A stretch of 60,006 bases of DNA, the filler included, from Globobulimina sp. (taxonomy: Eukaryota): NCBI GenBank assembly GCA_003354225.1. It is 14 parts of 14 records of this genome, joined end to end, with 100 filler letters (N's around TTAATTAATTAA, not from the genome) between each part and the next. Parts side by side here need not be neighbours in the genome. Positions count along the whole stretch, not along the records: positions 25,774 to 29,967 come from PIVH01001490.1; 13 more parts are not named here. One strand, given 5' to 3'. Below the pieces are notes generated by a model. It ran no database searches. It had not been told where the DNA came from and was given only the letters and a program-made list of their open reading frames with translations. Both the position numbers and the translations under genes were made by a program. Below, one piece after another: positions 1 to 60,006 of the stretch; within the stretch, counting starts at the first letter, position 1; each line of letters starts with the position of its first letter.

Positions 1-179
1 TTCCATAATTTTGTTTACACTGCACATATAGACAACTATTGAAAGATCGAGCAACTACAAGAACAATGAAAATTTGGTTGAATTGCAGCGAACAAAACAT
101 TATAAAGATTTTCTTGAAGTGAGCTAGTCATCGAGGTCTATCCTTAAATATTATATAAAACACAAAAATCTTTATAATG

Positions 180-3100
180 TCATAAATTTATCAGTTTACC
201 TTTTTTTACTTCAATTCTTAAACATTGCTCTAAATTTCCACATTCTGTAACAAATAATAATACTTCTTTACTATGGATATTTCCCATATTTTTTGGCATG
301 ATTTGTAATATAAATTCCATAGTTGATTGTGACGGAATTTGTAAAATTGGATTATTTATACGTATTATACTTGGATCATTACAAATTAATTCATAATTTC
401 TATGTTGATTATATCCATTATTATATGGTAATTTTCTTGTTATAATTTCATGATTGGAATCATTTTCAGAGTCAATATGTATAATAAATGAATTATCAAT
501 TTTAGGCATTTCAATATGTATTAATACTAAACATTTGAATATATTCTCATTCTCATTATCAATACAATGTATTCTTATTAGTTTTTTACCAATTTCATTT
601 GGTGCATATTCTATATTTAATACACTTTTGTTGTCATTGTTTATTAATTCTAATTGTATGCCATTTTGTTCATCACAAAAGAATTTAAGTTTATCCGCAT
701 TCGTATCATTTAGTAACAATGGCAAATGTATGTTATTTTTGATTATTCCGCCTAGCATTCCATGACAATTTTCATCAAAGTATGAATAAATATTTATTTC
801 CCAAACCTCATTTATATCAATACAATATTTATCATTATAAATTATAAAATAAAATGGATCATTATTTTTATGATTAACATTACATTCTTTTATATCGCAA
901 CGAAATGTAATATTCTCATTATTTTTATCAAACTCAAATGCGACATTATTATTATTATCAGTATGAATGCATTGCAATGCTAATATATGTTCATCATAAT
1001 TAGTATGAATGTTATATATTGCTGGCAGTGGTAAATTGCACATAAATTTCGCATTTTCAAATGTATAAATATCAAATCTCCGATCAATTGAACATTTTAT
1101 TGGTTCAACGGAAATATTAAATGCTATAACTTTTGATTGTGATTGCTTGTAATTATCAATTGAAACATTTATAATCCGTCTTTGAATGGATTTAAATGAT
1201 TGAAATTTAAATGGAATATATATTTTTTCTTGTGGATTGACAATAATTTCATTTGTATTTTCTCTTTCAAATAAATGTCGTTTCATTGTTGTCGATACAT
1301 TGTATTTCTCCTTTAAATAACTCAATTCTTTAATATTTGTCACTAATTTTAATTCATTATTTTCATTCTCATTTATATCAATCATTGGATCATTTATATT
1401 TATTTCAAATTTCTTTTTTTCATTCCATGGATTTTCAAATTGTATCTCAAAAAATATATTTTGGCCAAAATAAGGTTGAATTATAAATTGATCCGATTGA
1501 CTTAATTTATTTAACATTTCTTGTTTTTTTCTATTTCGAAAATCGTTCATTGTTTCCATATTTTCTTTTCTTACTCGCCAGTCATGATTGTCATTATTAT
1601 TATCATTCATTGATATTTCATGGATTGATTCAATTGGTATTTTCCATTTGGTTGTAATACTTTGTATGGGATAACTTAATATTGCATGTTTTGCGAACCC
1701 TTTTCTGAGCTTTTGAGTAAGCTTTGGATTTTCATATAATTTTGATGCATTAATACGTTTGTTTTGGGATTGCATAAGTTTTAAACTACGCACACAAAGT
1801 TCACCAGATTCATCACATATATTTGTTATTAGGTTTTGAGACCAATTGGCATAGCGTAATGTTGCGGTGTCTGATAAGTCCACGGCTTTATGTATAATTT
1901 GTATACATAATTTCGCAGTGATTGTAGTATTTGTACTTGTATTTAAGGATATATTTGTTTGTGTTTCTATGATTGCTGACGGATTATCAGTTATTTTGGT
2001 GCATATTATCGGGATTTCAATATTTTCATTTATTGTATTGTCTTTATTACAATTATTTTGTAACAAAAAATCTCTTAAACATAGACGTGCCGAACCAATT
2101 TGAAACATTGTATTTGCATTAAATATTGTAAATATCGCATATTTGTTATTTGAAAAATGTATAAATTCGCGGATTTGATTGGGAAGAATATTAAATTCAA
2201 ATTTATATTCTTCGACAAATGGTAATAATTGATATTTATCCTCAGCCATTAACGATTCCCGCAGATTATTTATGGTTGTATTTATTGATAGCATTATCGG
2301 TTCGGACATTACTTTTTCTCCCATAAAATCTAATTGAATTATAATTGATTGGATTGGATTCAACAATAAATGTTTTGCCAAAATATTTAAAGAATTACAA
2401 CCAATTGAAAATGCACGTTGATGGCTTAAACTTAATTCATGTTCAATATCTATCACTTTTCTATTTGGAATTAAATCATACGGTGAAAACTCAGTTGTTC
2501 CATAACCGCAACATCTTAACGATCTAACTGAGTGCGATTGTTTTAATAGTTTAACGTTTGGATATGTGTTGTTTTGTAATTTCTGCCATGTGTTGACTGC
2601 AAAACTGTCCTGCAACAATCCTAACTTTGAGGAGCTATCCATTTTATGTTGTAACACGTTGCTTGGTATGATTAGTGATTGTTTTTTAATATCATCCCAA
2701 TCCATAGCCACATACCCTTGAGGTGTTGGCAATATATTGCTACCGCTATTATTTGTATTTATAGTAAGTGGTGTATCAACAAATGTGTTTGTTGTTGTTG
2801 ATGTGATATTGCTTTTCATAGATGATGGATTCTGAGATATTGTACATGTATCAAATGATGTAGCTGTACTTTTGGTGCTTTTGGTACTATTTTGTGTTGA
2901 TGGAGATATATATTCTGTAGATGTGGAGGATAACATGCGAATAACAAATGTTGTTTCAATAATATGTTTTGTATTTGTTTTAATATTATTAAATATTGCA
3001 CAGTCATCAATCCATGAATAATTTGGTGTTAATATTAATTTCGTTGCTTCTGTCCCGTTTAATATCAGTTTATTTGATGTAATATTTATTAATTCTCTGC

Positions 3101-4197
3101 CTACGCAGACAGTATGATGATGGGATGGTGCTTGCACAGAAAACGGATCATCTCTCCATTCTATATTATAATTTAATGATATTAGTAACCAAATAGTATT
3201 GTTTAAATTCGCATTGACTCTAATTTTTATATCACCATTCCAGCATAAAACATTTGGATCATTTGAATGTTTTTGAAGCTGAATAATTGTCGGTGTGGTG
3301 ATGATGTCCCTTTGATTGTAAAATGATATATTTAGATATCTATCAATTATTTTTGAAACTGTTTGATCGGAGCCGCAGAAATTATTTTTCCGAATTATTG
3401 TTAACTTTTCTAATATTTCACTTTCAAATCCTTCGTTTAATGTTAATATAGGTGATGATATAACAAAATCGGTTGCTTTTATATCAAATATAAGACGCCA
3501 TGATTTATCATAGGGATGCGATGGGATATTATTTTGATTACCAGTTCCAATGATTGTTTCTGAAGAGAATAAATGCGAAATGCATACTAATTTTTTGAAT
3601 GTAAATGATCGAAATGACAGTTTTATGGACGTTTCTGGAATAGAATTTGTGTCGTTGTTTATTAACAAATAGGAAGGCGACCCTTGAAATAAAAAATGTG
3701 TTTTTAATTTACTTTCTCTTTGTAACGGATCATTGTTATTTTCATCTGGATGCACATCAATTAATGCGCGCGTATTTGCAAATAATTTAATCACTGTCCA
3801 TCCCAATGATATTTGATTTATTATCACACCTTCATTTCGTGTCTGAGCCACTAATTCAATCACAATCCATTTAGATTCATATGCTTTTGATTTTAAATAC
3901 ATCCAGACTTTGGTAATTGGAACAGCCTGATTATTGCTGTCGGTATCAAATGGCTCGGATTTCCATGTTCTTCCAATGAAACATGACTCATTGCTGTCAA
4001 ATATTGAACAATATAATAATATTTCAATTTTTCCGGACGCGTTGCTTTGATTTTGTAATTGGGAAATATACCATGTTGGAATTTGAATTGGAGCCAAACT
4101 ATCTACGCATATCGCATAACATTGAGGCTTACATTGAGGTATACCTGCTGTGGATGGCAATTTTAACCCTTTTAATTTAGACACAGCTTTCTTTAAA
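180..4197 (-). CDS. NPHP4: Nephrocystin-4-like ciliary transition-zone protein, intronless, 5' end runs off the contig
   Basis: 1334-aa ORF whose frame stays open to the contig edge (the track's start is a GTG). N-terminal C2 motifs FIGRTWKS, WIVIELV, ISLGW and LFQGSP, and the C-terminal Ig-like region PYFGQNIFFEIQFENP...IPFKFQSF...IDRRF, match NPHP4. Confidence 0.8.
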
Positions 4198-4297
4198 NNN
4201 NNNNNNNNNNNNNNNNNNNNNNNNNNNNNNNNNNNNNNNNNTTAATTAATTAANNNNNNNNNNNNNNNNNNNNNNNNNNNNNNNNNNNNNNNNNNNN
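4198..4297. other. Artificial contig-joining spacer (first of 13)
   Basis: 44 N + TTAATTAATTAA (stops in all six frames) + 44 N. The same spacer occurs at 8494-8593, 12790-12889, 17085-17184, 21380-21479, 25674-25773, 29968-30067, 34261-34360, 38554-38653, 42846-42945, 47137-47236, 51428-51527 and 55718-55817. Confidence 0.99.
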
Positions 4298-4543
4298 CGT
4301 TTGGCTCATCCCGTGGGCCTTGCAAGTTTGGTGGAGTCGCCATTGTTAAGTTGACGAGTGAAAACTAATTCGATTAGTGATTTTACTTTCAATTCACTTA
4401 AATGCACAAACTCTTATCATCAGGCGATACTAAAAGAGATAATACATCCATATTTGAAAACCATTGAAAATACTGTATTTCTGCAGAAAGCTGTATTTTC
4501 AAACTCCTAAAAAAACAACTTAACTGAAAACTCATCTGTCACC

Positions 4544-7258
4544 ATGCCTGCCTTCCAATGGACTTACATAATATGTTGTTTAATCCAATTGGCAACCTCT
4601 CAATCCGTAGATCAATTTACCATATCTACAACTGCAGCACATCCAGGTGACGATGCCACTAACTTAGAAGTGACTTTGTATTGGGGAAATAATTCATACA
4701 ATTGTTCGTTTCCAACATCAACCACTACACAAGCTGAATATAACTGCAATGACCAAGCACCCTGGTCCCCAGTAGAAATATCTCAAGATTATACATTGCC
4801 GTATTATCTCCAATTCAAATGGATGACAGGTGGTGATGTAGCAACTTCTTTGATTGAAATTGATGCCATTAATGTTACACTTGACAATGGTTTTTGGTAC
4901 GCTATCGACCATTTTTGTATTCGTTAAGTTGTCTTGGTCGTAAATACGGGATGCATCCAATTGCAATTTAATTGTATTTATTGTAAATATTAAATAGATT
5001 CAATGATGTCGTGTACATCGGGCCTTTCCAGCACACAAAAATGTGGTCAATGGAGTTCAAAAGATGAATATAACACTTTCAAAATGGGCAGCACCACAAA
5101 TTTTCAATTATTATATGTAGATTTTCGATCGAACATAACTGGAATTCCCAATTTTGCCAATATAATACACGAAGGATCCGTTAGACCGCCAATTTTGGTG
5201 CAATTAGGTCTTACCACTCAACAAACATACGATGCGGATGCAGTGAGTGCTCAATGGGACAACAAATATTACCGTTGTACGGGCGGAATGACTTTTACAG
5301 ACTCCGTTGGTAATTGGACATGCGACATAACGGAATCAAAGACCTGTCCTGGTGTTAACAGCAGTTTTTGGTGGAGTATCCATAACGATGCGACTGGCGT
5401 GGCCGAAACCATAACTGTTACCGGTGTACAAGTTACTGATGAGACTGGCACAACTTATAGAATGTCGCAATGGTGTCATCCACTCGAGGATCCATTCTAT
5501 ACTAATGCTTATTCAAATTGTATAGAATTAACTTCCTATATCCATTATACTGATCCTATTCCTGTTGGTGGAATGTTTGTCGACGTCTCACAAGTTGCCT
5601 TTATTGCCCCTGATTATGCTCAACAATTTTCCTGTTTATTTGCCTACCCAGATGTGTATGAACCCAACATTGACATTGCTGTGTTATCAGGTACTGTAAA
5701 TATAATATATTGTATCCTTGCACACCATAATATACATCATAATATAATATAAAAATATGTGCATGCAGCTGATGGTGGTATGAAAGGATGGGGACATGAT
5801 AAATATGGAGGAACCACCGATATTGTATGCCCAATCACACCCGGACCGACTACATATCCCACCACGTCACCAACATTTGAGCCTACCTCTGAGCCAACCT
5901 GGGAGCCAACATTCGAACCGACCTTTGTACCAACCTCCAATCCCACTTTCCATCCCACCGCAGATCCCACATTCGAACCCACCGTACAACCAACACACGA
6001 TCCAACCAATGACCCGACCTCCGAACCTACACAACAACCCACATATGAACCAACTACAAATCCAACTGATCAGCCTACACATAATCCAACATCAGACCCA
6101 ACCTATGAGCCAACAACTAACCCTACATTTGACCCCACATCTGAGCCTTCCTATGAACCCACAAACCACCCCACCAGTCATCCATCATCTGATCCAACAC
6201 TTGACCCAACATATGAGCCTACTTACGAGCCCACCACTTATCCAACAACTGATCCCACTGCAGACCCAACATCAGATCCTACACATAATCCAACATCAGA
6301 CCCAACCTCTGAACCAACAACGAACCCCACATATTACCCTAGCTCTGAACCCACATTTGACCCCACCTCTGAGCCTACCTATGAACCCACCAATTATCCC
6401 ACATCAGATCCTACATTTGAGCCTACACATAATCCAACCTCACACCCTACATTTGAGCCCACCAATTATCCAACAACCGATCCCACTGTAGACCCAACCT
6501 CAGATCCTACATTTGAGCCTACCAATAATCCAACCACTCATCCAACTGCCGATCCCAGTGCAGATCCTACATTCCATCCTACCTTTTACCCAACATATAA
6601 CCCAACCGGTGAACCAACATTGGATCCAACGGCCACCACTGAAAATGTCGTGGATGATAGATTTATATTACCATACAATATCCAATGGATTGAAGGGATA
6701 ATCGCCATTGTGGCCTTATTGATATGTTGCTTATTATTTGGTATTTGTTGTTGGTGTTACAGACGAAAACTGAAAGCTGAAAAGGAAAAAGTTAAAACAT
6801 TGGGTGGTAATATTACAGCCGGTACTGAAATGACAGAAACAACAAAAACAACCATAGTTTTGAATACGGCGGAGGAGGAACAGAAGGATAATGAGCACGG
6901 TTTCGAGGCAGTACAAGCAGAATCACCAGATGTCGAATTAGCAGATGATATTGATATTAAATTGGAGGATTCAGATGAAATAAAGTTAGAACAAGCATGG
7001 ACAGAGGGGGGAGAAGGTGGTAAATCAATTGATACCATAAACACTATGAATACGGGTGATTTTGTGGGCTCATTGGATGGCGTTCGAGATACTGGCAACA
7101 AAGATGATGCCGCATTGGACTTGATTTTAGATGGTGCTCCTACACAGCACCAACATCGTGAAGTATGTTTTTATTTTGTTTCTTATATTTTGGAGAATCG
7201 GATGTTAGTTATTGACTTATTGTTTATTGTTAAACAGAGTGTCAAGTTTACTGTGTAG
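4544..7258 (+). CDS. Type I membrane mucin-like surface protein: signal peptide, two related Cys-containing beta domains, PTxxPT stalk, TM, acidic tail (~828 aa, 4 exons)
   Basis: Exons 4544-4922, 4998-5690, 5769-7162 and 7238-7258 join in frame through GT-AG introns of 75, 78 and 75 nt (the last is in-frame and inferred). Hydrophobic N-terminus; TM GIIAIVALLICCLLFGICCW followed by RRKLK. Confidence 0.8.
5837..6640 (+). repeat. Coding tandem repeat, 12-nt / 4-aa (xxPT)n Pro-Thr stalk
   Basis: About 65 degenerate units such as FEPT, SDPT, YEPT, HNPT and TDPT. Confidence 0.95.
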
Positions 7259-7676
7259 GTAAAGTGGCAAACTAATCCTCAAATTACATTGGAAGCTTTA
7301 TTTTTATGGTGGTTTTGTTTTCATTGTAATCGCGTTCGTTTGTTTATAATATTCAAGCTCATAGATTGGGCATGACCTATGGTCGAGGAACATGAATCAT
7401 AATATTTATTAACACTGTGATTTATTGTCTGATGTTGTAAAATATTCTCGACATGAAATAAATGTATGTTGCTCGACGTCGCGTCATATTCAATCTATTG
7501 GACTTGATGCCATTAATGTGAGTTTTGAATATATTATTTTTGTTTCCTTGTGAGTGAGAGTAACAAACTAGTTGAATATTCGTCTATTAGTTCACAACAA
7601 CGTTTTGATGAAGCTTAATACTCGTTCAGTGACTCAAATTTTTTTAGTCATATTAGTTACACAATACACAGTAACC

Positions 7677-8493
7677 ATGCTGCTGTTCATCGTTAGCTTG
7701 CTTTTTGTGATAATCAACGCAGTTGATATATACACAAATGATTGCGGGAGATTGGACGGTTGGTTTGGAACTGGAATAGTCCATGGGACATTCACAGGAG
7801 GAATGTATTGCCCAGGTTCTGATATCGTTTGTTGGAGAGTATCTGGTTCCTGTTGTATTGGAAGTAAAGTGTACCCAAGAAATAGCATCAGTACATCAGG
7901 ACATAATAACATATTTGTAGAGTTTTACGTATATTTTGATCTAACAATTCCAACAAACTTCGAGGGTTGTTATGTTGACATCAGTTATAATAATGGTTCA
8001 AGTTGGAACGATGCGTTTTATACAGTTACACCAAATATTAAATATCAAGCAACTGTAGATTTACCTGCCAACGCTGACAATAATCCGAATTTGAAGATTC
8101 GCTTCCGAGTTGATTCAGAAGTTGATGAAGAAGAAAATTGTTACATTAATGACCTCCGTATTTATTCCGTGACTGCGCCACCAACATCACAGCCAACAAC
8201 AAGTACTCACACATGTACATGTACATATTTTTGATATATTTTCAAAATCTGTCACATATATACCTACAACCTCAGCACCAACAACCTCAGCACCAACAAC
8301 CTCAACACCAACAACCTCAGCACCCACAACCTCAACACCAACAACCTCAAATCCAACCACATGTATGTTTATAATATGGACAACAAACAAAATCATTTGT
8401 AACACGACTTTACACAGCTATGCCTACAACAAATGTTCCATCTGTTCCTCCGACAACTTCCGTGCCAACAACAACACAGCAACCAACAATTGA
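7677..8493 (+). CDS. Secreted or surface protein with a jelly-roll-like domain followed by (APTTS)n repeats; 3' truncated
   Basis: ATG at 7677 with signal peptide MLLFIVSLLFVIINA. Domain ISTSGHNNIFVEF...SYNNGSSW...LPANADNNPNLKIRFR...CYINDLRI. Probable introns start at about 8203 and 8362. 15-nt tandem repeats at about 8263-8360. Confidence 0.65.
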
Positions 8494-8644
8494 NNNNNNN
8501 NNNNNNNNNNNNNNNNNNNNNNNNNNNNNNNNNNNNNTTAATTAATTAANNNNNNNNNNNNNNNNNNNNNNNNNNNNNNNNNNNNNNNNNNNNTTTTGTG
8601 TTTCAAGCTTAGAGTATACAAAAATTTAGCAACACTTTTTATAC

Positions 8645-11600
8645 ATGGCAACTCTTTTAATATTACTAAGCAGTATATTTTCCAAATGTTTATCAGTCAC
8701 ACCGCTCGGCGATTGGAGATCCGGCGGCCAAGCATCCAAACATTACTACGCAGGCGCCGGATCCAGCACAGCTTGCGGTTTTATCAATGTGGACAGTTAT
8801 TTAAACGGAGTGCCTCCACATCCATCGCATGACTCAGCCTTTCCGTTTGGTTTCGTTTCAGCCGTTGGTACCGTACCTACAGGCTCCCCCTTTGACAATT
8901 TATTCTCTCCCAACGATGTCACTGGACAAGGCTGTGGCGCATGTTATGAAATCCAATGCATCGGAATCTGGGGCGATGCACAAGAAGGTATATAATACAT
9001 ATTTAAAAATGCATTAACATACATATTCCCCTACATATACACATAAAAAAGGCTGTGTGTGTAACGCAGAGAGTGTGGTGGTGCAAGCCATTGATTTGTC
9101 GGGACTGAATCCTGAACCACATTTTGATATTGCATATGCGGGATTTGATGTAATTGCGGGTCCGTTGTGCGGCCGCGTAGCCATTGATTATCGTCAAGTG
9201 ACCTGCGACTTCACCGACAATATCTATATAAGTACGGATTGGAACGATGCCTGGTCATATTATTTGAACTTTTATAATGTGGCAGGCGACGGGAAATTGT
9301 GTGGCGTCGAGTTACGATCGAATGGAGTTAGTGAGTGGATGACATGTAGCAATATCGGATCAAAATGGCAGTGTGATGACTCCAACTTGGAACCTACTGT
9401 TTTGCCGTTGAGCTTCCGCTTAACGGATTGTGCCGGACAGGTAATCACTGCCATTGATGTTGTGACGGCATTTGGTGCTATCACCGGTGTGTAATATTGC
9501 ATACAAATGCAAATGGAATCTATACAGCGGATGTTTATGTATACAGCGGATTTAGGCGTCAATTTCGTGTATGGAGGCGGTGTAAGTACCAGCAGCACGA
9601 CAACAACGACAACCACCACCACGACAAGTACCACTGCAGCACCTGTGGGTGGTATAACATATCCATTGTTTGTGTCGTATGTTGGACAAATTGGCCCATC
9701 GTGGGGTGATTCGCACAATGCAGTTCTTTTAAGCAATCTGTTAAGTGCAAATCTATCAAAAATGAAGACATATTGTACTCTGTATACAGTACTTTTCATT
9801 TCGCTGTTTAGTTTGTGTCCGATTTACATTTTTGTACTTAAAAACAAACCTTAACACAAACTGAAATGTGCTGTATACCGTACATTTACATTATAACCAT
9901 TTAAATACATATATTTTGTTAAAAATAAAAGTGGTGTACCAGGCTACAGTACGCATCCATACAACGTATTAAATTTTGCATTTTGGCTCTCGAGCACAAA
10001 CGTCGCCGCACTCCGCACCGCGGCCGGAAGTTGGCAAAACTTAGCAACCTTCATCACGGACAACACGTTACTTCAAACCTTGACCGGTTCGACAAACCCA
10101 ACTTCAGCCCAATTACGCACAGCGATCAAAGCCATATACACCGCCAACAACATCAAAATATTCCTATCCGCCTTTGGCGCCAACGACGATCCCATGACCT
10201 ATGGCGCGAGCACAGTGGGTACAAATTTAGGCAGCTATGCAAAAACATACTTATACGATGGAGTCGATGTAGATTGGGAAAGTACGGCCACTTTCGACTA
10301 TGCAGGTACTGGCGAAGCATGGCTAACTGCGCTAACTTCGGCGTTAAACACCGAATTAAATCCGACGGGGAAAAGTTATCTGATCTCGCACGCGCCGCAA
10401 GCTCCTTATTTTATGGGCAGCACACTCTCTCAGTACCCGCGGGGCGGCTATTTGACAGTACATAGCAACGTGGGACATTTGATTGATTGGTACAATGTGC
10501 AGTTTTATAACCAGGGTCCCTCGACTTTGTACAATAGCTATTCCAATATGTTCGAGGCTTCGATTGGTTGGAGCTTAAATACTGCGGTGTATCAGATGAT
10601 AAATGGCGACAATCCGGAAAGTGTATCCATACCAAGCAGCAAAATTGTTGTTGGCAAACATTCGTTGGGCGATGGCAGCGATTTTGTGGATGGAGCTACA
10701 TTGAAAAGCATCTTCAACATTGCTTTGGCGAGTTCTCCGGTATGGAATACGGGGTTTATGTGCTGGCAGTTTTATACGGAGAACACTCAGAGTCCGCAGT
10801 TCCAGGTCGCGAATGCAGTGGTTGCTGCCAATTGGGATTTGACTGTGACGGCAGCGCCGACATCGCCGACCTTAGCACCGGCGCCGACTACGGCGAATCC
10901 GACCGGTAACGGTGGAGGTGGTGGCTGTGTGAGCGGCAATATTTGTGTTAAAGTAAAAGGTATTTTGATGTGTTTTTTGGTGGTTTGTAGGTTGAAACAT
11001 TGGGTTTTTGTTTTTGAAAACGTGCAGGATTTGCATCTGAAACACCGACGGCGGGGTCACCGGTTTGGTGGTGGGGCATATATGACGAGAATATCATAGA
11101 TTCGTTGGGCGGTGGTTGTGCTATCTCGGGTTGCACAGATATCGAAATAAAGCAAAGTAGTTCGAATGTGTGGATTGCTGCTTATGATGAAAATGGTGAT
11201 TGCAGCTTTAATATGGGAGGTGATCCATTTACATCTGCTCGGATCTCAGTTGATGTTAAGATTACCAGTACCAATGGCGATGTTGTTGTGGCTGCGGGCG
11301 TTGTGCAGACAACTGCTGCTGATACGGAATGGGATTTTGGCTCTAATTTTGGTTCATGCACTGGTGCCACCGGTATGTAGTATATATTATGTATATTTTG
11401 TGTATAAAATGCGTTTTGCGACAGCAAATCCGTCGAGCTCACCAACGGAAAGACCATCTGCAACACCTACAGCAAGGCCTTCAGGTATAACATAATAAAT
11501 ATATTACATAATATGAGAATTAATTAATATTTTTGCGACAGCAAATCCGTCGAGCTCACCAACGACAAAACCATCTGCAACACCTACAGCAAAACCGTCA

Positions 11601-12620
11601 GGTATATAATATGAACATTCTGCACACAAAATTAAACCATGTATACATATAACAGCAAACCCGTCAATCTCACCAATAGAAAATCCAACCGCAGCACCAA
11701 TTGATAGTACATCAACGCCAACTAAATCCCCCGCAAATGACCCAACATCACGACCTACACGAAATCCAACGGGAAGTCCAACACAAAAACCTTCTAAAAA
11801 CCCAACATCTTCTCCCAATGCACGTACCTCAACGCCCTCTAAAGCCCCAACCACAAAACCTACCACAAACCCAACCCAAAATCCAGCACAAAACGACACA
11901 CCAAATCCCACCAAAACCCCAACCAGAAAACGACCGACGAGAAGTCCAAAGCCGACGAGAAGTCCACATAGTGAGACAACGCCATGTATCAGTTCGTGCA
12001 CAGGCGAAGCTAACCGCGATTATCAATCATGTAATGGGTGCCGTGTGTTCGCGACCTGCAGCAATGGCATCATTTATGACAATAGAGCCTGTCCAGCGGA
12101 CTTAGTATTTGATGCTGACCTGAAATATTGTGGCCGTACTTCCAGCACTTGCTCAGACTCAAATGCCTTCACCAGTGGTGGCGGCGGGAGTGGTGCGACG
12201 CAGTCATTGTATATTGTGTTGAGTGTGGTGGCGTTGCTTATTGTTTGTTGTGGTGTCGCCGCCCTGTCATTCCGTTGTGTGTATAAAAAGAAAAGAAGCA
12301 AAACAAGAAGGAAATCGCAAGAAGACTTGGCTAATGTTATCCAAATGAATGACTTGGCGTCGTATCCTGGACCGACTCATGTCGCATTACCCTCGAAATC
12401 GGTTGGTCTGGATACGAATACTTCGACGGATGGCTCTCAAATTGGGTTTGCTGCCAATACTGATTCTGGAGCAATGTTATCGGTGCAAGCCCCAGCCATT
12501 AAAGCACTGAATATGGTGAAATCTTATTCGGTGTCGGTTTATTCGCCGGAGTTGAAACCGGTGCCGCAGCCACAAATTGCATCGCAACCGCAAGATACTG
12601 ACAATTCGTTTGTTATTTAA
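8645..12620 (+). CDS. Multidomain membrane-anchored expansin (DPBB+CBM63) - GH18 chitinase - CBM63-like - PT stalk - CBM14 - TM protein (~1142 aa, 8 exons)
   Basis: Exons 8645-8987, 9052-9486, 9547-9739, 9932-10959, 11028-11372, 11425-11484, 11542-11601 and 11656-12620 splice in frame (3429 nt). Expansin motifs ACG, GCGACYEIQC, HFD and PLSFRLT; GH18 YDGVDVDWE, ISHAPQAPYF and NVQFYNQ; CBM14 CPADLVFD...C; TM followed by KKKR. Confidence 0.85.
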
Positions 12621-13299
12621 ATGTCGCAAATTAAATTGAATTATTATTACATTATTAACTTACTTACTTACTGACTTTTATTTTGTTTTTTTATTGTGTT
12701 ATTTTAAAGTTTAAATTTTTGAGTCGATATTTCAGTTTTGCTGAAATGTCGTATTATATTTATATTTTTTTATTCATTATTTTGTTTGANNNNNNNNNNN
12801 NNNNNNNNNNNNNNNNNNNNNNNNNNNNNNNNNTTAATTAATTAANNNNNNNNNNNNNNNNNNNNNNNNNNNNNNNNNNNNNNNNNNNNAATACGGTGAC
12901 ATAATTCAGTATTTATTCGTTTAGTCTGTTAAATATTGATTGTAGACGGATAAAATCAACTGAATTAGTGACTTTACTTTCTTTTCACTTAAATGCACTT
13001 TGTCTAATATAATATATATATAATTGTAGGTATAATGAATATAATAACAGACTAAACGAATTTGCAATGAAAAATAAAATAACATAATGTCAAAGGGAAT
13101 GCAATATTCTGAGAATAACTGAATAAGGAAACAGACAAATGCTAGATACTTGAATTTATAATACAATAATAATCGGAACAATATCAGCATAACAAGTGCT
13201 TTTGTTGTTTTTCCTGAAACAACGCGCAATTTTCATTAAAATATATATATTGTACAGATTCGACTGATCGAAATTTCGAAAAATATAAAACATAAATAA

Positions 13300-15024
13300 T
13301 TAATTACCCATCATCATTTGCTCAAATTTACTTTTTGGTTTTGTTTCATCGTTTTTTCTAAATTCCGTATATCTTCCACAATTATCCAACATTTTGACCA
13401 GAAAATACCCAGATTTTGAACTCCCAGTTTTAGCAACAATCCATGTTTTCAAATCCTTCCCATCACCATATTTATGCATAGCCCATGACCTTTTCACTAA
13501 CTCCAAATCAGTCTCCATTCTTTGTATGAAAATATCTGCAATTTTCTTTTGATTTTTCTTATAACGTTTGCCTAACATTTGTATTTTTTGCGCATAATAA
13601 TCCGGCGTATCCAATGCATACAAAATGCGAGTTTTGCAGAAATACCCAGCCGTCGATTTTGGCCCTAACTTCTTATCCATAAACACTGTCAAACTGTCCT
13701 TAGATTTCAGCTTAAACTGATCATTCAAAACCTTAATATATTGCACAGAATTCACAGTAAATACCATCACCAATCTCTCCTTTGTCTCACCCTTAAAATT
13801 CTTGGTTGTTAATACAAAATTTAAATCAGAATTAACCGCATTCATATCGACATCGGCTAACTCCTTTCTATGCAAATCAAATATTCCCCCAATCACCTTC
13901 ACCAATGTCTTTTTCTTATCCTTTTGTGCCAATGCTTGCAATTGCTTCTTGACATCCAATTTGCATTTCTTTTTATAGGCATCATGCAATTCCTGTAACT
14001 GAAACATACTGCGACAACAAATAATATCTGCAACAGGCTCAATATCCCAATTTGCGACACATTCACTGATCAATATAGCATCGTACTGAGCTCGCGTCAT
14101 CAATAAACCATGTATTATTTCCAGCGCATGTCCCTTGACAATTATTTTATTGATATCCTTTTCTAAATTTGAGTTATATTGGCTGCGATATGCCTGTATC
14201 AATGTCTGTCGATAGCCCTCCGATCTGGACGTCAACATACTGGCCAACCGATGTTTTAACTGTTTGACCGCCTTTTTGGAATCGATTTTTTGTCCATGCA
14301 ACCATGAATGTACATGCGTAGCTTCGGAATTTGCGTCATAGCCTACATCCAATAATATGGTATCCTTCATTTCTAACACTTGATAGCTATCATCATCACT
14401 GGAGGTGGACTCATCAGAGCCACCATCTGTAGTACGATTCTCATCATCCGACGACATGCTCTTATTACGCGGTTTTGTTTTGTGTTTGATTACAAATGGC
14501 GGTGCCACAGGAGTTGGCTGTTTAAAGCCAGGTAGGTTTGCGATGACACTTCCGATGGTGAAGGAGGGTCTTCTTGTGACGCTCTGACTGTTCTGTGGTA
14601 ATTTAGGGAGTTTGCCTGCTGGTACTGGCTCGCTATAGGTTTGCGTTAACGTTTTGTTGTTTTGTTCAGCTTTTTCTGCGCGTTTTTTGGCTTTTTCTTT
14701 TTCCTTTTTCAATGTATCCACAGCCTGCTCCATTTCATTGATTTGTGTCTTATATTCGTGGATTGTCTCTTGCAATTTGGAGACATCTGTGCGTGCTTTA
14801 CGCAATTGGATATTTGTTGATTTCTTTTGATTCGATATTTGTTGAACTTTGTCAGCTTCTGCGGCTGTGGTTTTCTTGTGTTTAGAAGTTGTTTTTTGTT
14901 TTTGTTTTTGGGCTAATAATTTCTTTTTTAATTGCTCTTTTTCTAATTCTCTTTTCTTTAATAAACTCTCTAATTCTGTTATTCTTTCTTCATTTTCTTC
15001 AGATGGAAAACAAGCTTGACCCAT
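13300..15024 (-). CDS. Divergent annexin with lipidated N-terminus and coiled coil
   Basis: MGQAC start and a Lys/Glu coiled coil, then four annexin-like repeats (LTSRS...LIQAYRSQYNSNLEKDI; YDAILI...IICCRS; IFIQRMETDL...KYG..L..WI). Confidence 0.75.
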   Translation of the reverse strand: MGQACFPSEENEERITELESLLKKRELEKEQLKKKLLAQKQKQKTTSKHKKTTAAEADKVQQISNQKKSTNIQLRKARTDVSKLQETIHEYKTQINEMEQAVDTLKKEKEKAKKRAEKAEQNNKTLTQTYSEPVPAGKLPKLPQNSQSVTRRPSFTIGSVIANLPGFKQPTPVAPPFVIKHKTKPRNKSMSSDDENRTTDGGSDESTSSDDDSYQVLEMKDTILLDVGYDANSEATHVHSWLHGQKIDSKKAVKQLKHRLASMLTSRSEGYRQTLIQAYRSQYNSNLEKDINKIIVKGHALEIIHGLLMTRAQYDAILISECVANWDIEPVADIICCRSMFQLQELHDAYKKKCKLDVKKQLQALAQKDKKKTLVKVIGGIFDLHRKELADVDMNAVNSDLNFVLTTKNFKGETKERLVMVFTVNSVQYIKVLNDQFKLKSKDSLTVFMDKKLGPKSTAGYFCKTRILYALDTPDYYAQKIQMLGKRYKKNQKKIADIFIQRMETDLELVKRSWAMHKYGDGKDLKTWIVAKTGSSKSGYFLVKMLDNCGRYTEFRKNDETKPKSKFEQMMMGN

Positions 15025-15121
15025 GTTGTTGTTGTCTTTGACGAAGGTGACTGTCAGAGAACGCTTTGACGAAGGTATTGCTAACTAAGTGTATATTTAG
15101 CGATATACATGCTATTCAATC

Positions 15122-16809
15122 ATGTCTGCTTTACACATCGTTCTTTTTAATGCATTATTATACTTCACATATGCAGCAGATCCATATGTATGGCCATTAC
15201 CATCCACCTACACAATATCCGCAACTTTAGATTTAAATGTAGATAATACATTCAATATCATCACCACATCAACATCACAAATTTTACAGAAAGCAATTCA
15301 AAGATATATGGATGAGATTATCTTTACGCATAATCCAGATGGTACACCAACATCGCCATTAGTAACCTCATTAGCAGTGACAGCCAAAATACCGGACGAA
15401 ACACTACAATTAGACACTGATGAATCATATACATTGCATATCCAATCTGGTGCATCAAACTTAATAGCAAACACAATATATGGCGCAATGCGTGGTTTAG
15501 AGACATTCTCTCAATTAGTAACATACAATTTCAGTACTGGTTATTATCAAACATCTACCTCAAATATATCAGATACACCACGATTCAAATGGAGAGGAAT
15601 ATTAATTGACACCGGTAGACATTACCTATCCGTACGCGCAATAAAACGCTTATTAGAATCCATGTCTTATGCCAAATTAAACGTATTACATTGGCATATT
15701 GTGGAGACCCAATCCTTTCCCTATGTATCCAAAGTATATCCCAAATTATCCTCCGCTGCTCCGTTTGATAAATACCAACGCTTTTCACTGAATGATATTG
15801 CAGAAACTGTTAGTTATGCTCAAGAGAGAGGCATTCGAGTTGTGCCAGAATTTGACATTCCAGGTACGGTATGCATGCAAATTGAAATCAAGCACATTGA
15901 GTCACATATAAATAGGTCATACTGGTTCTTGGTGTTATGGGCATCCCGAGATTTGTCCCAATCCGGCATGCAACACTGCTCATAACGAGCAAGATAGTCC
16001 CGACGGGATATTGAATCCTGCCAACAACTTTACGTATGAATTGATTGAGGGCTTATTCAACGAAGCTACCACTGTTTTTGTGGATAATTATTTCCATATA
16101 GGCGGCGATGAGACAGATACTAAATGTTGGGATGAGACGCCTGAAGTGGTGCGATGGGAGAAAGCAAATGGATTTAATGACAAGGAAGCATTGTTGTATT
16201 TTAATAAACGTGCGTTGGATATTGTGAATAATAAGTTAGTACACCGCAAGAAGGCAGTACAATGGGATGAAATGTTCACGGAGTTTTCCGCGGATATTTC
16301 CAACACTGATACCACCATTCAAGTGTGGCATGGTGCAAATTTGATTGGTGAGGTGGTGGCTGCTGGCTTTGCAGGCATTTTCTCGCCAAATGCGGAATGG
16401 TATTTGGATTATTTAGCAACCAATTGGACCACTATGTATTCCACAGAACCTGCACAGTATGTTAAAAATCCAGACGATGAGAAGTTGTTATTGGGTGGGG
16501 AAGGTATTTTTATTTTTATTTATATTTGATGTGAATGTGGTGTATATATTTTAATAATGTTTGTTAGGTTGTATGTGGGGTGAGACAGTGGATGCTTCTG
16601 ATTTAGAACAGACTGTATGGCCAAGAATGGCTGCTATTGCAGAAAGGTTATGGTCTCCAAGGAGTGTCAATTCCATTGCAAAGGCAGAACCAAGATATGC
16701 ATATTTCCGTTGTTTATTAAATCAGCGTGGTGTGGAAGCAGCGCCGTATAAAAATCCAGCGGCTAGAGCAGCCCCACATGGACCTGGAAGTTGTGCAAAC
16801 CAAAGGTAA
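15122..16809 (+). CDS. Beta-N-acetylhexosaminidase, GH20 (3 exons)
   Basis: Exons 15122-15863, 15916-16503 and 16568-16809. Motifs RGILIDTGRH, KLNVLHWH, PEFDIPGH (spans the splice), HIGGDE, GGEGCMWGE and WPRMAAIAERLWS; signal peptide. Confidence 0.95.
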
Positions 16810-16941
16810 ACATAATTTATAACATATTATTATTAATTATTCTACGCTAACATATTATTAACAGTCTGAAACAGAAACGCTAAAAACTAGAAACGCTCAG
16901 TGGCACACAAACAAAGTGTACAAAAACAAACACAAACAATT

Positions 16942-17084
16942 TTACATCATCATTTTTTCAAATTTAGACATTCCACCAGGTTTTTTATTTTGTGGACTAT
17001 TCATTTTATTAAACTCCGCATATCTTCCACAATTATCCAACATTTTACATAAAAAAAACCCAGCTTTACTACCAGATGATTTAG
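16942..17084 (-). CDS. 3' end of a second annexin paralog (absent from the ORF track)
   Basis: Minus strand reads KSSGSKAGFFLCKMLDNCGRYAEFNKMNSPQNKKPGGMSKFEKMMM*, closely matching the C-terminus of 13300-15024 (KTGSSKSGYFLVKMLDNCGRYTEF...SKFEQMMMGN). Confidence 0.85.
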
Positions 17085-17184
17085 NNNNNNNNNNNNNNNN
17101 NNNNNNNNNNNNNNNNNNNNNNNNNNNNTTAATTAATTAANNNNNNNNNNNNNNNNNNNNNNNNNNNNNNNNNNNNNNNNNNNN

Positions 17185-17300
17185 GTGACAAACAATTCAA
17201 ATCGCTATCGCGACCTCGACGTCTCAATCCAAGCGAAATGGATGATGATGACATAGAACTCAACGATGATTTAGAAGAAGGTTCAGAAGTACCAGTATAA
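17185..17300 (+). CDS. 3' end of an unknown gene (acidic tail)
   Basis: Open frame KQFKSLSRPRRLNPSEMDDDDIELNDDLEEGSEVPV* from the contig edge, followed by a T-rich 3' region. Confidence 0.45.
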
Positions 17301-17522
17301 CAACAATAACTTTTGTGGTTGCTTCATTGTTTTTAATTTTTATATATTTATTTAAAGCCTTTTGTGGTTCTTATGTTCTAACTTTGTTTTTTGTTAATAT
17401 TCATCGGTGTTACTAGTAACTAAAAACAGAGCACAAAAAAAAACCTTCCCACCATTGCCTCCTTATCACCAGTGAAATAGACGAAATCCAACTGGTAATT
17501 TGTGAATCTTGTGTTCACAGAA

Positions 17523-20500
17523 ATGGCATCAAAAATGGACGACAGACTGTCGTTATACGAGTGTATTCGCGACAAAATCAGCGACTATTTTATGAAGCAA
17601 TCATACACGGCGTCCGCAGATTTAATGAGCATATTTGGCTCAATCTTAGGCGACAAAATGTTATGGAATTTATTAATTAAAGGTTTATTCCATCATTTAC
17701 ATTATATCCCAAAAATCCAATTAAACCTAATCAACGAACAATTATCATCGCGAATATCAGACTTACAGCACAAACAAATACAACAACGAGAATTAGCCCT
17801 AGAAATCAAACATTTATACAGCAAATCCATAATGAACGGCAACAAAAACAAAAAAAAAGTACAAAAGGGAGCAAACTCTGACAACAAAGACAGCGACGGC
17901 GACGACAGCGATGCGTCAAATCATTCCCTCTCGAAACCCAAATCCAAGCACAGCAACAAAAAACAACTCAGTTAAACACAGCGACCTACAACGCCATCCA
18001 CTCTCTGTATACGTATACAATTCACCCCCAACACACAGAATTGCTGAAGACAGACGTGGCCTCTTTGAAGAACGCCACCTTATTATTATCCGAGAATTTT
18101 AGCACTTTGCGATATGTCAACAACTTATCCGACGATATGTGGATCAAAATCTTCCAATATTTAGATTTGTACTCCATCTTAAAATGCGAGCGGACGTGCC
18201 ATTATTTCTGCCGCGTCACCTCCAACAATCCGGCCTGTTTCACCAACTTCAAATACTCCTTCTGTCCCTCCAACAGATCGTACATGTTCCGCCATTACCA
18301 GCGCCTCAACGGTATCAACGACCCTTTTTACCGATTCCGCCATTCCACCAAAGTGCATTTATCCTTTTGGAGCAAAGAAAACTACGAATTCCGCCTCTTG
18401 ACCGCGTTCGGCGACCGCTTCCGAAATGTGCGCTCGCTCACAATCGAAGTGAACCGCGAGTCGCCTTTGGTGGATTTGTCCCAATTGGTCAAGAAATACA
18501 GCAACTTTTTCGTGTCCATCCGGAGCGTCGTGATCTGTGTCCATGGCTTAGGTCAACCGCATCCCAACCCCCATAACCGAATGATCACTTTGTACAAATC
18601 GCTCATCTCATTCATCCTCATCCGCTGCAGCTTCATCCGCACGCTCACCTTAAATTACTCGCTGTTGACGCAGTGTTATCGCCACGTGTCGTCCTGCTTG
18701 GAATTGACGCAGATCCTGTGCATCAACAGCAAGTCGCAGCTATTCAACGACCATAAACAGATCCAAGACGACGATTTTAGTAACATCATTATCTTTAAAA
18801 TGAACAACTCGGTGAACGACATCGTCAATGACGGCATGGCCGATGCAAATAATATAGCGGTGGATGACAATGTGGAGGATCGGCATAGTCGACATCGCCA
18901 TTCCCATCGTCATCGCCATTCCCATTCCCATCGACATCGCCATGACGAGGACGAGGACGACAATAAGATGAAAATCATCAAATTGGGCAACATCGAGACG
19001 CAGATTCAGCGCGAGATTAAGATCATTTTTTATCGACGACATGTCCGCTACTCATTTTTGTCTTATTTCCATAACCATATAAGGTCCATCCACGTGCATA
19101 ACAGCATGGGCTTTAGCAATGACATCGAGTCGCCGGAGTCGCGCCGATTGAATCTGGACACCGCCTTCGGTGAATATGAGTTCTTGGAAGAGCTCTGTCT
19201 CTACAATGTGAGCAACAAAATCTCCACTTTCGTCAATTCGCATTGCAGAAATTGCCCGATAATGAACAAAATGAATATCATATTTGACAGCAACAAGAAT
19301 GTGTATAACGCGGATCAGTTACACAAAACCATCAAAGTTTTGTTGTTTAATACCGACCAAAACCATCAAAGTAGGAATCAATTTCGATTCAATACTAACC
19401 ATTCAAACGACAATTCGTTGAATAACAACGCCACGGAGCCGCCGCCGACGCAGACGACGCACGGATTGGATTACGAAGAGGAGGAAGTGGAGGACGACAA
19501 TGCCGAAAATAAGACAGATTCGACGGGAGCCAGCGACAATAATATCGACGGCGAGTTGTATTTGTACGGCGGCTATAATCGACGCGGCTTAATCCCGAAA
19601 TTGATGAGGAAATACTTGAATATCATCACTTTAAATTGCGACATCTCGTCCAATGTCAAGCTATTGAGCAACATCGAGAAAACGTTCGAAATCATCGCCA
19701 ATGAGTTAGGCATTGCGGGCTATGCGCAGTACGCCAATGAGAACAGTGTGAATTCCTTGTTTTTGCAGTTGAATTTATTTGTGCACATTCACATCGATGT
19801 GGAGTGTAACAACACGGACGAAATTAAGAAGTTGTTACAGTTATTGAAGCATAAATATTTCCAATGCGATTACACTTCGTATCATATCATCGCGAGGAAA
19901 ATGCATCGCGTTTCGACGCCGAAAACCAAAGTGTCCAAAGCTGAGAGCATTGCGAACAAACCACACAAAGGCGGCCGGACCTTCTCTTTGAACGCGTTGG
20001 CGATGAAAGCGACGAAATCCAAGTTTACCTTTAAAAATAATAACATTGCAATCGATAACAATGAGCAGAAGCAAGTCGCTGTGACTATCCATCCCGAAAA
20101 AGAAGCGAATTCGGCCACGTCCACGCCGCGCACTGCAAATTCGGACAATATCAATCTGGAGAAGATGGCGAGTGATCCGGCGCTGATTTATCAGAACAAA
20201 CTGGAGAACCACGACGAGAATGGACCGACGTTGATCAGTCCCTCGATTTTGCACAGACAGACCGGGGTTGGTTGCGGAGAGATTGACGACGGCAACAAAT
20301 CGGATGGCGGTTCTTCGTCGAACACGGGCTCTGGCATCAATTTCAAAGACGCGATGAATAAAATGAAATTATTTCGCAAATCTGTACAGAAATTAATTAA
20401 ATCCAATGCGGACCCCAACCATTCACAGAATAATAACGGGAATAACAATGATGATGAGGCGAAGGCAAATGATAATAATATGAATAAAAGAGCAGCAAAT

Positions 20501-20653
20501 GCTCCGTTTCATCATTCGCCGAATCAGATCTTGCGGTTTATGAAGAAAGCGACTATTCACTGCGAGGATGTATCGTGGATTTGTGACTGTAAATATGCTC
20601 AATGTTCGAGCAAATATAGAACGTTATATAATGATAATAATAGCAAACAATAA
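17523..20653 (+). CDS. F-box protein with LRR-like region, His/Arg tract and Asn-rich low-complexity segments (2 exons)
   Basis: Exons 17523-17970 and 18039-20653 (68-nt intron, in frame). F-box NNLSDDMWIKIFQYLDLYSILKCERTCHYF; tract HSRHRHSHRHRHSHSHRHRH. Confidence 0.75.
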
Positions 20654-21479
20654 TTATATTTTTTTGTTTTTCTAAATAATTAGTATTTGTATTTTCTTTG
20701 TGTCCATATTACTGCAACCCACAACAAAAAAAAACAAAACAAAAAACAATTATTTATTACATAACATATCAATTATTTTGTTTTTCGTGTTGTGTTGTAA
20801 TAATCTTTTTTTTTCCTCCTATGACCTATGTGTTGTGCAAGAGACTCTTTTTGTGTTATGAATTCATTTGGAAATATTATTTTTTTTTGTGAGTTTCTTC
20901 TTTTCTTCTTGTTTTTGATGCTGTTTTTTAATATTTTTCTGTTACTTTGTTTCCTTCTGATTGATGTTTTGCTGCCTAAAAAATGACGATTGGTGTATTT
21001 AGTTTATGGATCACAACTGTGAAAACAGCATAATTTCAGAAATATCCAATACTGTATTATGCTATAGACATGTTCCTGTTCTAAATGCATATTAGAACAG
21101 TTTGATCAACATTTCGCCCCACTTGGCAAGGCCAATCATGACTTATTATTACTGTTTCCATTTGTATACGTCTGACTATGTTTTCATACACACAATCACA
21201 TACACTGCACCATTTAATATTGTATGCTCATTTCACCCACCATACTGTACTAGCAAACGAAAACAAAACTAGCAACAGTAGCAACATAAAGCATGGGAGC
21301 TATAAATTTTGCTGTGTATATAAAGCCAAAAGCATTAGAATTTGTTCCAAAACGTTGTAATTATTATCCTACGTTATCTNNNNNNNNNNNNNNNNNNNNN
21401 NNNNNNNNNNNNNNNNNNNNNNNTTAATTAATTAANNNNNNNNNNNNNNNNNNNNNNNNNNNNNNNNNNNNNNNNNNNN

Positions 21480-22137
21480 ATTACAGACAATGATGGTAAC
21501 TTAACCGCTAACATTGAATCTGATATTAAAGATAATCAGCTGAAACCGTCCAAAACTAAAACTTCTTGAATACGTTTTTGATGATGTATTTTAGTATTCT
21601 GTTAGAAACACATTGTTTTTAAAATCCCCAAATTAATTCGGAACTCGGTTTTCCAAACGATTTTCATGCTCACCATCGACAAGCGATAAATTCCATGTGT
21701 TTAACCGCTAAAAATGAACAAGAAATTGAATCAGCGATCAAAACAGTAAATAATCCAAATGACATAAATTCAATTGTGATAAAAGATGAAGATGAAGATG
21801 AAGAAAAAGAGATTAATGATATCGATGTGTCCTCGAGTCGCAATTTGATGAATGGAATGATTATAAGGAAATTAAGGATGGCATTTATCGATATTTCAAA
21901 GCAGGTTCGATATCAAAACATAAATTTGCACCAATAATTTATAATCAATATGACAAATATTTTGCATTGAAACAATATGATTATAAGCAACATAGTCAAC
22001 ATACCGGTAATCGACATATGATCACCACAGAAATAGAAAACAAATTAAAAATAGTGCAACTTTACAGATTATTTATTTTTTCAGCATTATTAATGAGTGA
22101 TGAATCTGGCTACGGATTGTCACTTTTGTTCGCATAG
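21480..22137 (+). CDS. 3' part of a spliced hypothetical gene
   Basis: Open frames from the contig edge through ORF 21695 to ...FSALLMSDESGYGLSLLFA* (TAG at 22135-22137). Intron boundaries not resolved. Confidence 0.4.
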
Positions 22138-22317
22138 CAAAAATTAATTTTGGTGTTTAAATATATATATACCAATCCATGTAAATTTGTATATACCACC
22201 TTTTTTGTTGAATGTAATTAAATTTGTATATTACAATTATATTGCACAAATCCGATCCGATCCAAACCCGAAATCTAAGCAGTGTAAGCTACTAATACTG
22301 CACGTTTAGTTAAAGCA

Positions 22318-24316
22318 ATGTCATCTCTTTTTCAGGTTCGATTGTCCAACAGATCTATCACTCATAAAATAGTCAACCTGCATCCATATACATCCATATT
22401 ATCCATTCATCAAAAATACTGTCTACACCACGGCCATTACTCTATCATCGACCATAGATTCAAAAACCGGTATTTTTCAACCAAAACAAAAGATATTAAT
22501 GACGAAATTGATCAAGAATTACAAGATATTGATGATGATAAACACAACATAAAAAAGAAAAAAGAGGACATAAAATTTGAGTTCAATCAAGATTTTGATG
22601 ATTTTGAATCATTTCAAAAGCGGCAAAAAATGCAACAGAACAAACTTAACAGTGATACAAGTAATTATTATCATGAATATTTTAGCAACAAAGCCAAAAG
22701 TGGTCCGTATGTTTTTTGAATTGAAATTTTTCGAAATTTCTCAATGTTTATATGTTTTCATTATAGAAACAGACGAATTTGTGGATTCTGAATCTGAAAG
22801 AAGGAAATTAAAAAAACCCAAAACTGCAAAAGGAAAACGGCAAACCGATCAAGAAAAGATTGAAGAATCGGAAACTTCGCGTTTGAAAATAGAATATCGC
22901 ATAATTGGCGGAGTTATCTTATTTTTTACATCATTGATTGGATATTATTTTTATTATATTTCAGGTTCAAAAATAGGAAAAGCCGATACTTACTATAAAA
23001 CCGCAATTGATTACGAATTAGAAAACGATATAAATAAATCCGATTATTATTATCAAAAAGCATTGGAATACACAGATTATTCATATCCAAAATATTTGCA
23101 TAAATATGCTCAATTTTTGTTATATAAAAAAGAGGATTATATGGCAGCGGAACATTACATCACCAAAGCACTGGGATTGCATGCTACAAATGCTATTTAT
23201 CATAAATTTTACTGTATTTTATTAAAATATCAAATTGAAAAATATGGCAATATTGATAGATTGCAAGATTATCATTTTCAGAAAATACATACAATAAATG
23301 CACATATTCAAGAAGCAAAATATTTTTTAAATGAAGAAAACAATGAAAAAGCAGCCGTTATGCATTTTGATTATGCTTTGAATTTTTGCGACGAAACAAT
23401 TAAATCTGACAAATCCGATGAATCTGATAACTCCGTCGACGAAAACGTTATAAAAATAAAAGAAAACGTTTCTGAAATGAAGAAATATAAAATAAAAACA
23501 TATCAAGATTCAGCAAATTTATTACAAGAATATCGATTCAGTGAAAGTGCAGAGAAATATTGGCAGGATGGAATAAAAGAGTTTGGCTAAGAAATACATG
23601 TCCGATACGGCGTATTTTTATATCAACAGCAAGAGTTTGAGAAAGCAATGGAAATATTTGATATTTATTGCGATGGAAATGAAGCAAGTCATGGAACTGC
23701 ACAGGTGTTTAAAGCCAGAATTTTGTTGGAAACTGGCCAATATAAACAAGCATTGGATTTATATTCATCCATTTTGGCATCCATTGGTTTTTTGGATCCG
23801 ATGATCATTGGCGATATGGTTTATATCTTGATTGAAATGAATAAAATAAATCAAGCAAAAGATTTAATGAAACAGGTTATTGTTTTAATTAAGAAATTAA
23901 CAAAAACTGAAGATTTAATGAACGATGTTGACAATACTTATTTAAATATGATCAACATTTTATTAAAAGGTAAATTAAATGAAATTGAAATGGCAAATTA
24001 TCAATGTTTAGAAATGGTAAATAAATATCCATCGGATTTTGAAGTAAATTATTATGCGGCTTTATATTATCATAAATATGCAAAAAATTATGACAAAGCG
24101 GATAGATATTATCGAAATGCAATATCTGTTGAAGATCAATGGGCAAAAGTTTATTATAATTATTCTTTATTATTCTTACAAAATAATGACAAGGCGCAAT
24201 TCTTAAAATATATTAAAATTGCATATCAAAAGAATTCAAAAATACCTTTCATTAAAAATTTATATCAAAATTATTTTGATGAGGATGGCAGGATATTACC
24301 AAATGCACTCAATTGA
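22318..24316 (+). CDS. Probable mitochondrial single-TM TPR protein; contains an in-frame TAA at 23588-23590
   Basis: Presequence-like N-terminus (...NRYFST), intron at about 22703-22766, TM IIGGVILFFTSLIGYYFYYI, then TPR helices. ORFs 22577 and 23648 share one frame separated by a single TAA. Confidence 0.7.
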
Positions 24317-24430
24317 TTGATTAAATTCTTGTTTTTAACAACCTCACGGATATTGATTGTTTGATCATAATCATATAGGTTTACATTTTTTAATCTTTCG
24401 AAAAAGATGTATTTACTTTTTAGATCCTAT

Positions 24431-24571
24431 TGACTTTTTAGGTTCACACTTCTGAACACTTCTTTTGTGATTGGCAAGGTTTTTGGGTTAGCTAGAGTGG
24501 TTTTCAACCTAGTATTCGAATCCTAGTATTCAACTTTGAAGTGTGTTTAGAAGTGTGAACCTAAAAAGTCA
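24431..24571. mobile_element. Candidate 141-bp MITE
   Basis: Perfect 23-bp terminal inverted repeat TGACTTTTTAGGTTCACACTTCT (24431-24453 / 24549-24571), extending imperfectly inward. Flanked by TAT on both sides (24428-24430, 24572-24574). Non-coding, between convergent genes. Confidence 0.6.
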
Positions 24572-24669
24572 TATGTATCGTTATCACCATGATAATCTAA
24601 AAGATAATCGTTGAAACGACACGAAACTAACAAGTTACAAAAATTGAAGCGTTTTACAGAAAACAAAAG

Positions 24670-25568
24670 TCATAGTTCCTGTTTATTTTGATTTGGATTA
24701 ATAACGGATGAGAATACCGTCAAAATGTTTATTCTTTTTTGAAACCATTTTTCTTTATCTTTTCTTAAATTTGCACTCATTAATATTCCAACCAATCTTT
24801 GACTCTCTTTATGAACCCATTCATTATTATTATTTATAATTTTTGCCATTACTTTAATATAATATTTGGCTGATTTATATTCTCCATTTTTATGTTTATC
24901 ATATTTATCTAAGTATTCTTTAGCAATTTTACCGATTTCATCTCTTTTAGTTTCATCATTTTCGTATTTTATAAAATCATTCACTAATTCATCAAATTCT
25001 GAGATGCAACCTTCTAAACCTAAATAAACACCATTTGATTGAATCCATTGTAATAAATTACCATTTATACTTTGATCATATTTCTGTGGTGATTCTGAAT
25101 CTTTATTTTTTAAAAATAATCGATATGAAGGCATATCATCCGGTATAATACCATAATGTTCACATAATTGTTCATTCCCATTATCATCAGAACCATCACC
25201 ACCACCACCCATTCCATAGTAATCATAATCCTCTTCATCTCCGTATAAATTTATGGAAACTTCTGCCATTATTATATTGCCTTTATCTCCGACTTCATAT
25301 CCTAATGTTTCCCACTATTTATTAATTATTTTAATTGTACTCACAAAATAACTCAAAATAAGTAAAAATGATAGGATACCTCCTCTGCCTCCTCACCATG
25401 CGAATGTTTGTCACCAAATCTAACAATGATATTATGTGATCCATCCACGATTTTGGGAAAGGATACACCGTCTAGCTCAACTATTCCTGGTGGCGGACCT
25501 TGGCCATTTGCAGTTGTGATGCAAATAACTAAAAGTGTTGCTAGTTCGAATAAACGCAATAAAGACAT
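24670..25568 (-). CDS. ERP29: ERp29/Windbeutel-like ER protein (2 exons)
   Basis: Exons 25568-25380 and 25314-24670 (65-nt intron). Signal peptide, VELDGVSFPKIV, MAEVSINLYG, LGLEGCISEFDEL, YYIKVM, ESQRL, KRINIL..F and C-terminal KQEL retention signal; no CxxC. Confidence 0.85.
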
Positions 25569-25773
25569 TATCAAACTTTAGTTTTTCAACAAGCAGTTTT
25601 TTATAGGCAAAAAAAAAAAGAATATATCAGCACTTTAGAATAGAACGTGTTTAGAAGGCAACATCCGCCCATTNNNNNNNNNNNNNNNNNNNNNNNNNNN
25701 NNNNNNNNNNNNNNNNNTTAATTAATTAANNNNNNNNNNNNNNNNNNNNNNNNNNNNNNNNNNNNNNNNNNNN

Positions 25774-26447
25774 TTCTTCAAATATATTTTAATTTGTCTT
25801 TGGTGAAATCTCGCAGTGATCCAAAATATAATTGCTCCCACAAACAATACATACATTCGTATAATAAATGTAATCCAAAACAATATAAACATTGTGAATT
25901 GAAAGGTATTTTGTGGTTTATGTTCTTTTCCCCAAACAATTTTCTGCCATGATGCTACAGCAACGGATGTTATTAAGCCACCGGAAAGAAACAATGTAAT
26001 ATAATTCCGGCCATAATGAGTCATTACAAATGCTTGAACTGAACACAATTTCCAGAAATGAGGAGATTTGATGAAATATATTAGAAATGCTATATAAAAA
26101 AATGGATAAACACAATCAAGGGTGGCTGTTAAATACAGGCTTCCGCGATTGTTGCTATTGATTGTTACAGACAAGGAATAAAAGCCCATTGATAAAGAAA
26201 ATAAAATCAACAATCTCTGAGCCCAACGCAAAATAGAGATAAGTTTATGTGTGGTGTCAGGCACGAATCCATAAAAAAGCAATGAATATCTCAGCAATCT
26301 ATTTGGACAACACGCTATAGATCCAAATTGTTGCGGTATAATAATGTCTATGTCATGTTTCTTGTCTACTAATAAGGGAACCTTTTGTCGACCGCTCAAT
26401 ATTGGTTCGCTTGTACTCACTGAATTGTCAGAAAGTAAAAAATACAT
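25774..26447 (-). CDS. Multi-pass membrane protein, N-terminal half; possibly gustatory-receptor-like
   Basis: Four hydrophobic helices after LLRYSLLFYGFVP; truncated at the spacer. Confidence 0.6.
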
Positions 26448-26521
26448 TGCTTCTATCGTTTAATATTCGAAGATTCGATAAAGTTTCGAAATTCCGAAAA
26501 CGCGTTAAGTGAAAAATTAAA

Positions 26522-28459
26522 ATGGCTTTCGATAGAAGATACATCTTTGCAGTCTTGGCGTTTGTAGCCGTAGTTTATGTTTGGAACAAATACAAACATA
26601 GGAAAGGTTCACTTAATTCTGTGCTCTAATTTGATCCAAAACTCACAACCAAAAAATTAAAAAAATGAATAGCTGCAAACAAATACGTAGAATCTGATAA
26701 AAGTAAGAAAAAACACACTGACATGGATTCTGGTCCAACAGTAACAACAAAGTTCAACACCAAAATAATCCCATTAAAACCACCAAGAAACGATTCATAC
26801 TCAAAAGCATTATCCACTCATTACAAGTTCAATTATTCCCATCCTCAATACGATGCAAAACATGACACTTTTAATAATCAATTCAAAGTCATAACTTTCA
26901 ATGTTTTGGCAAACTGTTATGCATTGATCAACCGCTCATATTCAACATACTGTTCCTCTCAACATCTAAAAGCAGAATACAGATTCACTAAAATTGCTAA
27001 AATATTGCTAAAATGTGATGGAGATATTATATGTTTGCAAGAAGTCGACGACAAGGATAAAACCTTATTATTGCTGGATTTAGAAAACAATCATAAATAC
27101 AAAGTTTATTATGCTAAAAAAAGCAACAAGAAACAGGATGGACTAGTAATAGCGTATAAAATTCGTAAATATCAACAATATGATACTGCTGGCATCTCAG
27201 TGATCAAATTAAATGACTTATCATTAGGCTGTGCCTCTGTCAATTCACAGCAATATTTTGCCAAAGATCAAATTGCAATTTATATTTTATTACAGCCAAT
27301 ACGCGATCCCTCGCATTTATTATTTATTTGCAATACACATTTATATTATCGCCCAAATGCAAATGATATCAGATTGAGACAGATTGCATATATTTTAAAT
27401 GTTATACATAAGAAATATACTGAGATCAAAATGGAAAATAAATATAATAAGATATCACTGATATTTTGTGGTGATTTCAATACTTTGCCGGATACCTATC
27501 CAATTAATGAGTTCCTGTTCAATGGCAAATATATAATGAGAGCTCAAGGCAACTCGCCATTGCAATTGATAATGGATTCAGCTTTGGATAAAGTGGCGAG
27601 ATGGTGCCGTTCGTTGGGTGTTGACTGTGCCTCTTTCAGTGCGCAAAAATTAGACACTGAAAACGCAAATAAATTGTTTAAAATATGCGAGGATGAAAAT
27701 CGAATTTTAATCACGCGATCAAAGCGGTTGGTGCAGAGGAAAAATTGTCCAAAGCATTTCTTATTAAATAATGATTTTGCGAGAGATAATTTGAAACAAA
27801 TCATTAAATATTTTGACATTAAGTATGACGACAACGCCATTTTTACGCGGTGTACTTTGTGCAATGCATATTTTAAAGAGTTGAATGTGATGGACGATGC
27901 AAAGGAGATTTATGAGAATGATCAAATACCGCAAAAGTTGAAAGTAAAGGCTGTGGAACATACATTTTGGAAATGTTTGAATTGTTCGCAAGTTTATTGG
28001 TTTGGTGAAAAATCGCAAAGAGAAGTTGCAAAGTTTAAAATTATTTTTGCTGAAACTTTGCTGGAAATTGATAAGGAAGAAAAGGAAAACAAAGAGATAT
28101 TAATGAAACGATTGAGGAAACAGAAAGTGTCAGATATTTGTAATGTGAATGATAAATTGAAGTTATTGCCAAATTTACAAAGATTTTTTTGGGAGAATGT
28201 CGTGTTTGTAAATCCCTTTGGAAATAGAATAAAATGTTCGTATAGATGTATTTATGGAGAATCACCGGAATATACAAATAAAACAAATGTGTTTAAAGGA
28301 TGTTTGGATTATATATTTTATGCGGATTTGATAAATGATGAAAATGTAAACATAAAAAGTGTGAAATCTCAGTTGGTCGAAGGTGATAAAACAAACTATC
28401 CCAACAGTACATGGCCAAGTGATCATATTTTGTTAATGTCAACTTTTAAAATTCAATGA
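26522..28459 (+). CDS. Signal-anchored CCR4/Angel/nocturnin-type EEP nuclease-phosphatase with inserted Mut7-C domain (~623 aa, 2 exons)
   Basis: Exon 26522-26606 (MAFDRRYIFAVLAFVAVVYVWNKYKHRK) splices through a 66-nt intron to 26673-28459. EEP motifs TFNVLA, CLQEVD, NTHL, CGDFN, LDYIF and WPSDH. Mut7-C motifs MDSALDKVARWCRSLGVD, ENRILITR, FTRCTLCN and FWKCLNCSQVYWFG. Confidence 0.85.
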
Positions 28460-28758
28460 GCAATGCATGTGATTCCAATGCCGACTATGGTTCAATGCAT
28501 CTGAAAGAAGCTGATTCGAGGCCCTATCTTTTTTTGTCCAGTCTGTTTGCATAAAATTATTTTTGCAAATTTAAAGAACGGAAATCAAAATATATACATG
28601 TTGAAAAGATACAAACAATTGAATGAGTAATATGAGCGGTTTGATTGTACGGAAGCTGCGGAATGGTCTGTATAAAAAACGAGTTGCATTTATTGAGAAA
28701 AAAAAAACAGTCAATCTAAAAAATTTCTTCAAAACTCTAAGAAATGATTGTGTTCTAT

Positions 28759-29781
28759 TTATGGAGAATGAGATGTTACAAACGATATTGTTTGGCAAAG
28801 AGACATGTCATTGGTTTGGATATCTCTTTTTCCAACACCAACATGAATATCACCAAACTGCCCAACTCTTTTACATTTATTTCTTCCTTTTGAATTTTCA
28901 ATTCTTATACCAAACGTATTTGGAGCAAATTTAGTACATTCTTTATTGATAAATAATGATTTATGATGTTTCCAGTCGAAACAGTATACATCAGTTTCGC
29001 CTGTAATTTTTAAATAACAGTGCGAGTTCTGATTAATAAATATTTCGAATTTATGTAATTGATTGCATTTTGGAACAAAACCCATATCTTGGTTATTACA
29101 GCCATTTTTGCCTTCAACTCTTGCGGCTCCACGGATCCCTCCACCAAAGAAACCATTAAATCCAGGATGATATGCAAATATATTTGAACCTAAAACAAAA
29201 CCAATATTCCACGAACCAATTCTGTGCGAACTGGCAGTCATAGATGTTTGTATAAATATTCCTAATTCATACTTTAATAAAAAATTCTTTTCTGTATTAA
29301 ATCTACGTAAATTTATAATATTCCATTTTAAATCAATGATATCATTCACATATATCCTGCAATCAAATGCTATGCTGTTTAAATAAAATATACCATTTAC
29401 TGTTTTGCCGTAAAATGGAGAAACAATATTATCAGCACTAGTTTTTCTTATATTAAAGAAATTAAATTTAATTAAATTATTGTAATTCTTTTCTAATTTA
29501 TGCGCAGATAAATAAATGTCATGTGTTGCTAAAATTTCCTGTCCAGTTTCATATTCAACAGATTTGTTATATTCTTCATTCCAATGAATTTTAATGGAAT
29601 TGTTTATTATTAGTTTTATTGAATTGTTAAACAACTTACACACATGAGATATTTGAGCCCTTTGTCTGCCTGATAAATTGCATAAAATTAACGGTATTAT
29701 AACAACTGGTAACATAACCAAGATATTTGACTTATTGTCATCATCGACTTCTATTTCAGTTGATTTTGTATCTTCGCTCAT
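28759..29781 (-). CDS. F-box-like protein with C-terminal beta-sandwich domain
   Basis: LVMLPVVIIPLILCNLSGRQRAQISHVCKLFN is F-box-like. Beta-rich C-terminal half (WNIGFVLGSN...YHPG...RVEG...DMGFVP). First ATG at 29781. Confidence 0.55.
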   Translation of the reverse strand: MSEDTKSTEIEVDDDNKSNILVMLPVVIIPLILCNLSGRQRAQISHVCKLFNNSIKLIINNSIKIHWNEEYNKSVEYETGQEILATHDIYLSAHKLEKNYNNLIKFNFFNIRKTSADNIVSPFYGKTVNGIFYLNSIAFDCRIYVNDIIDLKWNIINLRRFNTEKNFLLKYELGIFIQTSMTASSHRIGSWNIGFVLGSNIFAYHPGFNGFFGGGIRGAARVEGKNGCNNQDMGFVPKCNQLHKFEIFINQNSHCYLKITGETDVYCFDWKHHKSLFINKECTKFAPNTFGIRIENSKGRNKCKRVGQFGDIHVGVGKRDIQTNDMSLCQTISFVTSHSP

Positions 29782-30067
29782 CGGAAATACTGCTGTTTTC
29801 AAAATATATTTTTATCTACGAGTTTAAGCATGCCTTCATTGTTAACATACATACCTAAATAAAATTGATCTTTGTAATGATGATATTCAGTACGTTGACA
29901 TTGTGATTTTCAACTCTCAGAATTTGACTCAAAAAACTGTTTGCGAATAAAATCGGTACGTACAACANNNNNNNNNNNNNNNNNNNNNNNNNNNNNNNNN
30001 NNNNNNNNNNNTTAATTAATTAANNNNNNNNNNNNNNNNNNNNNNNNNNNNNNNNNNNNNNNNNNNN

Positions 30068-31756
30068 TTATATAAAACGCCATCACGGTCAACTTATTCA
30101 CCAGTCATTGAATGCCCAGATTGTGGCTATAAATGGGACCATCCTGCTTCTGTATTGTCGCCTTATTTCAATACATTTGGTAATTATTATTTTAAAAATC
30201 TCTATAAATTAAATATATTTCCACAACAAATCATTGGTATCATCATAGATTACTGCATGTTTGCCGATGATCGAGCCTTTGATGCAGAAATTGATGCAAA
30301 TGTCAAACGGAGTATGTTGTATCAGGAAGGATATTGGTTTCATTATTTATTAGTATATAACCCGCACAAAAATTGGATGTGTAATTATTATTGGTTGCCA
30401 TATCGAATAATTGAGCAAAATTATGACGATGAATCTGTCTGTTTATTACCAATGAATAAGGAATATATTAATAAATGGACCCATTTCCCTGTGATTTGGA
30501 TTAAATATCAAAATAAAAAAAATCTTTATGCATCGTTTAAAAACGATTCGGAGGAAGAAAAAAGAGAAGATATTGATGGTACGGATGGTGTTGACGAGTT
30601 ACATAATTTTAAATTATCTTCAAAAGTATTACGGATTGATACAACAGGCTTTGATGTTGGATATGAAAATGAAAATTTACAAAAAATGAAAAAAACGTGG
30701 TGTTCAATATCCGCTGATTTTAGTTTGGTGGATCCTGATATTTGTATATATTTTGGCAATGTTGCATATAAAAAAACTGGTTATCAAACGCATAAAATAT
30801 TACCGCAGGGAATGTATCAAATATTTATTAAAACGTTGACTGGCAAAAGTATTACAATTGCGGTGGAGTTAAATGATACCATTCAAAATATTAAAATGAA
30901 GATTCAATGCAAAGAGGGAATACCGCCGGAACAACAAAGATTGATCTTCGCTGGGAAACGATTGGAGGATGGACGGACTTTATCGGATTATAATATACAA
31001 AAAGGTTCCACATTGCATTTAGTATTGAGATTACGCGGCGGTGAGTTGTATTTAAATGGGGTTAAATTGGATGATAATGTTTCAATGGGTGTTATTTTGC
31101 AAAAAGTTGTTAAAGAATTTAAAATGAAACAAGAATTATTTGAGCCACGATTGAGGTCAAATTGTTTGAATTTAAATGGAGATTTTAGTGATAATATGTG
31201 TGTGTTGAATAACAATCCGTTTATGATGCGTTGTGATGATATTATGCATGAGAATGAATTGGATTTATTGAGCAGTGAAATGTATCGAATTTGTGAGAGT
31301 TATTCTAAATTTTGTGACATTGAATGGATTGATTTTAGTTTGGAGGAATTGAAAATTAAGCAATTTGTACATAAATGGTGTTTCGATTTATTTAAAAAGA
31401 TTTTAAATTTTAAATATGATGTGAATAACTTAAAAATCAATGGATTTGTTTTAAATGAAAACGCAAACAATTTAAATAAAAAAGATTCAACCTTTATTTA
31501 TCATCATTACGGTATTGGACAAAATTCAAATGGCAGTGTTACCCAATTTCATTCGGATGAAAGTCATATTACAATTGATTTATGTTTAAATTTAAAAAAT
31601 AATGGAAATGGGTGTTTAAATTTTAAAATTGATAATGGTGTTAAAATTAAACATCAGAAAGGACGATTGGTTGTGTTTAATGGTAATATTCAACATTCTG
31701 TTACACCAATTACAAGTGGACAACGACTTGCCCTGATTGTTTTTTGCAAATTTTAA
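30068..31756 (+). CDS. Fusion: unknown N-terminal region (CPDCG) + internal ubiquitin + 2OG-Fe(II) oxygenase; 5' truncated
   Basis: Frame is open from the contig edge. Ubiquitin-like domain at 30812-31042 ([12 protein letters not shown]...[15 protein letters not shown]...[10 protein letters not shown]). C-terminal [15 protein letters not shown]...[18 protein letters not shown] gives the HxD...H...R set. Confidence 0.85.
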
Positions 31757-31897
31757 TTTCATATATTTTAGGTATTGCCGTATTGGGCATTTTTTGTACA
31801 GTGGAAATACATGTAAAGTATCCATTTGCCAATCGGTGTTCTGGCTTCAATCGTATAATCAGCGCAGCAAGTAATATTTTGGCTACAGTGGAAATAC

Positions 31898-33200
31898 ATG
31901 GCAACCAAAGATACACAAACTGACACTTTGTCAGCAAAAATTGCAGCTAACGAAGAATTAAAACGAATCAATAAGGAATTAAAAGCAGAGATTGAACAAC
32001 TTACAAATCAAGTTATAAAAACAAAACAAAAATAAATAAAATTAAATCAAAATGGTACGTATATTGTCACAAAAGGTCACTAAATTAAAAGCAGACAATA
32101 CTCTCAAAGATGAAATCATTGCATCAACTAATCAAGATTTAGAATCTGCCATCAAACACTCACAAAAAACAACAACACAAACCTTGCACCACACGAAAAC
32201 AAGAAAAACAGACAAACCTAAAAAGGCTAAAATAACGAATGTGACTGAAGAGAAAAAGGAAGCTGTCATAGATCAGAAATGTCGCGGAATGATCGGCATT
32301 GTTGGTGCTGGACAAATGGGCATACACTTAGCGACATTATTATCTTTGAAAAAATATGCAATTGTTATCATTGATCGACAAAAGCAATTATTAGAAAAAG
32401 CAAAAAAAATAAATAAATCCATTTGTGAATCCTATTTGCAACAAAAATTAATCACAAAACAAGACATAAATAGTTGTAAAATAATATATAGTGACTCTAT
32501 AAATGACATATCAAAATACAAAGAATCAATGAATATTATCATAGATACAGCACACGATGCATATAAGAAACAGGTTTTGCATGAAATTGCGAAAAATATA
32601 AACTCCGACTGTATGATTATTAGCAATTCATTTCGAAAATGCTCCACCGAGTTATCGTCATATATCAGGGGCATCGCACCCAATTTATCAAAGAATTTAA
32701 TTGGAATTAATTTGTTATATTTTGAGTTGTCGTTAGCAAATAATAAATGTATTGAGATCATCCCTTCGTGGAACACTTCACATCAAATTATTAACAAATG
32801 TAAGTTGTTGGTAACCAATGATTTAAATAAACAATGCGTAATATTGCAGGATTGCTGCTCATTTGTATCGAATCGGTTATATGCGGTGTATATAAATGAG
32901 GCCTTTAATATTTTACAAAGTAAGCTATGTTCAGCTGAGGATATTGATAAAATACAGAAATTATCATTGATCAATGGTAATGTAGCTCCATTTGGATTGG
33001 CGGATAAAATCGGTTTAAATGTAATTAAAGATATTTTAGATGAATTATATAAAGAATATGGTGAACAAAAATACGTTGCTTGTTCTATGTTGAAACAATA
33101 TATTCGATGTGGAAAATTTGGAAGAAAAACAGGTTGCGGTGTTTATGCCTATAATCAACACAAGAAAAAAGGTGACAAAGTATCAAAAGTTCAAAAATGA
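31898..33200 (+). CDS. Coiled coil + degenerate 3-hydroxyacyl-CoA dehydrogenase homolog (2 exons)
   Basis: Exons 31898-32011 and 32076-33200 (64-nt intron). IGIVGAGQMG, SFVSNRL, EDIDK, APFGLADKIGL and GKFGRKTGCGVY are present, but the GxHFFNP motif is replaced by GINLLYF. Confidence 0.8.
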
Positions 33201-33290
33201 CTTTCAGCAAATAACTTTTTATAATTACTTTTTAAATTATTATTTAACAAATTTTCACAGAATTAAGAATTTTACACCCTTTAAAGAAAA

Positions 33291-34260
33291 ATGAACCATG
33301 CTGTCAGGAAAAGACGGTCACTGATTGAATTAATGAAACCTCGATGCATGTGCATTTCCATATTGTCTGTGCTCTTTATCACTGCAATTACAATCCATTC
33401 CGTTTATGATGTTGAGATTTCTGAAATGATTAAAGGAGACAATAAACATATAAACAACGTGGCCAATATGGATAACTACGCTATATCCGAGGAATTATTC
33501 AACACATTATTGACATTTTACATCCCCCACTATATATTTATTGATATGAATACATTTGCTAGCAATGATTATTCATGTTCCTTAACATTTTGTTGTACTG
33601 TGGGAGGTCTCGGAATTGGTAATGTATTATCTCAATATTGGTTTGCTCGGAGTTTGTCATATTTCATGCAGTGTGATTTCAAAATGTATTCTGGTTTAAA
33701 TAAAGCTGATCCATGCTCTTCATTACACTTTGCAAGTTCTAACAGACATCGATATGGACTGCAGAAAAAAATGTTTAATATTGATTATTTTGCTAATTAT
33801 TTGCCCAAATCTTGGAACGCAAACACTAATCATCACAAATATTTTGATATCAACGCGAATTTGGAATTTATTTTATATTTGTTGCATAGTTGCGATCAGC
33901 TAAGGATAGGACAAAAAGATTATTTCCCATACACTCTCAACATGCGTCTGTTATATTATAATACAGAATTTATAGAAAACATTGCAATGTATGATACTCA
34001 AAACGCGTTTAAATTATACCATCATTCACTGAAATACAATGCAAATTTCATTGATTCCGCCGATGTTGTTATCCATTATCGTTGCGGTGATTTATTAAGT
34101 CGGAGAAACACAGATTTGTATGGTTTATTATCAATGTCTTTTTATATTAAAGCATTGCAACTAATTTCGAAATATTATCAACAAAAAACTATTAAAAATA
34201 TCTGGATATTAACCCAATTTGGAACAAATGCTTTGTTGACAGAGTCAATGTGGGGAAGAA
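33291..34260 (+). CDS. Type II membrane glycosyltransferase-like protein (GT11 / alpha-1,2-fucosyltransferase-like motif); 3' truncated
   Basis: N-terminal TM; GGLGIGNVLSQYW and VVIHYRCGD...FYIKAL resemble the GT11 GLGN and HxRRGD...YY..A motifs. Confidence 0.55.
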
Positions 34261-34561
34261 NNNNNNNNNNNNNNNNNNNNNNNNNNNNNNNNNNNNNNNN
34301 NNNNTTAATTAATTAANNNNNNNNNNNNNNNNNNNNNNNNNNNNNNNNNNNNNNNNNNNNTGTGGCAGACATTGTTATATAATATAAAGAGGATGGAAAA
34401 TGTAGAGTTTAGAGAAGAGGATGGTTAAAGATGAAAATGTAGAGTTTGAGTTTTTGAACTTAAAAATGTTCATACAGTCGAATACCACACCAAAAACTAA
34501 ATTAAATATAGCAAATTAATACACACAAAAAAGCAAATTAATACACAATAACTTTTAAAAT

Positions 34562-37500
34562 TTACTCTGAATCTGAATTATCCAGATTTGATAAATCTGA
34601 ATCTGACTCTACTGTGATTGTTTTCGTTGTTTTACGTTTTGACTTTCTTTTTGTGGTCGCGACTTTTTGTTTTTTCTTTGGTCGTTCATTTGTTTGATTT
34701 ACACTCCTTTTCCTTTTATTTCTATTATTTGTATTATTATTATTATTTGTATTTTTATTTTGCGATTTGGATTTTTTATTTTGTGATTTGGATTTTTTAT
34801 TATTTACATTTATCTCACCATGGCCAATATCTTCAACGTCTTGTTCATATTCTTCATTCTCAAAATGTGCTTTTATTTTCTTTTCCATTCCTTTTATTCT
34901 ATCCGTTACGTAATATTTTTGATGATCTTCCAAATTTTCACCCGTACAAAGGGCTTTATACACACTTTGACAGTTTGACTTAAAATAAGCCATATTTGGC
35001 GGGCCATGATAAATATGTTTATTATGAAATGCTGATTGTTTGTTTCCACGATGAAAGGATCGGACCTCGTATTCAATGGACCCACCGGTTGAAATAATTT
35101 GATTTCGAAGCATTCCTCGACATTGTCCTGTTTTTTTGGTTGAGTTATAAGTTGCATTCTTACCATCTTTGATTTTTGCTTCGGTCAATTCATCACAGAA
35201 ATCACGGATGGATACATTTGCTTTTTTATTATGATTAAATTGCTTCATTTGATTCAGAGCTAATGGCAACAGTATAAATATATTAATTACAGTCTGTTTA
35301 ATGAAATAATATCCAAAATGAATAATTTTATTATAATACCATCGTCCTAATGTTATATAATCGGTTAACCATTGATCGCCATGAAGTATGTCATCTGAAT
35401 TCTTAGCTAAATAAATAATATGTGCTGCAGCGGTTTGATAAAATAAATAAACCATACAAAAAAATCTGGCGGCGTGCGACATACTACCCGTCGTTGTAAT
35501 TGCATTGGTAATTCTTGATAATAATAAATCATTATGTTCTGTAATTAAACATGTTTTTGTTGCAGTCAAGCCGACATAAATGCTTTTTGCACTGCTTGTT
35601 TGTTCATGCAACTTAATCAATTTTTTCCCCTCGCATGGCAACAATGACTTAAATGCAAGGAAATATGCTGTTAAATCCAATTTAAATATAATTCGAGCGC
35701 CATTAATGAATAATTGAATGCTATCACTTATCCCTCGCAGTATATAATGGCATAAGGGAGTTACTACCAAATCAAAATGCATTGGATCGGGAACATCATA
35801 AAAACCAATTTGATATTGGTTTTGTGCGATTTTTAAAATCTCTTTTCTTCGTTTTTTCTCTGAATAAATACTCCAATTTGGATTCTCATCTTTAAATTGT
35901 TCCAGTACAGCATTCATTTTATTAGATAATAAATCGCGATTTGTTAATACTAAATATTTTGATGACGACGACAAGGCTGCATTCTCGTTATCTGATATAT
36001 TATTGCGAGAAATCGTAATTTTGTCTCCAATGCCAACGTCCACATAAATAAGTCGTGTAAAATCCATTCCGGGGGCTTTTGATTCGTCTTTATTCTCCAC
36101 ATCAACTTCATCAGACTGCCACATCAACGGATCAACATATTTAATTTTCCCGCATAATATGTCCTCAACATTTGCAGTATCGATAATAACATTAATTGTA
36201 CCTAAATCTACATAATCTTCATATGAAATTCCACGTTGATGATAGCCATTGACAACATAATCATTCTTCTCATCCTCTTCTTTCGCTCCCTCTAAAATTG
36301 ACATTTGCGCATGGCAATATTTTTGAGCAAATGGACCATGCTTCCAAAAGTTCATTAAACCTTTTTGATCCGCTAAACACTATAAACAAACACAAACAAA
36401 GTGAACAAGCAAAGTTGACAAAGTCAAGATTTAAAGCTAGTGAATTAAAGTTTTTCAGTGAGTCATTTTGAAAATGCGTGTGTTTGGTCATGTCACAATG
36501 TGCTTTGCTTTTGATGTAAAATCATCTCAAAAGCGCAGCAATATGAGCAATGAATAAAGGTGACACCGGCATACAGTTTGTAGGAGAAAAAAATGTGAAT
36601 GAATATAACTTAAACGTACCATTAGTATACATTTGGCAAAGATAAATTCGTGTTTGTCTCCCAATGAGTCAAAGCCTACATATTTCCGGGCAGTTTCGCT
36701 ATAATGACTCAATTGGTTAATAATTAAATCAATTATCTTTTGTATATTTACATCGCCGTCGTCGCCAAGTCCCATGAATACAGTTAATGGCGTTTGATTG
36801 GATGATTTCAAATTTGTTCTCCAACCACCGTGTTGTAAAGATAATACTGTAAATGAGTCAGCACCGCATAAGTTCTTACCTCTGCCACTATCGACTCTCA
36901 TTTTAATCATAAAATACCAATCTTGTGTTAACTCATCGAGATCTGCTGCATTTAGATTGTATTGATTGTGCGTCTCTGTACACTTTGAATTAATATTTAA
37001 TATAAAAAAATCTCTCAACGCGCAATTTATATTTCCAATCACCTCATATTCAGTGTCTGCGTCAACGTGATCCTTAAATAAATGATCACACGTTTTGAAA
37101 GTCGAATGGTTGGCAAAATATGCATCCTCTAATTTTTGTGCTTTCTCTTTAGTTAGCAACGCTGGCAATGCTTGTTTTTTTGTATGAACCATTTTACATC
37201 GGCCGTCCTTATCTACTCTCCATAATGGCTCTTGTTCTCCGTTTCTAATATTTTGTGCATTTCGCAGTGATACGCGCGCATTTTTAATGATTACTAATTT
37301 TCTGAAATTTGCTCTCGAATACAATGATTTATCCGTACTGTCATATGTTTTCTCAACTTTTGCGGCGTCAATTGATCGCAAAATACCGCCATCTGCGATA
37401 ACCAAACCAGCGACAAATGGTCTGTTTTCTGCAAATATTTGTCTTAACACTGCTTTCTTTTTATCTGTTGGTAATTCATCAAAACATGCTTTGTAATGTC

Positions 37501-38549
37501 TTTTGGTATTTACTTTTTTATCAGCTTGTAATGACATAATTTTTTCACGCAAATTCTGGTTTTCTTTCGCGTATAATTCACATTTATTGTTTGCTACAAC
37601 ATACTTATTATTCAATCTGCTTTTCATCGTTCTTTCCGCTCCTAATTTCTTTTTTAATTCTATGCATTTACAGCTTATATTAACAGAAATATACGCATAA
37701 TATTATGAAATATATACCTTTTAATTTGCTTGTTTTACTACTATTATTCGTATTATCTTCGGATGTTTTGCTTGGGCGGAATAGACAATATTCACTTTCA
37801 TCATCTTTCAGATCCTCCTCGCTTGAAAAACGCACACTTGATTCGGAATTATCCTCCTTATCATCGCCAGACTCATCGCCGGACACATCGCCGGACACAT
37901 CGCTATCTATAACCATTAAATCTAATTTTACTGTAATTTGACCATATTTTTTAAATATTTGTGATTCGAACTCTGTTACTAATTTATTATAAAATTTAGC
38001 AATGACATACGGTGCGGCGACATGATAACCTTTGTATGCGTACCAATTAAATATCTTTTCATTGGATCGAATTTTTATTCTCATTTCTTTCAATGTTTCA
38101 TTATATTCATCGCAAAAATCAATTATATGCTGTGATAATTTATTTTTTGTTGTTTTATTAAGTTTTTCCGCAATGTCTTCAAATCTTAATTCATTCATAA
38201 ATTTATATGCAAAATATAGACAATTAAATATTTGTAATTCCATCGGTTTGTTTCGATTTGTTGCTGTATAATATATTTTGTTATATTTATATTGATATTG
38301 ACATGAAACAATACCTTTGTCCTGCTGCGTGCCGCCATTTTTTACATTTTGAAATGTTAAATGTGCACAATCACTGTTAAAATAAACGCCTAAATGCTTT
38401 CCAGTCCCGACCCAATTTTGAGTATATTCGCTCGATACAGTTGATTTCCTCCTTTTTCCCGATGATTTTGCTGTTTTGGTTGGTTTTCTCGATGATTTGG
38501 CTTTTTTCTTTTTCTTCGTATGCCGTGGAGTTTTGGCTGATCTCGGCAT
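34562..38549 (-). CDS. Transib/RAG1-like DDE transposase-derived protein (~1229 aa, 3 exons); third catalytic Glu absent
   Basis: Exons 38549-37718, 37659-36620 and 36379-34562 (58- and 240-nt GT-AG introns, 3690 nt in frame). Ordered motifs MIKMRVDSG, SSNQTPLTVF, ILMCLADQKGL (created by the splice), TPLCHYILR, INGARIIF, RWYYNKIIH and LPLALNQMKQFNHNK. Basic NLS-like termini. Confidence 0.65.
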
Positions 38550-38653
38550 ATTANNNNNNNNNNNNNNNNNNNNNNNNNNNNNNNNNNNNNNNNNNNNTTA
38601 ATTAATTAANNNNNNNNNNNNNNNNNNNNNNNNNNNNNNNNNNNNNNNNNNNN

Positions 38654-39232
38654 CCAGTTCGATATATGGATAAAATACAAAAGGAATCACAAAGAAGGCA
38701 AGTAAGACACGATGCAGCCAATGAAAAATTATTATTAAAAGAAAGAAAAGAAACTGATCATTTATTTGAAAATAAACAGAAATACATCACAAGAAATTAT
38801 AGGGATAAATTGAAAGAAATCGAGCAACAAAGAGGCAAAGATCAAATACAATCTAACAATGAAAAAACCATTGACGATGACCCGCAAATGTTTGGATTTT
38901 TTAACAGTTATTTGCAGAATAAAACTAATACGAATAAAAGGGGGAAAATGTCCTCAGTATCAAGGTCTAGATCTCGGTCAAGAGATAGGAATTCAAATAC
39001 AAATACAAATACAAATAATAATATTGAGGATAAAAATAAATTGAATGAGGAACAAAGATATCACATTCAACGACATCAAAAGGAATTAAGTAAAACAACA
39101 TTTAGTGAGGATAAAAAACAAAAAGAATTGCAACAGATTGCACTCAAACAATGTGCAAAACGAACAACTAATTCTGACTTGAAATCATTGAAAGAGCGCT
39201 ATTTAAAAAGGAAATCACTTAAAAAAACTTAA
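38654..39232 (+). CDS. NSRP1/CCDC55-like (DUF2040) splicing regulator; 5' truncated
   Basis: YMDKIQKESQRRQ...EKLLLKERKE...FENKQKYITRNYRDKL, an RS tract SRSRSRSRDR, and C-terminal KERYLKRK. Confidence 0.7.
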   Translation, partial: PVRYMDKIQKESQRRQVRHDAANEKLLLKERKETDHLFENKQKYITRNYRDKLKEIEQQRGKDQIQSNNEKTIDDDPQMFGFFNSYLQNKTNTNKRGKMSSVSRSRSRSRDRNSNTNTNTNNNIEDKNKLNEEQRYHIQRHQKELSKTTFSEDKKQKELQQIALKQCAKRTTNSDLKSLKERYLKRKSLKKT

Positions 39233-39560
39233 CGTTTAGAGTCTCGTTTAAGTCCTTGCGCTACGTTTTAATGATAGACAAAATTCAAAAAAAAAACAGA
39301 TATTAACTGCCAATGCTGATGACATGATCATTTAAAACTAAATTGATATTGATTGCAATAATAATTGTAATGAAAATGAAAATGAAAATGACAAAAAAAA
39401 CAGAATACATGGAATATTGAATAGAGGAATGGAGCACGACAAACATTCACAATACAAAGTATGCTTTTATTGAACAAAAAAACCACACATTAATAAAATA
39501 GTAACTACAGTATGAGATATATATAAACATGAATTTAAAAAATAATCTTAAAATTACAAT

Positions 39561-41595
39561 TTATATCCTATTCAAAATCGGTACAAATTTATCATTATCC
39601 ACATACTGACCATCCTCATATTTTTCTTTATGTTTTGGCCGTCGCTTATTTTTTTTATAAATGTTCCACGGTCTTTGTTGTCTCATCGATATATAATGCC
39701 ATTGCTGTCCTTGACCAGATGAAGATGATTCGTTTGTAACTCTGTCGACCAAAAAGGTCCCATCAGAATACACAGTCCGTCGCTTACCATGTCCCCGCGA
39801 CACGACTCGCGATTTATTATCGGGAAACCTATACAAAAATATGCGAGGATCCATAAAAAGCCGCGTCGACGCAAAAACCACTGCAATCGATTCCAATTTC
39901 TTACTCAAAGTCTCTTTGTACGCCTCCTGCGAATATTTAATCGCTTCGATCGATTTATTCCTTATCCCTTTCAATAACTTCTTTTGATGCTTGTGCAACA
40001 TTAACAAAATCTGCTGCTCCGTCGGCGGTGTCCGTATCAATCCGCAAGGCATCGTATACTCCAATTTGGTGAATGGCACAGCAATGATCGGCTGGAAATT
40101 CGCCGTCGACAACACGCATAATGTCTGCGTGCAGCATAGATATAAATACTGCGAATCAATGCTAAATTCGACGTAATGTATCGCTGTATCTGCGATGGGG
40201 TCCACATGGCTGAAATCTAAATACCTCAACCAACCCGTACTGATATTACAGATGAAGAGGGCATGATGTCCGAAGGGTATAATTATATAAATATCGCTGC
40301 AATGCTGTCCATTATACAAATAGGTAGAATGTGTGCCCTCCACTTGGTCCACGATACTCATAATGTTCTCGACCACCGCATGCGGCACAATGCGCGACGC
40401 ATTCCATCGATATTCGCGTAGATGAATAAACTGTTCGCGGTCGTCTCTGCTCTCCGGATGCCCGATGATTTCGCGTCGATTTAATTGTACCAACGTCTTA
40501 CTGTCAAACGTAATAAAGTCACCGTCGCGATGCACCACTAAAATGTCGTCCACATCGGACAATAATAAGCGATACGATGCCTTATAATATATGCCCCGCA
40601 ATTGCTGCATGGTCGAAATGCAGATTTGCTCAAAATTAAAGTTTAACGAGGTCTGCGTTAATAATCCTTTGGCGATGTCATATTCGCATATTATCATATC
40701 GACGCATTCTGTGGGCGACCACATCCACGACGGGATATTGCCAAATATGGTATCGTTGGCAGGGTTGGCGTTGTCTTGGCCGTTGTTTTGCGTTTCGACG
40801 TCGACGTCGACGTCGCCGCCATCGCAGCCTAAGCGCTCACGGCAATCCTTGGCGGTTTTCTGCATTTCGCGACAAACCAATACGTAGACTTTATGTATAT
40901 TGCCATTGGACACTGCTAAGTCGGTGATGCTTTTACTGAATTCAGCGACCGTGTGCAGTTTGGCGGTGTCTGGGTATATGCCGACGAGCTTATTTTTGTT
41001 GGTGGTCACTAATATGTCGCGGTGGAAGCAAAAATCAGACACCATTTCAGCAATGGATAATGGCAAAGGGCTTAGTTTATGAATGGTCAATGTAAAATGT
41101 CTGCGTTCGTTCCAGAGATGGTGCGTTTTCCATGCATTTATATCTGTGGACAGTATGCGAATAAGCGTGGAGAGTATATAGTTTTTAGTATAGTGATATA
41201 TGAATATGAATATGTGTAGGTGTACCAGGTGGGTTTAATGGCTGTGCTAAGCAAGCTCGCGTATATCGAGGACATGATTGGAATAATTTAAATATGAGTA
41301 AAGGTAATAGGAAGCCGGCTAACCATACAATTGGCGTCAATACACCCGGCAAATTTAAATATAACACAAACCATGCCCATAAAAACCAAAATAAGACTAA
41401 TCCACTGCCAACTAACACAGCCATCAGCACAAAGGAGAGGATAGCACACGAACATCGTTTAATTTCGTCACATGTGCTCCAACGTAAAAATGACATTTCG
41501 GATGATTTCTGCGAACCGGTTGCCTCTTCACGTTCGATTTGTCTTTCTACATAATTTGCTAACAATGGATGTGTTTCATTTGGATCTGTTGCCAT
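39561..41595 (-). CDS. Hypothetical protein: two N-terminal TM helices, F-box-like motif, beta-propeller-like region (2 exons)
   Basis: Exons 41595-41226 and 41143-39561 (82-nt intron, in frame). LSPLPLSIAEMVSDF; repeated strand motifs such as ITDLAVS and YVEFSIDSQYLYL. Confidence 0.6.
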
Positions 41596-41666
41596 TGTTT
41601 ATTGTTAACAAGCAAGTTTAAGCTATAGATTATTTTCGCTCATTTTGCACATATCTATTACAAAAA

Positions 41667-42791
41667 ATGAATAAACAAGACGCAGGGATTGAAAACATAG
41701 TGAATCAATTGATAACATTAGGATTTCATGCAAATAAAATCAAAGCAGCAATGGATTCGATTGCAAAAGATGATAATAAATGTAATATAAATGAGATTAT
41801 AAAAGAAATAAATTATCAGAGAGAATTAAAATCACTTCGTACGCGCGCAATTGCAATGTATAATGCGTCAAACAGGAAAACACAAATAAAGCCACAAACA
41901 ATTGACACATCCATTTGTCCCTTATGTCATAGAATATCATTAACCATAAATCCAAATAAAGACTCTCAATTTGTTTGTACAGAATGCTGTAATCATAATA
42001 TCAATAATAGACGTATCAAAATAAAAAATATTAAACATAATATCAATGATAAAATACAATATATCCAACCAATGATTTGCCATAAAAAACATAATGATAT
42101 CACATTAAAACTAAAACAAACACAACAAACAATATCAAATTTACATAAATGCATAAACCAAACATTGCAGTACAATGCATCATGTATGTTATGTAATATA
42201 TTTATTAGTGATATATATATATTTGTTTGTGTGTGACAGTAAAACTAAAGATTGAGCAACTCAAAAAAGTGAAGAATGAGAGAGATAAACACAGCAAACA
42301 ATTAAAACAACAGTGTTATGCTCAATGGTTATCAGTGTTAAATATAATAAATAAAGAAAATTTTGAGAGTGCGAATGAGTTTAATAATTTAAATAAAATG
42401 TGTGGATCAAAGCGTATTAAACATAGTTTAAAGTTGTTTGAGTATTTCACAATGAACAGCAACAAACACGAACAGAGATCAATGATACAAAATATTATTG
42501 TTCCCTCAAGATTTACTATGCGAGATATCAATAATTTTTATGCAAATAATAGTAATCATGCATTCATATATCCATTGCCTAAAAATATAGCAAATATGGC
42601 GAATATACATATTGAGCATGGCATTTGTGCGGCATTGTATGATATTATATCATTTTTAGTGCATGCATTTAGATATTTATTTGGGTATTGATAATTTGCA
42701 CCCGATTGGTTTATCAAACAAAGGAGCAGTTAATTATTCAAGATTGTATGGATCCGGATACGAATTCAAAATGTTATGTATTGTAAAATAA
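41667..42791 (+). CDS. Hypothetical protein with UBA-like N-terminus, CxxC...CxxC zinc finger and coiled coil (spliced)
   Basis: IVNQLITLGFHANKIKAAM is UBA-like; CPLC...CTEC. Intron 42184-42239 is in frame; a second intron ending at 42672 is uncertain. Confidence 0.5.
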
Positions 42792-42945
42792 TGTGAATGA
42801 GAATGAAGAAAAGAGAGAGAGTTCTTTTTTATTTTGTTTTGTTTTNNNNNNNNNNNNNNNNNNNNNNNNNNNNNNNNNNNNNNNNNNNNTTAATTAATTA
42901 ANNNNNNNNNNNNNNNNNNNNNNNNNNNNNNNNNNNNNNNNNNNN

Positions 42946-43588
42946 AACAGAAACATGAACATGATGGACTATTTTCATTTGGTATAATTAGAGCGGATTG
43001 ATACATATTGGACCGTTGATGTTGTTTATTTATTTTCCGCTGAATAAAACAGACAGCGATGATGGTGCATAATATTTGCGCGACGTCAATGCATGAAAAG
43101 GCCATAAATGGTCCCGAATGACAGTCAATCTCATTCTCCTCGAAATGTATTAGAGACCATAAGAAAAAACAAACTTCGATGCTGCCCATAATAAATAAAA
43201 AAGTAATTTGAAATACCCGCTCACAGTCCATTGAGATGGATAATGTGTCACTATTGGTTCGGATACATATTTTAATGAAGAACACTGTAAATAAGGAACA
43301 TTGGACAGAGACTAAAAAGGATGAGGTTAATGACATTGAGGAACCATCCACAAATAAGCCATGTAATATGGATATTATTGACAATATTATTGACACATAG
43401 ATTATAAATGAACGCACTGCCGACTTTGCTTCATTTTGGTATTTAAACATTCGGTATAAACACCATATACTAAATATTAAGGTTATCACACCACATATTA
43501 TTATTACTAATTCTCCATAACACCATGGCTTATTTTTATCAATAAAACAATGTGCCGACACAACTGAATCTAGCTGAGCGCCTGCCAT
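42946..43588 (-). CDS. Multi-pass (7TM-like) membrane protein; 3' truncated
   Basis: Five hydrophobic helices before the spacer, with Cys in the N-terminus and in a loop (EIDCHS). Confidence 0.6.
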
Positions 43589-43675
43589 TAAACAAGAAGA
43601 ACTGAAGAAGATGTGTTTTATTAATGTTTTTTCAAAAACATTCCAAGTTATTTGAATTTAAAGTCATGATTTACA

Positions 43676-44928
43676 TCACATTAAGCCCCATTTTCTCAAC
43701 GCACACTGAACAATACAATGCTGGACATCGCGAAACACCATTTCTACATTGTCTCTAGCAATTGCACAAGTTACATGTGTATATACTGGTTTCCGTTCGG
43801 GAGAATTATTCAATTCATGAAATTTACGGCGAATGTAATCTACACAATTTACGGCGAATAGATTAGGACCAACAATATCATGATGATAATCATTAAACGT
43901 TGGGCATACATTGAGTGGTATTGATTTAATTTTATCTGCGAATAAATCTCTTTTATTTAAAAATAATACTAACATTACATCCGATAGACAACGATGATTA
44001 CATATATCTTCAAATAATGATAATTGCCGAGTCATTGCGTTCTCTCTCAATCTCTCCTCACCGCACTTATTGGGACAAAATCTCATCAATAATGTTATAA
44101 TATCATTTGGTAAATGTTTCTCCATAAAAACGTTTCTTAAAAATCCTAATGTCAACAATTCCAATTTCTGAGTGTCGAACAATTCTGAATCAAAACATGA
44201 CAAAGAGGCAACAAACAGAATGGCGCTCACATTCTCAAACAAATGAAGTATTTTTCGATTTTGCGACTCCTGACAACTGCTATCGATAATTTTAAAACAG
44301 TTTTGTGAAATTATGAACCTTTGCTCTGTAATTTCTATGTATTATTAATGCATATATTTGATATAAATATATAATTATAATTGCAACAAATGTGAGACAA
44401 ATAACTTGTGGTTTTTCTCCGAAGCCTAAGTATATCTCTATCGCATGGCACATAATCACACGCACTGAGTCTATCTATCTCATTCCAGAAATATTCAGAT
44501 GACTCGTATATACTTTCCATATTCTTAATGCTTTCATAGGTTTTTTGAATCCATGGTTCATTCCATAGACATTTCACCGCAGCCATCGAATCAGTTAAAA
44601 TATTGCTTCTAACATCATTGATATATTCCTGCACTTTGACTCCTTGCGTTGACAAAGCATCATCAAAAGTATTTTCTAATACCAGTTGCATTTGTGACAT
44701 ACATTGGCGATAAATAGGTTGTTTATATTGCATTCTATCATGCAGAGTAAATCCGGCGCCATGAATAAGTCGAAGTTGCTTGAATATGGTTGATTTGCCA
44801 GACCCTTCAGTGCCAATCAACACGCATTTGTTTTCTCTTTGCGACTGTATTCTTTCTCGTTCCAGGTCCTGCGTAATCTGCATGTATTGATAGCTCTCGT
44901 TAGCGCCATGATTGCAAATACAACCCAT
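43676..44928 (-). CDS. Atypical heterotrimeric G-protein alpha subunit (2 exons)
   Basis: Exons 44928-44406 and 44334-43676 (71-nt intron). MGCIC lipidation site, G1 GTEGSGKST, G2 LRRKT, G3 DSSCQ (degenerate), G4 FLNKRD, G5 HVTCA, and C-terminal LRKWGLM. Confidence 0.9.
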
Positions 44929-44990
44929 CGTTTTTTTTATACTTTTTTATTATATACTAAAAAACATCAATACTTTAGTTTAGTAAAGTA

Positions 44991-46541
44991 ATGACAACTT
45001 CAGCTCCTCTCATACAACAAACAAATCTCTCCATTCCGAGATCACATCACGGATCTGTTTCTGTGAATGATTATGATATTCAACCAACGCCCAAAACGTT
45101 AAATCACATAAAACGAATGTCGAGACTTGGCGGCTTTGCCGGTGCGAGCTTTTGTTACAAAGCTATATTAGGATTGTATATGATTGGTTCATTTGTCTGC
45201 TCAGTTGTTGTATTTCGCGAAACAGTGTGTATTTGGTTGAGTATCTACGTAACCATCTGTCAAATTGATGCATTAATGTGTTACATATTTGGCATTGTAA
45301 ACATTGACGAAAGTTTCATTTTCCAGTTGAGCAAACATATAACTTATTTAGATCAATTCCATTCGTTTCAAATTAATGATACTGACTCATCGACGCAATT
45401 AGCGCCACTATCAAAGCTCAAACGACTGCTCAAAATGGACTCAAAATATATATTCTCTCACTTCATTAGTGGACAAACTCTATTAAATCGAGAAATGTTT
45501 ATCATTTCTTTAATGTTTCTATTAGCATACTCATCCGCATTGGTCATCGTTTTTGATATGCCATGGAACAAACAATTCTTTGACAGCAACGACGACACCG
45601 TTTATTATATGATTATTGTAGTAACCGGCATATTAGACGTTGTCCGTTACACTCCCTCTATAATTCTCATACTTTTGATTCGTTTATATTTCAAAACATT
45701 TAGCTCCAAATTGACAGCGTTTCGACAAAGACATGACATCATTACACGGTTTGAGAAATTGGACGATATCCCAATCCACCAATCAATGGTTCGAAACAAC
45801 ATCAATTTGAGCAATGTAGCCAGTGGCCGCTATATTGTCATTCAAAATGATCCCAATACGGCTGCGGCTGTTATTGATGAAAAAACAGAAGAAGTTGGGG
45901 ATCACGCGGAGGATCTTCGAAACTGTCTATTTAATAAATACAGCAGTCTGACCAGTGTCAGTATGGGCTCCATTAATCAGAAAAATTCAGCTTCCATGGA
46001 CTTGGCAGTGAGTCCAGTGCTGGGCTCGGGATATCTGGTCACATTAAATATGAGTCATTATGAATTTAAAAATGAATTGGAAACAATCATCTTTCCGTAT
46101 CGCAATATGTGCCGCAGTTTTAGAGTATTTTTTATCTCGTATTTGGCAATAAATTGCTTATGTTTTATATTTGTGCTAATCACAACCATTCAAGGATTTG
46201 CAGCAAATGAATGTGATGCGGAAAATGTTTATTATTTGCATTATGTGACTGAAATGGCAGTGTATTTTCTTGGCTGGGTGTCGTTGATGGTGCCATTGGC
46301 AGAGAATCACCGACAACTAAGGAGCTTGAATCGCGATGTTAAAACAAAGATTGTATTCAAAACAGCTACAGAACAAATACTCATTCATCAATATCTGGAT
46401 TCTGTTGTCGAAGCCTCGCCATTTTGTGTAGGATACATCATGCCAACTTATTCTAAACTTGTATTCGTATTTTATATCCTATTTAGTGTGGTTGGCGGCC
46501 AATTATGGTCTTTCTTTCAATATAACAGCAATAAATTGTAA
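44991..46541 (+). CDS. Multi-pass membrane protein, possibly gustatory-receptor-like (7TM ion channel fold)
   Basis: About 7 hydrophobic segments with a long loop after TM4; C-terminal PFCVGYIMPTYSKLVFVFYILFSVVGGQL resembles the split TM7 of GR/GRL proteins. Confidence 0.55.
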   Translation: MTTSAPLIQQTNLSIPRSHHGSVSVNDYDIQPTPKTLNHIKRMSRLGGFAGASFCYKAILGLYMIGSFVCSVVVFRETVCIWLSIYVTICQIDALMCYIFGIVNIDESFIFQLSKHITYLDQFHSFQINDTDSSTQLAPLSKLKRLLKMDSKYIFSHFISGQTLLNREMFIISLMFLLAYSSALVIVFDMPWNKQFFDSNDDTVYYMIIVVTGILDVVRYTPSIILILLIRLYFKTFSSKLTAFRQRHDIITRFEKLDDIPIHQSMVRNNINLSNVASGRYIVIQNDPNTAAAVIDEKTEEVGDHAEDLRNCLFNKYSSLTSVSMGSINQKNSASMDLAVSPVLGSGYLVTLNMSHYEFKNELETIIFPYRNMCRSFRVFFISYLAINCLCFIFVLITTIQGFAANECDAENVYYLHYVTEMAVYFLGWVSLMVPLAENHRQLRSLNRDVKTKIVFKTATEQILIHQYLDSVVEASPFCVGYIMPTYSKLVFVFYILFSVVGGQLWSFFQYNSNKL

Positions 46542-46665
46542 ATTTGTAATAACTGCGAACACGAACATGTGACTTGAGTGATTTGACCGTGTGTTTTCAT
46601 TTTGTTATATATAAAAATGTTCGAAAACGTCTAATTACTATAACGCTGAAACATTAATTGTGTTC

Positions 46666-47136
46666 TTAAATTTGTTCAAGAGTTTGTTGGTCATTTTGTA
46701 TCTTTAATTGCTTTTCATTACTTTTATACGATAGAACTGGAGCGTTGTTGCAATATGACAATAATTGCGATTGCGATTTATTTGGAATGGTTTGAATAAT
46801 CTTATCGTGATAAGGCGTTTTAATGACAGCAGATGTAGTACTACTAATTGTATTATCCGATCCATTGACGGAATATCGTGCGTGTCGATTTATCATCGCT
46901 TGATATTTTTCCCTCTGCTTTTTTTTCCAATTGTTTTTACAATATATCAGGCCTAAGCATATAACGACAAATCCTAACAATAATACAATGACCGGATAAT
47001 ACCAGGGCCTATTTGCCGTATGTATCGGTACAGTACAATTATAAACATCGTAATAATAATCAAAGGAGCTCTGCAATGACGCTATAAAATCACCACAACA
47101 TATCGTATTATACCAATACCGATTATTGCTACAATT
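46666..47136 (-). CDS. C-terminal part of a single-pass membrane protein
   Basis: TM WYYPVIVLLLGFVVICLGLIYC followed by a basic stop-transfer and tail; 5' part lost at the spacer. Confidence 0.55.
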   Translation of the reverse strand, partial: NCSNNRYWYNTICCGDFIASLQSSFDYYYDVYNCTVPIHTANRPWYYPVIVLLLGFVVICLGLIYCKNNWKKKQREKYQAMINRHARYSVNGSDNTISSTTSAVIKTPYHDKIIQTIPNKSQSQLLSYCNNAPVLSYKSNEKQLKIQNDQQTLEQI

Positions 47137-47236
47137 NNNNNNNNNNNNNNNNNNNNNNNNNNNNNNNNNNNNNNNNNNNNTTAATTAATTAANNNNNNNN
47201 NNNNNNNNNNNNNNNNNNNNNNNNNNNNNNNNNNNN

Positions 47237-48380
47237 TAATAATATCATCAGGTTCTGCAGTGCTTGTCATTTGCTGTTCGGTAGTCTCAATCATTTGAGT
47301 AGTTGTAAAAAATTCAGTTGTGCTAATAAATAATGCCTCATCCAATTCAATGAAATTAACAAAACCAGTATATACTTCAGGGATTGCTAACACTTTAGCT
47401 GTTGGATTATATGTCATATCGGCGGGACTATCCATGCCTTCATACACTACCATAAATTTGCTATCTTCCATTGGATTATATTTAGATAACGTACCATTTT
47501 CATAATCGGTCGTAAAAAATGTCCCAATTCCAGCAATATAAACTAATCCATCTCCACCAGTTTCTGGTAATATATCATATTCAACTGACCATTGTTCGCT
47601 GTCAATAACAAATTGAGAGAAACCTTGTTTTTGTGAATGATGTAAATCAGTATCAACTGTATATAGTATGCCATCAACCACCACACATCCATTTGGACGA
47701 ATTGTATATGCATTGTTTGCGCCTAATACCATTGTCGATGTATTATATATTCGAGTCCAACTCCAATTATCTGTATCTACGGCATATACTGCTTCATAAC
47801 CTGTTGGGTTAAAATTGCCAAATGGATCCACAGCAAAACCGAAGTCTGTCGCATATAACATATTTGGCGATGTGGTATCATGACACAGTCCATCTAAGTT
47901 TGCAGGTAAACCAGCTACATTTGTGATAAATATACTTGACTCATATTTTGAAGTTGCAATATCAAAGCTTGCAAGTCGACCAATGTAAAAATCAACAATA
48001 TACAATTTATCATTAATAATTTCCATACCAGCTGGCCTCCAGTTTGATATATTCCAACCTGCGTTGGTATTGTTAAATGGTGCTTGTGCCACGCCAGAAT
48101 CTCTCCAAATGTTTACTGGATATTGACCAAACATGACATGCCATTCACTGTCATTATTTACATCATAGTTAGTATTTGTTATTGTATTTTGTGTGAATGG
48201 CAATATTGTTCCTTCGTACCATGATGCGACCAAGTATCGGTTATTTGTGGCATCATATTCTATCGACTCGATATCTGCTGATCCCTTTCCTAATGGTAAT
48301 TTATTTAATAATGTGTATGATAACACGGATTGGAACATATATATTGCATTGAATACAATGAATAACGATGAATAAATCAT
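47237..48380 (-). CDS. Secreted six-bladed beta-propeller (SMP-30/gluconolactonase/NHL-like) with Thr-rich stalk; 3' truncated
   Basis: Signal peptide; blades ESIEYD, PAGMEIINDKLYIVD, LDGLC...LYATD, PNG, GDGL and SPADMTY. Confidence 0.7.
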
Positions 48381-48640
48381 TGTACGTAGGTTGATACTGT
48401 ATGTTTAATTATGTTTGTTTGTGGGAAGACGATATATAAGACGAAGGGATTGCCGTTTGTTACTTTGTTGAAGAAGTTTAAAACTGTTTAAAAACGTTTA
48501 TTTGTACTTTGTAGCTGCCATTTTATCAACACCAATTACCAAAGTGCTTATTGATAAAATGGCAGCTACGGATAGTGACCACATTATCCTTTCGTTAATG
48601 AACAATAAATAATTCAACGTACAGTATGGATCTATTACAA

Positions 48641-49705
48641 TTATACAACGCCATATTTATTCCAAACGTTGATATTTTTTTCAATCTGCTTATCGGAATA
48701 ATCAAATATTTCCAACACGTTGATATTTATACAAATTATGACTGATGAACTGTTGAATAATTGCTCTGTTTGGTAAAGATCCTCAGGCCAAACATATTCG
48801 CTATCGGTATGGTTGACATCTACAATTTCCTGAAATCTTCTTGAATCCAAATTACTTTCTATCGATATCTCATATTCTATGTTAACTGTCCTTATTTCAT
48901 TTGGTAATCTCAATAAATCAAATCCTATCGAAACATTATTATTATTGCCGACTGCATCTTCTTTGTTTCTTGTTAATGTCGAATTTGGCATAATTTCTAG
49001 ACACCAGTTTCCACTCACTCCAAAAGATTCCGATTGCCACATTCTAAATGGATCAGATTTAAACAAACATAACAATTCTTCGTTTATCTGCCATTGGAAA
49101 CTCTCCTTTTTGTATAATTTAATTGTTTTTGGAGCAATAAAATACTTTTGAACCGCAAATAAATTGTCAAATTGAACGTGTATAATATCAAAATAGCAAG
49201 TTATTGTCACATTTTTATCATTGGTTTGTTTCAATAAATCATGTTTGAACGCCACGCTTCCCATTGTTGGTGATCTCCACCTGAATATATGACAGAATTT
49301 AAAGTCGTGTTTGCATTCATTACCAATCCAGAAACATAATTGACACGCTGCTGTTATAGATGCTACATTTGCAAATTCTGGGATTTCAACAAAAAGCTTT
49401 GAATAATTATCATTCCCTTCCACCTCTCCAATGGGATATATTGCAATGTTCCATTTAATCTCAGCTGCAGTGTTTCGATATTTTACTGGCATACTGCAGA
49501 ATTTTTGTTTTTTTGTTGCAGATATAAAGCGTTGTATGTCATCCTCTGTTAGATTCCAACGCATTAATTCATCAAAATATTGCAAACATAAATTGCTTAA
49601 TTCATTCGGGATTAGCTGTTCAGAATGGCAATGCATGCGGGTATAGCCGTACGCTATTAATTCTTTATGAAATACGCTCAAATCATCTTGTCGATGTGAA
49701 CACAT
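48641..49705 (-). CDS. F-box-like motif + tandem MATH/TRAF-like domains
   Basis: ELIAYGYTR...LIPNELSNLCLQYF, then two repeats of W-x-I/L...F...S..F...W.L.I.P. Confidence 0.6.
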   Translation of the reverse strand: MCSHRQDDLSVFHKELIAYGYTRMHCHSEQLIPNELSNLCLQYFDELMRWNLTEDDIQRFISATKKQKFCSMPVKYRNTAAEIKWNIAIYPIGEVEGNDNYSKLFVEIPEFANVASITAACQLCFWIGNECKHDFKFCHIFRWRSPTMGSVAFKHDLLKQTNDKNVTITCYFDIIHVQFDNLFAVQKYFIAPKTIKLYKKESFQWQINEELLCLFKSDPFRMWQSESFGVSGNWCLEIMPNSTLTRNKEDAVGNNNNVSIGFDLLRLPNEIRTVNIEYEISIESNLDSRRFQEIVDVNHTDSEYVWPEDLYQTEQLFNSSSVIICININVLEIFDYSDKQIEKNINVWNKYGVV

Positions 49706-49859
49706 TCAGTATTCGAGTGACTTAAACAAAGGAGTGCAAGGAGGAAAGTAAGATTTTATAGTGAAATAACCAGCAGTTCTTTGTTACTTTCTCCATAATA
49801 TAGCAATTTTATTTAAGCAGTTTTTAACAATCTTAGTCTCTGAAAAAACTCTTTCAAAG

Positions 49860-51427
49860 ATGGGCAATGACAATGGTGGGTTTCACGAAAGTGATGAAGA
49901 TGAAGACGTAAAAGTGAACAACTATGATAAAAACTACGCTAATAACATGAATGGTGGTTATTTGCCAGATCCATCAGAGGAGAAGGACGAAAACGATGGA
50001 AGTGGTCATGGTATTTATCAGTCACAATATCATATGAACCTATATGGTGTAACCGACAGTGGAGAATTTGAGCACAACGCAATCAACAGAATACCAAATG
50101 AAAACCATGTGAAAAAAATCAAACAATTATTTAAATATAAAAAGAAATTAGGCGAAGGTGCTTCGGGCAAAGTGTTGCTCGTTCAACAAAAATTTGGCGA
50201 CCAAAAGAAATGTGCATTGAAAGAGTTAAACCGCAAAAATAAAGTAAATGCACAGTTATTTTTACGCGAAGTGGTGATCTTAGAATCCTTAAACCATCCC
50301 AATATATTACAATTATTTGCCATATATTTAGATAAATCCTCCTATTTCATTGCCACTGCCTATTACAGCGGCGGCGAGTTCTTTGATCGCATCATAAAAA
50401 TCAAGAAATTCTCTGAAAAACAAGCACTTAAATACATCAAACCCATATTGAAAGCAGTCGCATTTATGCACGATAAGGCCATCGTACATCGCGACATTAA
50501 GTTAATTATATATTAAAATAATCCATTATATAATATGTAATACATTAATTGCATGATATTAATAAAGGCCATCCAATATGGTATTTGATAAAAAAGGGAA
50601 AAACGGTATCATTAAAATCATTGATTTTGGCACCTCAGAGATTGTCATTGATGATGATTTGTACACCGCTGAGCGGGTTGGAACTATATTATATGCACCA
50701 CCCGAATGGAAAAAAGATAGAATTGGCAGTCACATAAAAAAAGGCGATCTATGGTCTTTGGGTGTCATTGTGTATGTATTAATGGTCGGGCGGCTGCCTT
50801 TTGGTATGTATATATAAGCCAGCCGCGCTAGCTAAAAAAAAACGTTTTTTGTCATTTCAAATTCAAACAAACTAAAAAAAAAACTTTGTAGTACCCATGT
50901 CATGTCTGCACAGTGCAAATATTCCCCTAATTTTCAGGTGAATGGAAGCATATCGAAGGCTATAACAACGACTTATGGTTTCCAAAGAAATTAAAAAAAA
51001 AACTCTCCTACCAATGCATTGATTTCATCCTGAAATTGTTGCAGCGGTATCCGGAACAAAGACTGTCCGCCGCACTCGCTTTGCAACATCCGTGGCTTAC
51101 CACTACCAACAAAAAACAAAAGGATGTGGATTTAGGCGCAGAATTAAAATTTGGTTTAAAGTCGGTCCACGCCGAAAATACCATATCGCGCGTGATCGGA
51201 AAGGTGAATTATGGGGCCTTATCCATCAATGATTTGGATAAGGAACAGCGTGCGATCGTATTTGATAATGTTAAAAACCAAAAAGATGTGGAAAAATACC
51301 TTGCAATGTATAACAAACAACTGGCGCAGCAACAACATAACATCGCGCCGCTGAATCAAAACATGGCACCGCCAATGTACAACAAATATGCACCGAAATA
51401 TCATCCCCCACCTGCCATGCGGTTGGG
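49860..51427 (+). CDS. CaMK/CDPK-like Ser/Thr protein kinase (3 exons); 3' truncated
   Basis: Exons 49860-50500, 50568-50803 and 50938-51427. LGEGASGKV, ALK, HRDIKPSN (spans the splice), IDFG, GTILYAPPE, DLWSLGV and ALQHPW; MG start. Confidence 0.92.
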
Positions 51428-51527
51428 NNNNNNNNNNNNNNNNNNNNNNNNNNNNNNNNNNNNNNNNNNNNTTAATTAATTAANNNNNNNNNNNNNNNNN
51501 NNNNNNNNNNNNNNNNNNNNNNNNNNN

Positions 51528-51979
51528 ACATGTGATATATCATTAAATATTTTATTTATTTTAAGTGCTGTCATTTCAATTTGTTTTATTTTATCATTAT
51601 TTATTCTATCCATACTTTGCGGATATTCTTTATTTAATAAATTTAAATTTACTTCGATTTTATCCAATGATTCGAGATTTTCTTCAATTTTATCGTGTAC
51701 TTTTTGCTCATTCTCAGAGATTATTACTTTGATGATTGAAGGAGCTAATTTTTGCATTGCTGAAATGGCCACAGATATTAATAATGCGTGATTTAAAATT
51801 AATTGAGGATCAGACATAAAATCTTTAAATGACGATGACAGCGCAGATAATGTATGAGGTGTTTGCATTTGATGCTTGATAAAAATATGTTTAATATCAT
51901 GCAAACCATTCTCATTAACCCAGCTATCGAAATTAAATCCTTTTTCACCTTCATTCGATGTCACATCCACAGAACTCAT
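51528..51979 (-). CDS. SAM-like domain + coiled-coil protein; 3' truncated
   Basis: FDSWVNENGLHDIKHIFIKHQM...L is SAM-like, followed by heptad-rich sequence. Confidence 0.5.
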
Positions 51980-52076
51980 TGTTATTTGTTAAACAATTTA
52001 ACTGTTTCCAAAGGATTATCGACCAGGGGGTGGGTTTAATAGCTATTAAAACTCTGAAGTACTCAATCACATTCAC

Positions 52077-53578
52077 ATGGAGTTCACAGAAGATCATCGA
52101 AAGCATACACTGGATCTTCATTGGGCCCTAACATGCTATGCCTTATCAAATTTATTCTCCATCATTTGTGCAGTATCATTATTATATTTCTTGTCTCAGT
52201 TCGTAAAATTATCTAAATTACTCGTTGTAGAAAAAAGGCATTTTGGTCTATTAAAACTTCAATGTACATTAAGTGTAATATATTTAACGCTATCTCCATT
52301 ACCAACCTCCGTTGGCCTGGACTTTATGACGACATTAACTATATATTGCCATCATATTCCCTCCATTCACATAATATAATCTGTGATATTGCACTTTTCT
52401 TCGATGCCCTCATCATCCACTCGCTCGCAGTGGTAGTACTCTTCCGCTTTTATATGATGTATTATGACGCAAAATATTTTAATGATTTAATCACTTTGAA
52501 ATGGAGCATATATATTGATGAAAATATCAAAGATAAATATAACAATTTATTCGTCAACAACAAGACAACATGGGGTGACAGCTCCTGGTTTGGCAAACGA
52601 CGTATAATCATTCCTTTGTGCATCATAAAAGCCGCACCATTTGCAATACTTTACCTATTCTTCGACCACGGCGGCACTTTAACGTACATTGAGGTATCCA
52701 CTCATTTACTCCTTATCTGCGGCATTCTTGTGTTATATCATAAAACACCGCATATCAAACCCTCTGACGACTGTCTCTTTGTCATCGAGGAAATGAAAGT
52801 CATCGCCATTATATGGTTGCTGTTGGCTTTAATATATCTCACACTGCTTCCTTTGAGGTCCTTTGGTGACAATTTAATGGTATATTTTGCACGGATTTTG
52901 GGTGTTTTTATTGGACATTTGGCCGTTTTTCTATCTGCGGCATATTCCACTTTCATGGTAAGGAGAAAAATATTAAAATCATACTATTTGGATAATAAAA
53001 ATACAGCTGGTGCCTGCCATCAATCTTTGATTGATTTGTTGGGGAAAATTCTATGCGATCCGCAAGGACTTGGCTTGTTTGCAAATTATTTAATTCGAGA
53101 GTACTCTGTAGAATGTAATCAATGTATAGTGTGTTATGTGGAGTTTATTGAATACAAACGATTGGTAAAAAAGGTGTTTACGGAGATGAATCTAGATACA
53201 ACGGACTTGTTTGAAGAGGAAAAGGAATATAGATTGCTTGAGTCCGATTTGTTGCCAAAATCTAACATAATATACGGACATTCGCATGATTCATTGGAAG
53301 ATCTCGCCAAAATTGGCAAGGATTTGTGTAAGAAATATGTTATGAGAGAGAGTGCGATGGAGGTTAACTTGCCGAGTAAATTAAGGAATGCGTTTGCTAA
53401 ATGTATGGATGGTGAGGTTAAGAATAACGCAATGGGTGATATAAAAATAATGTATTTTTTGTTTGAGGATGTCATTGCTGAAATGTATCGCTTAATGGTT
53501 TATTCGTATGGCAGATGGAAACTAACCGAACGTTTTCAGCAAAATTGTGCGTACTATGCAGAAATGCAATCTCGTTGA
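52077..53578 (+). CDS. 7TM-RGS protein with an apparent frameshift near 52290-52310
   Basis: TM1-2 lie in ORF 52077 and the remaining TMs in ORF 52262 (different frame, no short GT-AG intron found). RGS box ILCDPQGLGLFANYLIREYSVEC...KYVMRESAMEVNLPSKLR...SYGRW. Confidence 0.75.
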
Positions 53579-53744
53579 ATTATTTTATGCTAATATGTGT
53601 GATATATAATGTTATGTGTCTTATTTTTATACTATTATAATTTTTTTTTATATATACTGTAGTAAAAATTTAAACGTGGCAACAGAAAAATAACACACAG
53701 ATACAACAGAAAAAAAAGACATGTTAATTTTTCTCTTAGTGCAA

Positions 53745-54962
53745 TTATCTAAGCTCATGATCGCTTTCCGTGAAATCTAAATCCACCGCACTGGGTTCCC
53801 TAACACAACAACGTTTCATTAATTCTTTATCTTTGTGCCGAATTTCAGGCGTTAATCCATAAGCAATTCCATCACAAAAACCAATAATTGATTCAAAGAA
53901 AAAATGCAATCCGGCCAATGCAAACGGTGGATGCTCCCCATAACCTAAAAACAAATCATATATTCTTCGAATCGATGCAAAAAAGTAGCAACATATCAAT
54001 ATGAGCGGATAATATTTCATTCGTTGCAATGTGGTATTTTTTCGTTGCTCCGAATTTTCCCTTTCTTCAGATTCTGGACTGCGTTCTTGATCCGCTTGAT
54101 CATTGTCACTGAGATTCACCACAATTTCCTGCATTTCATCGTTATCTTCAAAAGTGTCTTGTTTTGGCAATACTTCCTGATGTGGCTCAACTTGCGTAAT
54201 TCCAAAAGTTGACGGATCCTCAACTGGCTCATTTTGCAATCTTTGCTGGTGCCTGAAATCAGACCGTTGGGAAACATACACCAATTTTTTCCAAACTTTG
54301 GCATAAACCACAATCATATAAATGATACAAATCCATAACGGCACATAAAATAATACATAGCGCCACATTGTATCCACTGTGGTTTCATCTTTTATCCAAC
54401 ACCAACCTGTATATTAAAATAAATATACACATTTTATACAATAATATTAGTTATATTTACCTCCAGCTACGCCATACGAATTGGTGGTCAATGGCAATAT
54501 TGTTGTTACGATAGTTATGCTCCAAATTACAACATGCATTTTCTTCAACGATCTGTTTAATTCTGGTTTAGTGGGTATTTGCTGCGCATTGGCTAAGTGA
54601 TAAATGGTCCAAGCAATGGCTACAACCCATGCTAAGCTGCCATTGTCTCCAAATTGTTTGGTCATTGATTGAATGATACATAAAGTGCCTTGTTTTTTGT
54701 TATCGTATAAGGTGTATTTGAAAACAGAAAGCGGTGTAGAAATCAAACCGTTTTCGTCACCCGGGACAATAGAACCAACTGCATCGATAAGATCAGTTAT
54801 TGCCACCCATAGCAACAGCTTGAATGCGAAATTATTTCGTAGTGAAGAGAGCAGGAAATAGTTAATGACAATGAACAATGAACCAATCATTGGCAACACA
54901 CTTCCTTCCACAGTGATATTGGTCAATGTATCAATTTGTTGCGCAGTATAAACGGTGCCCAT
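53745..54962 (-). CDS. cAMP-receptor/GCR1-like GPCR (3 exons)
   Basis: Introns 54689-54748 (in-frame, inferred) and 54407-54460. GSLFIV, LCIIQS...Q, YGVAGGWCWI (spans the splice), LFYVPLW, YYPLILICCY and GFCDGIAYG. Confidence 0.85.
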
Positions 54963-55016
54963 TATTAGATATAATAAACTACTTCAGTTTTTTTTTTAGA
55001 GTGACATTTTTTAATA

Positions 55017-55439
55017 ATGGGTCTTTCCGTGCTTCGCGTTTTTTGTTTTATTGGATTATTTTTAAGTGGATATGCATTATATGTGGAATATAAAATATCG
55101 GTGGATCCCGATTATGTGGCATTCTGCGATATAGCTTCATGGGTATCATGTTCAAAAGTATTTTCATCTCATTATGCGCATATGTTTTATTTCCCAAATG
55201 CTTTGTATGGCGTACTATTTTATTTATTTATAATGGTGTTGGATGCAATAAAATTATATCGGTACATTATGTATTTAGCAACACTCACATTTATATCCAC
55301 ATTGTATTTGGCTTACATATTGGTATTTGTATTAAAGGATATGTGCGTTGTATGTGTGTCAACCTACATTCTGAATGCTGGCATATTTTTTGTCTCAAGA
55401 TATTATGCAAACTCATCCAAAAAATCAAAACATCCATGA
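55017..55439 (+). CDS. Vitamin K epoxide reductase family protein (VKORC1-like)
   Basis: LSGYALYVE, CDIASWVSCSKVFSS, PNALYG and the active-site CVVC. Confidence 0.92.
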   Translation: MGLSVLRVFCFIGLFLSGYALYVEYKISVDPDYVAFCDIASWVSCSKVFSSHYAHMFYFPNALYGVLFYLFIMVLDAIKLYRYIMYLATLTFISTLYLAYILVFVLKDMCVVCVSTYILNAGIFFVSRYYANSSKKSKHP

Positions 55440-55864
55440 TACTGATAAATGGGAATGGATCAACACTATAAACTTTTGAATGGCCTAATGTTGCCACAAA
55501 TAAATGTTTCATCCTTGCACAAATAAATGTTGCCACAAACTAAATTAAAATCTTTTTTTCAGAAATAATCTAAATATACATAAGTGCAATTTTAAGTAAA
55601 CAAGTAGCAAAGGATGGGAGGCTTTGATGAACATATACGCCAATTGAATAATTACAACACCATATTCGGTACATACTGGTTTAACATATTATGTGTCTGT
55701 TGCAATTTAGTCGAGATNNNNNNNNNNNNNNNNNNNNNNNNNNNNNNNNNNNNNNNNNNNNTTAATTAATTAANNNNNNNNNNNNNNNNNNNNNNNNNNN
55801 NNNNNNNNNNNNNNNNNCATAAAAAAGGCAACAATACTACAATTAAACACTCTGTACTTGGATC

Positions 55865-57795
55865 ATGAGAAGCATAGCAAATTGTGTGGAACGATATCAT
55901 TTCACACAGGATAAATTCCAATCATTCACATGTTTGATGTTACTGTTGGGTGCTATTTTTGCAATGGTACCTCCAATCATCGTAGTATTATTAGAACAAT
56001 CACACAGTGAGATATGTACACAATTTGTAGTTTATGCACATTACAGTACTCATGAATGGTTAAAAGATAAATTCAATCAATTTAAAAATGAAAAACACTC
56101 ATCCTTTTCAAATGTATGCTATGAACTACGTATTGGCGATTCTGCATTGCCAGACGATGTAAAGCCCGCAATATGGATTCCTGAAACATTTGGTTTGTTA
56201 CTATGGTTTTTTGATACTGTATATAAATTAATTTTGTTTATAATAATATAGTATGGATCGACATTGCACAGGAAAAATTTCGACAAGCTGATCCTGACCA
56301 CGACGACTTAATAAATGATCGAGACACTGATTGCACTCCAACCACATCCACACCATTTGGCATTATCACATGGGCCAAATTTGCAGAAATATTATCTCCG
56401 GATGGCGCACCTATCGATTTTAGTACTATCAATATCGATATCCTTGCACCTGTTTTAAATTCATCAGAGTATGATAATATATTCTTTCTCACCTTCAATT
56501 GTACCCTCTTCTTGTCATATTATAGTCATTCAGGCGAACAACAGCTACATATTGCTCACGGTCATCCCAATGTAACCTCCGGCGGATTGTTAGGTTTTGT
56601 AACAGCATTCAACGCATTGAACACGAACCAGTTCCCAGACTTCAAAACCACAAAATACACGTTCGATGGTTGTAAAGCTAGTATTTCTGAGAACGCAAAG
56701 CAGCAAATGAAACTGTTGGAGTACTATGTAATCTCAACCACTCCGATCGACTATACCTTGCCTTATAACTATATGATGAAACGAGGCCCGGATTATTTAC
56801 ACATGGCCTTTGGATTTGAGAATGACGTCGCTGCGCTAAACAATAAAAGCAAGAGCGACCTGCTCGAGAAATGGGACGATTACTTGGCCTTCTTGTATTT
56901 GAGCGAAACGTACCGCATCGAACACCCAATGTGCAAACTGACCGGCGCTGAATGGTATGGCTCAGACACAGCAAAGGTCGCGGATGCATTCATAACGTGG
57001 ATCACTTCCGACTGTGCAGATTGCATTGCTGATTTACAGAATCATGGCTTTCGGCCGTTTGGCGTCACCGTGACAAACAGCTCTATCATATCGAAGGCGA
57101 ATGGGTGTAATTTGGAGGCAGATCTTAAAACGTACGGCAATCCGCCGGCTGTGGGCACATCGACGTGCGTACGACAGCAATTTCGGACCGTTAAAAAGCA
57201 TACCCGTATCACAGTATTGTTGGACGTGTCTGGCAATATGCGGGAACCAATCAGTTCTCAGGAAACTCGGTGGGCGGCGATTATTGGCAGTTTGCCAGTG
57301 TTGGGTGAGAATTTGGAGGATTCTGCGCAGATTAACTTGAGGTGCTTTCATTCAGTGACTATGGATTGTTCGCCGGAGTCATATCCGAGCGGTACTTTGA
57401 GTGCATCACGAAGTGAATTGGAGGATTATTTTGCATCCATTGCACCGCAGGGCGACGATCAGGTAAATTTGTTTAGCTCTTTGATGGAGACATATAATGA
57501 TGTGGTTACTGAGCAAGATGAGCAAATGGAGGAGTTTCGATATATTATACTTGTTATCAGCGAAGATGCGACGACATGGGAGAATAATGCAACGCTATTG
57601 AATCTGGTCCGTAGTCAATCGGATGAAAAGGGTCCATTGCAAATTCGTATTTTTCCTATTTTGTATTTTGGGACAGAAGATGAGGGCACGTATGACACTT
57701 TGAACGAATTGGCTTATTTGACGGGTGGAGAATTTTCTACTGCGGATGATAACAACTTAAAAAGTATAATCACTGAATTTACATATTATTGGTAG
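55865..57795 (+). CDS. Membrane-anchored solute-binding-protein + vWA domain protein, bacterial-type architecture (spliced)
   Basis: Intron 56193-56251 joins AIWIPETF to VWIDIAQ, in frame through to ORF 56512. Motifs HGHPNVTSGGL, FENDVAALN, IEHPMC and GFRP, then vWA VLLDVSGNM...ILVISED...ELAYLTGG. Confidence 0.75.
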
Positions 57796-58040
57796 TTATA
57801 AACTATTGCATCATAAGCCATCATTTGATTGTGCATATTTTTTGGTTGTTTTAAATTGTTCGTGTGCTAATTTTAATTTTGCCTTTTGAGTTTCGATTGA
57901 TACTAATTTTGTAACTTTGCTACGATTAGAAATTTCTTCAATGCACAAAATCCAACATATAATAACACTGTTTAAATGGTCGGATATTGTACATGTGTAA
58001 ACGTTAAGTAACGAAACTTTTTTTTAACTGTAGCACAATC

Positions 58041-59179
58041 ATGCCTATGCTTCGAGATATTGTAACTGCTACGCAATCATGCTCGAATAAATGCTGCCCA
58101 TTACCAGAAAAATTTGCACAACTAAGAACATCAACAAATGCTGAAGATAGAAAACTAAACACTCGTTTGGAAGGATTTGCTTATTTATATATGATGATAT
58201 GGGCATTTGTTCAATTGGCAGTGTTTGTCATTTTAATGGTAGCATTTTATTTATCCAAAGACAATCGTTTTATGCGAGATCAAGACTGTTGTGCTAGCGC
58301 TGATTTCCAAGATCTGACGCGACATAACAATGATTTGCCTTTACAAGAATGTTCAAACAAAGCATGCCAATTTACACAACGTAATTATGACACAATATTT
58401 AGTGGTGCTAAGTCTATAAATGATCCATTACCCCGAGAACCACAGGACGGCGACTATTCGCATGTATTTCATTACGAACAACAATGGGTATTTAACTATC
58501 TCTCTCTACGCACAATCGCAATATATATAATAACTAATCCATATGTTCTTAAGTGGTGCTGTAATTTAGACGCAAACTCGGATGAATGTTGTAATAAATT
58601 ACCATATGGAGCATCCTGTGCAGCCCTAATGTGGATGGCGGGATTTTCTGCAGTTTGTGCAATGTTCACAACCCAAGTAATGTTGCAAGGATTTTATTCA
58701 TTTTGGGCGCGGAGGAATTCAGTATGGACATTGTTATCTGTATTTATTGGCATCTTGTTACGCTTACTTGTGTTTTGTTTATTGTTTTATTTCTTTTTTG
58801 GGTTTATGTTTTTATTTATTTTTTTTTGGATTCCAATGGTATGTCATTTACATTTATATACTAGATTTATGATAAATATATATTGATGTGAATGTGATTA
58901 ATATATTATACATAGATTCGTTGTGATAATCCATACGCTATCCAATGGTGGAGATTTGGCTATCTTTATGTGCTTCAATTTGGAAAGAATTGGAAATGGA
59001 TTGTAGGCAATGGATTTAACCAAAGTGATGGCAATATGGACTTTGATCAATTAATTTCAACACATACATCATTATCAGTGCTTATTGACTTTATATTTGC
59101 TGCGCTATATATAATACTGTCGAAGATAAAAGATAACCGAGGACAGCCTTATTGCCATTTAATATTTTTTAGATTATAG
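58041..59179 (+). CDS. Cys-rich multi-pass membrane protein of unknown function (2 exons)
   Basis: Exons 58041-58838 and 58916-59179 join in frame; several TM helices and CC pairs. Confidence 0.6.
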
Positions 59180-59323
59180 CCAAACACATATACATTGTTA
59201 ATAGTGGCTGGTGATTGGATAATTTTGTTGACTGTTCTGTTGTGAATTGTTTTGCTCGATTTTTTTGTTGTATTTTTCACCGTTAAATGTCTTACGGAGT
59301 TACGGTTTTTATAAATTAAAAAC

Positions 59324-60006
59324 ATGTTGAAGCCTTTGGCAAAAGTTTCGAAACGATGGTTACAACTGCCATTCAGCAATAAATCATACAAATGTGGTCC
59401 GGATCTCTTAGTTAAATCCAACCCAGAATTCTTTATTGAATCAAACCCTGAATTATATAAGTTGAGAGCTTGAACAATCTCCAGATCCCAATGCGATGAT
59501 TTTACAAACATATTGCAAATACAACAAAGAGTAGATATTATAGGCATCACCAAATCCCATTGTACTCATCACTGGCATTTGATGGAATGCGTAAAGCAGG
59601 CAAGCTGGCTGCCAATTGCTTGCGTCATCTACATGACATTATAGAACCAGGCGTAAGCACCTATGACTTACATCAAATCACCAAAGAATACATTGAAAGC
59701 AATGGTGGCATCGCATCATCATTGGGCTATAAAGGATTCCCAGCATCCATTTGTACGTCAAACAATTATGTCGCCTGTCATGGTGTGCCCCGCGAGGATG
59801 AGACATTAAATGAAGGCGATATCATTGCATTGGATGTGACCTGTTTAGTTGATGGCTTTTATGGTGATACATGTTATACGTATTATGTTGGGGACTATCA
59901 CAAAATGGATTGTTTAATTGCCTTATTTGTATATGCATGTCAACAGTGCAGAGATGAAGCAATCAAAATATGTCAGCCCTTGCAAGATATAAACCGCATT
60001 GGTATT
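59324..60006 (+). CDS. METAP1D: Methionine aminopeptidase type I, probable mitochondrial MetAP1D; 3' truncated (absent from the ORF track)
   Basis: Presequence-like exon 59324-59460 and intron about 59461-59534, then GMRKAGKLAA, EPGVST, LGYKGFPASICTSNNYVACHGVP and EGDIIALDVT...GFYGDT. Confidence 0.85.

What the first reader, a model, noticed from the sequence alone, without database searches (positions are those of the whole stretch)
8645..12620. Membrane-tethered expansin-chitinase: expansin + GH18 + second CBM63-like + CBM14 in one chain
Seen: eight exons splice in frame into signal peptide - complete two-domain expansin - poly-Thr linker - GH18 with intact DxDxE - a second expansin-C-terminal-like domain (WWWGIY...KITSTNGDVVVA..VV...DFGSNF) - PT stalk - CBM14 - TM - tail. 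Established: expansins loosen polysaccharide non-hydrolytically, microbial expansin fusions are usually to cellulases or CBMs, and GH18 and CBM14 act on chitin. Inference: a surface-anchored module that loosens and hydrolyses chitin, either in prey walls or in the cell's own organic lining. I do not recall this architecture being described.
Basis: partly seen in the sequence, partly recalled or inferred. Interest (0 to 1): 0.8.

Follow-up and report, generated by a model that had tools for sequence, protein, structure and literature searches.

The report
Foraminiferan membrane-anchored expansin-chitinase fusion
A shelled marine amoeba (foraminiferan) has a gene that joins a wall-loosening expansin, a chitin-cutting enzyme and chitin-gripping modules in one membrane-anchored protein, a pairing not found in print that suggests some expansins evolved to help digest chitin rather than cellulose.

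Summary
Confirmed. Eight exons (8645-12620) give one 1142-aa frame: signal peptide, two-domain expansin, poly-Thr, GH18 (D436-D438-E440), second expansin-C/CBM63-like module, P/S/T stalk, CBM14, TM, tail. All 7 introns, including 9740-9931, are joined in one public run (6 and 5 of 7 in runs of two further studies), and the expansin-chitinase junction lies inside exon 3. No single contig spans the whole gene.

The gene belongs to a foraminiferal family of GH18 + CBM63-like + membrane-anchor proteins. The slot in front of the GH18 is empty in three paralogues, holds an AA11-like LPMO in some relatives, and holds an expansin here. The expansin is a distinct subtype: it keeps the Asp71 and Asp82 equivalents but has lost a conserved binding Trp. 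Its one close relative (Bolivina) is fused to a different GH18 subfamily, though that record may be chimeric.

Best reading: a surface- or vacuole-anchored enzyme that grips, loosens and nicks food chitin (about 50%); the expansin may only bind. I found no expansin-GH18 fusion in four literature searches; CAZy and InterPro were not searchable. New variant of a known kind.

The parts
8645..8695 (+). Signal peptide, aa 1-17
   Evidence: Hydrophobic N-terminus, matched by orthologue P0053; by inspection, no signal-peptide predictor available
8714..9206 (+). Expansin domain 1 (DPBB), aa ~24-166, split by intron 1 (8988-9051); D129 and D140 are the Asp71 and Asp82 equivalents
   Evidence: the orthologue's model matches expansins at Foldseek E 1e-12
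9210..9566 (+). Expansin domain 2 (Expansin_C/CBM63), aa 168-266, split by intron 2 (9487-9546); W182 kept, W126 equivalent is S183
   Evidence: Pfam PF01357 E 1.7e-9; column comparison
9567..9656 (+). Poly-Thr linker, aa 267-296; the expansin-GH18 junction, inside exon 3
   Evidence: bridged by X7 record 25 and X1 record 2
9657..10838 (+). GH18 domain, aa 297-626, with intron 3 after its first strand; DxDxE = D436/D438/E440 (E at 10278-10280)
   Evidence: Pfam PF00704 E 1.6e-10; best PDB hit 6k7z, E 1.7e-15
9740..9931 (+). Intron 3 (192 nt, phase 2); same donor context in three paralogues
   Evidence: Joint 9739>9932 in X2, X6 and X7; paralogues L008, L018, L019
10839..10925 (+). Pro/Thr and Gly linker, aa 627-655
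10926..11359 (+). Second, stand-alone expansin-C/CBM63-like module, aa 656-777 (W680-W681-W682), split by intron 4 (10960-11027)
   Evidence: 51% identical to the module of Nonionella P0001 and 59% to paralogue L017
11360..11984 (+). P/S/T-rich stalk, aa 778-931 (61% P+S+T over aa 781-930), including two near-duplicate 60-nt exons (11425-11484, 11542-11601)
   Evidence: joints
11985..12152 (+). CBM14 (peritrophin-A), aa 932-987; six-Cys spacing plus two extra Cys
   Evidence: Pfam PF01607 24.9 bits over cut-off 22.1; Cys positions
12207..12272 (+). Transmembrane helix, aa 1006-1027, followed by a Lys/Arg run
   Evidence: Kyte-Doolittle peak 2.8
12273..12620 (+). Cytoplasmic tail (~115 aa) and stop codon
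   Evidence: depth in all four runs laid, X7 only to about 12519

Best explanation
One spliced gene encodes a type I membrane protein of a foraminiferan, displayed on the cell surface or in a food vacuole. It arose when a special-subtype expansin was joined in front of a member of a foraminiferal GH18 + CBM63-like + anchor family. The membrane-near CBM14 and the Trp-rich second module hold a chitinous particle against the membrane. The expansin at the tip slips surface chains apart without cutting. The GH18, of a small non-processive endochitinase type, nicks the freed chains. The likely job is digestion of food chitin. SHOWN: the chain, the splicing, the domains, the catalytic motif, the family context. 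INFERRED: activity, loosening, location, and food as the substrate.
For: Single frame and splicing. The GH18 keeps the equivalents of Chi23 Glu117, Gln157, Tyr189 and Asn190 (alignment; residues and non-processive endo mode from the abstract of PMC6831621). CBM14 passes its cut-off. In the same starred GH18 clade (14 rows, support 100), P0027 and P0033 carry an N-terminal His-first AA11-like LPMO plus CBM18 (PDB 7p3u E 2.8e-11, 4mah E 1.4e-3), a chitin disruptor in the slot the expansin fills here. The closest expansin relative (57% over 272 columns) occurs in Bolivina P0056 fused to a GH18 of another subfamily. Other foraminiferal expansins go with GH5 (P0047, P0068) and keep the binding Trp, which these two lack. 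Free expansins raise chitinase yield 2- to 3.4-fold in vitro (PMC11036043 section 3.4; PMC4372547 passages). Chitinases are among the most expressed GHs of a cultured foraminiferan (PMC12452270 abstract).
Against: No activity was tested. The first D2 has Ser at the W126 equivalent (Trp in 19 of 21 rows), and D1 has Ser at position 73 and His near Thr14, so loosening may be weak or lost. A review states that removing the fused expansin from the Clavibacter cellulase did not change its activity (PMC5072189 passage). Three paralogues lack the expansin, so it is dispensable for the family. P0056 is truncated and diverges from its sister record P0053 inside a repeat module, so it may be an assembly chimera. 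No single contig spans the whole mRNA. Subcellular location is unknown.
Confidence: 0.5

Rival explanations
1. Same chain and an active chitinase, but the expansin and the second module are only binding or adhesion modules. They tether the enzyme to mixed particles (cellulose- or chitin-bearing algae, fungi, detritus) and do no loosening.
For: Stand-alone D2-like modules are appended to many foraminiferal enzymes: 28 of 178 retrieved GH18-bearing proteins (redundant set), a GH5-like protein (L024) and a GH18 with a broken catalytic motif (L020). Binding-face changes in the expansin. No synergy in the Clavibacter fusion.
Against: Asp71 and Asp82 equivalents are kept in 21 of 21 rows, including this one. 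Binding alone would not need D1. Relatives put a catalytic disruptor (LPMO) in the same slot.
Confidence: 0.27
2. The protein remodels the cell's own chitin-like material (organic lining, chamber template, cyst or internal plates) during growth, as plant expansins do for their own wall.
For: A membrane anchor suits work on an adjacent self-made layer. Chitinous plates occur in Chilostomella and are argued not to be arthropod remains (PMC7894498 abstract and section 15). The assembly has chitin-synthase-like hits.
Against: The hits bearing the QRRRW motif lie on 23-24% GC contigs with long uninterrupted ORFs (L025, L028, L029), unlike the 33-39% GC of the intron-bearing loci, and may be viral or foreign. 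The same paper says no clear evidence confirms chitinous tests and that the plates were not reported from other species. The family sits among GH5 and LPMO fusions that fit feeding.
Confidence: 0.15
3. The fusion is an artefact: two genes merged by assembly or by the splice model.
For: Fragmented assembly (48,370 contigs), poly-Thr repeats at the junction, and no contig spanning the whole gene.
Against: X7 record 25 runs spliced from exon 2 (joined to exon 1) through the linker into the GH18 first strand. X2 record 11 runs from the linker across intron 3 to 10184. X7 record 27 runs from GH18 into the second module. There is no stop and no second signal peptide at the junction. Depth in the bin over intron 3 equals exon-only cover in X2 and X6.
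Confidence: 0.04

Closest known systems
Bacterial GH5-expansin fusions (Xanthomonadaceae; Clavibacter michiganensis CelA, GH5-CBM2-expansin)
   Same: Two-domain expansin and a glycoside hydrolase in one exported chain
   Different: Hydrolase is GH18, not GH5; expansin is N-terminal; extra stand-alone D2, CBM14 and TM. A survey of 491 microbial species found fusions only to CBM1, CBM2, CBM32 and GH5 (10.1101/637728, passages).
Chi23 endochitinase of Pseudoalteromonas aurantia (PDB 6k7z)
   Same: Best solved relative of the GH18 domain (E 1.7e-15); catalytic Glu and three named binding residues align
   Different: Chi23 is a lone catalytic domain; the match covers only residues 74-197 of the 342-aa exon piece
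LPMO-bearing multi-modular chitinases (Jonesia denitrificans; title seen in a reference list; domain order recalled)
   Same: A chitin disruptor fused in front of a chitinase; foraminiferal-type relatives P0027 and P0033 have this layout with an AA11-like LPMO
   Different: Here the front module is an expansin rather than a copper oxygenase, and the chain is membrane-anchored
Free chitin-active expansins (ScExlx1, HcEXL, CxEXL22)
   Same: Canonical expansins shown to boost chitinase in trans
   Different: Not fused to a chitinase; 2- to 3.4-fold in vitro effects, natural role on chitin not shown in the passages read
Membrane-anchored CBM63/expansin proteins of Phytophthora parasitica
   Same: Expansin-like proteins with a C-terminal TM, one with two CBM63 (PMC4176579 passages)
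   Different: Those carry no catalytic module

Membership tests
GH18 chitinase | PF00704 above curated cut-off | tested here: met
   41.6 bits against 29.6 on exon 4 alone
GH18 chitinase | DxDxE catalytic motif | tested here: met
   D436-D438-E440, aligned to 6k7z Glu117
GH18 chitinase | Substrate-binding residues of the nearest solved enzyme | tested here: met
   Q480, Y516, N517 align to Chi23 Gln157, Tyr189, Asn190; the other four named residues lay outside the alignment
GH18 chitinase | Hydrolysis of chitin | not testable with these tools
   Needs an assay
Expansin (EXLX-type, D1+D2) | DPBB domain followed directly by Expansin_C | tested here: met
   the model of orthologue P0053 matches EXPB1, Phl p 1 and BsEXLX1 at E 1e-12 to 7e-10, TM by target 0.75-0.78. 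The window's own D1 was not folded whole because it is split by an intron.
Expansin (EXLX-type, D1+D2) | Asp82 and Asp71 equivalents in D1 | tested here: met
   D140 and D129; invariant in 21 of 21 rows; roles from PMC5072189
Expansin (EXLX-type, D1+D2) | Thr12, Thr14 and Tyr73 support residues | tested here: inconclusive
   S31 where 20 of 21 rows have Thr; H33 falls in a gap column; S131 where 19 of 21 have Cys. Clavibacter expansin also has Cys rather than Tyr there.
Expansin (EXLX-type, D1+D2) | Aromatic pair W125/W126 on D2 | tested here: not met
   W182 kept, S183 replaces the Trp of 19 of 21 rows; register from the 4jcw alignment. Plant beta-expansins also lack this pair, so this lowers 'bacterial-type cellulose binder', not 'expansin'.
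Expansin (EXLX-type, D1+D2) | Non-lytic creep or loosening activity | not testable with these tools
   Needs an assay
CBM63 / Expansin_C (second module) | PF01357 above curated cut-off | tested here: not met
   No hit at E<=1 on exon 5, which lacks the first strand; paralogue L017 hits weakly, E 0.019
CBM63 / Expansin_C (second module) | Homology and fold of expansin D2 | tested here: met
   40.5 bits against a shuffle maximum of 9.5. VIA top four are expansin D2 (Z 7.6, rmsd 2.5, 84 aligned for the best), but Z is middling, pLDDT is 60, and the folding alignment held true D2 rows.
CBM63 / Expansin_C (second module) | Binding to cellulose | not testable with these tools
   W680/W681 present; ligand unknown
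CBM14 (peritrophin-A) | PF01607 cut-off and six-Cys spacing | tested here: met
   24.9 against 22.1 bits; C936-x13-C950-x5-C956-x10-C967-x12-C980-x6-C987 (consensus spacing recalled)

The most novel reading that the evidence does not exclude
Foraminifera have evolved a chitin-dedicated expansin subfamily with a re-tooled binding face. It has been fused independently, twice, to chitinases of two different GH18 subfamilies, and it is interchangeable with an AA11-like LPMO as the disruptor at the tip of a family of membrane-tethered polysaccharide-digesting chains built on stand-alone CBM63-like modules. This would be natural evidence that an expansin works in cis on chitin.
Probability: 0.3. Interest if true: 0.8.

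Novelty: new variant of a known kind. Interest (0 to 1): 0.62.

Why it matters
Whether fused expansins help their hydrolase partner is unresolved, and work on chitin has used free expansins added in trans. This gene and its relatives form a natural comparison series on one GH18 clade: no front module, LPMO, or expansin. That makes the question directly testable. It also gives a molecular candidate for how foraminifera, major sediment consumers, attack chitin at their membrane; a 2025 transcriptome study left open a 'previously unrecognized extracellular mechanism' (PMC12452270, passage). The scaffold could guide chitin-processing enzyme design.

Tried and rejected
Neighbourhood analysis: rejected, because the window is size-sorted contigs joined by linkers.

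Alternative splice sites for intron 3: 23 in-frame GT..AG pairs were possible; runs show only 9739>9932. Retention of intron 3 would give a short expansin-linker-hydrophobic-tail product; bin depth in X2 and X6 equals exon-only cover, but contigs drop rare forms.

No run is on record as RNA; X6 and X7 are guessed RNA and X2 is unlabelled, so cDNA is inferred from the joints. Depth was not used as an expression level. Two non-GT..AG joints (9923>12677 in X2; 10516>10640 in X7) were set aside as probable artefacts or paralogue reads.

Searches for more copies of this expansin subtype: one search found only P0053 and P0056 (2 of 717 candidates, lengths 359-1145); one search found 0 of 226 pattern matches; a scan of 78 metagenome loci found D1 in none. 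The ESM Atlas gave no usable hit for P0056, which shows neither absence nor novelty. Foldseek on the second module gave no match at E<=0.001; the best were Phl p 1 and Phl p 2 at 8e-3.

The careful GH18 tree did not finish, and its quick version held one mis-framed row (L020). The tree was rebuilt by FastTree without that row, with the same placement of the query. No rooted one-clade test was run, so the order of fusion events is not shown. The Y157 equivalent could not be placed reliably.

Literature: no expansin-GH18 fusion or foraminiferal expansin appeared in the listings (open-licence library only). 'Expansin' and 'CBM63' occur 0 times in the one held supplement of PMC12452270, and 'expansin' 0 times in its main text. 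The supplementary fusion table of 10.1101/637728 was not seen (bioRxiv supplements are closed) and may bear on novelty.
Full report
1. The observation. The window is a string of unrelated contigs of about 4.2 kb joined by N-linkers. The gene sits alone on the contig at 8594-12789 (G000:C1486 of a 70-Mb, 48,370-contig assembly), so neighbours say nothing. Eight exons give 3429 nt and 1142 aa with one terminal stop. The seven introns are GT..AG, AT-rich and 52-192 nt long. Pfam finds Expansin_C, GH18 and CBM14 above their cut-offs on single exons; DPBB_1 is weak on the two halves of the split D1. A hydrophobic N-terminus and a TM helix (aa 1006-1027) followed by a basic run indicate a type I membrane protein (the signal peptide is judged by eye).

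2. One chain? I laid 4 of the 10 listed runs. X2 (about 99% identical) shows 7 of 7 introns removed, X6 6 of 7 and X7 5 of 7 (mostly 90-99% identical); they come from three different studies. X1 shows 0 of 7 and carries introns 2 and 3 unspliced; it may be the window's source and is not independent. None of the runs is on record as RNA, so cDNA is inferred from precise intron loss. It lies inside the GH18 barrel, and three paralogues share its donor context. The true expansin-chitinase junction is inside exon 3, with no stop and no second signal peptide. X7 record 25 crosses it (9049-9485 + 9546-9721), X2 record 11 runs from the linker to 10184, and X7 record 27 runs from GH18 into the second module. 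No contig spans the whole gene, so the full chain is tiled, not seen in one piece.

3. The domains. GH18: D436-D438-E440 is intact. The best solved relative is 6k7z (E 1.7e-15), Chi23, a non-processive endochitinase active on crystalline chitin (PMC6831621, abstract); its Glu117, Gln157, Tyr189 and Asn190 align with E440, Q480, Y516 and N517. Expansin: the closest relative P0053 (57% over 272 columns) folds to a model that matches plant and bacterial two-domain expansins at E 1e-12 to 5e-9. The Asp71 and Asp82 equivalents are kept in 21 of 21 rows. The query and P0053 form their own long branch (support 100) and alone have Ser for the W126-equivalent Trp and Ser for Cys at position 73 (residue roles from PMC5072189 passages). 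Second module: no Pfam hit alone, but 40.5 bits against a profile of 19 true D2 domains, with 0 of 500 shuffles reaching it. The top four structural matches are expansin D2 domains at middling Z (6.1-7.6), from a pLDDT-60 model whose alignment included true D2 rows. It is 51% identical to the module of Nonionella P0001 and has no significant BLAST match to the protein's own first D2, so it probably came with the chitinase parent. CBM14: six-Cys spacing, 37% identical to the CBM14 of another chitinase in the genome (L031).

4. The family. Named relatives are foraminiferal: Nonionella stella, Bolivina argentea, Rosalina, Ammonia and Elphidium. Among 214 retrieved proteins (a redundant set that includes cluster members), 178 carry GH18. 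Of these, 28 also carry D2-like modules, often before a TM or hydrophobic tail; 6 carry an LPMO-like N-terminus; 1 (P0056) carries an expansin D1; none carries this CBM14. In the genome, L008, L018 and L019 have the signal peptide directly on the GH18. L015 has expansin, poly-Thr, a second D2 and a TM without GH18. L020 has a D2-like module and a GH18 with a broken motif in one ORF. The query's GH18 is nearest to L018 (71%) inside a 14-row clade (support 100). In that clade P0027 and P0033 begin with a His-first domain that hits chitin-active AA11 LPMOs (7p3u, E 2.8e-11; Atlas LPMO-like clusters at 0.90-0.93), followed by CBM18. So the slot before one kind of GH18 is empty, an LPMO, or an expansin. 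P0056 has the same expansin subtype fused to a GH18 of another subfamily (60% to L031; only a 57-residue, 32% match to the query's GH18). That points to two separate fusions, but P0056 is truncated and departs from its sister record P0053 inside a repeat module, so a chimera is possible. Trp-bearing foraminiferal expansins are instead fused to GH5 (P0068 by Pfam; P0047 by its match to P0068).

5. How it likely works. Shown: chain, splicing, motifs, family. Inferred: CBM14 and the WWW-bearing module hold a chitinous particle at the membrane on a stalk; the expansin at the tip frees surface chains; the endo-acting GH18 cuts them. Support comes from the LPMO/expansin swap, from two chitinase partners for this expansin subtype, and from 2- to 3.4-fold chitinase boosts by free expansins (PMC11036043 abstract and section 3.4; PMC4372547 passages). 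Against it are the altered binding face, the paralogues that lack the expansin, and the lack of gain reported for the Clavibacter fusion. I put loosening plus hydrolysis of food chitin at 0.5, binding only at 0.27, remodelling of own chitin at 0.15 and artefact at 0.04. On self-chitin: chitinous plates are reported in one genus (PMC7894498 abstract, passages and section 15), and PMC8862658 (passages) offers no evidence of chitin in its species. In this assembly the QRRRW-bearing synthase hits lie on 23-24% GC contigs with long uninterrupted ORFs and may be foreign.

6. Known and new. Expansin fusions in a 491-species survey were to CBM1, CBM2, CBM32 and GH5 only (10.1101/637728, passages; 'GH18', 'foraminif' and 'Rhizaria' occur 0 times in its main text; supplements not seen). 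A review adds chitin-binding, dockerin and discoidin domains. TM-anchored CBM63 proteins without catalytic modules occur in Phytophthora (PMC4176579 passages). An LPMO-bearing chitinase is known (title in the reference list of PMC5589716). A 2025 foraminiferal GH study reports GH18 transcripts and does not mention expansins (PMC12452270 abstract, passages and one supplement). Search listings showed no expansin-GH18 fusion; CAZy, InterPro and subscription journals were not searchable. Earlier scan notes describe stand-alone CBM63-like tags in archaea and an AA11-expansin fusion in a giant virus; they are unchecked leads, and no note matched this sequence.

7. Verdict. A real, spliced gene with the architecture described, and a new variant of known disruptor-hydrolase fusions. 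Its interest lies in a testable natural series (none, LPMO, expansin) on one chitinase clade and a possibly chitin-tuned expansin subtype. Interest 0.62.

Noticed in passing
P0027, P0028, P0033 (JGI proteins): His-first AA11-like LPMO + CBM18 + GH18 + two CBM63-like modules + TM in one chain of about 1040-1060 aa, in the same GH18 clade as the foraminiferal proteins.
   Followed up: partly
P0047 (Rosalina), P0068 (Nonionella), L024:145-1233 (-): Expansin + D2-like + GH5 fusions, with further D2-like modules and a TM in P0047: a eukaryotic parallel to bacterial GH5-expansin fusions. L024 is a GH5-like C-terminus with D2 and TM in this genome.
   Followed up: partly
L020:674-1942 (-) = G000:C2310: One ORF with a signal peptide, a CBM63-like module and a GH18 whose catalytic motif reads DGINLNFD (no Glu), probably a chitinase-like lectin; a TM follows in the next exon.
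   Followed up: partly
G000:C436 (L025, L028, L030) and C3889 (L029): 23-26% GC contigs with long uninterrupted ORFs: two chitin-synthase-like genes beside a canonical GH18 on C436, and a third synthase-like gene on C3889; possibly a giant virus or other foreign DNA in the assembly.
   Followed up: partly
L026:999-3059 (-) = G000:C3768: 33% GC family-2 glycosyltransferase without the QRRRW motif, resembling hyaluronan-synthase-type enzymes (resemblance recalled); a candidate host polysaccharide synthase.
   Followed up: no
P0064 (Seminavis robusta), P0057, P0060, P0062: The common foraminiferal expansin type is close to a diatom expansin and its kin; P0062 is an expansin-GH8 fusion.
   Followed up: no
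L018:479-2640 (-) = G000:C1285: Paralogue with GH18, a Cys-rich module with no Pfam hit, a divergent D2-like module and a TM.
   Followed up: partly
P0019, P0020: LPMO-like N-terminus fused to a more distant GH18, outside the query's clade.
   Followed up: no
window 9740-9851: Read-through into intron 3 would add a hydrophobic stretch and a stop, giving a short anchored expansin; no contig cover supports it.
   Followed up: yes
window 8060-8493: The preceding, unrelated contig ends in small phase-matched Pro/Thr-repeat exons like those of this gene's stalk.
   Followed up: no

What the first reader, a model, noticed from the sequence alone, without database searches (positions are those of the whole stretch)
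26522..28459. CCR4/Angel-type EEP nuclease with a Mut7-C (PIN-like, Zn-ribbon) domain inserted in its catalytic core, plus a hidden membrane-anchor exon
Seen: all EEP catalytic motifs are intact, and about 160 aa (roughly 27560-28040) between CGDFN and LDYIF/PSDH form a full Mut7-C domain with two CxxC pairs. An upstream exon missed by the ORF track adds an N-terminal TM followed by basic residues. Established: eukaryotic Mut7-C normally accompanies the DEDD exonuclease of MUT-7/EXD3/Nibbler in small-RNA 3' trimming, and Angel/CCR4/PDE12 act on RNA 3' ends. Inference: a different nuclease paired with the small-RNA module and anchored to an organelle surface, suggesting an alternative RNA 3'-end processing route.
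Basis: partly seen in the sequence, partly recalled or inferred. Interest (0 to 1): 0.75.

Follow-up and report, generated by a model that had tools for sequence, protein, structure and literature searches.

The report
CCR4-like nuclease with inserted Mut7-C domain
A real two-exon protist gene encodes a membrane-anchored enzyme of the kind that trims RNA tails, with an RNA-binding zinc module inserted into its catalytic fold; many protists share this design, and I found no study of it.

Summary
Window 26522-28459 (+) is a two-exon gene of 623 codons. Pfam finds an endonuclease/exonuclease/phosphatase (EEP) domain split by a complete Mut7-C domain. All EEP catalytic residues and both CxxC pairs are present. 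AlphaFold2 closes the EEP fold around the insert. The insert's only strong structural match is the MUT-7 C-terminal domain, 8Q66.

The "hidden" first exon is real. Contigs from two studies lack exactly the 66-base GT..AG intron, and two relatives carry the same N-terminal hydrophobic segment.

The fusion is not unique. 130 of 146 representative clusters scanned carry both domains. Named members come from Rhizaria, Stramenopiles, Alveolata and Euglenida. On EEP-only columns the fusion proteins form one group, apart from PDE12, CCR4 and NGL2. Databases give only automatic names, and five literature searches found no paper on the fusion.

Most likely it is a self-contained 3' exoribonuclease that uses Mut7-C as a built-in RNA-binding arm and faces the cytosol from a membrane. 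The proposed link to small RNAs is unsupported. The scan's notes hold no earlier finding of this fusion.

The parts
26522..26606 (+). Exon 1 (coding part): start codon plus 28 codons and 1 base. It encodes the N-terminal hydrophobic anchor and the first basic residues.
   Evidence: Translation. An in-frame stop lies 3 codons upstream. Contigs of X2 and X8 begin at 26517/26518 next to adapter sequence. P0004 and P0005 have the same N-terminus.
26540..26584 (+). Predicted transmembrane or signal-anchor segment, spliced residues 7-21 (15 hydrophobic residues).
   Evidence: Mean Kyte-Doolittle 2.45 over 15 residues, the highest in the whole protein. It is flanked by RR before, and by 9 K/R against 4 D/E in the 30 residues after.
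26607..26672 (+). Intron, 66 nt, GT..AG, phase 1.
   Evidence: Sequence. Skipped in one contig each of X2, X7 and X8 (table 5: 'skips 66, GT..AG (cut +2)').
26673..28459 (+). Exon 2 (coding part), ending in the TGA stop at 28457-28459.
   Evidence: Open frame. The spliced CDS is 1872 nt. Stop codon.
26673..26878 (+). Basic linker predicted to be disordered, between the anchor and the catalytic domain.
   Evidence: pLDDT below 50 for frame residues 1-59 and 61-65.
26879..27538 (+). EEP catalytic domain, N-terminal two thirds (frame aa 71-290). It carries N78, E125, H224, D269 and N271.
   Evidence: Pfam stretch 76-289. PDE12 alignment 58-287. Strands 71-290 in the model. Conservation.
27563..28021 (+). 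Inserted Mut7-C domain (frame aa 299-451): a Rossmann-like/TOPRIM-like part plus a zinc ribbon.
   Evidence: Pfam E 8.9e-27. Domain model pLDDT 94.3. 8q66_A is the best hit in Foldseek (E 1.2e-3, prob 1.00) and VIA-align (Z 10.1, 149 residues aligned). The domain profile hits 8q66_A at E 1.9e-7.
27851..27862 (+). First CxxC of the zinc ribbon (C395, C398).
   Evidence: 58 of 58 in alignment A3.
27974..27985 (+). Second CxxC of the zinc ribbon (C436, C439).
   Evidence: 58 of 58 in alignment A3.
28007..28120 (+). Long charged helix (frame aa 447-484) leading from the zinc ribbon back to the EEP core. Its length varies among relatives.
   Evidence: DSSP helix 447-484, with pLDDT falling to 67-74 at aa 481-510. 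Length variation in alignment A1.
28145..28456 (+). EEP catalytic domain, C-terminal third (frame aa 493-596). It carries T536-N537, D547 and D585-H586.
   Evidence: PDE12 alignment 530-593. Strands 511-595 in the model. Conservation.

Best explanation
The gene encodes a Mg2+-dependent RNA 3'-end hydrolase of the CCR4/PDE12/Angel branch of the EEP superfamily, most likely a 3'-to-5' exoribonuclease or deadenylase. It lacks the partner-binding modules of its named cousins: there is no LRR as in CCR4 and no PDE12 N-terminal domain. Instead, a Mut7-C zinc-ribbon domain is built into a surface loop just after the GDFN strand.

Shown: the gene and its splicing, the split EEP fold with all catalytic residues, the Mut7-C identity of the insert, and conservation of this exact topology in a large protist family that forms one group on EEP-only columns.

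Inferred:
1. Mut7-C acts as a cis RNA-binding arm that holds the substrate for the EEP active site, as it does for the unrelated DEDDy nuclease of MUT-7/EXD3.
2. The chemistry is 3' exonucleolytic.
3. In this lineage the short, moderately hydrophobic N-terminal segment, with the more positive flank on its C-terminal side, anchors the enzyme in a membrane with the nuclease facing the cytosol. The membrane could be the ER or the mitochondrial outer membrane.
For: Gene and splice:
- 26 of the 40 between-run differences listed are synonymous and 27 of 40 fall on third codon positions (using table 3, where 18 more differences were not shown).

EEP domain:
- Pfam hit.
- PDB sequence hits: PDE12 1.8e-21, CNOT6L 2.7e-21, Ccr4 1.5e-19, ANGEL2 4.3e-17.
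- Full model pLDDT 86.4, pTM 0.82. Foldseek finds CNOT6L 5dv4 at E 1.9e-18 with TM 0.77 normalised to the target, over 546 alignment columns for a 344-residue target, so the match spans the insert.
- Catalytic residues in family alignment A3 (58 sequences): N78 55/55, E125 56/56, H224 58/58, D269 58/58, N271 58/58, D547 46/49, D585 44/46, H586 44/46 non-gap rows.

Mut7-C domain:
- Identity established.
- Conserved basic positions: R314, R345 and R357 in 57/58 each, R311 as R40/K15, K352 as K33/R14.
- The T-x-S-K motif aligns with the equivalent stretch of C. elegans MUT-7.
- From the passages I read of Busetto et al. 2024 (PMC11347159): MUT7-C raises ssRNA affinity about 8-fold, deleting it slows degradation, and the isolated domains served as negative controls in the nuclease assays.

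No other accessory domain: only two Pfam families at E <= 1.

Family:
- 74 of 74 and 56 of 72 representatives carry both domains, and 49 of 53 relatives of P0076 do.
- 36 of 36 fusion proteins lie on one side of a branch with SH-aLRT 98, using 284 EEP-only columns.

Anchor:
-.
- 9 of 186 held family proteins have an N-terminal hydrophobic segment ahead of the EEP domain; 65 of the 186 have 25 or more residues there.
Against: - No activity, substrate or localisation was tested.
- Retention of EEP residues does not distinguish a deadenylase from a 2',3'-cyclic phosphatase (ANGEL2), a 2'-5' phosphodiesterase (PDE12) or an NADP(H) phosphatase (Nocturnin).
- Three acidic positions of the Mut7-C part are fairly well kept (D303 as D48/E6, D319 as D42/N12, E343 as E51/Q5 of 58), so a second catalytic site is not excluded.
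- I could not inspect model coordinates, so whether the insert faces the EEP active site is unknown.
- Most named family members have no N-terminal extension (for example P0009, P0064 and P0068 start at the EEP domain). The anchor is therefore lineage-specific and says nothing about the family's core role.
- Some of the N-terminal hydrophobic segments seen may be signal peptides.
- The kind of the three runs that carry the spliced form is not on record.
Confidence: 0.6

Rival explanations
1. Two-nuclease enzyme: the Mut7-C insert is itself an active PIN-like endoribonuclease, and the protein couples an endonucleolytic cut to EEP exonucleolytic trimming.
For: Pfam and earlier papers call the domain an RNase with PIN-like catalytic residues (Iyer et al. 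2006, PMC1779556, passages; Burroughs and Aravind 2014, PMC4075521, passages). D303, D319 and E343 are kept in 48, 42 and 51 of 58 family members.
Against: - In the same proteins the EEP catalytic residues are 100% kept at five positions, while the Mut7-C acidic positions drift (D to N in 12, E to Q in 5, D303 to F/H/N/V in 4).
- S351 is S in 53 of 58 and never acidic.
- Matelska et al. [quoted passage not shown]
- Busetto et al. 2024 used the isolated domains as negative controls in nuclease assays and found no PIN-like structural match.
- Here the domain matched 8Q66 and generic Rossmann-like folds.
Confidence: 0.15
2. The EEP core does a different 3'-end chemistry: a 2',3'-cyclic phosphatase as in ANGEL2, a 2'-5' oligoadenylate phosphodiesterase as in PDE12, or a nucleotide phosphatase as in Nocturnin. 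Mut7-C would still serve as the RNA-binding part.
For: The family is about equally distant from CNOT6L (219.9 bits), PDE12 (209.2) and ANGEL2 (198). Foldseek E-values are also close: 1.9e-18, 1.1e-17 and 1.1e-16. All these enzymes share the same catalytic residues.
Against: - Nocturnin is clearly more distant (159.5 bits; E 2.6e-12).
- A small-molecule substrate fits poorly with a dedicated RNA-binding insert.
- Nothing tested here favours cyclic-phosphate over phosphodiester chemistry.
Confidence: 0.2
3. Functional analogue of PDE12 inside mitochondria: the N-terminus is an import signal or inner-membrane stop-transfer anchor, and the enzyme removes spurious poly(A) from mitochondrial RNAs.
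For: By single-sequence search, PDE12 proteins are the best-scoring relatives without a Mut7-C domain (E 2.4e-27 and weaker). PDE12 is also the top PDB sequence hit. The N-terminus is hydrophobic and then basic.
Against: - No PDE12 N-terminal domain PF21171.
- On EEP-only columns the fusion family is separated from the PDE12 group by a branch with SH-aLRT 98.
- The family profile scores CNOT6L above PDE12.
- Most named family members have no N-terminal extension at all.
- The segment is uniformly hydrophobic rather than amphipathic (the reading of it is mine).
Confidence: 0.1
4. Assembly or annotation artefact: two genes joined by mistake.
For: None found.
Against: Contigs of independent runs bridge every domain border. 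The same order of parts occurs in 130 of 146 representatives scanned. The model closes the EEP fold around the insert.
Confidence: 0.01

Closest known systems
CCR4 / CNOT6 / CNOT6L deadenylase nuclease domain (PDB 3NGQ, 5DV4, 4B8C)
   Same: Same EEP fold and the same catalytic residues. It is the best structural match (E 1.9e-18, TM 0.77 on the target) and the best match to the family profile (219.9 bits).
   Different: There is no leucine-rich repeat, so no evident way into the CCR4-NOT complex. A Mut7-C domain, long helix and flanks, about 240 residues in all, are inserted after GDFN. This gene also has an N-terminal membrane anchor. On EEP-only columns the family lies outside the CCR4 group.
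PDE12, 2',5'-phosphodiesterase 12 (PDB 4Z0V, 4ZKF). Its role as a mitochondrial deadenylase is recalled, not checked here.
   Same: PDE12 proteins are the best-scoring relatives without Mut7-C in the single-sequence search, and PDE12 is the top PDB sequence hit (1.8e-21). The alignment fixes the insertion point: a loop of about 31 residues in PDE12.
   Different: It lacks the PDE12 N-terminal domain PF21171. It falls outside the PDE12 group in the tree. It has a hydrophobic anchor where a matrix-targeting presequence would be expected.
ANGEL2, 2',3'-cyclic phosphatase (PDB 6RVZ)
   Same: Same branch of the EEP superfamily: 4.3e-17, 198 bits, E 1.1e-16.
   Different: It scores slightly lower than CCR4 and PDE12. 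There is no hit to the ANGEL2_N family in the Pfam scan. No Angel sequences were available for the tree, so the relationship is untested.
MUT-7 / EXD3 (Nibbler family): DEDDy 3'-5' exoribonuclease with a C-terminal MUT7-C domain (PDB 8Q66; Busetto et al. 2024, PMC11347159)
   Same: The same accessory domain: VIA Z 10.1 with 149 residues aligned, sequence profile E 1.9e-7 with shared D..R..G-D and T-x-S-K motifs. In both cases it accompanies a 3' exoribonuclease-type catalytic domain.
   Different: The nuclease is unrelated (EEP, not DEDDy; no PF01612 hit). The domain is inserted inside the catalytic fold, not appended at the C-terminus. No HEAT-like N-terminal domain is detected. Nothing links this gene to Argonaute or small RNAs.
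Other Mut7-C architectures in the literature: stand-alone in archaea and bacteria, fused to a ubiquitin-like domain in bacteria, and DEDD plus aminoacyl-tRNA-editing domain in oomycetes (Matelska et al. 2017, PMC5499597; Iyer et al. 2006, PMC1779556)
   Same: The same domain with four conserved cysteines.
   Different: The passages I read do not list an EEP partner.

Membership tests
EEP superfamily, CCR4/PDE12/Angel/Nocturnin branch | Pfam PF03372 above the gathering score | tested here: met
   55 bits against a cut-off of 24.5, in two stretches.
EEP superfamily, CCR4/PDE12/Angel/Nocturnin branch | Catalytic Asn, Glu, His, Asp-x-Asn, Asp and Asp-His | tested here: met
   N78, E125, H224, D269, N271, D547, D585 and H586 are present and aligned to PDE12 and CNOT6L. 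They are conserved across the family.
EEP superfamily, CCR4/PDE12/Angel/Nocturnin branch | EEP fold | tested here: met
   Model pLDDT 86.4. Foldseek: CNOT6L E 1.9e-18, PDE12 1.1e-17, ANGEL2 1.1e-16, Nocturnin 2.6e-12.
EEP superfamily, CCR4/PDE12/Angel/Nocturnin branch | Metal-dependent hydrolysis at RNA 3' ends | not testable with these tools
   Needs an enzyme assay.
PDE12 orthologue | PDE12 N-terminal domain (PF21171) | tested here: not met
   Only PF01927 and PF03372 at E <= 1. The PDE12 hits do carry PF21171 or PF23197.
PDE12 orthologue | Groups with PDE12 on the catalytic domain | tested here: not met
   All 36 fusion proteins sit on the other side of a branch with SH-aLRT 98 (quick search, limited outgroup).
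CCR4 / CNOT6 orthologue | Leucine-rich repeat that binds CAF1 | tested here: not met
   No LRR family. The CCR4 hits carry LRR families.
CCR4 / CNOT6 orthologue | Groups with CCR4 on the catalytic domain | tested here: not met
   The 5 CCR4 rows form their own group (support 100), apart from the fusion family.
ANGEL orthologue | Groups with ANGEL1/2; 2',3'-cyclic phosphatase activity | tested here: inconclusive
   ANGEL2 scores 198 bits against 219.9 for CNOT6L. No Angel sequences were in the tree. The activity is not testable here.
Mut7-C (PF01927) | Pfam hit above the gathering score over nearly the whole model | tested here: met
   94.4 bits against 23.3, profile positions 2-141 of 146.
Mut7-C (PF01927) | Four conserved cysteines of the zinc ribbon | tested here: met
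   C395, C398, C436 and C439, in 58 of 58 family members. Zinc binding itself is not testable here.
Mut7-C (PF01927) | Fold of the only solved member (MUT-7 C-terminal domain, 8Q66) | tested here: met
   Foldseek rank 1, E 1.2e-3, prob 1.00. VIA-align Z 10.1, rmsd 3.4, 149 residues aligned, the only hit with Z >= 8 among 48,161 chains.
Mut7-C (PF01927) | Binds single-stranded RNA | not testable with these tools
   Shown for MUT-7 and EXD3 in PMC11347159. Here it is only inferred, from conserved Arg/Lys positions.
MUT-7 / EXD3 / Nibbler | DEDDy 3'-5' exonuclease domain (PF01612) | tested here: not met
   No such hit at E <= 1.
PIN-like nuclease (catalytically active) | Set of invariant acidic active-site residues | tested here: inconclusive
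   D303 in 48/58, D319 in 42/58, E343 in 51/58. The position of S351 is never acidic.
PIN-like nuclease (catalytically active) | PIN fold | tested here: inconclusive
   The top-50 lists show 8Q66, then Rossmann-like, receiver-like and TOPRIM domains. A family that is not listed is not excluded.

The most novel reading that the evidence does not exclude
The EEP-with-inserted-Mut7-C proteins are an ancient, previously unrecognised fifth branch of the CCR4/PDE12/Angel/Nocturnin deadenylase group. It is spread over Rhizaria, Stramenopiles, Alveolata and Euglenida and works independently of CCR4-NOT. The inserted Mut7-C forms a composite RNA channel with the EEP active site. In Rhizaria an added N-terminal anchor places this activity on an organelle or ER surface, giving localised RNA 3'-end trimming. 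Two unrelated 3' exonuclease folds (DEDDy and EEP) would then have recruited the same accessory domain independently, which would establish Mut7-C as a general 3'-end RNA clamp.
Probability: 0.3. Interest if true: 0.65.

Novelty: new variant of a known kind. Interest (0 to 1): 0.5.

Why it matters
Eukaryotic deadenylases of the EEP type are known as four branches (CCR4, Nocturnin, Angel, PDE12), all studied mainly in animals, yeast and plants. This gene belongs to a fifth, protist-wide group. It replaces the usual partner-binding modules with an RNA-binding domain built into the catalytic fold.

The group also gives the poorly understood Mut7-C domain a second, independent nuclease partner. 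That supports the recent proposal that its ancestral job is RNA binding, and it offers a simple system to test it: one polypeptide with no complex partners needed. The membrane anchor in this lineage would, if confirmed, be a case of spatially restricted RNA 3'-end processing.

Its importance is limited because the family is already present in databases under automatic names, and because every functional statement here is inference.

Tried and rejected
- Whole genome: none is held for this window. Paralogues, such as a canonical CCR4, PDE12 or MUT-7 in the same organism, could not be sought.
- RNA evidence: no RNA holder is listed by the look-up of sequencing runs. The runs laid are Logan contigs of unrecorded kind, so expression level, strand and exact ends cannot be stated.
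- Profile-word search with alignment A2: it returned only the eight close relatives plus ordinary PDE12, CCR4 and NGL2 proteins, and did not reach the distant fusion members. The exhaustive search and the search with P0076 did.
- Single-sequence search of the Mut7-C part against PDB sequences: 0 hits at E <= 10. Only the profiles found 8Q66.
- Prokaryotic Mut7-C genes for comparison: the scan of genome contigs with the window's domain matched 51 patterns, none confirmed. With the domain alignment A5 the tool found no stretch conserved enough. I therefore could not test my recollection that prokaryotic versions carry an acidic residue where this family has S351, and I leave that claim out.
- PIN-fold similarity: no PIN domain is among the 50 rows shown in either. 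This is no proof that the folds differ.
- ESM Atlas: busy twice. It then gave one cluster with both domains (120 members, commonest phylum Bacillariophyta) for both queries, and no structure search.
- Earlier notes of this scan: 0 for the fusion. 15 mention Mut7-C, and the 8 shown concern bacterial or archaeal genes. None for this genome.
- Literature: 'Mut7-C' (10 papers); PDE12 / PIN domain / zinc ribbon; PF01927 / IPR002782 / DUF82 / COG1656 (mostly false matches to other DUF82x names); CCR4 / deadenylase / diatom / PIN domain; Nocturnin / PDE12 / Angel / CCR4 / phylogenetic / stramenopiles. None describes the fusion. I did not open the supplements of Matelska et al. 2017 or Busetto et al. 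2024, and they may list such architectures.
- Neighbouring genes are ordinary and unrelated: ERp29-like, a ubiquitin-domain protein, 3-hydroxyacyl-CoA dehydrogenase, annexin-like and F-box. They give no functional context.
- Complex prediction was not used, because no protein partner is claimed.
Full report
**1. What is in the sequence**

A stop-to-stop frame of 596 codons runs from 26669 to 28459 on the + strand. Residue numbers below are those of this frame; add 27 for the spliced protein.

Pfam finds two families in it:
- Mut7-C (PF01927) at residues 299-451, E 8.9e-27, 94.4 bits against a cut-off of 23.3.
- Exo_endo_phos (PF03372), E 1.2e-14, 55 bits against 24.5, in two stretches, the best at residues 76-289.

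No other family reaches E <= 1.

Against human PDE12 (4z0v), residues 58-287 align to chain positions 112-344 and residues 530-593 to positions 376-437. About 242 residues therefore occupy the place of a loop of about 31 residues, directly after the GDFN strand.

The EEP catalytic residues are all present: N78, E125, H224, D269, N271, D547, D585 and H586. So are the two CxxC pairs, C395/C398 and C436/C439.

**2. The upstream exon**

- An ATG at 26522 opens 28 codons plus one base. A TAA lies three codons upstream in the same frame.
- GT at 26607 and AG at 26671-26672 bound a 66-base intron. The junction restores the long frame and gives a CDS of 1872 bases, 623 codons plus TGA.
- When public runs were laid on 26400-28600, one contig each of X2, X7 and X8 skipped exactly these 66 bases (GT..AG). 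X7 and X8 are one sample, so this is two studies.
- Contigs of X2 and X8 start at 26517/26518 directly next to adapter sequence. That is a weak hint that the transcript begins 4-5 bases before the ATG.
- The kind of these runs is not on record, and two are only guessed to be RNA. Strictly, the result shows that an intron-less form exists in public data. I read it as cDNA.
- Spliced residues 7-21 form the most hydrophobic 15-residue stretch of the protein (mean Kyte-Doolittle 2.45). Two arginines precede it, and 9 K/R against 4 D/E follow in the next 30 residues.
- Relatives P0004 and P0005, at 56-63% identity, have the same N-terminus.
- P0002, P0003, P0006 and P0008 lack the segment; P0003 and P0008 begin within or just before the EEP part. 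They come from automatic gene calls on short contigs, which could miss such an exon, so their lack of it says little.

**3. Not an artefact**

- Contigs bridge every domain border: X2 covers 26671-27825 and 27796-28410, X7 covers 27389-28005 and X6 covers 27618-28471.
- Runs X6-X8 differ from the window at many sites. Of the 40 differences listed, 27 fall on third codon positions and 26 are synonymous. A further 18 differences were not shown. This is the pattern of a coding frame under selection.

**4. Structure**

- With a 58-sequence family alignment, AlphaFold2 gives mean pLDDT 86.4 and pTM 0.82. Only residues 1-65 are disordered.
- The order of elements is: EEP strands 71-290, the insert 299-444, one long helix 447-484, then EEP strands 511-595.
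- Foldseek aligns the whole model to CNOT6L (5dv4: E 1.9e-18, TM 0.77 on the target, 546 alignment columns for a 344-residue target). PDE12 (1.1e-17), ANGEL2 (1.1e-16) and Nocturnin (2.6e-12) follow. The EEP fold closes around the insert.
- Folded alone, the insert reaches pLDDT 94.3.
- Its best Foldseek hit is the C. elegans MUT-7 C-terminal domain, 8q66_A (E 1.2e-3, probability 1.00). The TOPRIM domain of RNase M5 is at rank 7.
- In an exhaustive VIA-align run, 8q66_A is the only one of 48,161 chains with Z >= 8 (Z 10.1, rmsd 3.4, 149 residues aligned). The next rows, at Z <= 7.1, are generic Rossmann-like domains.
- A domain-only profile finds 8q66_A by sequence at E 1.9e-7. The alignment shares the D after strand 1, the R..G-D motif and a T-x-S-K motif.

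**5. How common is the fusion**

- A word-based search found only eight relatives with PF01927, P0002-P0009.
- An exhaustive profile search of 1.84 billion representatives gave 11,692 hits at E <= 1e-3 and 454 at E <= 1e-30.
- I scanned 146 of the best 150 against Pfam. The other four were already in the query alignment.
  - 74 of 74 carry both families at E <= 1e-3. Four of these have an EEP score below Pfam's own cut-off: P0077, P0108, P0119 and P0136.
  - 56 of 72 carry both at E <= 1e-5. Of the rest, 10 have EEP only, 5 have Mut7-C only, and one (P0144) has only leucine-rich repeats. Many of those 16 are short fragments.
  - Wherever both the N-terminal EEP part and Mut7-C matched, the EEP part comes first.
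- A search from the distant member P0076 gave 53 proteins at E <= 1e-20. All have PF01927 and 49 also have PF03372.
- Named members:

| Organism | Group |
|---|---|
| Bolivina argentea, Nonionella stella | Foraminifera |
| Lapot gusevi | Rhizaria |
| Leptophrys vorax | Rhizaria |
| Amorphochlora amoebiformis | Rhizaria |
| Epipyxis sp., Mallomonas annulata, an Ochromonas-labelled MMETSP protein | Stramenopiles (lineage checked for Mallomonas only) |
| Effrenium voratum | Dinoflagellates |
| Ploeotia vitrea | Euglenida |

- Transcriptome labels can be wrong through contamination.
- The ESM Atlas holds one cluster of 120 members with both domains, commonest in diatoms.
- Source names are automatic: 'mRNA deadenylase ... 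[quoted passage not shown]
- No animal, fungal or plant protein with both domains turned up in these lists. The animal and fungal hits were ordinary PDE12, CCR4 and NGL2. The searches were not designed to prove absence.

**6. Place among EEP enzymes**

- The family profile scores CNOT6L 219.9, CNOT6 211.1, PDE12 209.2, yeast Ccr4 208.8, ANGEL2 198 and Nocturnin 159.5 bits.
- I built a tree on 284 EEP-only columns, with the insert removed, from 62 rows. All 36 fusion proteins fall on one side of a branch with SH-aLRT 98. The other side holds 10 PDE12, 5 CCR4, 3 NGL2 and 8 other EEP proteins.
- This fits a single insertion event and a separate branch of the CCR4-like group.
- Limits: it was a quick search, the fusion rows were chosen by a profile that included the insert, no Angel or Nocturnin rows were available, and the tree is unrooted.

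**7. Conservation and what it suggests**

In the 58-sequence alignment:
- The EEP catalytic positions are kept in all or nearly all non-gap rows: N78 55/55, E125 56/56, H224, D269 and N271 58/58 each, D547 46/49, D585 and H586 44/46 each.
- In the insert, the four cysteines are invariant.
- Several basic positions are nearly invariant or conservatively replaced: R314, R345 and R357 in 57/58, R311 as R40/K15, K352 as K33/R14.
- The acidic positions that could form a PIN-type site are only partly kept: D303 in 48, D319 in 42 with 12 N, E343 in 51 with 5 Q.
- S351 is never acidic.

The contrast within the same proteins argues that the EEP site is the catalytic one and that the insert is mainly a binding module.

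This agrees with the passages I read of Busetto et al. 2024 (PMC11347159):
- MUT7-C is ancient, with a TOPRIM-like part and a zinc finger.
- It contributes about 8-fold to ssRNA affinity in MUT-7.
- Deleting it slows degradation by MUT-7 and EXD3.
- The isolated domains served as negative controls in nuclease assays.

Matelska et al. [quoted passage not shown] They list its known partners as a DEDD exonuclease, a ubiquitin-like domain and an aminoacyl-tRNA-editing domain. They do not mention EEP in those passages.

**8. Most likely mechanism**

- The protein is a self-contained RNA 3'-end hydrolase. The EEP site removes 3' nucleotides, and Mut7-C, set into a loop beside the GDFN strand, holds the RNA.
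- It has neither the LRR that brings CCR4 into CCR4-NOT nor the N-terminal domain of PDE12. It probably works without those contexts.
- The N-terminal segment is short and moderately hydrophobic, and its C-terminal flank is the more positive. By the positive-inside and charge-difference rule (established knowledge, my application), the bulk of the protein would then face the cytosol. The membrane could be the ER or the mitochondrial outer membrane. I cannot tell which.
- The anchor is not a family trait. 9 of 186 held family proteins have an N-terminal hydrophobic segment ahead of the EEP domain, and 65 of the 186 have 25 or more residues there.
- Among those nine, the named ones are rhizarian: Bolivina, Leptophrys and Amorphochlora. 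Some of the nine may be signal peptides, or parts of plastid-targeting signals in algae with complex plastids.

**9. Verdict**

The architecture and the anchor exon are right. 'Angel-type' and 'small-RNA module' are not supported. The fusion is widespread rather than singular.
I did not open the supplements of the two key papers.
- I rate it a new variant of a known kind, of moderate interest.

Noticed in passing
window 4198-55817, in pairs, for example 25674-25717 and 25730-25773: There are 26 runs of exactly 44 N, in 13 pairs spaced about 4290-4296 bases apart across the window. They look like masking or scaffolding marks rather than biology. None lies inside the gene studied, but they cut the neighbouring frames, for example 30024-30067.
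   Followed up: no
window 26517-26522: Contigs of two runs start 4-5 bases before the start codon, next to adapter sequence. This suggests an extremely short 5' leader. The divergent neighbour's contig ends at 26440, so the two genes' ends lie under 80 bases apart.
   Followed up: no
window 30020-31753 (+): An open frame has a ubiquitin domain in its middle (aa 268-339, E 2.2e-30) and a weak 2OG-Fe(II) oxygenase match at its C-terminus (E 1.9e-4, below the cut-off). This is an unusual combination if it is one gene. An N run interrupts its start.
   Followed up: no
window 25775-26459 (-): The divergent upstream neighbour is a 228-aa frame, hydrophobic by eye, with no Pfam family.
   Followed up: no
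relatives P0075, P0086, P0070: Some family members carry extra domains. The Ploeotia protein P0075 has DUF4291 at its N-terminus. P0086 has a small methyltransferase domain (MTS, PF05175) at its C-terminus. P0070 shows three Mut7-C stretches plus a weak DUF5615 match.
   Followed up: no
relative P0144 (1371 aa): It scored 208 bits against the family profile, but Pfam shows only leucine-rich repeats at E <= 1e-5. It may be a CCR4-like protein with a divergent EEP part.
   Followed up: no
window 10001-12000 and 18001-20000: Two stretches have 45-46% G+C in a window that otherwise runs at 25-40%.
   Followed up: no
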